This document shows positions 1-64,000 of a stretch of DNA of 64,000 nt, one piece after another (the stretch's first letter is position 1; every line of letters begins with the position of its first letter). The DNA lies in NCBI RefSeq assembly GCF_018350175.1, contig NC_058382.1, forward strand, positions 51,338,001 through 51,402,000, given 5' to 3'. This stretch comes from Felis catus (lineage: Eukaryota). A program made the translations under genes and the position numbers. The notes under the pieces were generated by a model. The model saw only the letters and a list, made by a program, of their open reading frames with translations, did not search any database and was not told the DNA's origin.

Positions 1-1254
1 AGGGAGCCTTGATGAAAGGAAGCGGTAAGGATCGGTGTCCTTACAACTTGGTGTAACTATCCTAAGCAACGAAGGACACTGAACTTCACACAACAGCTCC
101 ATGAGGGAGGGGCGACAGTTGGCCCCACTGTGTGGACGCTGAAGCCAGGCTCTGCCATGTTGAGTGGCTGGCCCGGGGTCACCCCCGGAGCAAATACTGA
201 GGGCTGCGTGCAAATGGGGGACATCTGATTTACCCCTGCATTGAGCTCTTAGGCGATACTGTCTCTTAACGAAAATGGATGGGAAGACGAGTGGAGGCAC
301 TGCTATGTGTGTGACTATTTACATGGAACAAAAGGGCACCAATGGGCTGGACCCCCTGCCTCTACTGTACCCCACCATCCCCACTATTGACCTTATCTCA
401 TCCTCGGCCTCTGTTTTCCTCACCATACTGCAATCTTCTCCACAGCAGAGACCTTGGCCCCATCAGGTACTGACAGAGACTTCAGGCTTGGCGTCTTTCC
501 TCATGTTGCCTATGTCTGCGCGTGCACCCGAGTTTCCCCAGCCAAAACCCAGGAGACTTCTATCTTCACGGGTCTACCTCCCCTCCACCCACAGATGCCT
601 GAAGGTGGCAATGGCCTCCATAGGAACGTTCAAAGATTCTGCTTCTCTCCACCCCTGGAATGCTCTCATCCTGTGTCCCGATTACAGCAACCTCCCCACG
701 AATGCCTTGCCTGCCCCTTGGGCGGCCTGCCTTGCATCACGTTGTTCTACTTCATTCAAAGTTCTAAGTGGCCCCGACACTGGGGTCCTGATGAAGCTTT
801 CAGCTTCCACCCCACCTTCATCCTGTCATACCGGCTGTGTTATCTTCTCTCCCCTCTCCCTCCTTTGGGGCGTGCCCTCCATTGGGAACAACCTTCCCCC
901 AACCCCACCCTTGCCCAATTCTTGCTCATCCTTCAGACTCATGCTCCCTGGAAAGTCTCTTCTGACAAGGACTCCTCTTGGCGGAAGGGCCGGGGGGCCC
1001 CCAAGCTCTCCCAGTGGAATTACAGACCCCCCCCCCCACTACAGCACTCTGCATACCCTATCTGTGGTGCCATAAACGCCCGGGCACAGGCCTGTTCCAT
1101 GCGGTGTGTGCTTTGTCAGGATTTGCCGAAGAGTCGGAGGGAAGAATGGATAATGAGTAGGCTATGTGTGTGGAACAGGAAGAAGGTTTGATCATCTGGG
1201 TGCTGGTGGGTGAGCTGAATATATATAAAAAAAACAAACAAACCCAGAAAATAA

Positions 1255-1362
1255 AGAGACACCTGGGTGGCTCAGTTGGTTGAGCGTGTGATTCTTCACT
1301 TTGGCTCAGGTCATGACCTCAGGGTCATGGGACTGAGCCTCACATCGGGCTCCAAACTGAGT
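1255..1362 (+). mobile_element. Can-SINE, 3'-truncated (tRNA-derived head only)
   Basis: acctgggtggctcagttggttgagcg...tcaggtcatgacctc head; no (CT)n segment or poly-A tail. Confidence 0.85.
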
Positions 1363-1379
1363 ACTATCTCAACTCCTAC

Positions 1380-1565
1380 CTCACTCCAGGAAGAGACAAC
1401 CCACTGCAGCCGGTTGTTTTTGGGGCATCGTCCTAAGACACAGCCCTCCTGTGACTCTGGCCTCGGGGCGCTGGAGCACAGGTTCTCTGGGAGATCCTCT
1501 GCCGTCGGGGGGCTTTTGCACAGGATTTCGCGTTTCCTCACCCCTCGCCCGCAGGTCTTGGAACA
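1380..1565 (-). CDS. ADAMTS18: ADAMTS18 exon ~20 (186 nt): CSKTCGRGVRKREILCKSPPTAEDLPENLCSSAPRPESQEGCVLGRCPKNNRLQWVVSSWSE, TSR
   Basis: ccacctctag acceptor, gtagga donor, phase 0 to 0; partly in ORF 1311..1541. Confidence 0.94.
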
Positions 1566-3509
1566 CTAGAGGTGGAAAAACAAAGCTTATTTGCATGCTG
1601 GTTGCAAATGATTTTCTTCCAGGTGAATGCGGAGAACCTACTAGTGAAGTATTTGCAAACCTATTTTGAAGCTTTAGAACCAAACGCCCAGTGAAGGCCC
1701 TTGCAGCCAGCAGGAGGGATCTTTCCTCCGTGCAGAGGCCTTACATGCAGGTTGGCAATCGTTGTCAACATTCTCAATGCCCAGTAGCTGCTGGTCGCCC
1801 GGGTCCGGAGACGAGGTGTTCTCTTCACAGCACACGTGGCCACTTGGAGAATGGTATGTGGCCTGTTCCTTGGTAGAACCGTGGTCCTGTCTGGCACAAG
1901 GCAGAATTGGTCTGGGCACCTGGCTACGGAGGATTATTGTGCTTCTGCTGAGAAGCATCATAGATATATGCGTACACATCTAATAGCAACCGACTGTGAC
2001 ATTGACAAAAATGGATTGGGGATGTCCAGCTCTTCGTGTTCGTACTCATCGGCTGCCTCTAGGCAGGGCTCGGTGCTAACTATTGGGGAATAAACAAATA
2101 GGCACTCGGCAAATGTCTGCGAATGAATCTGCCTTTCTTGACCTTCCTAAGAACCCTGTGACATAGAAAAGGTGGGGAATAGTCTCCTCGCTTTCAGATG
2201 AGTACTTAAAAAACTTCCAAGGTCACTTAGAAGGTGTTGGCTCCAGGTCGGGTCTGCCCTCAAGGGACATGTCCCCTCCCCAGCCTTCTTTTCTGCTCAG
2301 AAGAGCCATATGAGATGCGCCTCTCTTGCCTTGGCTCTTTGTCAATGTGTAAACATCTGGGCACAATTCCAAGCCTGCTCAGAGGATCAACATGACTTCT
2401 GGCTCTTCACATTCTTCAGGGAGACGGATGGTGATGGTACTCTCATCATCTGCAAACTACAGCAGCAGGACACATCCATTCCATGCCTCCCACGTGATGG
2501 TGCATCTTCCTCTTTGTCGCACGACCTTCTACCAACCCTCTGCGATCACCGCTGTGGTCCCGTTCTCCAGGAGGGTGGTCTGAGACTCAGAAAGCCTTCG
2601 AGAACCTGACTAAGATAATCAAACAGCTGCCAGGAAGCAGAGAGGGGGCAGGCAGACAAACGTGTCTGGTGTCAGACAGGGCTTTGCACCACTAAACAAG
2701 TCCTCCTTCATTCATGTTTAACATTTCTAAATGGTTGGTCCTTATCCAACAGAATTCTTACGTCTTCAGTTGTTTTTTTTTGTTTTTGTTTTTGTTTTTT
2801 AGAATGGGTTTCCAGAGACCCGTTCTCTAAGAGGAGGACAGGGTGCAGTAATAAATTCAGAAGAACTCCTTCCAAATTAGTCATGATGTTCTCAACACAT
2901 GTGCTCTTAGCAAACAACCAACCAAGCAAACAAACCTAAGGAAATAAAATACTCTCTCAAAATATTTCTATGTCAAATGTGGGGCAAATTCTGAACTAAA
3001 GCTCCTTTTGGGGATGTCCCATTTGGAACTGTTGGTTCCCCATTTCTTGTCCCCGTGCCCACCATACACATTTGGCTAAAACAGCCCTTGAATTTTCCTC
3101 TTGTAAACTGTACCTCCTTATCTGCAAAGAATGAGACCAGACATAATACCGTATCCTATTTAGACTTGCCTTCTGCTATCAGTCAATACATTCCTTCATT
3201 TTAATGCATATCTACACATGCTCAAAGATATTCTTTCCCACCACTAGCTCCTTACTCCCTTAACAGATAGAGTTGTAACATTTTTAAAAATCCCATGTTC
3301 TATAATTACAAAAAGTCTCAGTCTGAACTCTGTGGGGGATTTGTGAGTACACTGCTATACTTTATCAGAAATCAATACTCCAGGATAATGCACTGAAGGA
3401 AAGCATGGTAGAAATGTGGTCCTAGACTTCTACCTGGCTTCATTGTTCAGGCAACGAAAGCACTGCATCTTCTTGATTATTCCATAAAATTGGCTTGACA
3501 TCCGTGGTT

Positions 3510-3670
3510 TAGCAGAGACTGAGCTGCTGGCCCCTACAGTGTGGGATGTTTATCTCTATCAAGTAGATGCCGGTAGCATCATTCTCCCAAGTTGGGACAG
3601 TCAAAGATGCTTCCAGACGCTGTGCCTGAGGGGACCTTTGGCAAACTGAGCCCCCACTGAGCACTTCTGA
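3510..3670. mobile_element. MER20-like hAT DNA transposon remnant
   Basis: cagtgtgggatgtt...tagatgccggtagca...caaagatgcttccagac resembles recalled MER20 consensus; boundaries approximate. Confidence 0.55.
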
Positions 3671-4188
3671 CTTGTGAATGGCCGGTGGCTCTATGCCTCT
3701 GCTGATTTCATGATTTTCTACCTTTCACTGAGAGTTTGTGACAATAGGAAATTTTATGCCTGACTCCCCTCTGTATCCCTCTAACCCTGCGACTCTTCCC
3801 CACCAAGCAAGAGTTGAATATCCTTCCTACGCCACCTTCTTTGTATCTGCATTTTCCATGTGCTTTGGAGAAATCAGTAGCCATTTCGTCTGCCAATCCA
3901 CGGACACTCCAATCCTTTCCAGCTGTGCTCTACAGCCTAGCCTGAGTGCCCGCCGTACTCTACTCTCTAGACTTCTAAGTAAGACCTTAAGATGTTGTGC
4001 ATGGGTTCCTAATCTACAGGATGCAATCACAAAAAACACACATGAGAATGCCTCATCACGCTAACTCAGTGTGATGCCCAGGAAAGCATAAAAGCTGAGT
4101 GCCTCCTGGGGGAGCCAACACCCCTGTTTTTGCCACTTTCTTTGTCCACAGGAAACAAGACTCATGACTCCAATTCGTGCCCACTTAC

Positions 4189-4393
4189 CTGAGACCAGGG
4201 TCCAAGGCTCCATTCTGGAGGGCAGGCATGACTGTTGCAGACTCGCACCTGAGTGGGCGTGCTCACTGGGCAGAGAGAATGTAACACTGCTTCCTCCTTC
4301 TGGAACGGCTTCTTCTGGACACACTGGATCTTCCTGCTCTGCTGGCCCCCCGCACATGACCTGCTGCACACGCTCCATTCGCCTGGCTTCCAG
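4189..4393 (-). CDS. ADAMTS18: ADAMTS18 exon ~19 (205 nt): (Y)WKPGEWSVCSRSCAGGQQSRKIQCVQKKPFQKEEAVLHSLCPVSTPTQVRVCNSHACPPEWSLGPWSQ, TSR
   Basis: ttttcactgcaag acceptor (AAG), gtaagt donor, phase 2 to 0; within ORF 4162..4422. Confidence 0.93.
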
Positions 4394-5111
4394 CTTGCAG
4401 TGAAAAATGACATGACTTCCAATGAAGCTAAGATTTTGGACCATCCTTTTCAAAGCAATTACCGCCTAAGATTTAACCACCTGATAAAAGTCTTCCATCA
4501 ATTTTAGAACCCATAAGGGCAGTTCAGAATAATTCTTCTTCCACAGGTTTTGAAGCCTATGCTAGTGTGGCCCAGGGATAGGGAGTCACATGAAATCACA
4601 ACACACTTTTGGGCAAAACCACATTCCTGCCCTCGGCAAGGGGAGAGACGTGTACCCTTTGGAGACCCGAGCAATTCATTCATTCAGCCAAGTCTACTGG
4701 GGTCTTCCCTTTGTGCCAAGGACTCTCCTAAGCATCAGGCTTGGAAAAATGAACGAGGCAATGTTGTTTCCATTAAGGAGCCTACAACACAGTGATGAGG
4801 TGGACATGTGAACAAAGACGGTACTATGTGACACTCGCCACAAGAGAAATTAATACAAAGTACAGCAGTTAAACTAAGGGAAGAGCGATTAACGAGAGGG
4901 GGAAGGGGTGGGACGGGAGAGGGAAGGAGGGTTGCAGGAGGGGAGGGGGGAGGTGTGCACAAGCATCACACATGCGTGCAGGAGACAGGGGCACATTCAG
5001 AGGTGGCCATTTCTAAGTACGCACTTCCCCCAACTAACTTTTCTGGCTACTCTTAAACTTTATGAATGCTTGAGAGACATAACCTTGTGTTCTTTATTGA
5101 AAGATTGCCGT

Positions 5112-5327
5112 GGGGGCGCCTGGGTGGGTCAGTTGGTTAAGCATCTGACTCTTGATCTCAGCTCAGGTCATGATCTCACAGTTGGTCAGTTCGAGCCCCG
5201 GGTCGGGCTCTGTGGTGACAGCTGGGAGCTCGCTTGGGATTCTCTCTCTTTTTTGCTCTCTATGCCCCTCTCCCGTGTGCTCTCTCTCTCTCAAAATAAA
5301 TAAAAATAGACTTAAAAAAAAAAAAAA
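5112..5327 (+). mobile_element. Can-SINE (SINEC)
   Basis: ggggcgcctgggtg head, (CT)n, A-tail; TSD gaaagattgcc. Confidence 0.92.
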
Positions 5328-7727
5328 GAAAGATTGCCAGATCACTTTTATCACAGCTGAGACTTGGCGTGAATTTGAAGGGTGATGCACTGAAACTAGT
5401 AACCTTTCCGATCACTGCATTCGACTAATTGAGATTCTAGGATTTGAAGGCCTGGCATAAAAAAGATCCGCGAGATAAGATCTTACACATTTCAGTCACA
5501 GGAGCGCTGTCTAAAACTGAGGTGGGCTTACCAGTGTTCTAAATTTCATTTCCAGAAACAAACCATCACTGAGGTCAAATAACGTTTCTGTTTTGCCTTT
5601 GCCTTTCTGCCACATTTACTAGTCATACAATGTTCTCCTCTGGTTTCTCCCACCAGCCTGATGCGTGAAATTAAAAACCTTCCCTTCAGTCCAGAGAATT
5701 TAGCACGTGAGTTCTAGATGACACGTGTTCTAAAACACTGCATAATCCCTATTAACTTAAAGAAAGAGAATCCAAAATGAAATAATTCCTTATTTGTAGA
5801 GTTATTCGCATCTTGTAGGACGTAAAGAAAACACACCTATTAGGAAATTATTAGTTTCAGCATTCTCCTATAAAGATGGGATTTTCGTCTACCCGATTCA
5901 AGTTTTTCCCTCATGCGGCAAATATGGTGAGTCTGTAAAAGTATGGAAAGAGCACAACACAGGTGGACTTTCCTCATGACCTTCATGGTTGTGCACACGT
6001 GGGCCCTAGGCTCCCTCTCCATCTGTCCTCAGTCCCTCTGAACCCTACCTCAAAGCCCAGCTTCTAACGCTGTCCATTTTCCCCTGGCTGCGTTTTCTAT
6101 TCATAAGACCTCACAGCCCGTATCTCACTGCATCTCAATTACTGCCTTACACTCCCAGTTCTTGCGTTACATTATGAGTTCCCTGATGGGAGGAGCTACA
6201 ATTTCTCCAGATCCAGCCTGGCCTCCAGTCAGTGCCTATGACATGGTGGTTATGTGGGAAAACAACACAGTTAGACTGGATGAACTCCTCTGTCCTTGTA
6301 ACTCGAACAGTCTCAGACCTCACTGCCAGTGTATCTCTGGGGAAAAACAGTCACCGAGGGTCCCATTATTCCAACAGAAAACATAAAGCTATAAATGATA
6401 TGGTGGAGAAGAAAGGAACAGAGCAGAAGATCCCGCCCATTACATCACTCTAATCCTGCAGAGCCAATGAGAGGGCTGTTCTGCTTTTAAATAGCTAGTA
6501 AACTGGTCACTGCAGAGTGGAATTTCTACACGTGGCCATCACGGAAGTTCTAGAAGTCAGGCATGAGCAAGGCTCTCTCCCTTTTCACAGATGTACATAT
6601 GAATGGGGTCCTTTTTTTGCTTGGCAGAAATAAGCAACAATGGGAAGTAGGCTTAAAATCAGAAAACATCAGCACGCCATTCAAGCAAACTCACACGTCC
6701 CACGCACACAAATACACGCGCACCATCTAAAGACGACACCTTACTCCACAAGGGTCAATAACACTGTCTGGTAACCATGTCTTATTAGCAAAATGGGAAA
6801 AAAAAATCCATGGAAGCCCACCAAATTTCTTTCTACTCTTGGTGTTCAGGATACAGCTGGTTCCAGATTCTGTGAGAAAAACTAGGTTGACACATGGGCA
6901 TACGGGATTGGTGAATAGCTGAAGCGCAAAACAATTATGACAAACGTGCTCTTACAAGGGAAAAATGTATGTACGTGTATGAAAAGATTGTGCAATATAA
7001 TTGCATCACCGCAGAGCAAACACTACTTATTAAGATGATCTGAAACATTAGTGAACACAACGCTGCTTTAGAAGAAACTCTGTCAATTCTCTATAAATAC
7101 ATTTGGCAGAAGATAAGTCACACAAAAGACTCCATTCGGCTGGGAAGATTACTTAAAATTAGCGTCCAAACAATAGTGTGGCTAAAATCCATCCAAAAAA
7201 CAAACCCACCGAGATCCCCATAGAGTTCCATCATCAGAAGTGGATTACCACTTGGACTCTACCCTTTCTTTTTATTTTGTGACTTGCTACTGTGTAATTT
7301 GCATTTGGGGTTTCATGGTCTGCATAGTATTATGATTGTTAAATTCTTGGATGACTATATGAAAGTTAAACACACAACCACATGTAAATTCAACCAATAT
7401 AGGATTTAGTGTTATTTAAGTATCTGTTTTAGTTCAGAGGGGTCTCTATGTAAAGATTTAAAGAGAAAAATGAAAGACACCTTTAAATCCCAGGGTTAGG
7501 TTCGTACAGCCAGAGTTAAAACGCATGTCTAAGGCAAACTTGTGTCTTTCGAGTTACACATTTTCACCTCAAATGTCCTGTTTTCCTCTGTCACTTTTTT
7601 GGGCACTCTGTCTCTCCCTGAGTCACTTTTGATCAGAAGGACCGGCAGTGGGTTTCAATATTCTCATATCAACAATAAGAAAATACAAGTACAAACATAG
7701 CCAGAAAGACATTTCCAGATGACTTAC

Positions 7728-7854
7728 TAAGCAGGGCAGGAGAAAGCATTGCATATTTTGGGTTCCGTTGCTGGCTTGGTTCTTGCGTTGCAGAAGGAGG
7801 AACTGACTTGAGTGTTTTGATCTCGTAAGCAAATGGCCTTTACGCTTATGTAAC
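7728..7854 (-). CDS. ADAMTS18: ADAMTS18 exon ~18 (127 nt): (G)YISVKAICLRDQNTQVSSSFCNARTKPATEPKICNAFSCPA
   Basis: tcttattag acceptor, gtaagt donor, phase 1 to 2; TSR-type Cys spacing. Confidence 0.93.
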
Positions 7855-9004
7855 CTAATAAGACATCAGAAGTTACAACGTGAAAATCACAGATAACCAG
7901 TTCGATTTCATTTCCATGTTTAGCTTCTGACTTACCAGGATTCTGATGTTGAACTCAAGGTATGGAATCCAAATACTGCATGACAACACCTCCTTTTGAT
8001 AAAATCTGCAACTCATTTGAATCCCATTCTCCCCACCCCCCACCCCCCAAGATAATAGCTTTCATGTTTTAATGATTTTAATGTGTAGCTTCTTGGGTTT
8101 TAAGACTGGTGCGGATTCCCGAACCATGAAGTGATAAATACCACATTTTGGGGTTTTTGTTTGTTTGTTTTGCTTTGTTTTGTTTTGTTTTGCTTTAGTG
8201 GGACCCGTTGTCTGGCTTGCAGTATCCATCTCAGGACTTCTCATCAGAGGCACATATTTTTTGTGTGAATAATTTTATCTGTCAGCTCTCCAAATACGAA
8301 GGCTGCCTCCTCTGTGAATTCGGTTTGTTTCTATTTACATGGTACGTTTCCTTACGATGGCATCCGAGAAACGATGAAAAGTCACTCTTGTGATCATGAT
8401 TAGGTTAAGGTCGGTCACCAAAACCATATTGGGATTCCCTAAACTTAATTGTTTACTTCCAGAGCATGCATTCATTTGGACTCTCCTTCTCATATGCCTC
8501 AGACACATCGCGGTCTGTAAGTTTCGTGAAGGGACTGCTAAATCCAGCCAAGGGGAGAATCCCACAGTGCACTTCTCCAGCATCCTCCCTTTGGATGGAC
8601 TTGTTCTCCATGAATGGAAAATGGATTGACTCTCTCTCCCTCCCAAGGAACTGTGCTTTCCCGGGAATAGCAGGAAGTTATTGCAAATGATCTCAAAGAG
8701 CATTCGGTATGTGAAAAACTGCTCATAATTTAAGTGAAAAAAAGCATAGGGTCAACAGGTATCTATGGCATGGTTTCTGTGCAGTAAAAAAAGTAGACAA
8801 AATGATCTTTGTGGCATGTGTCTGAGAACATTGAATGCACGTGTTTTTATGTTTGCATAAGAGAATAATAGAATGACACAGAGCAACGTATTAACGTTGG
8901 CATTTGCAGATTAAAGGATTAGGGAAAATTATTTTTCTTCTGCACAGCATAGAGCCTTCAAAGTGTTTATTAATAAAAATTTATTACTTCTTTGGGTATT
9001 TCTC

Positions 9005-9145
9005 CATTTTTTTTTCTTTTCTCCTCAAGTATAACTAACGTACAGCAGTGTATTAGCTTCAGGTGCACCACATGAGGATTCGACAATCCTATACATTACC
9101 TGGTGCTCATCAGGATAGGTGTACTCTTAATCCCCTTTATTTCTC
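9005..9145 (-). mobile_element. L1 3'-UTR fragment (carnivore type)
   Basis: tattagcttcaggtgcaccac...gtgctcatc...gtactcttaatcccc resembles the L1 3' end at 15370-15490. Confidence 0.65.
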
Positions 9146-10070
9146 TAAAAATGTATTCCCTTTTACTCATTTAATCTATTAAAAATAAGTATTTCCTCAT
9201 GTTTTGTTACTTAGCACGAGTACCTGAAGAGGCCTTACAGACATAAGAATTTCTTCATTTTCTGTATTTCGGCTCTGTGTCTGGTTCCAAGATGCCCCAC
9301 GGTGCTTAGGGCAATAGGACACAGTAGGGAGACCCACTGTATCAGATGCTCTGAGAATGAGAAAAATGAATGACCAGCACTGATGCTTTGGCTTCACGGA
9401 TCTCTTTATGGACTTCCATTCTTCTTCTCGAAGGGGCACGTGTGACAAAGACTGACTGACGCACAGATACGTGGTATCTTTGGATCTAGATAAAATGCTT
9501 GCCTTCGGCTCCCTGAGAGGATGGCTGTGGTTTTCCCTCCCTTAGGAGGCCGATTTCTCGGATTTAACAAACTTCGCTCCCGAGAGAGACTTTGCTGGCC
9601 TCCCCCTGGAGGGAATGGAATGACACAATGCCTGTGTTTCAGACGGATGCCTTGCAGTTGCCTTGTGTATGTTCTTGCTGGTTTTGAGCCTGCCTTCCGC
9701 AAGCCTCAGTGGGAGGTTCTTAGCAACAGAGAAGTCAGGGTAGGGAGAAGCTAAATGAAATACAAATAAATAGATATAAAATAAAAATACAAATACAAAT
9801 AAATATATACTTTGTAAATTTCCGCCCACCCCCCATAGATTTCGGATATATAACTGTTGAGTCCTGGTTATGAAGACCTTGAGTTGTGTGAGCCTTGGTT
9901 CCCTTCTACCTAGGAAAATCCTCAAACAGTACAATAACGTTTTTTACCGGGATGGTTCCCATAGAAGGCGATTTTTCTGTTGCTTATTTACATCGTACAT
10001 GTAAGATGTGTGAGATCAAAGAACCCGCTTTGAGAAAAGACTTGGAAGGTAGAATCAGGAAATCGGCTAC

Positions 10071-10212
10071 CTCCACCGCAGGTCGCAGAGCACTGAGACT
10101 GCACCGTACTCCAGGCGTGACTGTGCCTTTTTGAGGCCGGATGAGTTCCATTCATGACCTTGGGAAGTGCATACTTCCAAGCTATCCCCGGATTTTTGCC
10201 TTGCATCAGGAC
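10071..10212 (-). CDS. ADAMTS18: ADAMTS18 exon ~17 (142 nt): VLMQGKNPGIAWKYALPKVMNGTHPASKRHSHAWSTVQSQCSATCGG
   Basis: ctgtccag acceptor, gtagcc donor, phase 0 to 1; within ORF 9988..10287. Confidence 0.93.
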
Positions 10213-10955
10213 CTGGACAGTGTAAGATACAAACCAGAGATCAAGAGACAGGTCAGAGCCCGAAATTCCAGAAATCTCACCGAACACTTTAAAGGTATTC
10301 GTATGACATTTTGACCTTAAAGTTGGCTCACATCATTGCTCCCAAGTATGTTTTATGTCGATTTTAAAGTCTTCCCTTGATATTTTAAAATGAGTGTGTC
10401 CATATCATCAAAGCTGGGATTTAGAGAGATGCTAAATGGAGAAACGTGACTTGACCTTTGCTCTAAGCCCACAACCCTCAACTCTAGGTATATCCATTAA
10501 CAAAGCAAAAGAAAAATATTCTAATGTATCGAAGGAAATAAGGTTCTATTATGAGGTCTCAACTTTCCCATTAAACTTGAAACCTAGGTAGAAACACATG
10601 TTGGTGCCTCACAGGTAATGGTTAAAACTGAATCTCTGTATATATGTTTTTATGATTCCTCCTGGGCCCAAACTTCTCCTTTGTTCCAGGAGAAGCTGGA
10701 CACAAGGGTGACACTCTAAAAACCATAGAATACCCCGCTTAGAGTTGCCGATCATCAACTTAGAATCCAAGCAAGATTGCAATAGGATTTCCAAAGAAAA
10801 TTTATTCAAAGAGAATGTGGCTCTTGGCTGCATTGACTGTGTACCAGAATAAATAGATAATACAAAAACAAAACAAAACAAAACCAGGAGAAGTAAGGGT
10901 TGCTAATATGTATACTGGAATGGATTTAATCTCAAAAGGACAAGGACCTAGGATA

Positions 10956-11795
10956 CATGAAAAGATGTTCAACATCACCGATCATTAGGGAAATGCAAAC
11001 CTAAATGACAATGAGTTATCACCTCACATCTGTGGATGGCTAAAGTCAACAACCCAAGAAACAACAGGTGTTGGCGAGGATATGGAGAGAGGGGAACCTT
11101 CTTGTACTATTGGTGGGAATGCAAACTGGTGTGGCTACTGTGGAAAACAGTATGGCAGTTCCTCAAAAAATTAACAACGGAACTACCTGATGATCCAGCA
11201 ATCGCACTATTAGATATTTAGTCAAAGAATACAAAAATACTACTCCAAAGGCATACGTGCACCCTAACATTTATAGTGCTTACAGTAGCCAAATTATGGA
11301 AATAGTCCAAGTGTCTACCGATTGACGAATGAACACAGAAGAAGTGGTATTTACACATAGAATGGACTATTACTCAGCCATAGAAAAGAATGAAATTTTG
11401 CCATTTGCAATGACATGGATGGAGCCAGAGAGTCTTACGCTAAGTGACAGAAGTCAAAGAAAGACAAATACATTATGATTTCACTCATATGTGGAATTTA
11501 AGAAACAAAACAGATGAGCAAAGGGGGAAAAAAAGAGAGGGGAAACCAAGAATCAGACTCTTAACTACAGAGAACAAAGTGATGGTTACCAGAAGGGAAG
11601 AGGTGGGGGAATGGGGAAAATAGGTGGTGGGGATTAAGGAGGGCATTTGTTGTAATGGGCACCAGGTAACGTACCAAGTGTTGAGTCACTATATTGTACG
11701 CCTGAAACGAATAGTACACTGTATGTTATCTAACTGCAATTTGAATAAAAACTTATCTAACTGCAATTTGAATAAAAACTTTAAAAAAAAAAAAA
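10956..11795 (+). mobile_element. 5'-truncated L1 (ORF2 C-terminus, 3'UTR, poly-A)
   Basis: degenerate ORF2 peptide RCWRGYGERGTFLYYWWECKLVWLLWKTVWQFLKKL; poly-A; TSD aaaaggacaaggac(c/t)taggata. Confidence 0.93.
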
Positions 11796-13889
11796 AAAGG
11801 ACAAGGACTTAGGATAAATCTGACCCTAAAAGGTCTGACTACTTTGAGAGCAATCATTTACTGGCACTTTCTACACGTCAGGCCTTCGGCTGGGCATTTT
11901 CTATGCATCATCTCAAAACATGCCTATGATAACTCTCTAACGTAGCTGCTTATTTTTTCATAGGAAAAAACAAGAAAGAATGTGTGCTAGATCACACAGG
12001 TGACTAGGGAACGAGCTTAAAATACATGTAGGACCACCAATGTGCCTAAATATTGCAATCTATCACCTCGTTGTTAGTGTAGGCAAACAATATTTGCCCC
12101 CCTTCCTGATGTTCTCTCTTCTTAATACTGCTTTTTCCCCCTTCTTTTAATCTCAAACATGAGTATAAATAGCTGCTTCTCCCCCCCCCCCCCACCCCCA
12201 TGAGTCTTGTGGAAAATTCTTTACTGCTAGGACCGGGCATTCATGCCCAAAAGGCAAAGCAGATTTCCAGTTAAAAATAGGAAGCCCTGGCTCTCTCTCT
12301 GTCTGGTGGGATCCCACTTGAATTAGAGTTGGGTGGATGGCAGCTGTTCAGGGACCTCCATTACACCAGACCACGGCTCGGGATGCTACGCCATGGTTTC
12401 CACTTTGCTATTAGTTTAAATGTCTCCAGGAGTATCACGGCTTACTCTGAAGATTGCACGGTGTGAACATCATTTGTTGTACAGCAAAATGAATCGTGTT
12501 GCCTCCCAGAAACAACCAAAACGCTAACAAACGGGTCTTTGTTCCCCTAGCTCCATCCCAAACAAAACAAAACAAAACAAAACACAACAGGTAATACCAT
12601 TAAAATGGACAGATATTCTCATTAGTTTTTCATGAGTCACCAAGGAAAACCTCAAAATCAAGGTCCTAGAAGCCTTACTTCTGAAGAACCCTCTAGTCTT
12701 TTTCTTCTTTTCAGAGCTGTGTCATACAGCCGTTCTTGGAATCATGTGTTTAATTATAACACTTAAGACATTTTGTATGAATAGTACATAGTATGCTTTC
12801 CTCATTTGAGATTTCGCTGTGTTTCTGTTCTGTTCACGTGATATTACATAAACAGACAATTTAGAGTTTGGTTCCCGATCAAACTAGAATTTTGGGAGAA
12901 GTGTTACATTTAGAAAATAAGATTGATTGATGCTCACTGATACTTAACTCAATTTCTCCTTCAATTAAAGTGGTATCTTACATGTAATACTTTGGGTTTC
13001 TATTTTCTTGGTGCCATATCTCTTTATGTGAAATCTCTTTGTCCAGAGATTTCATAGGGAGAAAGTAATACAGTGCACCTGTACATGTGTGGCAGTAAAA
13101 TATAGGCAAGCTATGTAAGAACTATAGTGAGCTATGGCGCCCACGAGGCAGGATGATTTTACAATACGTGGGGCTGTATCACACACAGGTGTAAGGGGGA
13201 CATACTCAGGTCTTATGCATGACAGAGAAGGAAATCCACTCACTTCCACTTCCTAACACCACCCCATTCTCCCCATTCAAACTAGATCCTGACTTCTGTT
13301 ACCATAGGGCGAAGACGACCGCAGTGGAAATGCAAAGAAAGTTCAAAATACATACGTATTAGTTCTTGCCTTTTGAGTTTCAAAGACTTCTGGTGACTTA
13401 AGAATGGTTTAACACACTTTCAATGGGCATTGAAAATATATTCTACTTTCACTTTTTAGACAGACTCTAGATCCTAAGCCATACATGGCTTGTGGTTTCA
13501 CGTAAAACATTTTTAAATGTTGCTGTGAACGGCAGGATGTGTTTAAGAAAATGAAAAAAAATTAACCACATCCAAGTGTCATTACTATTAAACAAGGAAA
13601 ACCAACCAAGATGTCAAGTTTCCCTCAGCCTCCAGTAACGCTACCCATAGAGACTTATCAACATTGCCAACAAGAAGAAAATCAATGCTACCAAGAAGAG
13701 AATTTACACAATCTCCCTGTCAAGCCTGTTTCTGCATCTGTACTCACACCTTCCATCTCTCCTCTTCTTACTCTACTCTACCCTACCCTACCTCTTATCT
13801 TGGTCCCAATTCTCCACTATGCTCTGGGTTCCATCCGCCCTCATCTACTAAAAGTGCCCCCTTCTCTTGAGCCTTACTGAAATTTCCCT

Positions 13890-14960
13890 ACTAGATCATT
13901 CCCATCAGCATCCAAGCATGCTATTTTCTCTCTCCTAAAAATGATCTCATCTCCACATCTCTCTCCAGCTCAGGTCCCATTTCACTGATTCCCTTTATAG
14001 CAAAAATCCCTCAGTGAGTCCTTTCTCATTCCCCCATGATCTTTCTGGACCAGGCGGCCCTCCTCAGCACATCACTGAAACCGCTCTTTCAAGGGCACCC
14101 TGCCACATCCAATAGTCGATGGGCCTCCTCTTACTCAATCACCAGCACGAGACACAGTGGATCACTTCCTCCTTGCGTCGCCACCAGAAACCCATTCTCT
14201 CAGTTCTTTTCCTGCCTCGCAGACCTTCACTCCTAGTCTCCTTGGCTGAATCCTCCTCATCTCCTAACTCTTCATTATCAAAGTGACCTCCGACCTCTTG
14301 ACCTCTTGTTTATCAAGGCTCACTCCATGGGTGATTTCATCCTGTGCTCTGATTTTAAGGACAATCGACATGCTGACCACTCCCAGATTCGTAACTCCTC
14401 ACCATACTTTCCAACGCAACATTCTGCAACAATGCTAGTGTAGTATGATCCTGTCATATGGTGGTCACAAGCCACCTGTGGCTATTGAGTACTGGCATAC
14501 TCCTGTGACTAAATAAACCTTTACATGTGGCTTAAATCCAAACCTAGATAACCATGTGTGGATAGTGGCTGCCCTACTGGACAGCAGAGCTGGATATGAA
14601 AGCCATCCTCTGATGTCCATATTCACACATTCAGCTGCCTCCGGAGCATCTCTACTCGAATGTTTACAAGGCATATCAACGTACAACATTGAACTCATGA
14701 TTTGCCTCCCTGTACTCCACTCTTCACAACCCTACGAAATGGCGACCAGTCCTTCCAATTGTTCAGGCCAAAATAAGAAGTTAAAAGCACCCCAACCTCC
14801 TCTCTTTTTCTCACACCTGCATCTAATCAACCAGGAAGTGGCGTTATTCTTATGTTCAGTGGACCTCCTACCTGACCATGTCTCACTTTGTCTATCACTA
14901 CTGTTGCTTCCCAGGTCCGAGCTACCATCATCATCTCTTCTGATTTCCATGGCCATGGCA
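13890..14960. mobile_element. Ancient L2 fragment with an embedded MER3/MER33-like element (about 14440-14590)
   Basis: pyrimidine-rich L2-like motifs (actgaaaccgctct, acagtggatcacttcctcc); agccacctgtggctattgagtact...gtggatagtggct typical of MER3-family elements. Confidence 0.55.
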
Positions 14961-16705
14961 CTCTAGGGATACAGAGAAGCCATATTCTCCAGGACAGGAG
15001 ATAAGGCTGCTGTTTTATTATTATAAAAATAATTTTCTGACAGTGATTTAAGGGATTAAAAACAAAGTGTCTTAGGCCCTGCAAAGGAAAATTAAATGCT
15101 GCTGTGAAAATTGGGATGGGGAGCAGATCACATGACTACCTAAAGAAGCTTTGCAGCTGTCATTTAATTAATAGAGTATCTTGGGGATGATTTCACCAAA
15201 GAAGCCACAAAACAACAAAGAGAACTTATGTTTTCTTTGAAGATTTCTATTCCCCCCAAAGAGGCCCACTTTTATATTGAGTTTCCCACATGCCTTCCCT
15301 CAACTTAAAATTATGTAAGGATCCTATGAAGAGTAAGATTCTTCTTAAAAACTTTTTGAAGTTTTCGTTTAAGTTCCAGTTAGCTAACATACAGTATAAT
15401 ATTTGTCTCAAATGTACAATATAGTGACTCAATACTTCCATACATCACCCAGTGCTCATCACAGCAAGTGCACTCCTTAATCCCCATCACCTTGTTCAAG
15501 CCACTCCCCTACCCACCTCCACTCTGGTAACCATCCGTTTGTTCTCTGTAGTTAAGAGTTTGTTTCTTGGTTTGTCTCTTTTTCCCCCTTTGCTCATTTG
15601 TTTTGTTTCTTAAATTCCACATGAGTGCAATCGTAATGTATTTGTTTCTCTGAGTTCTTTCACTAAGCTTAATACTTTCTAGCTCCATCCATGTCATTGA
15701 GAATGGCAAGATTTCACTCTTTTGATGGCTGAGTAATATTCCATTGTATATATTTACCACCTCTTCTTGATCCACTCATCAGCCAATGGACACTCGGGCT
15801 GTTCCATTATTTGGCTATTGTAGATAATGCTGCTATAAACATCAGGGTGCATGGAACACTCTGAATTAGGGTTTTTGTATTCTCTGGGTAAACAGTAGTA
15901 CAACTGCTGGATCATCAGGTAGTTCTATTATTAACTCTTTGAGGGACCTCCATACTGTTTTCCACAGTGGCTGCATCGATTTGCATTCGGCACCAACTGT
16001 GCAAGAGGGTTAGCTTTTCTCTGCATCCTCACCAACCCCTGTTGTTTCTTGGGTGGTTGATTTTAGCCCTTTGGACAGACGTGAGGTGGTATCTCATTGT
16101 AGTTTTGATTTGTATTTTCCTAATGATGAGTGCGTTGAGCATCTTTCCACACGTCGGTTGACCATCTGGATGGTCATTTTCTTCGGAAAATGTTCACGTC
16201 TTCTGTCCATTTTTCAAATTGGATTATTTGGTTTTGAAGGGTTGAGTTTTATAAGGTCCTTGTATAATTTAGATACTAACCCTTTATTGGATATGCATAC
16301 CTTAATTTTGCTGATTATTTCCTTTGCTGTGCAGATGCTTTTCATCTTGAGGTAGTCCTACTAGTTTATTTTTGCTTTTGCTTTCCTTGCTTCAGGAGAC
16401 GTATCTAGAAAGAAATTGCTACGGCTGATGTCAAAGAAGTTACTGCCTGTGTTCTCCTCTAGAATTTGTATGTTTTCAGGTCTCACATTTTGGTCTTTCA
16501 TCAATTTTGAATTTATTTTTGTGTATGGTATAAGAAGTGGTCCAGTTTCATTCTTCTGCATGTCGCTGTCTGGTTTTCCCAGCACCATTTATTGAAGAGA
16601 TTTTTCCCATGAGATATTCTTCATGCTTTGTCAAAAATTACTTGACAATGTAACTGTGAGTTCATTTCTGGCCTTTCTATTCTGTTCCAGTGAGCTATGT
16701 GTCTA

Positions 16706-16769
16706 TTTTTTTTTAAATGTTTATTTATTTATTTATTTTTGAGAGAGAGCAAATGAGCAGGGGAGGGGC

Positions 16770-16812
<43 letters not shown>

Positions 16813-16950
16813 CAACAGAGAGACAGAGAATCTGCAGCAGGGTCCAAGCTGTCAGCGCAGAACCCAACATGGGGTTTGAACTCACAAACCGTGATATCAT
16901 GACCCGAACCGAAGTTGGATGCTTAACTGACTGAGCCACCCAGGTGTCCG
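16706..16950 (-). mobile_element. Can-SINE nested in L1
   Basis: reverse SINE; TSD ctat(g/a)tgtctattttt. Confidence 0.9.
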
Positions 16951-17546
16951 TCTATATGTCTATTTTTGTGCCAGTACCATACTGTTTGATTGCTACAGCT
17001 TTGTAATATAGCTTGAAGTCCAGAATTGTGATGCTTCCAGCTTTTGGTTTCTTTTTCAGGATTGCTGTGGTTATTCAGGGTCTTTTGTGGTTCCATACAA
17101 ATTTTAGGATTGTCTGTTCTGGCTCTGTGAAAAAATGCTGTTGGTATTTTGAAAGGGATTACACTAAGTGTGTAGCTTGCTTTGGGTAGTATTGACATTT
17201 TAAGAAAATTTGTTCTTCCTATCCACGAGCACGGAATGTTTTTCCATTCCTTTGTGTCATCTTGTATTTCTTTCCTCGGTGTTTTATACTTTTCAGAGTA
17301 CAGGCCTTTTACCTCTTTGGTTTATTCCTTATTATTTTTGGTCCAATTATAAATGGAACCGATTCCTTAATTTCTCTTCTCTGCCGCTTCCTTATTGGTG
17401 TATAGAAAAGCAACAGATTTTTGTACACTGATTCTGTATCAGTTCTAGCAGTTTTGGCTGGAATCTTTAGGGTTTGCCGACTATGGTATCATGTCATCTG
17501 CAAGTAGTGAAAATGTCACTTCTTTCTTGCTGATCTGGATGCCTTT

Positions 17547-17752
17547 TTTTTTAATGTTCGTTTTTGAGAGCGGGAGAGAGAGCGTGTGCATGTGAACACA
17601 CATTGGGGAGGGACAGAGAGAGTGAGAGAGAGAGAATCCAAGCAGGCTCCATGCTTACATCAATGTGGGGCTCGATCCCATGAACCATGAGATCATGACC
17701 TGAGCCAAAATCAAGAGTCGGACTTAACTGACTGAGCCCCCCCAGGCGCCCC
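17547..17752 (-). mobile_element. Can-SINE nested in L1
   Basis: reverse SINE; TSD gatctggatgcctttt. Confidence 0.9.
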
Positions 17753-19110
17753 GATCTGGATGCCTTTTATTTCTTTTTGTTGTGTGATTGCTGCAGCTAG
17801 GACTCCCAGGACTCTGTTGAGAAAAAGTGATCAAAGTGGACATTCCTGTCTTGTTCCTGACACTAGCAGGAAAGTTCTCAGTTCTTTTCCCTCTTGAGGA
17901 TGATGTTAGCTAGGGGTTTTCCCCATCTGGCCTTTAGTATTTTGAGGTATGTTTCCTCTAAACCTACTTTGTTGAGGGCTGTTATATGAATGGATGTGGT
18001 ACTTTGTCACATGCTTTTTCTGTGTCTATTGACATGATCATATGGTTCTTCCTTTTTTTCTTACTGCTATGTGTCACATTGATTGATTTGCAAATATTGA
18101 ACCACCCTGGCATCCCGGGAATAAATCCCACTTGATCGTGGTGAATGATATTTTAAACGTACTGATGGATTCGGTCAGCCATTATTTCACTGAGGATTTT
18201 TGCATATACCTATCAGAGATTTGGCCTGTAGTTGTCTTTTTTGTGTGTGGAGTCTTTATGTGGTTTTGGTACCAAGGTAATGCCGACTTCACAGAACCAA
18301 TTTGGAAAGTTTCCTTCCCTTTCTACTTTTTTGGAATAGATTGAGAAGAGTAAGAATTAACTTGAAGAGTAAAATTCTTGAGCTAAAAGTAAAAACAGCA
18401 GCAGCAAACAGATTTGACCCCAAGAAGGCAACTAATCCATTTCCTGTTATCAAAGTAATACAAAGTTGCCTTATCCAGCCAAAACAAGAAGAGAAATAAC
18501 TTACACAACTTACTTTAAGTATTCACAAGATTATAGGAATATATCCGTATAATATATGGCATGTAGGAGGTATCACTTACATTTTGTTTGTTCAACGTAC
18601 TAATGCATTCAGCGAATGCATAAATAAATAAAAGATTCTCAACTTGAAAAAATAAAAGGACTTAAGGCTTGACTGTAATGTCGATGTAGCTGGAAATTCA
18701 CACACAGAGTCATATGTGCAACGACGTAGGCTAAAAGACAATATTTGTAGAAACCAGCCGAAAGCTGACCTAAGAGTTTAACATCAGCTCATAAAGGCCT
18801 CTGAAAGACAGTGACTATTTAAACAGAAAGACAGCAAGGCCAAGTATATGAAAGACGAGTATTTGCCAATTGGAACATATTATTTGCTTCTCAATAAAGT
18901 GTTCTCTGCCCTTTTCTTTACCCTGTATTGAGGAGAAAAGTAACCAAGAGCAGGATGTGCAGGAATCTTCTTCTCACTGTTTGATGTCAGCAAAGAGTCC
19001 CGTGGAAAGAGGCTGTCTGCCTACCTAACAGAATCTCTTTGGCCCTGCTCGTACCCCGTTCTCAAAAAGACAGGACTTGGTTAAAAAAAAAAAAATCAAC
19101 CCTCCCCTAA

Positions 19111-19288
19111 AGAATGGCTACATAAATTGTGGGGCCCAGCGCAAAATGAAAATGCAAGGCCCCTCGCTTAGAAAAATTATTAAGAATTTCAAGGTGGTGA
19201 TGGGAGAGCACTGAACCGAACACAGAGCCCTTCCGAGCACGAGGCAGCGGGGACTTGGCAGGTCCCACATCCACGAGGACAGCTTTGC
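19111..19288 (-). mobile_element. MER45A-like hAT-Tip100 element
   Basis: gctacataaattgtggggcccagcgcaaaatgaaaatgcaaggcccc...aaaaattattaagaatttcaag matches recalled MER45A in reverse. Confidence 0.7.
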
Positions 19289-20712
19289 CCGTGACCTTAA
19301 GGCTGTCACCTGCATCAGTTTTAAGACACAATTTTAGCTCTTCCAAATTCTAAACGACCCTGTGGTCTAACAATGACGTCACCTGCCCCTCCTACGTAGA
19401 CACTATGGCCTCTGTTCAGGTGTGCCAGCACGGAAGCACTCAGTGTGACCCTGGCCATGCCCTTGACCACAGGCCGCCCGCCTGTCCCCCCTGACCCCCA
19501 TGCCCAGAACCTGGAGAGCAGGAACGTGATGTGATAACCACACAGCTGAGGCTCTAACTGCCCCCGTGAAGGCTCAGGAACGCGTCTGGGACGAGGCGCG
19601 ATTTGAAAATGGTCATTCCCGCCACGCACGTCTATGTTAAGCCATCCTCAGTGGCCTTGTCAAAAGCGGTCGCTGACTGTTCGCGGCACCGGTGGAGAAC
19701 GCAAAAGCCCTCCCGGTCACGGGGATGCCCCTGTCCCCTGCCCGCGGCACAAGATCACGATACTGCTGGTTCCAGCTGCCCCGCACCGCCTGTCAGGCTG
19801 GACGGTAAGCTGTTAAATGCACAAATTTAGAAAGACCGCCAGTGATTCAGTCTACTTAACTGGACTTCGTCCAGAGAATTTTCCAGCCAACTGGCACTGG
19901 GTCTCTAATTTACAGCTGGCAAGCAACCTCCCTAACTGCTTCCAGGTCCTCAGAACTGTTTAATGTCTACCTTTAACACACGAACCACCTGACTTCAGAC
20001 ACAACATTCAGCAGCTTTGACCGCAGGGTGCGGAGTTATAAAATTTACAGCTTCTTAAGTTGGAAAACCACAGACAGGCTGGACTCTACCAACTGCCCTC
20101 TGCAGGAGGGGGGTTCGGTTTCTGCCTCAGGCACACAAAGTTAAAACAAAGGACACATTGAGTAATCTTGGGTAAGCAGTTTTCTTTTTTTTTTTTTTTT
20201 CTGTTTTTGCTCCCACTTTTTTTAATGTTAAAATGATAAATGCCTTTAACCCGTTTTGCATTTTTTGTAATTGAAGGCTTTTTTTTTTTTTTTTACATTA
20301 AAGCTAACAAAAAAGTTGTCTGATTTCTCCCATGTAAATCAGAGTTATGGATAGGCTTTAAAGACTGGCTTTGTAATTAACGCAAGCTAGAAAGCTAGTT
20401 TCTTGTCCTCCAAACGTGTCTGATTGCTTTAAAAACAAGAACAGGGATGCTTATAATAGTTATTGTTGCCAAAGTATTGCACGTGTATCATCTACAGTTG
20501 ATCACAATATCACCAGGAAGCTGAGGGCTAGTCTTACCCTGGCACCATGAATAAATAAACCAATTACAGGGTCTCTAGCTAGTTAAGTAGCAACCCTGGA
20601 CTCAAGTCTCTGATACCGTCTGACTCCAAAACTTGACATCTTATCTCTTACAACACTGTCTCTCAAACTCTGGAACACAATGTCTAGGACCTTACCATAA
20701 ATTCTAAAAACT

Positions 20713-20915
20713 GGGGCGTCTGGGTGGCTCAGTGAGTTAAGTGTTCGACTGCAGCTCAGGTCATCAACTCACAGTTCTTGAGTTCGAGCCCCACGTCGGG
20801 CTCTGTGCTGACAGCTCGGAGGCTGAAGCCTGCTTCAGATTCTGTGTCTTCCTCTCTCTCTGTCCCTCCCTTGCTCACTCACTGTCTCTCTCAATAATAA
20901 ACAGACATTAAAAAA
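20713..20915 (+). mobile_element. Can-SINE
   Basis: SINE head, body and tail; TSD aaattctaaaaactg. Confidence 0.92.
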
Positions 20916-22641
20916 TAATCATAAAATTCTAAAAACTGTAGGAGCCGTGGGTAATACTTATCACGGGTATTCAACAGGATGCCACAGCATTTACGTTGCG
21001 CTTGGGGTTCGAACCCGGAACTTGGATTTCTTGAGTGCGCCAATGTCTGGTTTAAGCATACGTGATTCTTAATCTCTTCAATCCACTTTCCCCTGTGTTT
21101 ATTTAGATGTCTCACTGAACCCGCTGTTTTAGCAACTGAAATACAACATGCTGTGTAGACTGGCCCTTCCTGAGAAGCCACGACTCGCACCACACGTTAT
21201 ACGTGGAGTGACCGCTCAGAGAAGGGACAGCTTGTGTGGTGTGGATTGATGGGTTCGCGAGGTCCTGTGATTGCTGGAAGAACTTGGGACGTCCCAACTC
21301 AGCCCGTTGGCTGTCTTTGTCTTCCCGTTTGCTTCGAAGCTGGAAGAACACAACCAGGTATGGTCACTGCTATTATGTGACTTGCCTCCGACAAGAGGCA
21401 GGAAGGCACAGACCCTGATGGGGACTGAGAAAAGCCTCTATGAGGCAGCTTCAAAGGTGTGGGCGGACCCTCGGAGCCTCGACTACACTTCTAATTCAAC
21501 CTGCCAGCATTCCTCGGAGTTTAATGAAGAGAAAGAAATAGTGTTCTCCAACCTGTCACACAAGTATTTGCCATGAATTAACGGGAGGTCCACACTTCAA
21601 ATGGCAAACGGCAAACATCTAGACAAATGATGTGGCATCACAAAAGGACCTCTGAATCGTCCTCTGGAGTCTGAGGTTGGTATCATCTGTTCCGAATTAA
21701 TTCTCCATTCCGCCTTTGCCTCGTTTGTGTTTTGTGTCTTCACTCAGTCCGTGCTACTTGGCTAATCTCCTCTGCCCGACCCTGGTTTTATCTCGCGGCA
21801 CATCTTTACTCAGGCTGGCCCCGTTCCCGTGGGGAGAATTCAGATGGCGGGGTCACAAGAAAGGAGCTGGATGTGAAGGGAAGAGTCTGCCGGTGGGGCT
21901 CACAGGCCACCGTGTCACTGATCAATGTGCTCGCCCACCTGGTCCCCGCCACCCTGTCATCTCCTCTTGCCAAAGCGTGGAGGAAGTTGTTGATTATAGT
22001 AATTTTCTTTGGATGTCTTTTTCTGCCTTGAAACTGGCCTGGGGTTAACCTGTTTCTCACTTCCTGTCATTCCAAAGGCTGCTGCTGTGGTCAGCGGCCA
22101 GACTCTCCCCCGGTTACGCTATTAAATGCAACGGGCTTCCCAAGGGTTAAACGCCCCCTCGTGCCACTTCACACGGAAGAAGTCCTCAACATAAAAGAGA
22201 GCTTTTAAGGCCTTTTACAAAAGGAATGAATGCTGTAAAAACAAAGGTGATCATCTTTCAGTCTTCGAGTAGCAACCCGTGTGACCACGTCATCCCGAGT
22301 CGCTGTTTATCAGACCGAGAGGAAGTTACTTTATAATGAAACACTCCTGATGAATTTCCGCACCTTCCCTCTGACCACATGGCACCTTGATAGAGAATAG
22401 GACTTGGTGGTTGTTGGGGGGAGGGGGGAGGGGGGAGGGGAGAGAGACAGAGACACAGGGAGCTGGAGAAAGAGACAAGGAGGGAGACAGGAAGTAGAAA
22501 AGCAAGAAGGAAGTAGAGGAGGAAGGGGGAGGGGGAAGGACAGGAGGAGGGAGCAAAAAAAATCTCACCTTCAGTCATTTCTAAAGAATGTGTCGTCTGT
22601 AAGGGGACATCTCATGAAAATATAACTTTCTGTGTTTAACG

Positions 22642-22775
22642 TTTTTTTTTTTTTTTAAGTAGACTTCACACCCAGTGCAAAGCCCACTGTGGGGCTTGAA
22701 CTCACGACCCTGAGATCACGACCTGCACTGAGATCAAGAGTCGGAGGCTTAACCGCCTGAGGCACCCAGGCACCC
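22642..22775 (-). mobile_element. Short older-type Can-SINE
   Basis: poly-T then ggcttgaactcacgaccctgagatc...cttaaccgcctgaggcacccagg. Confidence 0.85.
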
Positions 22776-22867
22776 TTGTTTTTAATTCTCATTTGCCAAG
22801 GCCTCTTAAAACTGGATGCTGAACTGGCCTTTTGCACAGTTGCTTAAACAAAGAACAAAGTCAGCGT

Positions 22868-23031
22868 GGGGCACCTGGGTGGTTCAGTCGGCCAAGCGTC
22901 CGACTTGGGCACAGGTCATGATCCCACGGTCTGTGAGTTCGAGCCCCATGTCAGGTTCTGTGCTGACAGCTCGGAGCCTGGAGCCTGCTTCGGATTCTGT
23001 GTCTCCCTCTCTCTCTGCCCCTCCCCCACTT

Positions 23032-23068
<37 letters not shown>

Positions 23069-23093
23069 AGTAAATAAACATTAAAAAAAAAAA
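22868..23093 (+). mobile_element. Can-SINE with expanded (CT)n
   Basis: TSD aaagaacaaagtcag. Confidence 0.92.
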
Positions 23094-23292
23094 GAACAAA
23101 GTCAGTGACCTTAAATTACCTATATCTCAATCTCAACATGGAAAAACATGAAGTTTTCAGCTTTACTCAAGAAGCTTGACATGGGTCTGTGTACTTCAGA
23201 TTAAATGACTATTTTTCAATAAAGGCTGTGTAAATTTCAACTCTGATGTTCAGCTTTCACATTTCTGCCACTTCAAAATGTAATTCCTTATA

Positions 23293-23293
<1 letters not shown>

Positions 23294-23335
<42 letters not shown>
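23294..23335 (+). repeat. (CA)21 microsatellite
   Basis: read directly. Confidence 0.95.
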
Positions 23336-23338
<3 letters not shown>

Positions 23339-26300
23339 TAGCTGTGTGGGGTACAGAAGTAACACATATTTAGCTTTCCTCGTGTTCTCAAAGCCAATCA
23401 AATCAACATAATGCAGTGAGGTCCATACATAGTATCCTCAAGACTTAAAAAATAAACTGACTTTTCAATCCTTCAAATGACTAACGAGCACACTAGTTCA
23501 ATGAGAAATTCTTTGGACTTTATGCCAGACTTATGTTGTGGGGAAAAAGCTGACTAACAGAAATATGTGGAAATTATCTAGTTTATAATAACCGTCTCTG
23601 TAGTGATCTCAGAAAGCATCTGATTGCCAAATCAATATTGATTTCTTTCTGTGCTGGGGTGTGTGCGTGTGTGTATGAGTAGTTTTTCCCTGGGCTGTGC
23701 AGAAACATAATACAGGCTCATGAAAGTTAGCTCCTTTTCTTCAAGTCATTTACATGGATATGTATGCATGCGCTTCAAAATAAAAACTTGATTGATGGGC
23801 TTAAATAATGCCTTAAAAATTTAAGACCGAAGACAATCCTATAAATCCTTGATTACCCTTTGGAATTTCCCCTGGCCACCGAGGAAATCAATGGGGCCGG
23901 CACTGGTTAAATTGACATCCACCTGTTGCCAATGTCGAAACATGTAGACTCAAGGTTCCAAGGAGAGCGAAGGCTAGTAACAGAGACCGCGTTTTAAAAT
24001 CGGGTGACTCAGTGATAGAAGTGAAGGTCTGTTTTCCATTTAGTTTAAACTGAGCTTCCCTATGAAGACATTCTAGAAGGTTTTGACATGGAAAAATAAC
24101 CAGACGCAGAAGACACTTTTATTTGGTGTCAGGCCGTGCGCTTAGTTCTTGAGGTTAACTGACAGCAGTCAATTATTTCCAGGACTGCCTTACCCTTGCC
24201 TTGCGCTAGGCAAGGCCCAGAAATGGGTGGAAAGATCTGGCAAATCCACCCCCCTGGAAGGGCAGGCAAGTCGCTCCCCTCCCAAGTGAAGCTCAGTCTG
24301 CTGGGAACCGGGCAGCAACGTCTTAGGTGCGATCATTCCTCCGGGAGAGGCAAGCATCTACAAAAGCATATTGATCCCTCCAATGCAACTTAGGAGATCC
24401 AATTTCAATACTTTAAATGCTATTCGCTGTACTTAACTTTCAGCCGTACGGTTTTAAGGCTGGTCCGAAGAGATGATGAGACCTAGTGGTTTTTAAAATG
24501 TGTACTGCAGAAGTTTAGGCCTCTTCAGAGAACTCTGGATCACAGACCGTGGTTTGGGGCAGAAGGGCTGAAATGGGGGAGGAGAAGTCTGGCCTCACAG
24601 CCTGTCACTCCGGACTTTGCTCAGAGAAGCTCTCCTCTCACTTGTATCGCTGTTATTACTAGGATGACGACGATTTGCGTCTATAGCTGACCCAGGCTGT
24701 TCCATCAATTTCAGGTGTACAACATAGTGACCCAACGCGTTTCTCATTTGTTTCATTTGTCACCTCCGTGCAGGACTTCTCAGCTTCGAAAGCAGGTTCT
24801 TGTTTGTACACGAATGAATACATTTTATCACCGGATGTCATTTATTCAAGAGACAGTTTTTTGAGCAGCGACCATGTCCCAGGTATTGTGCCGGTGTGGG
24901 AGGCTACAAAAAGTAGGCAAGTCATGTTTCTGCTACCCTGAGGTCTGAGCTGCTGTAAGAGCCCTTCGGGGAAAGTGCCGCAGGATACAGGGGAAAAGAT
25001 AGCCTGGGGAAATCATTAGGACCCACAACAGTTGAAGTGACTCACGCCAAGTGACACAGGGAAGGCGGAGCCAACTATTTAGATGTTCCCTGTTCTAGAC
25101 CATGCTGCTTCGAACAAGAATGGCGACCACATACGAAACTCACTCTTGACAGACTGTGCCTTTTACACACACGCTGTACAGACTATATGTTTTAGCCACA
25201 TAATTTATGTCTTTGCCATTTATGTATCTCCAGTGCCTCACACAGGACTAAGCACAGAAGGGGCAACCAATGAATGTTTGCCTAATTTTCTCCTTATCAG
25301 ACATGGAAAAGAACAGACATGGAAATGAACAGAGGAAAAGTGCTTTGAAAGTAGTTATCCAGATCAATACCAACACTGTGGTCGAAGACAGGAACGGGCT
25401 AAGATATTGGGAGGAGCGGATGAATACACATGAAGGAGAGAAACATTATCCCCCCAGTGCCATCGCCGTGTGTTTTGACAAAGATGCTCTTCTCCTGAAT
25501 TTTACCCTACAACAAGAACTTAGTGAACGTTTAGGAATTTTAAAAGGCCGGGAGAGAAAGTGCTTTCTTTCACAGACTTAGACTTGTAAGATGGATGGAA
25601 AGGCATTTCTCATTTTGGAAGTTCCCACCCTTTGATTCCAGCATCCCATAGGATTGCTAAAACACATTCAACATTTTTATATTGGAATGAACACATTTTT
25701 GGCTCCCAAAGTATTCCTTTTGGTTCAATCCATACTTGTATGGAAAGGCACGTGAACTTTACTTAACTTCCTTTAAAGACTATAGCCGTGGATTACTTGG
25801 ATACTGATACGTGGTGTCATTTTGGAAAATGTATGTTATTGCTTATTGTGATTTAAATTTCAAAAAAATCACTGTGTTCTCCTGATCTTGGAAAGGTAGG
25901 AGCATGGGATAAAAACTGCGCAGAAATTTGATGATGCCCTCCCGAGGACATATTAAAATTATATATTTAAATATAATTAAATTTATAATTTAAAGGAAAC
26001 TTTAAATATTAAAATCATTAACCCCAATTCTTTGAAAAGATAAAACAGACATAATACTAGGTGACTAGACTTTTTTTTTTTTTTTTTTTTTAGCTCCTAA
26101 CATAGTTGTAACTCTTGAATGAAACCCTAACTCCTCTAAAATACAAGCAAGGCACATCCAATTAATCATACGAATTTCCCGCTCCATGGTCTCCAGACAG
26201 GTCGCATTCCTAAGATGTTAATTTAAGCTTTCATTCAACCTCTAAGTAGAATGAGTCCATAAAGCAAGACTCTACAACAACAGCTAAGCAAATGCGATCT

Positions 26301-26491
26301 TAACGCATTGTGGCAAAATCGCACCCTTGTCTTAACAGAGATATTATCACAGCTCTTGCTCTACTTATATTGTAGTAGGGAATTATTTAAAAAATACTCT
26401 ACATGTCCAGTTGAACCTGGGGAAGACTTTATGTGTTTCTAATTTTGTTTAGATCTCGCCAATAGTTCTCCTTACATTTTTACCTATTTTC

Positions 26492-26713
26492 TTTAAAAAA
26501 AAAATTTTTTTTAACGTTTATTTATTTTTGAGACAGAGAGACAGAGCATGAACAGGGGAGGGGCAGAGAGAGAGGGAGACACAGAATCTGAAACAGGCTC
26601 CAGGCTCTGAGCTGTCACCACAGAGCCTGACATGGGGCTCGAACTCACGGACCGCGAGATAGTGACCTGAGCTGAAGTCGGACGCTTAACCAACCGAGCC
26701 ACCCAGGCGCCCC
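26492..26713 (-). mobile_element. Can-SINE (felid type)
   Basis: TSD catttttacctattttc. Confidence 0.92.
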
Positions 26714-28000
26714 TCATTTTTACCTATTTTCAAGGAGGTGTCTGTGTGTGCAAAGAGACTGACAAGGGACCAAATTTGCAGAACGCCATCACCAATTAAG
26801 GCCCTTCTTCCATTTCTCAAAACTAACTCCTACCCATCAGGGGACATTTAGGACCTGCTGGATACCCACCGAAGATTTAGTTTTAGGCAGGGCTACAAAA
26901 TATGGATGGAGGAGAGAAGGAATCAGGTTTAACTGAAGACAAAGCGTAAAGGCAAATAGCAGCTCCAGGCTGGTCTCATGTTCAGTGACAATGCGTCAAT
27001 TATCTGGTTAATTCGATCAACGCAGACAGCGCCAGGGGGGTATTTCAGGTTCCAGAGATGAAAGAAAGGAGGATCTCTGTCATTCTGCTTTGCTCTTTGC
27101 ATCATTTCTGGCCTTATTCTTTGTTGTGGTCTTTCTGCAAATAATCTCTGTGTAATGGCAAACCTTGAGTCCCAGGCGGGATCGTGCCAACCTACTAGAA
27201 AAGCTTTGCGTTCACGAACAAAACCGGAGAGAGAAACGACGACAACAAATGGGTGCCTGTCACGAGTCAGTAAAAAACCTAGTTCTCACCCGGAATGATG
27301 TGCACTTTGTTCCGATCGCCTGCGGCAGGAGCCGTGAGAAGCATCCCGCCCGCTTCCGGACTCGGGTTGTTTTGTGGCCACAGAACTTGGTTTGCGTACA
27401 TTTGCTCAGAGATGGATCAAAGGCCTCGTGGCAACACTAATGAAGCATCGTTGCTCTAAAACTCTTACCTTGCAAGCTAAATATACGTGTCTAAAGAAAA
27501 GAGAACTTTCCTAAAGAGACGGAAAAGAGGTTTCCCGCTCAGATGCTTGATGGAAAAGAAACAGAACACAGAACATCGAACCCAAACGAACAAACAAAAG
27601 GTTTGCAACAATACCCAAAAATCTTGAATCAGAATTCCATTCTTATGCGGTAGGGTTAATGAAAGGGTCATTTCGGGGACTGGATCCACTGCTGAGCTCC
27701 CAACCACCCCAACTTCAGTCCAACGTGATGTAGACTTCGTGCTCTCGTGTCTGAAATCCAAGAGCTGAGAGGGTTGGAAGACGCTTTCCTAACTACAGCT
27801 TTTCTCTGAGCAGGTGATGCGAGATCTCTGAGGGACCTCCCACCACACAGACAGAGGTGACAGGACCTAGTATTTCAAGTGACAAGATAATAGGAATTTT
27901 AGTGAATTAACAATCATGGTCACCATCTAGAACCACGGTGCAAACTCAAGCATCTACTGGGGCCGTAAGTTCCCTGCTCTTGAGAGATGTCCAAATCTCT

Positions 28001-28029
28001 ATTTTTAATGTTTATTTCTTTCTTTGAGA

Positions 28030-28085
<56 letters not shown>

Positions 28086-28239
28086 AAGAGGCAGAGAGAG
28101 AGAGACAGAGAATCCCAAGCAGGTTCTGTGCTGTTAGTGCAGAGCGGGACACAGGCCTTGAACCCACAGAACCATGAGATCATGATCTGAGCTGAAATCA
28201 AGAGTCAGAAGCTTAAGTGACTGAGCCACCCAGGCGCCC
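28001..28239 (-). mobile_element. Can-SINE containing a (GA)n tract (about 28033-28081)
   Basis: TSD ccaaatctct. Confidence 0.9.
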
Positions 28240-28372
28240 CCAAATCTCTCGAAGAGATTTCTTATAATCTTTAAGAAATGATTTTTATCCATCCACTGTT
28301 TTTCTCTTACCTCTAAGGAAATGACAGCCTACCAAAGTAAGGTGGTTTGCTTGGATTAAAACCTTCTTGGCA

Positions 28373-28590
28373 GGGGCGCCTGGGTGGCTCAGTCGGTGAA
28401 GTGTCTGACTTCTGCTTAGGTCATGATCTTACGGTTTGTGAGTTCCAGCCCCGCGTCAGGCTCTGTGCTGACAGCTGGGAGCTTGAAGTCTGCTTTGGAT
28501 TCAGCGTCTCCCTCTCTCTCTCTGCCCCTCCCCTCAACTCTCTCTCTCTCTCTCTCTCAAAAATAAACACACCGCAAAACTAGCTATAAA
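28373..28590 (+). mobile_element. Can-SINE
   Basis: TSD aaaac(c/t)ttcttggca. Confidence 0.9.
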
Positions 28591-29006
28591 AAAACTTTCT
28601 TGGCATTCAGGCAAGTGTTCTTTCCACTAGATCATTCCACCTCCTAGGCCAGTGGACCTATGCGGTGAATAGGGGCAAGAGGCTTATCCAAACGGCAGAT
28701 ACAGACAACATGGGATTATCTCAAGGGCATTCCTCCTCTACTCCCTAACGTTCATGGCGGTCAAGTGCAGGGCTGAGAAGCTGGCACCTCAATGTGAAAA
28801 CCGGCGCCCTGTCTTGGAGACCCATCAGATTCCCACCCTCTTTGCCAAAATACGAGCTGCTGTCTGTTCCTCTTGGCACTCTGCGAGTTGGCTCACGAGG
28901 AAACAGATCTGCACGAGGAGGGGCGTTCCTCGAGCTAGCTCAGAGCGGGCCATCACTACCAACACAGCGAGAGGCACCGAGAAGTGAGCAAACAGAAGGG
29001 GCTTAC

Positions 29007-29251
29007 TTCAAAGACCAGCGTCTCGTTGGTAGGTCCTGGCGCATACAGACGTTCCGGGTGGTTGAAGGCCCGCTGGTACTCAAACACGGTCCCAGCGAAG
29101 GTGAACTCCCCAGGCCAGTCGATGCTCCAGCCCCCCGTGAGGTAATACTTCTGACCGAGGCTTCTGACTGCCAGGTAACCAGCGGAGGGCTGTAGCTCCT
29201 GGACCTCGATGCTTCGGGCCCCCGCTGGCACGGTGACTACAGGATAATATT
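29007..29251 (-). CDS. ADAMTS18: ADAMTS18 exon ~16 (245 nt), spacer domain: (E)YYPVVTVPAGARSIEVQELQ...PGPTNETLVFE
   Basis: cccgtttag acceptor, gtaagc donor; within ORF 28956..29366. Confidence 0.95.
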
Positions 29252-29959
29252 CTAAACGGGAAGAACAGAACAATGCTGTTTTCCACGTTGCACACTGCAG
29301 CAACGGGGCCAAGATGCTCAGAGATGTGGTGATGTCCACTATTCTAGAGCGGGGCGGGGGCACCACGAGCGCACATTCGTTCGCGCTCTACAAAGTGCAA
29401 ACCATCAGTGATGTCACTTTCCCAGGGGAAGGAACACCAGAGAGAAAGTGTATGTGCCTTCCCCAAGCACCTGTGTGTGGACAGCAGGGACGCTCTTCTC
29501 CTTTCCACAACAACCAAGGCCACCAAATCCAAGAACGCTTTCTATTTTCCATCTACCTGGGAAAAGGCAGTGATGTTCGGGACAGAGCACTCTGCGTTTC
29601 ATTTTACTCAAGATTCGTTTGGAGAAGTGCTTCGGGTATTCATGTAACGTTGTGAGTGCGGCTCAGGGGTCACATCCTGAATCAGAAGCTTCAAAAGCAG
29701 TCCTTTGTGTAACAAAGGCGGGGAGAACGTGGGACGGACTGCCAGGTAGAAAGGCATCTGTGTGACACGCCTCTGAGTCGGACGTGTTGGCCGAACCCCT
29801 CGCCCCGAGAAACCACCCATCCTCTGCTGTCCTTGCAACGTGTCTGAGACATCGTCCTCGGTATGTCAGGCGAGCTGGTGCATGGCTCGACCATACCCAT
29901 CTGGACTCAAACGTGCTTAGCAGCAAAGCCACGGCCACGAAACAGCAGGCGTCTCTTAC

Positions 29960-30083
29960 CATTTGCCTTGTGCTGGTTGAGGTACAGGCCTTTATAAAAC
30001 TTGCAAGTTGAATTATCCCCTTTGCAAACACCACACGCGTCCAAAACTGCGTTAGAGCCCAGTTCATGGTCGCATCCCACTGG
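29960..30083 (-). CDS. ADAMTS18: ADAMTS18 exon ~15 (124 nt): PVGCDHELGSNAVLDACGVCKGDNSTCKFYKGLYLNQHKAN
   Basis: ttgtcacag acceptor, gtaaga donor; GCD...D.CGVC.GDNSTC motif; within ORF 29907..30125. Confidence 0.95.
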
Positions 30084-30900
30084 CTGTGACAAAAATAAAT
30101 AAACAGATAAAAGTGCGAAAATCAAGGATCAGAAAAGCCCGTGGGTAAGAATAACCAAGACGTATGTACATGGGTCCCTGTTTTTCTCTCTTAAGAAAAT
30201 CAGAAAGCGAGTACAGTTTTAGGGTTAAAAGCAGAGTCTCAAGTTTGACCGGGGCTTCTGATCCTTCCTCTGCCTTGACCAGAGGTAGGACTAGGGAAGT
30301 TCTAGAACTCATCTAAAGCTTGCTGAGTCTCTTCATTTGGAAAACTGGAATAAAAAGTCACTGGCAAGTGAGCTCTGCTGCTGAAACATAACAATGCTGG
30401 GCCACCTGCATGACCCCCACCCCTCCCCACTCAATCCCCCCAAAGAACACAGACACATAGACACACACACACACAGGCTCGCGATGGAATTAAAAGGCAG
30501 ACTAACTGGCCATAAATATGAGTACTGTTTCATAACACATCTGTGGGGCTCTAACCACATAACAAACATACTTAGCAAACATGCTGGGCAAATTTACTAT
30601 TATCTATATTCTTATTTAATTGTTGCGACTACTGGGTGTAGCAAGGTATGTCATCATCTCCACTGCATACATGTGGGGACGGAGTGAAGAGGAAGGAACT
30701 AAGAATGTCCGGCGGGGTCTCGCAGAGAGTAAGTGGGGACATTGGAGACAGTCCTCAGTTCGGATTTGCCAACAGAGCCCTTGTCCCTACGCCGCCTTTT
30801 CTCCAGACACAGAATCTCTTGTATCACTTCTCACGGTACACGTTTGGTATGAGGAAACACAAGCGTGACCACACGTCCCAAAGTAGAAATGTTCGCTTAC

Positions 30901-31031
30901 TTCACAGATCCCATCAATACAAACGTCGTGTTTGTTTGGGGAGCAAGGAGTTCCGTCTTTCACCTTGCCAGACATTGCGAAAAAAAATTCAAAGTTCTCA
31001 GCCTTGCAGTACAGTTTACATCGATCTGCCT
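30901..31031 (-). CDS. ADAMTS18: ADAMTS18 exon ~14 (131 nt): (E)ADRCKLYCKAENFEFFFAMSGKVKDGTPCSPNKHDVCIDGICE, Cys-rich domain
   Basis: ttgcttctag acceptor, gtaagc donor; within ORF 30787..31041. Confidence 0.95.
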
Positions 31032-31327
31032 CTAGAAGCAAAGACAGCAGGACAGGACGTGATCAGGAGGAAATCACCGGAAAATGACATGATGACCAAA
31101 AAGGGTACATTACATTTATTTAGAAAGCGACCGTGACTGAAATGGTCAATGTTACGATTTTGTATGTGGGTATGGGTGTGCACGCACGAATGCACGTATA
31201 CGTGGCTTTTAAAAACTTGAATCCCATTTACAATTCATGTAAAACTGCTTTCACACACAACCATTTTATTTTTCTAATCCTTGGTAAGAGCCACAGTACA
31301 CGTGATGGGTGGTTTGTACAGCTACCC

Positions 31328-31482
31328 TCATCGGTTAGCAAATATCTCAGGCTTTCCAGGACTTAGGGTCCACTACGGACGATATAAAAATGGAGGAGTG
31401 TTTCTGTGTTCCAATAAAACTTTATTTAAAAAAAAGAAAACAGGTCAGATTTGTCCCTCAGGCCATTGTTTGCTGACCTTGA
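31328..31482 (+). mobile_element. MER58A-like hAT-Charlie element
   Basis: ctgtgttccaataaaactttattta...cagatttgtccctcaggccattgtttgctgacc matches the recalled MER58A 3' end. Confidence 0.7.
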
Positions 31483-32014
31483 CTTAAGACATGGATTACT
31501 TTAGATATTTACTGAGAAAAAAGTTTAGGCACTTTGGGGAACAACAACAACAAAAAAGACATATGGTTCATGTTTATAAAACATACAGAGAATAACCATG
31601 TCATAAAAATGAGGAGGAAACAAACTGAACCTAAAGGCCAAAAAATGTAACTTTTATTGACTCTAAAGTGCCTGGGAAGTTTCTGGTATCACAGGCAAGA
31701 AGAAAAAAAAATTTACTGTGTTTCTACAGAGCTCTTGCTATCGGAAAGGAATTATGCCAATTTCCCAAATACAAATCGTTCTTCTTGGCCAGCACGGCCA
31801 GATGACATTTCTCACAGGAGACTGCGTGGGCGACAGCACACGCAAGCCCTGACGACAGCTGCACAACAAACGTGTAAACAGTTTTCAAATAGCTGTGCAT
31901 CACAGAACCTCTCAGGAACAAAGTCCAAACTTCGATGCGAAAGAAGTTAGATTAATGTGATCCAAGTATGCAGATGTGTGGGTGGGCTAAAAGTCTCTCC
32001 TTTACCTAGAAGTT

Positions 32015-32256
32015 TCTTTTTTAATTTTAAGGGTTTTTTTTTAATGTATTTTGAGAGAGAGACAGACAGACAGAGGGAGAGCATGAGAGCACACGCAAGG
32101 GGGGGAGGGGCAGAGCCAGAGGGGGAGAGAGAATCCCAAGCAGGCTCCATTCTGTCAGCGCAGAGCCCAATGAGGGGTTCGATCTCAGGGAGCGTGAGAT
32201 CATGACGAGAGGCAAAACCAAGAGTTGGATGCTTAAGTGAGCCACCCAGATGTCCC
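32015..32256 (-). mobile_element. Can-SINE
   Basis: TSD cctagaa(g/a)tttctttt. Confidence 0.9.
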
Positions 32257-32773
32257 TAGAAATTTCTTTTAATAGCCTTATTGAATACCTCCTAATTTTT
32301 GCACATGAGATTATGGAAGACATATCTATACCCTTTCTTTTCTCCATCATGCCTAGGAATTGACAAGCTCTAGAAAGTTCTGGTTTTCCCCGCACAAGCT
32401 CCTGGGCAAGTCTGTGAACTAGTCTACTGGAAACAAAGCAGGAAAAAAGTCTCACTACCAGAAGACAAAGACTGCCTGCATTTATTTAGAATCTTCCCTT
32501 GTTCTTCCCAAACTGCTGAATTGTCACAAGACCTTTAAATCAGGGTCGGTCTTTCCTGATTCTAAGTACACGTTAGAAGGAGAAGAAGCAGAGAGCCCAG
32601 GCTGGGTCCCTGCTTAAGTCAACGTTGTCCCCCTGCATCTAGCAGAATGGCTCCTGTGCCATAAATGCTCAGTAAACATCTGTGAGTGAGTGAATAAAAT
32701 GGCAGGCTCCTTACTTAGTAAGGCTGTGATTAAATGAGTGAAAAGCTTTGAAACCAAAAAATATTTTACAGGT

Positions 32774-33190
32774 GGGGTGTCTGGGTGGCTCAGTCGGTTA
32801 AGTGTCCAACTTCGGCTCAGGGCATGATCTCACGGTCTCTGAGTTAGAGCCCCACATCAGGCTCTGTGCTGACAGCTCAGAGCCTGTATTTGGGAAATTG
32901 GCGTAATTCCTTTCTGATAGCAAGCTCTGTAGAAACACAGTAAATTTTTTTCTTCTTGCCTGTGATACCAGAAACTTCCCAGGCACTTTAGAGTCAATAA
33001 AAGTTACGTTGTGTGTTAAAGCAGTTTTACATGAACTGTAAATGGGATTCAGGTTTTTAATAGCCACATATACGTGCATTCATGCATGTACACCCATGTG
33101 TTCGGATTCTGTGTTTCCCTCTCTCTCTGCCCCTCCCCTGTTCGCACTCTCTCTCTCAAAAATAAAATAAAAACATAAAAGAAATTTAAA
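32774..33190 (+). mobile_element. Can-SINE interrupted by a 212-bp inverted copy of nearby intronic sequence
   Basis: SINE 5' part ends ...gacagctcagagcct and resumes ttcggattctgtg at 33101; TSD tattttacaggt. Confidence 0.92.
32886..33097 (-). repeat. Inverted duplicate of 31647-31772 fused to 31172-31261
   Basis: hand alignment: segment A has 2 substitutions and two 2-bp indels over about 124 bp; segment B has 8 substitutions in 90 bp. Confidence 0.95.
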
Positions 33191-33220
33191 AATTATTTTA
33201 CAGGTTATATTTATTTGCTT

Positions 33221-33385
33221 GGGGCACCTGGGTGGCTCAGTCAGTTAAGCTCCCGACTCCTGATTTCAACTCAGGTCATGATCTCACAGTTCGTGAGTTC
33301 AAGCCCCACATCAGGCTCCATGCTTTCAGTGTGGAGCCTGCTTGGGATTCTCTCTCTCTCAAAATAAATAAATGTAAAAAAATAA
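33221..33385 (+). mobile_element. Can-SINE (internally shortened)
   Basis: ggggcacctgggtggctcag head and aaaataaataaatg tail. Confidence 0.88.
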
Positions 33386-35075
33386 TTAGCTGGTTAACTT
33401 TCTCCTCATGTACTCGACACAGAACCTACTTAAAGGGTGATAACAAAACACGTTCCATAAACACTGAATTTGAACGAAAGGCGCACTGTGGGAACGACCA
33501 AGGAATACCCAAGAAGACAAAGCAAAGAAAAGAAGGGCAAGTGAAAGGAAGGACAAGAGAGTCTGGGGGAAAGAGCCATACGTGAGAAACAGGGAACCAC
33601 GGGAGTATACAACCAAGAGAAAATAAATCTTCAAAGGCTGGACTGGAGAGCACCTTAATGTATTCTACCTAACTGTCCCCGGGAACCTGTGTGCAGAGCC
33701 CCTCCTAGATAATAACTCAGTCCCTGGTAGGATGCCTCCAGTGAAGGAGAGCCTACTACTCATGAAGGGAAGATACATCCATTACAGACAGTTGGGATTT
33801 ATGTCTTCGCTCATTCGTTCTGGAAGTTACAAGCATGTGGCAAGGGCTATTCTCAGATGCTGGAGATACAAGCATGCTCAAAATGGACCAAGGCTTCATC
33901 CCACGGAATGTAAATTCTTGTGGGGAGAAAGATAATGAAAAAGTGATTATATAATATAAGCTCATGCACAAATAAGAGCTATGAAGAATCCAGCAGGTTA
34001 AGGATTCAGAGGATGACAAGAAGGAAGGATATTCTGGGCAGGCTGGCCAGAGAGGCCTCCCGGGGGAGGTACTACGTCTAGGAAGTTCTTAGCTCTTGAA
34101 TTAAGTCTATCCTCTGAAGCGATTTCAAATAAATCTAAATCCCCTTCTAGTTATTATCTCTGAATTTTTGTAGGTAACTAGTTACTTTTTTCTTGCCCTT
34201 GGCAAGCTTCCAAATTATTCCACTGGAGAATTCTTTGTCAAATGAATGTATTCCCAGCTTTATCACTGAAAGCCAAGAGAAAATGAAATGGCCCTTAGAC
34301 AAGCTAACTTTGCAGGCACACATTTCTTCCAGAAAACACGAAAGAGGCGTACCATTGAGTGTAACTTTCAAAAACTGTTTAAAACTCATTAATAAAGGTT
34401 GTACATATCTCTTAGTGCAGTTTAAAACCCTGGACACCGCCATAAATGCTGAGTTTCTATTTTTAAAAAAAAACGTGTACAGATTGCTCGTTGCTTCCTC
34501 CCAAGGCACAGATTTCAGAATCTTCACGTCCATCTCCACCTGGGCTTTTGGACAAACAGTCATGACCCAGGACCATGTCAGCACTCCTGCAATGGTTGAA
34601 CCGGTGCTGAGCAAAGTGCCACTACCCTCTCCTTTGATTTGCTACGTGTTGTGTGTTGTCTCTGACTCTGCTCCCTTCTCTACTCTAACCGGTAACACGG
34701 GTTCATCTCGAGCTTTTGCTCAGCTACATCCCTCCAGTTTATTTCCCACCAACTGTCACTAAATTCAGTGTGTCCCCATTCTGCACGTGTGCACTGGGGG
34801 GTTCACAGTTATCCTTTCTCAAGGGAGGACGGCTGGGTTTTGATAAAGCAAGTGAATGGAAGTAAGAGAAAGCAAATAACCAGAAGGGTGACAGCTTCGT
34901 CTGCGGAGGCAAGACGTTAAATTTGTATGTAAGGCATTAAATTTGTGGGACTAAAATAAATGTTTTGATACTGAGGTAAAATAAAAACAATTTAATATAA
35001 AAAAGTAAAATATAAGCCATAACTTTAAGTAATAAGTACTGAGAACCCAGAAGAGAGACAATTTTAAATTCATGG

Positions 35076-35077
<2 letters not shown>

Positions 35078-35110
<33 letters not shown>
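35078..35110 (+). repeat. (TG)n microsatellite
   Basis: read directly. Confidence 0.9.
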
Positions 35111-35111
<1 letters not shown>

Positions 35112-35550
35112 ATGTGTGTTTATACCCTGCAAATAGGCCTTCCCAAGCGTGCAATCATCTGACATGTCAGTTGCTGAATATGGTGTCTCTATGGGGCATA
35201 TATGATTTCATGAGTTTTTGGTCTGGACAATTCAGACCAATTTCAATTAACATCCCTGGGAGACTTCATTGCTGACATGCCAAAGGTAAGTTTAGAAACA
35301 TAAGTACATTCCAAATACACGAACCCTTTGGCTGCAGATGTGGGGGGACCAGGGGTGTCTTGTGAAGAAAAAAGTAGGGAAAAATAAACAAAACTCATGG
35401 ACGTGAATGGAAAGCTGGGCCAGGACGGGTCTGGGGGATGATGTCAACACTGACACTCTTTTGTACCGGCACCAATTTCTCCTGTGTGTTCATTCACATT
35501 ACTGTCCACAGAGAGACAGCTTGGTTGGAGGTTCGTAGAGACCGAATTAC

Positions 35551-35723
35551 CTTCCACTTTTGTGTAGGGTTTCCACTGGTAGAACCATCCACGGAAAGGT
35601 TTGCTGTTATATTCTGCACATTGCTGGGCTCGGAAATCCAAGCTATTTTCACTGCAAGGGTTAATATTGCACAGCTGATATACACGGCTAGAACCTGGAC
35701 AGAACTTGCCACCATATTGAGGC
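35551..35723 (-). CDS. ADAMTS18: ADAMTS18 exon ~13 (173 nt): PQYGGKFCPGSSRVYQLCNINPCSENSLDFRAQQCAEYNSKPFRGWFYQWKPYTKVE
   Basis: tttttag acceptor, gtaatt donor, phase 2 to 1; DFRAQQC motif; partly in ORF 35444..35641. Confidence 0.95.
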
Positions 35724-37061
35724 CTAAAAATAAAATTAAAGAGCTTTAGTACTAGAGCTCACTATTAGGCATAAGCAGTAATAAAGGAGGGACAAGCAAG
35801 ACGAACACCGTCACAAGCTATGCAGTGCACACAGTCCATTACGAGAACGGAAATAACGTTGTACACAACACACCGTGTCCCTTCTTGTATCCATGGTGGG
35901 CATGACCCATCAGTCAAAGATTTCCCTTTCGTTACTTTCTTTCCTAAGTATAGGCCTTGGGTGGGCATCCACTGCTCAGCAACGAGCTTCAGATTAGATA
36001 AAACTTATGTGGCATCTCTGATCCAAGTTTTACATTCTGGCAATTTCCTTAAAGAGTTGATGAAGGCATCTTCTCGACACTGATCGTATCGCCGGCGTTA
36101 GGGACACTCGTAAATGCACCCAACACGTTCTTATGAATGTGGATATGTGTCCGTGTGCCACACTCACGGACACACGCACCCCACATGGGTATCAAGACTC
36201 TTCCGAAGTGGACCCGACCTGCTCTCCAGCTCGCCTCCCATTCCTGAACACACTCAGCTTTCTAGAGTGTGCTCTCCACCTGCTGCCACGTAGGAGGTGG
36301 GGACATGGAAGAGAAAGAAGAGAAAGCCCCATTCGCCACGATCTCCAATCCAGCTTTGTCAGTCATTGAGCTCGTATTCTGATTATTTATTGTCCGACTC
36401 GTCTATGTTTTATTCCAGTTGATCCTAAACTGTGAACAAAAATTCCCTTGTTTTCATCTGCATAATCACTTTTCAACTTCGTAGGTGGCCTCCTCCTCTC
36501 CTGCCAAGCACAATGGGAAATGGATTTCCAGAGAAGGGAATCCCATTAGAACATAAATAATTACGATCTAATGGCAGGCTCTCTAAGATCTCGGTAGGCA
36601 GACTGCAAAAACCAGAAGGCAATCTAAAGAAAAAAGGAGCATAAACCAAACCGAAAATTCCCAATAACGTCTTAACCAGCTCCTTCCAGGCACAAAACAA
36701 TCGCTCCTTCTCCTTCCTATCTCCAAAGGCGAAAACCCAGCTCTGGATCGTCTCACACAAAAGCTCAACGCAAACATGTACTATGAAAGAAGGCTCCGGG
36801 TGAATAAACTTAGGTGACTAAAATTCCTTGTCTCTTTAGGAAGCACAAGAATGCTGTAAAACACCCCTGGATCTGCTTCAGCATATTTTATCCAATCTTC
36901 GTGTAAGTGCACGCTAAGATGGATTCAACAGGAACGGGAAGTGTCACACCGCCAGAGTGAGATTGTTTCGCTATTTCGGAACATTCTGGGGCGACTACTT
37001 CAACGTTTCAGCAGTCACCGGGCTGGATCAAGTCCCCGAAGACTTCTTAAATCATTATCTA

Positions 37062-37283
37062 GGGGCGCCTGGGTGGCGCAGTTGGTTAAGCGTCCGACTT
37101 CAGCCAGGTCACGATCTCGCGGTCCGTGAGTTCGAGCCCTGCGCCGGGCTCTGGGCTGATGGCTCAGAGCCTGGAGCCTGTTTCCGATTCTGTGTCTCCC
37201 TCTCTCTCTGCCCCTCCCCCGTTCATGCTCTGTCTCTCTCTGTCCCAAAAATAAATAAACGTTGAAAAAAAAATTTAAAAAAA
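37062..37283 (+). mobile_element. Young felid SINEC_Fc-type element
   Basis: CpG-rich diagnostic cttcagccaggtcacgatctcgcggtccg...tgggctgatgg; TSD aaatcattatcta. Confidence 0.93.
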
Positions 37284-37406
37284 ATCATTATCTAAAAAGC
37301 ACTTTAAAAAAAGCCCTTAAAGTGTCATATGATAGCCTTTCTATTCATGGTCACCTTCATAAGGCATATTTAAAACTTTCTTAGTTTAAGACTTTCTGAG
37401 ATTTCT

Positions 37407-37610
37407 GGGGCGCCTAGGGTGGCTCGGTCGGTTGAGCGTCTGACTTCGGCTCAGGGCATGATCTCGTGATCCGTGAGTTCGAGCCCCGCGTCGGGCTCTG
37501 TGCCCACGGCTCGGAGCCTGGAGCCCGCTTCGGATTCTCGGTCTCCCTCCCTCTCTGCCCCTCCCCCACAGGCACTCTGTCTCTCAAAAAAAGAAAAAAC
37601 ATTAAAATAA
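37407..37610 (+). mobile_element. Can-SINE
   Basis: head, body and A-rich tail present. Confidence 0.9.
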
Positions 37611-38114
37611 CTTTTTTTTTTCAATTAGAAACGAAAAGACATTGAGATTTTTACAAACAACCTTCATTTAGACTACTCAGTTTCAAGGCCGTGAAAGAGG
37701 ACCACAGGTGTTACTACTGCAACTGAGAAACCGTAACACAGAAAAGATCTTGAAACTTCTACAGCACCCCCTCTTTTTGTAGATGAAGCGAAAAATGGCT
37801 GAGGAGGTTCATAAAACTTGCCGAATGAAGATCACACAGGCAGCAAGAGAGGGAGCGCAGCTGAGCCCCCTACCTTCCACTCCACCTGCATTTAACTGAG
37901 CGAGGCAATAACAGAGGCCAGAATGGAAGAGGAAGACGGTCGTGCACGATGCTTAGGAGGCTGGCCTTTTATAATGAGGCAGATCTGGATTTAAATATCC
38001 TCTGCCTCTTCCTCGCTCATCTTTAGGCAATTCTGTTTCACCTTGTAACCTGTCACGGGGGTGGGGGGCAGTTGTGATGATTAACGGAGATGATGTTTGT
38101 AAAGAATTTAGGGC

Positions 38115-38735
38115 TGACAAACTATGGAAGCAGCCCAAGTAGGCATCGGTAGATGAATGGATAAAAAAGAGGTGGTATATATATATACAATAGAGTATTA
38201 CTCAGCCATAAAGAAGAATGGAATCTTGCCACATGCAATGACATGGATGGAGCTAGAGAATACTATGCTAAGCGAAATGAGTCAGGGAAAGACAAATACC
38301 CTATGATCTCACTTTGTATGTGGAATTTAAGAAACAAAACAATCATGGGGGGCAAAGAGAGAGAAAGCAAACCAAGAATCCGACTCAACTCTAGAGAACA
38401 AACTGATAGTTACCGAGGGGGAGGGAGGTGGGAGGATGTGTGAAATGGGGGATAGGGATTAAAAAGTATATTTATCGGGGCGCCTGGGTGGCACAGTCGG
38501 TTAAGCGTCCGACTTCAGCCAGGTCACAATCTCGCGGTCCGTGAGTTTGAGCCCCGCGTCAGGCTCTGGGCTGATGGCTCAGAGCCTGGAGCCTGTTTCC
38601 GTTTCTGTGTCTCCCTTTCTCTCTGCCCCTCCCCCATTCATGCTGTGTCTCTCTCTGTCCCCAAAATAAATAAACGTTGAAAAAAATTTTAAAAAAATAA
38701 AAAGTATATTTATCATGAATAAAATAAAATAAAGC
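38115..38735 (+). mobile_element. L1 3'-end fragment interrupted by a young SINE
   Basis: caaactatggaagcagcccaag...tactcagccataaagaagaatgg...tggaatttaagaaacaaaac. Confidence 0.85.
38477..38697 (+). mobile_element. Young felid SINEC_Fc-type element
   Basis: TSD aaaaagtatatttatc. Confidence 0.93.
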
Positions 38736-39249
38736 GATAAAGAACACAAAGCTCACAAAATAATGAGATACCATCTTCAAACAACAACAACAAAAGAATA
38801 CAGGACTGAGTCTAGGGCGGAGTTAGCACAAAAGAATCCTAACTATTTTCAAATGCTTTCTGCTTTTAACGACTGGTAAGGATCTGCACTTTTCCAGCAC
38901 AACCTCAAATAGAGGTACATTTTTCTGCAGCTGTAAACAGGAGCGTTGGGATAAATTAACAGAAAATTCCACCATGACATCCCTTGGTGTACTGAGATTA
39001 AAAACAAAAACATAAACGGTCAGGAAGCAAACGTCTGGGAACATGATTTTGTCCTGACGTTAGACCATTATAAAATATACTCATATTTACTTCTGCATAA
39101 TATATCATGTCCTGACTACAAATGTTTGTAATATTGGCTGGGTGATCAGTGGGATCAGGAGGGGAGCTCTGTTAATAAAGAGAGCCAGACAGACTGACTC
39201 ACTCCTGGGTCCCTCTAGACTTACTCAGTAAGAATATAGGATGGGGCAG

Positions 39250-39458
39250 GGGGCACCTGGGTGGCTCAGTTGGTTGAGTTTCTGACTTCAGCTCAGGTTG
39301 TGATCTCACAGTTCCTGAGTCTGAGCTCCCCATCAGGCTCACTACTGTCGTCACAGAGCCTGTGTCAGATCTTCTGTCCTCCTCTCTCTCTGCCCCTCCC
39401 CCACTCCCACGTGTGTACTCTCTCTCAAAAATAAATAAAAACATCAAAAAAAAAAAAA
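39250..39458 (+). mobile_element. Can-SINE
   Basis: TSD aagaatata(g/c)gat. Confidence 0.9.
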
Positions 39459-40934
39459 AGAATATACGATAGGGAAAATCCAGAAATCAGTATTTTTTTA
39501 AAGCACAGTTGGTGATTCTAATAATCACCTGAGCCTGGAAATCACCGGTTGGAAAATGGGCCAGAGGTTTGATTCAATTATTATTCTAGAACCATGACTC
39601 TCTGGTGGCCTATTATTTGTCGTCAAATAGACTTGCAATTTAGGAAAGTTCTATAATACCTCGGCATGTTTAGTTTTCACTACTCTAATTTTTGCTATTT
39701 GCTTGAACAGACTTCATAGAAATTCCACTAGGCTCTTGCAGAGCATAATAATTGAAGAGTCAGAGAACCAGAAACAATGTCAGAGGGTTAAAACCGGGGG
39801 CTCTTGGTCTGACTCTATCACTATCGGCTTGGTGACCCGGGGAAAGATGGCAGCACTTGTGCCCCCCATCTCCCCTGGTTCCTCATTTGTCAAGTGACTG
39901 GATTAGACAGCAGGTCGCAACTCATGTCTCTGTTCTAGTTGGATGGGGAGCAAAGGCCTGGAGAAATGTTTGGAGAAGGTTCCTGAGGCATTGTAGGACC
40001 TGGGAGGCAACAGAACTTCTACCAGTTAAAAATGTCCCCCCCGCCATGCCTGGCATAGGAAAAAGAAGAAGAAGAAGGGCCATATGTGTGTGGTACCAGT
40101 CATCCCAGTACCAGATAACCTCTAAACACTTTGGAAGCTGACAAGTTGGATAAAGCTGTGAACTGGCCAGGAATAATTCATTTTTATGAAACAAAGTATG
40201 TTCTGGGAAAACGATCATTAAGTGAAATAAAAGCTCCCCGTGCTCCTCACAGGAGAAAATGAAATTGCGTAGGCTGAGTGATGGGAACAGACCAAACGCA
40301 TAATCAACTAAAGCAAAGGAGAAATCAGTAATCCGAAATGGAGGGGAACCCCCACCCCACCCCAGCTTTACTACAACGAAGTGAAATAAGAACAGAGAAC
40401 AACTAATTCAATTGCCTTGGGACAGCTGCTCAGGTACTTGTCTTATTTGTGACGCATAATCAAAGTAAACAGTATCCTGAGGAGCCTTCATCTGGTTTAA
40501 AATGATAAAACACCACCAAATGGAACTACATGAGGGATTCTTTTATTAGGCATTTCCAAAATTACACTATGATATTTCCATGAACAATGCGCTATTATAA
40601 TGAGAGTTCTCAATCCCACAGATATGAGAGAGGTTTTAATTTAAACCTCAGGGGTGTTATTCATGCACTTTACCAGCAGAGCTATTAAATTAGGTAATCT
40701 ATTTCTTTCTTGGGAAAATACCGAGATTGTAAAGTGTTGTGATGTATGAAAACCAGATCCATGAAATAGGCTGAAAAATGAAAAGCAATAGAATGATTTT
40801 AGGAATTCTATCCAAGATATGGGCTACATTCAAAGTACGAGGAGGGTGGTTTTAATAATCTGGTGTAAGTTGTAAATGCATCACAAGCCTGTCTACCGTC
40901 ACACCTGGTTACCGGGTCTCGGATAAGCCAGCGA

Positions 40935-41143
40935 GTTTCAAATGGCGATGGCTTTGCCCCTACAGGACATTGGCCCCCTCTAGTGCCTGGAGACACAGGG
41001 TTGTTGGGGAGCGGCAGTCATCCTACTGACATCTGGTGGGTAGAGGCCGGGCCGCTGCCCAACATCCTGCCGTGTGGACAAACCCCATAACAAAGATTTT
41101 CCAGCCTCAAGCGTCAAGAGTGCCGAAGTTGAAAAATCCTGCA
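40935..41143 (+). mobile_element. MER20-like hAT element
   Basis: ctactgacatctggtgggtagaggcc...caacatcct...acaaagattttccagcc...agtgccgaagttgaaaaatcctg. Confidence 0.7.
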
Positions 41144-42579
41144 TCTGCCTGCTATCCCAAATTGCTACCCAGCAAACCATGGTCAAGGTGTCTTCCGACC
41201 CTTTCTTTTATCTTGGAACCAACTGGCCTCTTGATCCAGCGCAGATTGCTAACACGGATGAGATACCAGGTCTCTTGAAAACTTCCCTTTTGCTCCCTCT
41301 CGCTTTCCCATTTTTTACCAAGGAGGAATCCGGAGCAGGGACAGTATGCTGTCTATGGCCACACAGCTGGAAAGACGCAGGGCCAGGAGGCGAACCTAGG
41401 GTCCTGGGATTAGGAGCCTGGGTTCTTGACCTTCAAGCTACACCACCACTCAAACAGTGCTGGGAAACGAAATCTGTTTTCCCAGGACCCATCACATTCT
41501 TCTCTCTCTACCACATTCTCCAAAATCCAATTTCGCCGGTAACGCCTCTCTCCACCCCCTCCCCCTTGCTTTTGAGGACTCACCCTCTGCTACCCTGTGC
41601 TCCTGATGAGTTCAGGATGAAGGTGGTAAAAGCCACACAGAGCCCGGATCCTTGTGCTGGACGCCCACTGCATGCTCCCCAGTATGTCAGGCATTCTACA
41701 GACCCAGTTCTAATCCCCACACCCCCAAAACTTCAGAGGTAGGTAGTATTATCTCCAATTTATACGTAAGCCCAGGTTCAGAGTTCAAGTGAACTCCCCA
41801 AAGTCACACAGTTAATAAACGGCAGACCCAGGATTTGCAGTCTGAGCTCTCGCTCTCAAACCCAGGCTCTCTCTACATCACCGTGCCAATCAGGAAATGT
41901 ACATCTCACACGCATTTCACGTGGGAATTAGAGCAGATAAAACGAACATAAAACCGCCTTCGTTTGCAAAGAATACAGACGGCGGTTCAGAATCCCAGCG
42001 AGGGTGCCTGCAGGTGGCCAGGGACCAATCTCAGGCTGTAGCCCTTGTGATTAGTCCTCCTGGTGCTCTGTTTTAAGAAAATTGAATTTGTTGTCAATAT
42101 CTTAACAATCGGGAAATTTCGCACACATTTTTTTTTTTTTTTTGGACTTCTGGTTTCTCTTGAAAAGTCAGGCAGATCTGTCAACACGTGTTGATGTACA
42201 TTCCTGCAAGGCAAAAATCAGCATATTTTCCCCAGTTCATCAGTTTGAGACACACACACACACACATTCCGCTGGCCAAGCTTCTCTGGTCTACATCACA
42301 GGCATTTGATCGTGCGACCGTGTGGCTCTCATTTAGATTCAGAAAGTAGCTCAGACTATTGAGCTGGGTCTCTGATCGGCGTCATATTCACGCACAGAGT
42401 AACTCCTTGCTTGCTGTTAACTTCCTGACCGCTTCACCCCTTTCGATGCAAACAGTAAAATCCTAGTTGATTGCTATTAACCAGAGGGAAGAAAACACTT
42501 CCCAACAGTATGTAAGCAGAACAAAACAAAAACAGTACATTCTTGCCTCACAAATACTGATTTTCTGTTGCAGCCTTAC

Positions 42580-42728
42580 TTGGGGTTATTGCAGTGTCTC
42601 TCTTGATACTTGACTCCGCCACCACAAGTTCGGGAACACTCGGACCACTTCGACCAGGCGGACCACTGGCCGTGGACGGGCCGGGGCCCGTGATCCCCAA
42701 ACTTTACGCACTGGCCTTGCCGACACCA
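42580..42728 (-). CDS. ADAMTS18: ADAMTS18 exon ~12 (149 nt): [52 protein letters not shown]1
   Basis: ttttcacag acceptor, gtaagg donor; WxxWxxW and CSRTCGGG motifs. Confidence 0.96.
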
Positions 42729-45304
42729 CTGTGAAAAGAACGCGTGACATGTTTCTTGTCAGAGTCCGCCTGGGAAAGGGCAAGGAGGTGTAGACACCTG
42801 TTCGTGAACAGGAAAAACAAGTATGGGGGCCAAAGGGAGAACGCAGGACACCTCGAGAGCGTTTCTTTGCCGGCCACGCTTCACGAACACCCAGTCACTC
42901 TGCATTTATTGCATGCGTTTTGAAAGGCTGACATCTAGCGAAGACGGGTCTGTCACCAGCCGGCCGAGGAGTACATGCTTTGTGAGCTGTCGAGGTGACG
43001 TGTTCAGATAAGATTCCACCCAAGGGCCAAGGGAGAGCGCGCAGGCACAGCGACAAGGGTGCCTCCCCCCCGACCTTTAGACACAAGGCTGCTTAAAGAA
43101 CAACGTGGATCATTCACTCAAGGAGAACCAGTTTTTTAGGTCCTAACACGGAATTTATCATTCTGATTACTCATCATAAAAACAGACATTTTTGTTTATT
43201 CCCAGCCATCCCTACAGAGCACGTCTTATGAAACAGACTAGCTCTCTGTCCACACGCATTGTGCTTTTAGGTAACACCCTTTGACCTTACGGCTGTGTGA
43301 AAGGCTCCTACTCCAGACCCTGAACCGATGACTTTGAACTCTCTGAGTGTCTTTTATGAATTAGCTCTGGGTCTTTCATTTGCCAACGCTCTGGTCAAGC
43401 CAGGGCGAGAGAGCTGTTTTCTGTGCTAACCTTTCCTTCTATTTTCCTCTGTGATACATTCCAGGCTTTGCCGGTCATCTCTGTCCTTGGGGACTGCTTG
43501 AGCCTCTCGTAGTGGTTTTATGCCTGTGGTGCTTTTATTATGAGCAAGTTCTGCATGACTTAGGGTAACTGCACACTTTCCTGAAAGCCTCTGCAACGAG
43601 ATCCAGCGGGTTGAGGTTTGGACCGTGCCAGCTTCTGCCGAAGAGTGAGAGCTGAGTCGCAGAATTATGGGAGAGCTGTTTGACTTTCCAAGTCCTCGCT
43701 TTTCCCCTGGGATACATGTGGCTTCTCGGCTGTTTATTGAGTTGCTAGTGCACTGTGCCTGGGTGAAGACACTGCTTCCTTCCTTCGATTCTTGCCGGGT
43801 GCGGATTAATTCTTGTGTTTTTAATTTGTCTTTGCCCCGGATTAATTTCACAGTCTGCATGAAATCACAGAATGCTGTTGAGAACTTTCAGGGGGAAAGC
43901 AGTTGGTTAGTAGAGGATTTTGTCTACTGTAAGCAGAAATCAGAATCTACCCTCCCAGGAATCCCCCAGGGCCGGACTCTCCCCGGCTGAGCCCAGTGGC
44001 TGAGACAAAAAAACAACAGCCAACAAGAGAAACAGTTCCAGTTTACGAAGTTGCTTCTAGGTGCCGGAAATGGTACAGGAACGGGGAGAGAAGGACTTCC
44101 CATGCAGGGTCTAACGTAATCCTCCCAAGGTGCTATGGAGTTAATAACTATTTCTGGATGAGAGAAACATAGCAAGGAAATACTAACGCAGCACCACGGA
44201 GACGGAGACTTCACTTAAACTCAGTAACCAAAGCTCCTCAACAGGATACGGATCCTTCGCGCCTCAGAGGCAAACGGTCCACCGATGTATCTTAACCCTG
44301 GTTTCTTTTTTTAAGACATGTGTTTTAAGATCCATTCCAAACCTTCAATTAATTTAGCTTTACTTCACTATTTTTCTGAGTATTGTCTTAGGTTGCTAAC
44401 GGATTGTTTCCTTCGGCTTGTCCATTCGGTATAGAAATCAGGAATAAATATATGAATGCAACGCACACCGACACACCCTCTTTGGATCTAACTGCAGAGG
44501 CTTTTAGGAAAGTGTGCAGTTATGCTAAGTCATGCAGAGGTTGCTCATAATATACACATATATATATGGACACACACATGCATAATCCACATATACGTAT
44601 AAAATTCTACACACGTAATTTAGCTATCCATCTATATACATATACCGATATGCACTTCTTCTAATTTCAAATTGAACGGCCAGATCTGGGCAGACACCTT
44701 TCCTGACAGATACCAAGCACGAGCCTTTCTTTCCTTCTCCACATGAGTAGATAAAAGTATGTGGCTTTTCATATCCTCACACGTTTACAGAAGATTCATG
44801 GTACAAAAGTCACCGAATGACCAGGGACGAGATAGGGAGGGAGAAGGATTGGGTCACGTTCCAGTTATAAAGGAACACGTGAACACAACATGGAATAGTT
44901 GCGAATCCGTAGGACACTCGAGATAAAGCGTAAGACCTGCTTGTGCTTATAAGAGCCCTGGCCTCACGGAGTTCACAGTCTCGCGAAGAGTCAGTTTCAT
45001 CCCCCGGTGTTGGAAGAGTACCACGTACGTAGATGCAATGGTAACCATACCGGTGTGATGATGGATGGAGCCCATCTAAATGCTTTCTGCACTGGGGTCC
45101 CTCAGAGTCGAGGGCGTTCCCCCACTATTGAGAACTGCAGTCTGGTCTTCTAAAATAATGATGGGGGTGGGGAGTGGCACTAGGACATCTGTTTTCGAAC
45201 TTCTGGCTTGAACTGTCTCAGGTTACAGTAACTAAAATCTAACCCGGGGCATTTTCAGCCCCCTGGAACTAGATCCCTGGTGTATTTATGTAATAAAAAC
45301 CTTA

Positions 45305-45520
45305 GGAGCGCTTGGGTGGCTCAGTCGGTTGAGCGTCCGACTTCAGCTCAGGTCATGATCTTACAGTATGTGAGTTCAAGCCCCGGGTCACGCTCTGGGC
45401 TAACAGCTCAGAGCTTGCAGCCTGCTTCGGATCCTGGCTCCCTCTCTCTCTCTCTCTCTCTCTGCCCCTCCCCCGCTCATGCTCTGTCTCTCTCACTCTC
45501 AAAATAAACATTAAAAAAAA
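45305..45520 (+). mobile_element. Can-SINE
   Basis: head, (CT)n and tail present. Confidence 0.9.
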
Positions 45521-47116
45521 TTTTTTTTTAATGTGAAACCCATGCCATTTGACACTTACTTTCCTCATTTCTTATATCCATTTTTTTTCTTGCACATCCC
45601 TCTTATGTTTAATGCTGTTGCCTTCATAATCAAAATATACCCACTAATCCTTGAGGTGCAAGTCCTAATTTTTGATGCTTTAAAAAATAAGAATGACTTC
45701 AACACTACTTACATGTTCAATTAATGAATTCACTGCTTTGCCTTACCACACCTAAAACAACTCCATGCATATTTTCAGGGAGAACCCTTATTGGAATTTT
45801 CTAAGATGGGTACCTTGGGTGAAAAGTGGCATGTAATGCCTCCATGTTTTAAAGATTCATTTCCTTTAAACTCAAAGAGTTAAAAAAAAATGCAAATCTT
45901 CTAAAAGATGCTGAGTGACTTAATATCAGAAAGCATTCTCTGAACATTCATTAATTTTCAGGTCCTGTATCTCTACCTTCATGGTCAATCTCTCACTGAA
46001 TGTCTCTCCCATCCAACTGAGGAACTTCCATTCAAATCCCAGCATCCGTCGTGGTGTACCCCTTCACTGTACTTCTTTCTAAGTGCACACCTAATTCTGA
46101 GCATCGACAGTAAGTAGGTGCTTAAAGAAGGTATGTTTCAAAAGACGGTCAGAGTTATTGGTTTCTGCACAGGTAGGTCCCCCCACTAGACTGAGTTCTT
46201 GAAGAGATAAAACTGAATTGTGTTCATCTTTGTAACCCCAGAGCCTCCTGTCTCTGATATCTAGTAGTCAATAAATTATTGCGCGAATGAGTTCACTTTA
46301 AATGACCGAGTCTTCTATACAGGCTCGCGCTGCCTTGACAGACCCAAAAGCAGAGATCAAAGAACCTGGAATATCTCCATGCTCCCCTCTTCCATAGCTT
46401 CTTGGTTGCGATCTTTCAAAGGAATGCCCCAAATCTGGACCATTTCCTGCTACGTCAAGTGCACCTGTCCTCCAGACATTAGCGGGGAAGGAGGAAAAAA
46501 CCCAGGAACTAATAGATGAATGTTCTTCATTCAAAACACAGAAATCTCCCATAATCTCCCATACTGGAGACGATTCTTTAGATTGACGGTATTTGCTGGC
46601 TCAAGGATTTCTGGTACACCCTAGACGGAGATGCAGCTTATCCTTTGCTAGGAATCCCTCTAAGTGATGGGACTCCAGTGAGCATGTCAGAAGCCCAACG
46701 ATAGGTCCTGGGAGGTGAGCAGTAGGGGCCTTGTATCAGGGTAGAGTCCTTCCTTTGCTACTAAACAGGACATCTGCTCCTTGAAGCTCTTCTATACTGA
46801 ATCAAGTTTAACACGAACAGTATACAATAAAATCCAGCAGCTTGCTGAAATAGAAATATTTCATCTAAAAATGGAAACCAAAGGCAAAAAGAAAAAAAAA
46901 ATCACCCTAAACACTTGAGCCAACTGGGTTATATTAGCACTGAGTTTTTATAATAACTGCTTAAATAATGCTGATTAATTTAAAGAGTAGTCAGAAAATG
47001 TATGCAGCAGCCAAGGTATTCCATTCTGAAGTCACAGTACAGATAATTTGTACAATGGTTTGTTTCTACATGTTATCATGTTTCCAGAACTAGAAACTAA
47101 CAAGTATGCAGTTTAC

Positions 47117-47212
47117 CATACTCAAGCCACAAACGGTCCCTTCTGCCGCGGGCATGAACTTGGTCTCACACCTGTGACCCACTCGGTGGCACCAAAGGGA
47201 CTTGCAAATGTC
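47117..47212 (-). CDS. ADAMTS18: ADAMTS18 exon ~11 (96 nt): DICKSLWCHRVGHRCETKFMPAAEGTVCGLSM
   Basis: tctttcag acceptor, gtaaac donor, phase 0 to 0; LWC...PAAEGTxCG motif. Confidence 0.95.
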
Positions 47213-47799
47213 CTGAAAGAAAAGAAGAAGCTGGTAAGGGTGTCAATACAATCAAAAGGCAAATATCCAAAGTCTTTTGTATACGATATCATATTTTGAG
47301 GCAGCTGGAATGGGACATTGTCCAGGAAGCGGAGGCAAGTGACGTCGGGAGCGGCCAGGTAACCGGTAAATACGCTGTAGCAAATGTACAAGCAGGAAGT
47401 TACCGCACTGCCGACATGGGTGTTTGGTAATGACGGGGAGGTAACGACAGTTCATTTAGGGACCATTTGGCTTGAAACCAAGAGACCTGGTTTGTAATGA
47501 CAACTACCACCACCATGAGTGACACAAAAGAAGCCCAAACTGGAATCAAGCACATCGGATTCAGATCTTCGCCCCCGAATTCGAGGTTCCCGGCCCTAGG
47601 GACATGTTACGGAAGGGTCTGAAGTGTGGTTTTCTCAACTGTGGAGATGGTGATCGAAGCACCTCTTTCCTCTGGAGGGTTGTTCTCAAGGGTAAATGAT
47701 GTAAATGATCATCACCACCGTCCTTATCTTTATAGGAATTTTCAAGCATTTCAGCAATTTTCACACGAGAGCATCAAATAGCTTCACTCTCATGCTAGA

Positions 47800-48304
47800 C
47801 TGTGGCAGGCAGAACACCATCCCCCAAAAATGACCACATCCCTACCACTGGTGCTTGTGACTTTGTGCATTTACGTAGCAAAGGAGAATTAAAGGTGCAG
47901 ATGCAATCAGGGTTGCAGTTGACCTTGAGGTGGGGAGACTATCTTCGATTTTCCAGATGGGCCCAAGACAACCACAGGGACCCTTGAAGAGGGCAGGGGA
48001 AGATAGAAGAGAGTCAGAGGGAGGACAGCGTGAGGAGGGCCAAGGTGGATGTTGCTGCCTGGAAGGCGGAGGATGGGGCCGCTGAGCCAAGGAATGAAGG
48101 AGGCCTGCAGAAGCTGGAGAAGGCAAGAAAATGGCTTCTCTTCTAGAGCTTGCAGGAGGGCCACAAGCCTGCCGACACTTGATGTTAGCCCAGCGGCACT
48201 TACTTCATGTGTCCACCTCCAGAAATGTAAGAAAATAAACGTGTGTTGCTTTAAGTCATTAAGTTCATGGAAAGTTATTAGAGCGGTCATAGGAAACTAA
48301 TACT
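47800..48304 (+). mobile_element. MLT1 (ERVL-MaLR) solo LTR, MLT1C/D-like
   Basis: starts tgtggcaggcagaa; contains ccttgaggtggggagactatc and gagccaaggaatg...agaagctgga; ends aaataaa...tgctttaag...ataggaaactaata. Confidence 0.8.
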
Positions 48305-50809
48305 AACACCATTTAGTGGTGCTCACTAAACGAATTCCGCACATAAGCTAATTTAGATGAGGGAACTGAACGAGCTATTGACATTTCAAAGCCGCCAAGT
48401 CACACAGCTGGTAAGTGGCAAAGGCCAGACTCCAACTGGCCTGATTCCAGCCAGCGTCCTTGACCACTACTCTGGGCTTGGATTTGCCATTAATGGAGGT
48501 TGGAAAGCTCTCAGCTTCTCTGGGCCTCAGTTACCTACCTATGAAATAAGGCAACGGAACCAGATTCCTTCCAGCTCAAACAGCTAAAGCTGCTCTTCAG
48601 AATTATGTCATTAATAGAATGTCAAAATCATGAAATGTCAAAATGATTCCATTTCGTTTGCCACATTCTATTTACTGGGATAGAAGTGTGAATGCATACA
48701 ATTTGGGGGAAAACATGAACCACCAGGGAGGAAACAAAATGATTTTTGTGGTCACTCGGTGCAACCCTGAAGAGTCAATTAACCGGGCACCCAATTCCCC
48801 AAGCATTCTAGCTCGTATCGATTTCATGGTTGGAAAATATGGCAAGGACACGCTTAGGCGTTATTTCACACACAAAAAGTTTTCCACAGAACAAGGAATG
48901 AAAATGGAGGGAAACCAGAGATCTGTGCAGGGAGCCTGATCTTGTGGACCAAAAAAATCCTTCCCCCCCCCCCCCCCCCCCCCCGCAAAAGAGAAGGGAA
49001 GGGTGTTTGGGACTCCGCTCGGGAACACCACCAGCAGGAGCCCCACGCAGGTGCCACACATACCACTTTCAAATCTCAAAACAGCTCATAAGACACGATA
49101 TGTCAATGTTTCCCACAGAAGGGGACCTGGCCACTGACATTAGTAGAAAGCATAAGGCAGTCTGCCAACGAGTGAATCAACTTCATCATCTCCGCGAGCC
49201 CTTACATGTGTCACCCCGGGCCTGAGGGAACAACTTAATGTGGAAAAAGAGTCCATATCAAAATGGAGAAATAGGAGGTCACCATTGAAACAAAGCCACA
49301 GTCCGAGAGGCTTTCAGAATTAAACTGTTTTCCCCCTTACAGCCAGCAGGAAGCCATAACCCACACCCCTAGCCTATGTGGCCACCGCCAAAACGACCTT
49401 GGGACTGACCGAAGCAAAGGCGACCCAGATTCCACAGCCCGATGCCAAGCCACAGGGCTAAGAAAAAGGGGCAGCTGGAGAAGACCAGGAAAATAAGGCA
49501 AAACACAAAAACACAGGATTCCAGAGGGAAATCAGACGGGCTGTATGAACATGTTATTTCTTTTGTGGTGAAGTACATAAGTCAAGCGTAATTATAGCCA
49601 ACTACATGCTTTGACGACCTTGAGAACCCTCTGAGAAAGCTCCCCTTCAAAGTAAACAGAAATGGGACTTTGCACTTTTTTCTTGCTCTTCCTTCTTTAT
49701 TTTCCCCAGCATATTCAACTAACTTTTCCTTATCTGTAATTCCCCAGACTTAAGTCATAATTTAAGGGAGAAAGAATTAACCACAGAGACTCCAAGATCT
49801 CATGCTGCCTGGATGTGATTTTTAAGGAGACTCTCAATACTATACTCTGTCCTGTCATCGTTGACCGCGTTGTCCCGTTGTATTCTAAAGATTCCGAAAG
49901 ATGCCCCTTCAAGCGAAACCTGAGGTGCTAAAAATGTTAGTGGTCTTTGCGAATCAAAGTTCATAACGCCCTTAACACATCTGAAACAGAATTCCCCATC
50001 TTTCCCCCCAAACCTGAGTCATGTTCAGCCTCTTCCAGCTCATGACATGACCCCTCCAGACTTCTGACTGCTCAAGCCAAAAGCCCTAGAGTCCTCCTTG
50101 ACTCCTCTTTTTCTCCCAGGTAAGTCAGCCACTCCTGCTTTCTTGAGGAGGGATGAGAAGGCGAGAGAGGCATAATCGTCCACTTTATGGAAATGGGAGT
50201 GCTAAAGAAATGTTAGCTTTGATTGCCCTTCTAATTTCAGTAAATGACTCCTGGGTATCTGCCAACATGGTGGGCACACGCTAGGCCCTACAGATACCGT
50301 CCATCCACTGAGGCAAGAGATATACCTCATCAGCTATAACATAGTATCACAAGTTTATGATGGTGACATAAAGGGTACAGATGGAGGCCGGGGCAAAGGA
50401 ATGTTTCAGTCTCCTTGTGGAAAATAGGAGGTAACACTTGTGCTGGAATCTTTGACAACAGAAGATGATTAGGTATTTGCCACATGGGTGGCCGTGCAGC
50501 GTGCTAGGCGGGGAGGCATATACACAAAGACCCATAGACACGAAAGCAGAAACGGCTTGAAAAAAATACAAGGACATGAAGATAGCTGAACCCCAAGTCC
50601 GGGGGGGAAGTTAGTAAAATGTGAAACCTGAGGTAGGAAATTTATTAGATTACAAAGCAGGTACAATTTACTGATTACACTTAGATTTAGATCCTTAGGT
50701 AGTTTCTCTTTCTTTTCCATTCTTTCATCCTAATGTCGAATTCTTTTTTTACACGATAATTTTTAAAATAAAATTGGAAAATTTAAAAAATTTTCTACAT
50801 TACATTAGA

Positions 50810-51100
50810 AGTGTAATGGATGTGTAACACTAAACATACTAGTTTTAGGTGTACAACATAATGATTCGATATTCGTATGTATTACAAAAGATCGCTAATA
50901 AGTCCATCTGTCCCCATATATTTTTACAATTTTATTTTCTTGTGATGAGGAAAATTTTCTTTTCTTTTTGTGTGATGAGCAGACAAGATCTGCTCTCGGG
51001 CCAACTTTCATATATGCGCTATAATATTCACTATACTCACCATGAAGTACACGGAATCTCCAGGACTTACTCTCTAGAACTTTGTACCTTTTGACGACCT
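50810..51100 (-). mobile_element. Old L1 3' fragment
   Basis: tagttttaggtgtacaacataatgattcgatatt...tccaggacttact...ttgtaccttttgac. Confidence 0.6.
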
Positions 51101-51873
51101 TTGAGCATTATGAGGTCCGATTCTTGAAACCAGAAATGCATGCCCATCCTACTATATTTGACATGTCTCTTCTTTCAGAGGAAATGTTCTCTGAGGTGAT
51201 GAGCCTAAAAATATTCACTAGAATTCATACCTTCCCTATCATTTCTATTCTGCTTCAAACCTGCTCAGTACATCTGTAAATGAACATGAATGGACCTCGT
51301 GCTATGTGACAGTGACCGATGGCTGCTGAGATACAGGGTGCAGGTTGCTCATTTCTAACTTAGTAAAATAAGCCACATTGGAAGCACTGACCAGAGTCTC
51401 TTCCGGCGCCTGGAGCATTCTGGCAGACGGCACCTACTCCCTCGCTGTCAGTCAGCGGCTAATATGTGTTTAATAACCAGAGGCGTGTTCCCTCCAGTTG
51501 CTGTGGAGGTGACCCTCCCTTATGTCTGTCCAAATAATGTGGACCCACCAGCCCAATCTAACCAACTCATTTTCCTGAACACTTTGAAAGGGAACAGAGA
51601 TCAAGCTTGACGTGAAGACACCGACGGCTGGCAGAAGATGAGACAGGTAAGAAAGACAGCCAGCTCCAGGCTCAGACAAGGAAGCCGAGAAAACCCTGAT
51701 TAGCTGTACCAACAGATGCACCCACACAACTACCAGGGAAGAACTATCCCTATCCTCACCTTACAGACGTGGACAGAAAGGCTGAGAGAGGTTAAGCCAT
51801 TTGACCCGGGTTCTAGGACACGGTCGAATAAGGTTTTAAACTTTCAGGTCCACCTAACTCCAAAAGCCAGATG

Positions 51874-51914
<41 letters not shown>

Positions 51915-51934
51915 AAACTGACGACTGCCTAAGT

Positions 51935-52118
51935 CAGCAGTTCTCAACCCTGAGCAAGCATCAGAATCACATAGAGCCCCTGTTCAGGCATAGGTTGCCA
52001 GGTCCTACCCCCACACTTTCTTATGCTTCAGGACTGGAATGAGACCTGAGCATTTGCACTTCTAACAAGTTCCAGGGGATGCTGATAATTGCATGCGGTT
52101 CCAAAGACACTTGAGAAA
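51935..52118 (+). mobile_element. MER5A-like hAT element
   Basis: cagcagttctcaacc...catcagaatcac...tttgcacttctaacaagttccaggggatgctgat...cacttgagaa. Confidence 0.75.
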
Positions 52119-52551
52119 TTTTTTGAGTGTGCGTGCTTCTAACTCATGCAAAACTGCCTTTCCGGCAGGGCGGGGGGTGCATAAAGATTTTTTAAAGAGG
52201 CAGTGAGAAGAATAGGTCTGAAAGGGAAAGCAATGACAGGACCTTGAAGACACCGAAAACAAAATGCCATTGCTTCTCCTGAGCTGCCAGATGTGGGTCT
52301 GAACTGTTCAGACCAGCAGGACAAACGGGACATCTGCTTGTTTTGGAAGCCCCGCCCACTTAGGGGAGGCAGGAAAGATCTGTGATTCTCAGAGGTAATG
52401 CCACGGTTCAAGTTACAAGCAGGTATTTGCCCCCTAGGCTGTGGGGGGGAAACATTCAGCATTCTCGAACAGTCTTACCTCCTGCTCTTCCCAAATTCCT
52501 CCCGTAAGCAAATCTCTACCCCCTGGGCATTCCCATCTCTGTGACTTCCTC

Positions 52552-52770
52552 ATTTTTTTTAAAAAAAAATATTTTTAAATGTTTATTATTTTAAGAAAGA
52601 GAGAAACAGAGAGAGAGCAGGGGAGGAGCAGAGAAAGAGGGTGACAGAATTCCAAGCAGGTTCTGCACTGTCAGTGCAGAGCCCGACACAGGGCTCGAAC
52701 CCACTAACGGTGAGATCATGACCTGAGTCAAAATCCAGAGTCAGACACTTAACTCACTGAGCCCCTCCGC
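52552..52770 (-). mobile_element. Can-SINE
   Basis: TSD cttcctcatt. Confidence 0.88.
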
Positions 52771-53234
52771 CTTCCTCATTCAATTCAGACTTTTAGTTTG
52801 CAGTTTCCATTTCCCTTTGCCCCGGTTCCCGAGGAAGACCATCCCACTGAGGTGCTGTCTCTCTGAAAACTATGGTACGGTTCCAGAAAAATATCTGTAA
52901 ATGCAGAATGGCTATTTAAGCGCTGCACACTCTCTGACACAGAACAGGCACCCCACAAATGTTTGCTGAATGTAGGATCTTGAAGGAATGGTAGTCATTT
53001 TTAAAACTTCCTTTATGTTTGCAAAGAAAATCAAACTCGTTACCAATTGCGCGTTCGCTGCATAGTAAGCGTTTAATAAACGTGTGATTAATGAATGGGG
53101 GTAAGCTCGCGAAACCTTTAAGAATGAAGTGAAAGGAGAGTCAGACAAACTTTGTCAACAGGATGAACATCTATCAACTCCTGCCAAACACGTCAACTTA
53201 ACAGGCAATTAGAGACCGTTATAAATTTGTCTAT

Positions 53235-53469
53235 TTATTTTTTAATGTTTATTTATATTTGAAAGAGAAAGAGAGAGCGGGAGAGAGAGAGACAGTGCAT
53301 AAACAGGGGAGGGCCAGAGAGAGACGGAGACAGAATCCAAAGCAGGCTCCAGGCTCTGAGCCGTCAGCACAGAGCCCGATGTGAGGCTCGAACTCAGAAC
53401 AGTGAGATCATGACCTGAGCCAACGTCATGACCTCAGACGTTCAACTGACGGAGCCACCTAGGTGCCCC
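53235..53469 (-). mobile_element. Can-SINE
   Basis: reverse head, body and tail present. Confidence 0.9.
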
Positions 53470-54179
53470 TGCAGTCGTAAATTTATTAATGTGCACAGGA
53501 TACATCGGCATTTGCCAAAGTAAGCCCCATGGACCGTGGAGGACACACCAAAAATATTGTGGACGGTGGGTGGATAAACTTTTCTAACAAGTACGCATTT
53601 AAAGAGCATTAGAAAAATAAGTAATCTCCTATCAAACCTGTGATTCAGTGGTTCCTTTTTTACGACTGGACTTAGAGATTTGGGGGTGAGATGATTTATT
53701 AGAAAAGCAACACATGCGTAATAATACAGAGCCACACCACCACGAATAAAGGTGATTATTAATCACTGAATGTCGCTGTCAATGACTGAAGTTGAGGAAA
53801 CACTGATATTAACTCGGGAGGAGGAAGCGTAACATTAGTGTGAATGCTGTGCCTTGTTTAAAAGTTTTGAGGGTTGGGGCACATGGAATACACATTCCCT
53901 GAGCTCCATGTTAAAAAAAAAAAAAAAAGATAAGTCTCATTTCAAAAGGTCTTTGTGAAGACTGAGGAAAAATAAAAGAAGTCTCAAAGTAGAATGCCAT
54001 ATGTGGAGCAGAGGCTCCGGAGGCAATTGCTGGAAGGGATGGTGGCCACAGAAGAGGGAGAAGAAAAGAGGAGGGATGGAAAGGACGGGGGATAGGAAGA
54101 CGGCATGGAAAAGGCGCTATAAATCTTTGTCGTTTCCCTATTTCCAGATACCTAGGATTTCCATGCTTCTGTTTGTTCT

Positions 54180-54854
54180 TTCTTTTTTTTTTAAGAATTT
54201 TTTAAGTTTATTTATTCGTTTTGCGAGAGAGCAAGTATGGGGAAATAGATTCTACTTACATAAATAAGTTAGAAAAAAGCTTAGGGCAGAAAGCCACCAC
54301 CACAGGGCAAAAATGCCCGAGATTACCTAGCGAGATATTGTAATGGGATCACGAGTAACTTGTCATATCACCTGCAGGAAATTACTTTCCATCTGGTGCC
54401 AATGTACCTTGATCACAAACTCACTGGTCTCCCAGACCCTTTGCTTCTTACACAAGCTAATGATTACCGTCTGATTGTTTTCTCAACATTTCACGTGTGT
54501 AAGATCTTGTTTTCTTCACATTCATGAGGAAGGTAATATCTTGTGAGCTCAATAACTATGGACATGAAACCCCTGCTTGGGGCTCTTGTCTCCTCCCAGA
54601 CATTAGCCTCTCTCGTATTCAATTCTGCACCTGCTCTCTTGCTGGACAAGAGAGAACTCCAGACTCATAGTCTGTGACAAGTAAGTGTGAGCAGGGGAGG
54701 GGCAGAGAGAGAGGGAGAGAGAGAATCAGAAGCAGGCTCCGTGAGCTGTCAGCATGGAGACCTATGTGGAGCTCGATGGCACAAATCATGAGATCATGAC
54801 CTGAGCTGAAATCAAGAGGCTGCAGCTTAACCGACTGAGCCACTCAGGTGCCCC
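54180..54854 (-). mobile_element. Can-SINE split by a 444-bp insert
   Basis: tail at 54180-54235, body at 54680-54854; SINE TSD tccatgcttct(g/c)tttg. Confidence 0.85.
54236..54679. mobile_element. Probable ERV solo LTR nested in a SINE
   Basis: termini ta(tg-like)tgggga...tgaca; 6-bp direct repeat agcaag/agtaag; length 444 bp. Confidence 0.6.
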
Positions 54855-55469
54855 TCCATGCTTCTCTTTGGATACTAGGGGAAAAACCTTAAAACTGATT
54901 CTACTTTGTATTGATGTTGAGACTGTCAGTGCTAGAGTTCCTGAGCAAGTGTTCCAATGTGTCTCCCATTTCTACATCCTGGACTTTGGGTTTTCCCATC
55001 TATGTTTCTCGTCATGTGGAAGGGAAGACCTAACACGCGAAAAAGTTGGCTGCTAACAGTTTTTACATTCCATAGAGGCGTATGTATCTATTTTGAGGTG
55101 GTGATGATTTTAAATGTATCCCATTTAAGGGAAATGAACACAGCAATAAGAAACAGAATGATAAGAGGTAGGTAAATGCTACTGTACCCAGATTTACTAC
55201 TTGTGATAAAACCCTCATCTGCACAGGAGTAATTTTCTTCCCAGGATGCAGTCAGAAGGTATTTAAACCAGGCATGGTCTACAGGGGATAAGCCTGGACA
55301 ATTCATCGACAGTAAAAGTGCCACTTAATTATCATGCCAAGAAGCTGACATTTTAGAGATAACCCAGACTCTAACCCTTGGCCTCGCAAACCAAATGTTT
55401 ATACTTCTGGTAGGGGCACAGACACATTGCAGAATCTTAACGTGAGGTTGAAATCACAAGCAAACATAC

Positions 55470-55623
55470 CTTCACAAAACCAAGGCTACATAACTTGGCT
55501 TTTGCTCCAAATTGCCACTTGCACTGTGTGTCGGCATCATAAATCTGTCCTGGTAGTTTGTCTGGATATTTATACTGTCCTGTTTGCTTGGGCTCGTCCA
55601 CCAGGCACCCAGCCTGAGGTGTG
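55470..55623 (-). CDS. ADAMTS18: ADAMTS18 exon ~10 (154 nt): TPQAGCLVDEPKQTGQYKYPDKLPGQIYDADTQCKWQFGAKAKLCSLGFVK, start of disintegrin-like domain
   Basis: poly-T cctgcag acceptor, gtatgt donor, phase 2 to 0; LPGQxYDADxQC motif. Confidence 0.95.
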
Positions 55624-56074
55624 CTGCAGGAAAAAAAAAAAAATCCTTGTTAACTCTTGTGTTTACCTGTGATCTTTCCACAAAAAACAGTACACCTCTC
55701 AATGTATTCATGCAAAGAAACATAGAACATGGCTAAACATATAGGTCATACTTAAAGTTAAAATGTTTATTTTTTCCAGGGTGTGAGTCCTGTCCTAAGA
55801 TGGAATTTACACAGCTATGGAAGGTTTCACCTGGTAAAGGAATTATAGCTGTCCAAGTGATTTGATTTGGCCTGCTAGATGGCAAAGATGCATATATTTG
55901 AAAACTTTCCCCAACAATCTCATTCAACAACATTCAACAAGTTTTTATTGGGTGCCTACTGTGTGGTGAACATTAGGTTAAACGCTAAAGGTACAGAATA
56001 AACTAGACAGAGACAGTATCTATTTTCACGGAGTTGAACGTCACGCTGTGTTGTTTTATATATATATAATTATA

Positions 56075-56078
<4 letters not shown>

Positions 56079-56142
<64 letters not shown>
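56079..56142 (+). repeat. (TA)32 microsatellite
   Basis: read directly. Confidence 0.95.
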
Positions 56143-56144
<2 letters not shown>

Positions 56145-56284
56145 GGGGCAGTGGTCAAGACGTACTTTACCTCAAATAATCTTTACAAGGTTTTTGTAAG
56201 CATCGAGAGAAAGAATTGGGGCACTAAGCAGAACAATTCCCCCAAGTGTGCTCAAGTGGGATGTGTTAAAAAAAATTAAGCCAG

Positions 56285-56472
56285 GTCCGACTTCAGCCAG
56301 GTCACGATCTCGCGGTCCGTGAGTTCGAGCCCCGCGTCGGGCTCTGGGCTGATGGCTCAGAGCCTGGAGCCTGTTTCCGATTCTGTGTCTCCCTCTCTCT
56401 CTGCCCCTCCCCCGTTCATGCTCTGTCTCTCTCTGTCCCAGAAATAAATAAATGTTGAAAAAAAAAAAAAAG
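56285..56472 (+). mobile_element. 5'-truncated young felid SINEC_Fc-type element
   Basis: begins gtccgacttcagccaggtcacg; CpGs intact; A-tail. Confidence 0.9.
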
Positions 56473-57947
56473 AAATCTTTTAAAATAAAAAAAAAAATCA
56501 ATCTTGATGGCACGGATATTGTTAAAAAAAACACCTTCCCCCCACTCAACTTAAGTGGTTAAACTATGATATCAGTTAAACTATGATGTCAAACAGCATG
56601 GTGGTTCAGTATGACTTTGGAGGCGGACAGATGGGAATCCAAGTCAACCATGAGACCGAAGAGCAGCTGTGACATACGCCATTACTGACGACAATGTGCT
56701 TAACCCGGCAGAGTAAGCATTTCGAGTCAGCTGTTATCATCATCATCACCAACATTTAACGATATCATATGAATGACAGAAATTCAATCTGTATTAAGTC
56801 GGCCTTGATTAATATTCATTGATTCCACTCTCCCATGAGAGAAAAGATAATGTGAAGCCCCAAATTATAAACTTAAAACTAATAAGAAAATCTTCCATTT
56901 GATAAAACTTATCATTGGCAAAAGGCTTGTCAAATTTTTCCTGTTCTTTAGGACGTCGTTTGGCTAGACATCTTTACATTTAATCAGCTTTGCCTGTTGT
57001 GTATCACCAATTCCATAAACACTTGCAAATACTGTGTAATAGTATAGGTTTAAAAAAAGAGTATCAGTATTATCAATTCCCAAAGAAACCTTGTTCGTTT
57101 CCCTAACACTTGGTCAAAGGGAAATAGGATTAGAACCTGAGTGTTCTTGTGAGTCAACATAGCATGATGAGATATGTAACAACTAGAAGGCTATCCTAAT
57201 TATAAAGGTCAAATATATATCAAATAATATATATATTATTGCTGAACAAAATTAAAGGAAACTTCAAAGAGTTCCACCTTTGGGTCATGTAATATGAATC
57301 ACATAGTGAAACCTTCCTAACTCCCATTTTACTAATGCCATGTAGGAGTTTTGAACTATCAAAGAGATTTTATATGACTATTGCCTCCTTTGGATGGCTT
57401 TTGGACATATAGCTAGCTCATGGCCATTTCAAGCAAAATAGCTAAGCAAGCCAATATTCCACTCATTGTAAAACATGCACACCGCTTTAACACGTGTAAT
57501 ACTATTATGATCAAACTGATCACATTAAAATAATTAGTCACAGTAAAATGTGTATCTAGCAACCTCTGGAGGTCATAAAGGGGAGATAGTTATAAGCATA
57601 GATCTTGGAATCAGAGCAGACCTCGGTGTGGGTTTTACGTCCACACCTCACCAGCTATAGGATGCTAAACAACACAATTAGCCTCTCTAGGACTCCATTT
57701 CCTTAACTGGAGAATGAGGATCCTAACAGGATTGCTATGAGGACTGAATAAGGCAACATGTGCAGAGCACTTAGCACAGAATTAGACCTTCAATGTATTT
57801 TTTCAACAGCAATAATGATGACCATATCACCACCACCACGACCACCATCATCATCATCCCCAGAGTATTTATTTTAAACATCTGTTGAGCGCCGTTTTCT
57901 GTCACCACTCCAACCTGGGGAAGACCCCTGGCTTTACTTTGTCTTAC

Positions 57948-58085
57948 CTAAGGAATTTCTTGAGATACTGCCGGCTGCACGAAGACCAGGAAAACACCCC
58001 ATTGTTTCCTGTCAGTGTGGGAGACATGATATTGCCTTCAGCCTTCCTACAGGGATTGCCTTCCCCATCGTGAATCATGCCGAAG
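57948..58085 (-). CDS. ADAMTS18: ADAMTS18 exon ~9 (138 nt): FGMIHDGEGNPCRKAEGNIMSPTLTGNNGVFSWSSCSRQYLKKFL, third Zn ligand and Met-turn
   Basis: tgtttcag acceptor, gtaaga donor; lies within ORF 57944..58222. Confidence 0.96.
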
Positions 58086-58238
58086 CTGAAACAAATGGAG
58101 GAAACAAAAACAAAAAGCTTTCTGTGACCCATTTTCCAAATTATAATCAAAAGAAGACGCATTGACATCCAATGAACCCAAGTGAGAGAAAGAATTATCT
58201 TTCTTCTGCAAGAAAAAACCAAAATGAGTTACTATGTA

Positions 58239-58559
58239 TCATTGACCTTTGAACAACAGAGGGGTTAAGGGCACTGACCCTCCCCACCTCAACTGAAAAT
58301 TCCAGTGTAACTTCCACCTGCCCCCAAACTTACCTACTAAGAGCGTACCGCTGACTGGAAGCCTTATCAATAACTTAAGGCCAATTAACGCATGTTTTGT
58401 ATAGTAGAAGTATTATATACTGTAGTCTTACAATCAAGAGAAAAGAAAATGTTACTAAAAAAAGTCATAACGAAAATATATTTACAGTACTGTACTGTAT
58501 TTATTGACAAGAGTCCACATCTAAGGAGACCTGTACGCGGTTCAAACCAATGTTAACTG
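58239..58559 (+). mobile_element. Tigger2-like (TcMar) MITE
   Basis: ttgacc(t)ttgaacaacagaggggttaagggcactgaccc...gactggaagcctta...ttcaaacc...gttaactg. Confidence 0.7.
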
Positions 58560-59108
58560 CAGTGCTGTAAAGTTCATGTAGCAAAGTCTAAAGAATGCTA
58601 AGGGCTTTGTTCTATTGTGCCTTGGCCACAAAACCAAAGAACGGTATGTCTGCTTTCGTGTAAGGACGAGAAACTTTTGGTCAAGATGTCGAAGCTAAAC
58701 TAAAATGATGGGAGAATCCAATTCTTTTATTTCCAACACCAAATTGTTTTCTTGCCACCAATTGTGAAACTGTGGTAAGGAAGTTCAGGGTCAGGAGGAG
58801 ATAGGAGCAGAAACAAATTCAGACCTATGTTTGACATTCCTATTTATTTCCTGCTCTGTACAAAGGGGCCTTGCGCCTACCAGGCATTTTTGCACCTCTG
58901 TTCACAGTAAAATGGATTCATGCATATCTTGCGAAGAACGTGGTTGCATACATACATAACATGTTGGGAAGCCATTCGGTAATGGTAACAGTCAGGATTC
59001 AAATTTTCAAGATAATATGCTCATAGGAGACACTAGCACCAAAATATTTGAATATAAAGTATAGCCGTGAAGTAGGTAATTTTTGCTTTAATTAAAAAAG
59101 ATTTTGGG

Positions 59109-59310
59109 GGGGGCACCTGGGTGGCTCAGTCGGTTGAGCATCAGCTTCGGCTCAGGTCCTGATCTCACAGTCCGTAAGTTCGAGCCCCGCATCGGGCTCT
59201 GTGCTGACAGTTCGGAGCCTGGACCCTGCTTCAGATTCTGTATCTCCCTCTCTCTGACCCTCCCTCGTTCATGCTCTCTGTCTCAAAAATAAATAAACAT
59301 TAAAAAAAAT
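59109..59310 (+). mobile_element. Can-SINE (member of nest)
   Basis: probable TSD ttaaaaaa(g/aa)atttt. Confidence 0.9.
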
Positions 59311-59359
59311 TTTTTTTAATATTTATTAATTAATTAATTAATTTATTTATTTATTTTTA

Positions 59360-59570
59360 ATTTTTTTTTTCAACGTTTATTTATTTTTGGGACAGAGAGA
59401 GACAGAGCATGAACGGGGGAGGGTCAGAGAGAGGGAGACACAGAATCGTAAACAGGCTCCAGGCTCTGAGCCATCAGCCCAGAGCCTGACACGGGGCTCG
59501 AACTCACGGACCGCGAGATCGTGACCTGGCTGAAATCGGACGCTTAACCGACTGCGCCACCCAGGCGCCC
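59360..59570 (-). mobile_element. Young felid SINEC_Fc-type element (member of nest)
   Basis: probable TSD aatatttatt. Confidence 0.92.
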
Positions 59571-59571
59571 C

Positions 59572-59768
59572 AATATTTATTATTTTGAGAGAGAGACTGA
59601 GCACAAGTGGAGAAGGGGAAGAGAGAGAAGGAGAACCAGAATTCCAAGCAGGCTCCAGGCTCTGGGCTATCAGTACAGAGCCTGACACAGGGCTGTAACT
59701 CACAGACCGAGAGATCATGACCTGAGCCAAAATCAGACGCTTAACCAACTGAGCTACCTAGGTGCCCC
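59572..59768 (-). mobile_element. Older Can-SINE (probable host of nest)
   Basis: reverse body and head; probable TSD tgcttt(a/t)att. Confidence 0.88.
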
Positions 59769-60417
59769 TGCTTTTATTTTTAACTCAGAAATTAATCAAT
59801 GCTCTGAAAATGAGCATTCAATATAAATGTTGAATATGAGACACACACGCCAACACTCCTAAACTCAAACTCCAAAGAGCATGCCCTTTGAAATAGCCAT
59901 CTTGTAAAGCAGTGTGCTTATTCCAATGTGGATGCTACTGTTCAAGCAACGTTTGAAAATTCTCTGTAGAACTGCACTGGCACCAGATTACATGCCTTGT
60001 AAATTCAGCTCACGACTCTTAGGTTTCTCATTGTTCATTTCGAACTCTAGTCTCACAAAAGAAAGATTTACTAACACCAATGAAAAGAATATTAAGTACA
60101 TGCAGTGACACCGACTACAAGAATATCCGGTGTGTGCATCACAAGTCTTTGAACAATTAACATGCTGTTACAGTCTGGAAATGTATGTATCTCCATGATT
60201 ATTTCCTTGGCGTAATGAACTAAAGGTATCTTCACTGCAGCAAAACATGGAAGAAATTCCTAAAAGACCAGAGGAGCCGTTAGAGGACTAGTCCATTTAT
60301 GCACACAATGTAATTCTGTGCAGCCACGAAATGTTGTTTAAAAGAGCCACGTCAACAATGACTGGCCTTTATTAAGTTCTCCTTATGGCCCAGTACAATT
60401 CTTTTTGTATTCTTGTA

Positions 60418-60618
60418 TTTTTTTAATGTTTATTTTTGAGAGAGAGAGAGACAGAGCTCAAGCAGGGGAGGGACAAAGAGAAAGACACAAAATCTGAAGC
60501 AGGCTCCAGGCTCTGAGCTGTCAGCACAGAGCCTGATGTGGGGCTCAAAGCCATGAACCGCAAGATCATGACCTGAGCTGAAATCAGACCTTTAACTGAC
60601 TGATCCACCCGGGCGCCC
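60418..60618 (-). mobile_element. Can-SINE
   Basis: TSD gg(c/t)ccagtac; about 120 bp into the intron from the exon ~8 donor. Confidence 0.9.
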
Positions 60619-60741
60619 GTGGTCCAGTACTAGCCTAAGCTGTACCCTAGATTTATCCTACCTATTCTACCATTCTAGCAGAATGCCAATGAATTGCCCA
60701 ACCAATCCTCATATAAAGTGGTGAATCAAGGGGTCACTTAC

Positions 60742-60847
60742 TTGTGCCCTGACTCATGAGCAATGGTGAAGGCCAGGCCAAGCCCTGTGTCCTCATTGAT
60801 GGTACAACTTCGGTACTTACTGCACATTCCACTGATGGGGGCAAACC
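60742..60847 (-). CDS. ADAMTS18: ADAMTS18 exon ~8 (106 nt): [35 protein letters not shown](N), first half of the zinc-binding motif
   Basis: ctcttttag acceptor, gtaagt donor, phase 1 to 2; HExxH motif. Confidence 0.96.
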
Positions 60848-62217
60848 CTAAAGAGAGAACATTTTCAAATGTTAGTCCAAAGGGACCATATACAGACACC
60901 CAATCATGTCTTATGGCTTCGAAGTGTTCTACACAGTTTTAGTTTAATTGATTAATGTAATTAATTTTAGTTTAAGTGATTAATGTACTTAAATTTTTTT
61001 GCAGGAAACTAACTAGAGGCATATGGCTCTCTGTCCTGCCCAGATAGATAAATTCAGTATTCAATATTTTCCTTCCTTTTAAAAGATATTGTCATCAACG
61101 GATCCTCCTCATAACCCTGTGAGGTATGAATATTATCATTTCTATTTCATATATAGAATAGTAAGCTACTGAACATTTACATGCCTTATCTAAGTTTGTT
61201 ATTTGGGTCAGAGCAACCACTAAAATCATAGCTAACCCAATACAAAACATCCACTTAACAGTGGCATTAGCATCAAAGCTCAAGGTATATTTTCTAGGAC
61301 AACATACGTCCTGGTCTTTTTCTGAAGCAGGTAGCACAAAAAGGCCTGAACAATGTCAACGGATTAAGTGCATTATTCTCCTGTTCTCTATAATGTGAAA
61401 AATGCTTCTGTTTTCAAAAATGACTTCTGCCAACAACAGCTAAAAAATCATTCCAGCCAGTGCTTGATTCTATCTGGAACCACACTGTGGTATTAAATGT
61501 CTTTCTTCCCAGTTCTGGGTCCTCATAAGCAGTAGAACAGGCTCATGGCTATGTACCCAGTATAGGCTATGTACCCAGTTAGTGTTACGCGCACACTTGT
61601 GGGTCAACTGCACCCACCTTGCTGCTATGAGGTCCATGAGATGATGCGAGAAACCCAGCCTATCATCACCATCACCACCATCACAATGATCTAGATGATC
61701 ATCGATCCATTAAAAATAACTGGGGAGTTCCTACTGTATGCAATGGAATATACTAGAAAATACAGTATAGATGTAGAAGATATAGTCCTTACTCAGTGTC
61801 TAGTGCAAATATAGAAAAGATGTGTCCCTTTCTAAAGGATGTGTAACTTTCTAAAGGATGGACTGCTAACTAGGGGCAGAGCTATGTACCATGAAGAACA
61901 GTCAAATTCTCTTCAGCTACCCAGTTCTGCAGTCACGATGCTTAGAGAATAAACCACAACTAGGCTAGTTAAACAATTTATCTCAATGGTCATCAATAGA
62001 GTTAATAAAGAAAAATACAAAACAAATAAAGGAAACGAGCTCACCATTCTACCCTGACTTCGGTCGAATAGAACAACATTCACCAGATGGTACAGTGAAC
62101 ATAGTCCGCCATTTAAATACTAAGTCTCCTTATTAAGGGTCCTAAGGGCTACCCAGCCAGTAGAAAGTTTCCTTACTGTTTTCGCAGGTGTGAGTGAAGC
62201 ATCCATTCATACCATAC

Positions 62218-62377
62218 CTAGAGTGTCACATGGTTCATTCTTCCAGGAACAAATGTCAAATCCCGTGAGGAGGATGGCATGGTCATGCCTCTTGCCATTC
62301 TTTCCAGTGAGGGCGGACTGCCATTGACAGAAACTATTCAGAGACTGGTCTGCATGATGGTTGATCAATAATCCTCC
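62218..62377 (-). CDS. ADAMTS18: ADAMTS18 exon ~7 (160 nt), metalloprotease domain: GGLLINHHADQSLNSFCQWQSALTGKNGKRHDHAILLTGFDICSWKNEPCDTL
   Basis: tttcccatag acceptor, gtatgg donor, phase 0 to 1; hand translation (not in ORF track). Confidence 0.95.
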
Positions 62378-63639
62378 CTATGGGAAACCCACACAAATCA
62401 GAGCATGAATGTGTCTCAGAGGCAAGAACGTTGAATCATTCCATTTGTACAGGCAAACACAGAAACATCATGCTTCTGGGGAGAAAGGTCAGTAGAGGAA
62501 AACACTTGAGCCAAGGTTGGAGACAGAAGTTAAAAAAAAAAACAACCCTAAAGCTATTTAGGTAAATTCTCACAACATTTCAAGCCACTACAGAGTTTTA
62601 GTAGTATACTTTATGACCAATTCTCTATCTACAAAAAAATCAAATAACCTGACATCAGTTAGGAATCTCTATGTTCATTTCATGCTAATATCACCTTTAC
62701 ACAACTGTTATAGCTTTTTGTAACAGTTAGATTATATATATATATTATATATATATATAGTTAGATTATTATATATATTTTATGTAAGTTAGATTATAAC
62801 TTGTAGCCTAATTGTAAGTTAATGGTGATAAAGTTCAACGCTCTCTTCAATAGAGCATGAGGAAGGTAGTGACCACAGCTTATTCACGCCTACGTCACAA
62901 TTTCCAGCAAAGGGCTTGACACATCATAGATTAAAATCAATCCATCCATCAGTCAATAAAATGAAAGCTCACTGAACGGATGTAGAAACAAATAGTTATA
63001 AGATTCTGAGGGGGTAAGACGGAACCTAGCCTTAACATAATTATTTACCAAAATCTGTCCTTACAACTACTGACTTGGGTCAAGTGGAGGGTTTTTAGAC
63101 TAGGTCTTTAATTATCTGTGAATTAGGATGCCTCTGGCTTCAATGTCCTTGGGCGAAGTATAAGTGGTAGGTTAAAGACACGAGTGTCTCTCAAGAACAC
63201 ACACCCTCCTTTCTACCTTTCTAAAATTCCAAGAGCAACGTGACAGGTTGTTAACCTCTGCAGCTCTACACACCTGGACCATTAGATTAATTTTCGTCTT
63301 GTCTCCGACTCCTTGCTTTGTACATTAATTACTGGGGTTACACATGAAGAGGAGAAGCCACAGGGGACTTAAAAAATGGTTTGAGTGGTAATCCCCATCT
63401 CAGAAAAATACAGTTTCAGCATCGAAACACTACAAAGCAGTGGGAGCCATGCAATTAACACGTTATTATATGGTCTGGTTTTATAATTTACCCCATACCT
63501 GTGTCCTGCACCTCAAGGTAATCAATTCAAGGGCAGCTAAATATTCCTTATTTATTCTCTGTGGTACCTGAGATGGTGCTGGGGAGACGGTAGGTTTACT
63601 GTAAGAATTTTCTGGTGACTTATGCTCAGTGTATTTTCT

Positions 63640-63866
63640 TTCTTTTTTTTTTTTTTAATTTTTTTTAACGTTTTATTTATTTTTGAGACAGAGACAGAGC
63701 ATGAACGGGGGAGGGGCAGAGAGAGAGGGAGACACAGAATCAGAAGCAGGCTCCAGGCTCTGAGCCATCCGCCCAGAGCCCGACACGGGGCTCGAACTCA
63801 CGGACCACGAGATCGTGACCTGAGCTGAAGTCGGACGTTTAACCGACTGAGCCACCCAGGCGCCCC
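63640..63866 (-). mobile_element. Felid Can-SINE
   Basis: TSD ctcagtgtattttc. Confidence 0.92.
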
Positions 63867-64000
63867 TCTCAGTGTATTTTCAAAATATGCTTTGACCTCA
63901 ACCTGCAATTACCTAGCATGTCCAAGATCCAAAATCCAACTAACCCTTAAAGCTATTATCAAATGCACCTTCCCTGTGAAGCCTACATAATATTTGTATT

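What the first reader, a model, noticed from the sequence alone, without database searches (positions are those of the whole stretch)
31172..33100. Two-segment, locally templated inverted insertion inside a SINE, creating a non-TE inverted repeat next to exon ~14
Seen: the SINE at 32774-33190 (TSD tattttacaggt intact) is broken at 32885/33101 and has lost about 8 SINE bases. It carries 212 bp that are the reverse complement of two non-adjacent unique stretches 1.1-1.7 kb away, 31647-31772 joined directly to 31172-31261. The 385 bp between them in the source, including an ancient MER58A-like element, are skipped. The skipped block is bounded by catttt...aaaatg, a short inverted repeat. The junction is not GT-AG on either strand, and the insert has no poly-A or TSD of its own. 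Inference: this is the scar of double-strand-break repair with template switching (polymerase-theta templated insertion or MMBIR-like), not retrotransposition. In the pre-mRNA the two copies could pair, and one arm lies about 140 nt upstream of the exon ~14 acceptor.
Basis: partly seen in the sequence, partly recalled or inferred. Interest (0 to 1): 0.7.

Follow-up and report, generated by a model that had tools for sequence, protein, structure and literature searches.

The report
Backwards local copy inside cat SINE
In an intron of a cat-family ADAMTS18 gene, two nearby pieces of the same intron were copied backwards into the middle of a short repeat element long ago; it looks like an ordinary, probably harmless DNA-repair scar, not a working part.

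Summary
Observation confirmed. A carnivore SINE (32774-33193, target-site duplication intact) in ADAMTS18 intron ~13 of a felid is split at 32886/33101, lacks about 8 nt and holds 214 nt: reverse copies of 31647-31773 and 31172-31261, skipping 385 nt, plus 3 nt. Both sources are single-copy in the window. The copies differ at 11 of 211 sites, 6 of them CpG decay running both ways, so it is old and not an assembly error. New here: the left junction is the exact foot of the SINE's own 29-nt hairpin; the middle junction has microhomeology (shared 7-mer, probably a 3-nt microhomology hidden by CpG decay); the 6-bp inverted repeat does not pair once flanks are folded. Best reading (0.6): one template-switching repair event after the SINE landed. 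It fails published definitions of polymerase-theta and MMB templated insertions (template within 50 or 100 bp) and fits 'local n-jump' copy-and-paste events. The arms can pair in silico but spare the acceptor and drift neutrally. Insert age is 0.5-0.6 of SINE age, equal age not excluded, so birth during retrotransposition stays open (0.13). No orthologues or reads were obtained. The scan has noted similar local inverted copies in other genomes.

The parts
30901..31031 (-). ADAMTS18 coding exon (131 nt; exon 14 by recalled human numbering); acceptor AG at 31033-31032
   Evidence: 43-aa peptide 100% identical to ADAMTS18 of Prionailurus iriomotensis, P0001; splice ends
31172..31261 (-). source of insert segment B; ends 140 nt upstream of the acceptor in the pre-mRNA
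   Evidence: 82 of 90 identical
31262..31646 (.). 385-nt block absent from the insert; closed by a 6-bp inverted repeat (31262-31267 with 31642-31647); holds an old DNA-transposon-like piece (MER58A, recalled label, untested)
31647..31773 (-). source of insert segment A (31644-31646 is the probable 3-nt microhomology, now 2 of 3)
   Evidence: 3 substitutions, all at CpG, and two 2-nt gaps
32034..32256 (-). older SINE in opposite orientation; forms competing SINE-SINE inverted pairs in the same intron
   Evidence: (I1, I4, I6)
32762..32773 (+). left target-site duplication (12 nt exact; 18 nt with the A-run)
   Evidence: D5
32774..32886 (+). 5' half of the interrupted carnivore SINE (full-length 5' end)
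32858..32886 (+). SINE-internal 29-nt hairpin whose 3' foot is exactly the left junction
   Evidence: I17 (14-nt arms, 93%); folds, also in an intact sibling copy
32887..33007 (+). insert segment A; 2-nt microhomology TG at 32885-32886
33008..33097 (+). insert segment B; its first 3 nt are the probable microhomology with source A
33098..33100 (+). 3 extra nt at the right junction, origin not assignable
33101..33193 (+). 3' half of the SINE with A-rich tail; resumes about 8 nt after the break
33194..33205 (+). right target-site duplication
   Evidence: D5
35552..35725 (-). upstream ADAMTS18 exon (13 by recalled numbering); the feature lies in the 4.5-kb intron between the two exons

Best explanation
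A neutral germline repair scar made in one event, some time after the SINE had inserted. A break or stalled fork at the foot of the SINE's hairpin left a 3' end on the + strand. That end folded back or switched to + strand sequence 1.1 kb to the left through a 2-nt match, copied about 121 nt moving away from the break, slipped 385 nt further along the same template through an A-rich microhomeology, copied 90 nt more, let go and was joined to the right half of the SINE with loss of about 8 nt and gain of up to 3. Shown: the anatomy, the junction sequences, the age signature. Inferred: the order of events, the role of the hairpin, the hidden microhomology, the enzyme (not identifiable), and neutrality.
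For: Both segments come from one strand in one direction, as one primer moving along one template would give. Left junction 2-nt microhomology; middle junction shares a 7-mer (1.2% of 20,000 random pairs) and reads as a 3-nt microhomology with one CpG transition in the source (177 of 15,102 comparable random pairs, 1.2%). Small loss and extra bases at the right junction. No poly-A or duplication of its own, no GT-AG. Best age ratio insert/SINE 0.48 or 0.63, depending on whether 4 or 2 SINE differences are counted. SINEs cover 8.0% of the window, so a hit in one needs no special cause. A second single-copy inverted pair lies in the same gene. Multi-template germline insertions were 33 of 103 and 26 of 99 curated calls in two people (PMC8421209, section 10). 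Of 9 transitions between the arms 4 keep a G-U pair, about what drift gives (read from the alignment).
Against: Equal age of insert and SINE is not rejected (p 0.10 and 0.34). The microhomologies are short, one is inferred, and the tests are after the fact. Distance and length exceed the published polymerase-theta and MMB-TI definitions. In yeast, complex insertions of two pieces from one locus in the same orientation were 'very rare' compared with inverted ones (PMC11724301, passage). Non-CpG differences are uneven, 0 of 118 in segment A and 5 of 79 in segment B (Fisher p 0.0096), which one event does not explain. No orthologue was seen.
Confidence: 0.6

Rival explanations
1. Born with the SINE. 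During target-primed reverse transcription the LINE-1 enzyme copied the SINE RNA from its tail, paused just before the hairpin, jumped to a local template (the nascent ADAMTS18 pre-mRNA, or exposed local DNA), copied B then A, and returned to the SINE RNA at the hairpin foot to finish a full-length 5' end inside one target-site duplication.
For: One duplication brackets everything. The insert reads in the sense of both RNAs, as template-switch chimeras do (10.1101/2025.02.02.635956, passage), though chance gives this half the time. Both junctions lie at the two alternative 3' feet of the hairpin; a rough count puts such a coincidence near 4-5% (my estimate). Age ratio interval 0.20-1.16 or 0.26-1.63 includes 1. 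LINE-1 insertions with two-transcript chimeras (nine) and with locally templated genomic DNA (three) were seen in cells (PMC11702581, passages).
Against: Needs three switches and a return to the same RNA almost in register. The cited locally templated cases were attributed to processing of the opposite DNA end, not to the middle of the element (its supplementary figure was not seen). Point estimate makes the insert younger. Only 1 of 8 substitutions in B is A-to-G, so no editing signature of an RNA template. A hairpin also stalls or breaks DNA.
Confidence: 0.13
2. Two steps: a single ~600-nt inverted copy (31172-31773) went into the SINE, and 385 nt were later deleted from the copy by slippage or end-joining at the same microhomeology.
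For: Leaves the same junction; the direct 7-mer and 3-nt match serve a deletion equally well. A long perfect inverted repeat is unstable (general knowledge, recalled).
Against: Deletions of hundreds of bases inside a given 600 nt are rare (recalled rates), whereas multi-jump insertions are common. No remnant of the skipped block occurs in the insert.
Confidence: 0.13
3. Repair after SINE insertion, but with the host pre-mRNA as the template (RNA-templated patch primed from the right-hand broken end).
For: Sources lie downstream in the same transcription unit; insertion patches derived from RNA are described (PMC5110952, first quarter read; PMC12065846, search listing only).
Against: Orientation cannot separate RNA from DNA templates here, since either broken end may prime. 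The skip is not a splice, the end stem does not form in RNA with flanks, and no editing signature is seen.
Confidence: 0.07
4. The inverted pair is kept by selection because it regulates splicing or editing of the nearby exon.
For: In the minimum-energy fold of 31000-33420, 120 of 130 and 86 of 90 source bases pair with the insert; duplex energies -203 and -138 kcal/mol.
Against: The acceptor and pyrimidine tract are outside the duplex. An ordinary SINE-SINE pair in the same intron is about as strong (-189). Six of 7 visible CpG sites differ between the arms and 7 of 11 substitutions break pairing. The exon is 131 nt, so skipping shifts the frame. This concerns function only; no RNA data were examined.
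Confidence: 0.04
5. Assembly artefact or dispersed repeat.
For: No reads were laid on the junctions; genome-wide copy number is untested.
Against: Differences are mostly CpG transitions in both directions (insert keeps 2 CpG that the source lost, source keeps 4 that the insert lost), which assembly errors do not make. Fourteen DNA-type runs from 8 studies hold 0.89-0.93 of the sampled words of 30850-33250; insert-specific words are 211 of 2371, so 6 of 14 runs at 0.92-0.93 sit just above the ~0.91 ceiling for an animal without the insert: weak support only.
Confidence: 0.03

Closest known systems
Local n-jumps / copy-and-paste clusters from template switching (Li et al. 2020, PMC7025897, passages read); FoSTeS/MMBIR (recalled)
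   Same: Several junctions phased on one chromosome, local templates, low-level copy gain, mix of inverted and non-inverted junctions.
   Different: Described in cancer genomes at kilobase-to-megabase scale; this one is 0.2 kb, germline, and millions of years old.
Complex germline MMB-TI (Osia et al. 2021, PMC8421209; abstract, section 10 first part, passages)
   Same: Inverted copy of nearby sequence, several template switches, short microhomology or microhomeology.
   Different: Their search requires the template within 100 bp; here 1.1-1.7 kb.
Polymerase-theta templated insertions, TINS (Carvajal-Garcia et al. 2020, PMC7165422, passages)
   Same: Aborted rounds of synthesis from 2-3 nt microhomologies, small loss at the break, A/T-rich insert.
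   Different: TINS are 3-30 bp from within 50 bp; single rounds rarely exceed 10 bp.
Class 2 templated sequence insertion polymorphisms (Onozawa and Aplan 2016, PMC5110952, first quarter read)
   Same: Patch of 73-414 bp size range in their cell system, end-joining marks, no poly-A or duplication.
   Different: Defined as templated from distant regions; this is local and two-part.
LINE-1 template-switch chimeras and non-canonical insertions (10.1101/2025.02.02.635956; PMC11702581; PMC4476161; passages)
   Same: One duplication around element plus foreign sequence, same orientation.
   Different: Known chimeras put the foreign piece 5' of the element; here it lies inside, and co-arrival is unproven.
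Feliform CanSINE subfamily II (Walters-Conte et al. 2014, PMC4084570, passages)
   Same: The host element groups by sequence with the window's older subfamily-II-like copies and lacks the subfamily I motif at that position; subtype IIA is dated from about 35 million years ago onward.
   Different: Subtype was judged by eye against window copies, not against the paper's alignment.

Membership tests
Local n-jump / template-switch insertion | All templates local, junctions phased on one molecule | tested here: met
   (on the assembled sequence; no reads)
Local n-jump / template-switch insertion | Copy gain with source left intact, inverted plus non-inverted junctions | tested here: met
Local n-jump / template-switch insertion | Microhomology or small insertion at junctions | tested here: met
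   2 nt left, 7-mer plus inferred 3 nt middle, 3 extra nt right
Local n-jump / template-switch insertion | Made in a single event | not testable with these tools
   needs orthologues; none found
Polymerase-theta TINS | Insertion 3-30 bp | tested here: not met
   tracts 121 and 90 nt against PMC7165422
Polymerase-theta TINS | Template within 50 bp of the break | tested here: not met
   1.1-1.7 kb
MMB-TI as defined by MMBSearch | Inverted copy of a template within 100 bp | tested here: not met
   inverted yes, distance no
Class 1 TSIP / retrocopy | Own poly-A tail and target-site duplication | tested here: not met
Spliced retrocopy | Skipped block is a GT-AG intron | tested here: not met
   0 of 4 registers on either strand
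LINE-1-made chimeric insertion | One duplication around both parts, same orientation | tested here: met
   also expected if the insert came later
LINE-1-made chimeric insertion | Both parts arrive at the same time | tested here: inconclusive
   age ratio 0.48-0.63, intervals include 1
Regulatory pre-mRNA duplex | Pairing preserved by selection, covers a splice signal, RNA evidence | tested here: not met
   7 of 11 substitutions break pairs; acceptor outside the duplex; RNA reads not examined
Known RNA family | Rfam match at gathering score | tested here: not met
   0 matches in 31040-33400

The most novel reading that the evidence does not exclude
A fossil of reverse transcriptase hopping in cis: while inserting a SINE into an actively transcribed gene, the LINE-1 enzyme stalled at the SINE's hairpin, copied two stretches of the host's own unspliced pre-mRNA, and returned to the SINE RNA. 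If so, other Can-SINEs should be broken at the same position by sense-strand pieces from just downstream in their host genes, a class that could be counted in felid genomes.
Probability: 0.08. Interest if true: 0.65.

Novelty: new member of a known kind. Interest (0 to 1): 0.2.

Why it matters
As a repair scar it matters little: it is a clean, datable example of a kilobase-range multi-jump insertion fixed or common in a germline, a range that read-based finders limited to 100 bp miss, and it could serve as a homoplasy-free marker in felid phylogeny. It would matter more if orthologues showed that SINE and insert arrived together, since that would show a retrotransposon picking up sequence from its own landing site in mid-copy. 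The break at the foot of the Can-SINE hairpin is a testable lead on whether this hairpin is a fragile or pause site.

Tried and rejected
Whole-genome copy number: no genome is held. Orthologues: the run search returned one organism plus metagenome runs (24 rows); no read-level data were obtained, so the junctions in independent animals, polymorphism, editing and exon skipping are all untested. Metagenome contigs: 595 pattern matches for the exon, 0 confirmed; 0 exact matches to a 23-nt arm motif. Look-alike stretches in this scan: 0 windows. Solved structures for the exon peptide: 0. Splicing as cause of the skip: rejected. The 6-bp stem as cause of the skip: pairs with probability 0.19-0.36 (RNA) and 0.09-0.18 (DNA) only when the block is folded alone; 0.001 or less with flanks, for both strands, both molecules and the inferred earlier base; the control there ran 25 of 60 planned random stretches, none reaching 0.1. 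A local template for the 3 extra nt: 5-mers fit both next to source B and 13 nt downstream in the SINE, too short to mean anything. Editing signature in the insert: absent. Prior description of this locus: none in the 10 papers listed for ADAMTS18/cat/intron/SINE (none of the 10 mentions ADAMTS18; 803 papers held 3 of 4 terms and were not read). A SINE interrupted internally by local pre-mRNA was not found in the listings or the passages read; most subscription journals are outside the library and supplements (notably figure S10 of PMC11702581) were not seen.

Full report
Setting. The window holds much of ADAMTS18 on the minus strand. The 43-residue exon peptide at 30901-31029 is 100% identical to ADAMTS18 of Prionailurus iriomotensis, the best of 70 hits, and that protein maps exon by exon from 62377 down to 1380. 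The finding lies in the 4.5-kb intron between the exons at 35552-35725 and 30901-31031 (13 and 14 by recalled human numbering). The protein hit and the SINE types point to a felid; the species was not determined.

Observation. A + strand SINE starts at 32774 and ends near 33193, with a 12-nt exact duplication on both sides. It stops at 32886 and resumes at 33101. Against a majority consensus of 13 of 21 window copies, 8 nt are missing. Between the halves lie 214 nt: the reverse complement of 31647-31771, then of 31172-31261, then 3 nt. The 385 nt between the sources are absent. Of 668 off-diagonal hits in a whole-window self-comparison, 6 pairs are low-copy; two of them are these arms.

It is real and old. 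The arms differ at 11 of 211 aligned sites plus two 2-nt gaps. Six of the 11 are CpG transitions, and they run both ways: the insert keeps two CpG that the source lost, the source keeps four that the insert lost. Both copies have therefore been decaying as methylated germline DNA. Fourteen DNA-type runs from 8 studies hold 0.89-0.93 of the sampled words; since insert-specific words are 8.9%, this is weak extra support. No reads were laid.

Age. Per lineage, CpG decay between the arms is 0.50 (interval 0.23-0.76) and non-CpG change about 1.3% (5 of 197 pairwise). The host SINE shows 7 of 10 CpG lost and 4 of 121 other differences, two of which are shared with a sibling copy and may be inherited variants. 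Three young copies show 6 of 39 and 5 of 342. A joint fit gives insert age over SINE age of 0.48 (0.20-1.16) or 0.63 (0.26-1.63); equal age is not rejected (p 0.10, 0.34). PMC4084570 (passages) dates the older subtype from about 35 million years ago and the young one to the last 5 million, so an age of roughly 5-30 million years is my inference. Unexplained: non-CpG differences are 0 of 118 in segment A and 5 of 79 in B (p 0.0096, after the fact).

Junctions. Left: 2-nt microhomology, and the junction is the last base of a 29-nt hairpin of the SINE (I17), which also folds in an intact sibling. The lost 8 nt are the second copy of a 7-nt tandem unit plus one base, so both junctions lie at alternative feet of this hairpin. 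Middle: source A and source B share a 7-mer just before the jump (1.2% of 20,000 random pairs), and the first three bases of B match the next three of A except for one CpG-type transition (177 of 15,102, 1.2%). I infer a 3-nt microhomology later masked in the source. The block is not a GT-AG intron in any register. Right: up to 3 extra bases, too short to assign.

Mechanism. Same strand, same direction, short matches, small loss: this is what one primer gives when it copies a single-stranded template exposed by resection or at a stalled fork, slips once, and is joined back. I put this at 0.6. The enzyme cannot be named; lengths and distances fall outside the published polymerase-theta definition (PMC7165422, passages) and the 100-bp limit of MMB-TI (PMC8421209), and inside the description of local n-jumps (PMC7025897, passages). 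Yeast data say same-orientation two-piece insertions from one locus are very rare there (PMC11724301, passage), which keeps a later deletion from one 600-nt copy alive (0.13). Birth together with the SINE (0.13 in all, 0.08 for the pre-mRNA version) gains from the single duplication, the shared sense and the hairpin foot, and from chimeric and locally templated LINE-1 insertions in cells (PMC11702581, passages; 10.1101/2025.02.02.635956, abstract and passages; PMC4476161, passages), but needs three switches and an in-register return. RNA-templated repair (PMC5110952, first quarter; PMC12065846, listing only) cannot be told apart by orientation.

Function. The arms pair in the predicted fold (120 of 130 and 86 of 90 bases), but the acceptor region 140 nt away stays outside, a plain SINE-SINE pair in the same intron is as strong (-189 against -203 kcal/mol), 7 of 11 substitutions break pairs, and skipping the 131-nt exon would shift the frame. 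No Rfam family matches. Nothing suggests selection; no RNA data were examined.

How ordinary. A second single-copy inverted pair sits in the same gene, multi-template germline insertions are a quarter to a third of curated calls in two people, and earlier unchecked notes of this scan list several backwards local copies in introns of other genomes, one inside a SINE. I found no description of this locus and no orthologue. Supplements of the cited papers were not seen and may hold closer cases.

Verdict. Observation confirmed; interpretation partly supported; a new member of a known kind; interest 0.2. One orthologue alignment would decide between later repair, later deletion and co-birth.

Noticed in passing
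window 43536-43605 and 44483-44552: A second single-copy inverted pair, 70 nt, 88.6% identical, about 880 nt apart, in another ADAMTS18 intron; the right arm abuts a TA/CA-rich tract. Probably another local inverted copy; an unrecognised old repeat is not excluded.
   Followed up: partly
window 43492-43869 and protein P0001 residues ~512-636: The Prionailurus iriomotensis ADAMTS18 model carries about 110 residues absent from bear, otter and lemur ADAMTS18 that match intronic DNA here: likely a mis-annotated exon in that record.
   Followed up: partly
window 32858-32886: The Can-SINE internal hairpin followed by a 7-nt tandem unit is present in sibling copies; whether it is a general break or pause site was not testable on about 30 copies (alignment starts show no other copy broken there).
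   Followed up: partly
window 10958-11754, 15359-16149, 38118-38462: Low-copy pairs at 76-78% identity over 350-810 nt, probably old LINE fragments.
   Followed up: no
window 59391-59768: One SINE (start 59571, minus) sits in the A-rich tail of another (start 59768, minus).
   Followed up: no
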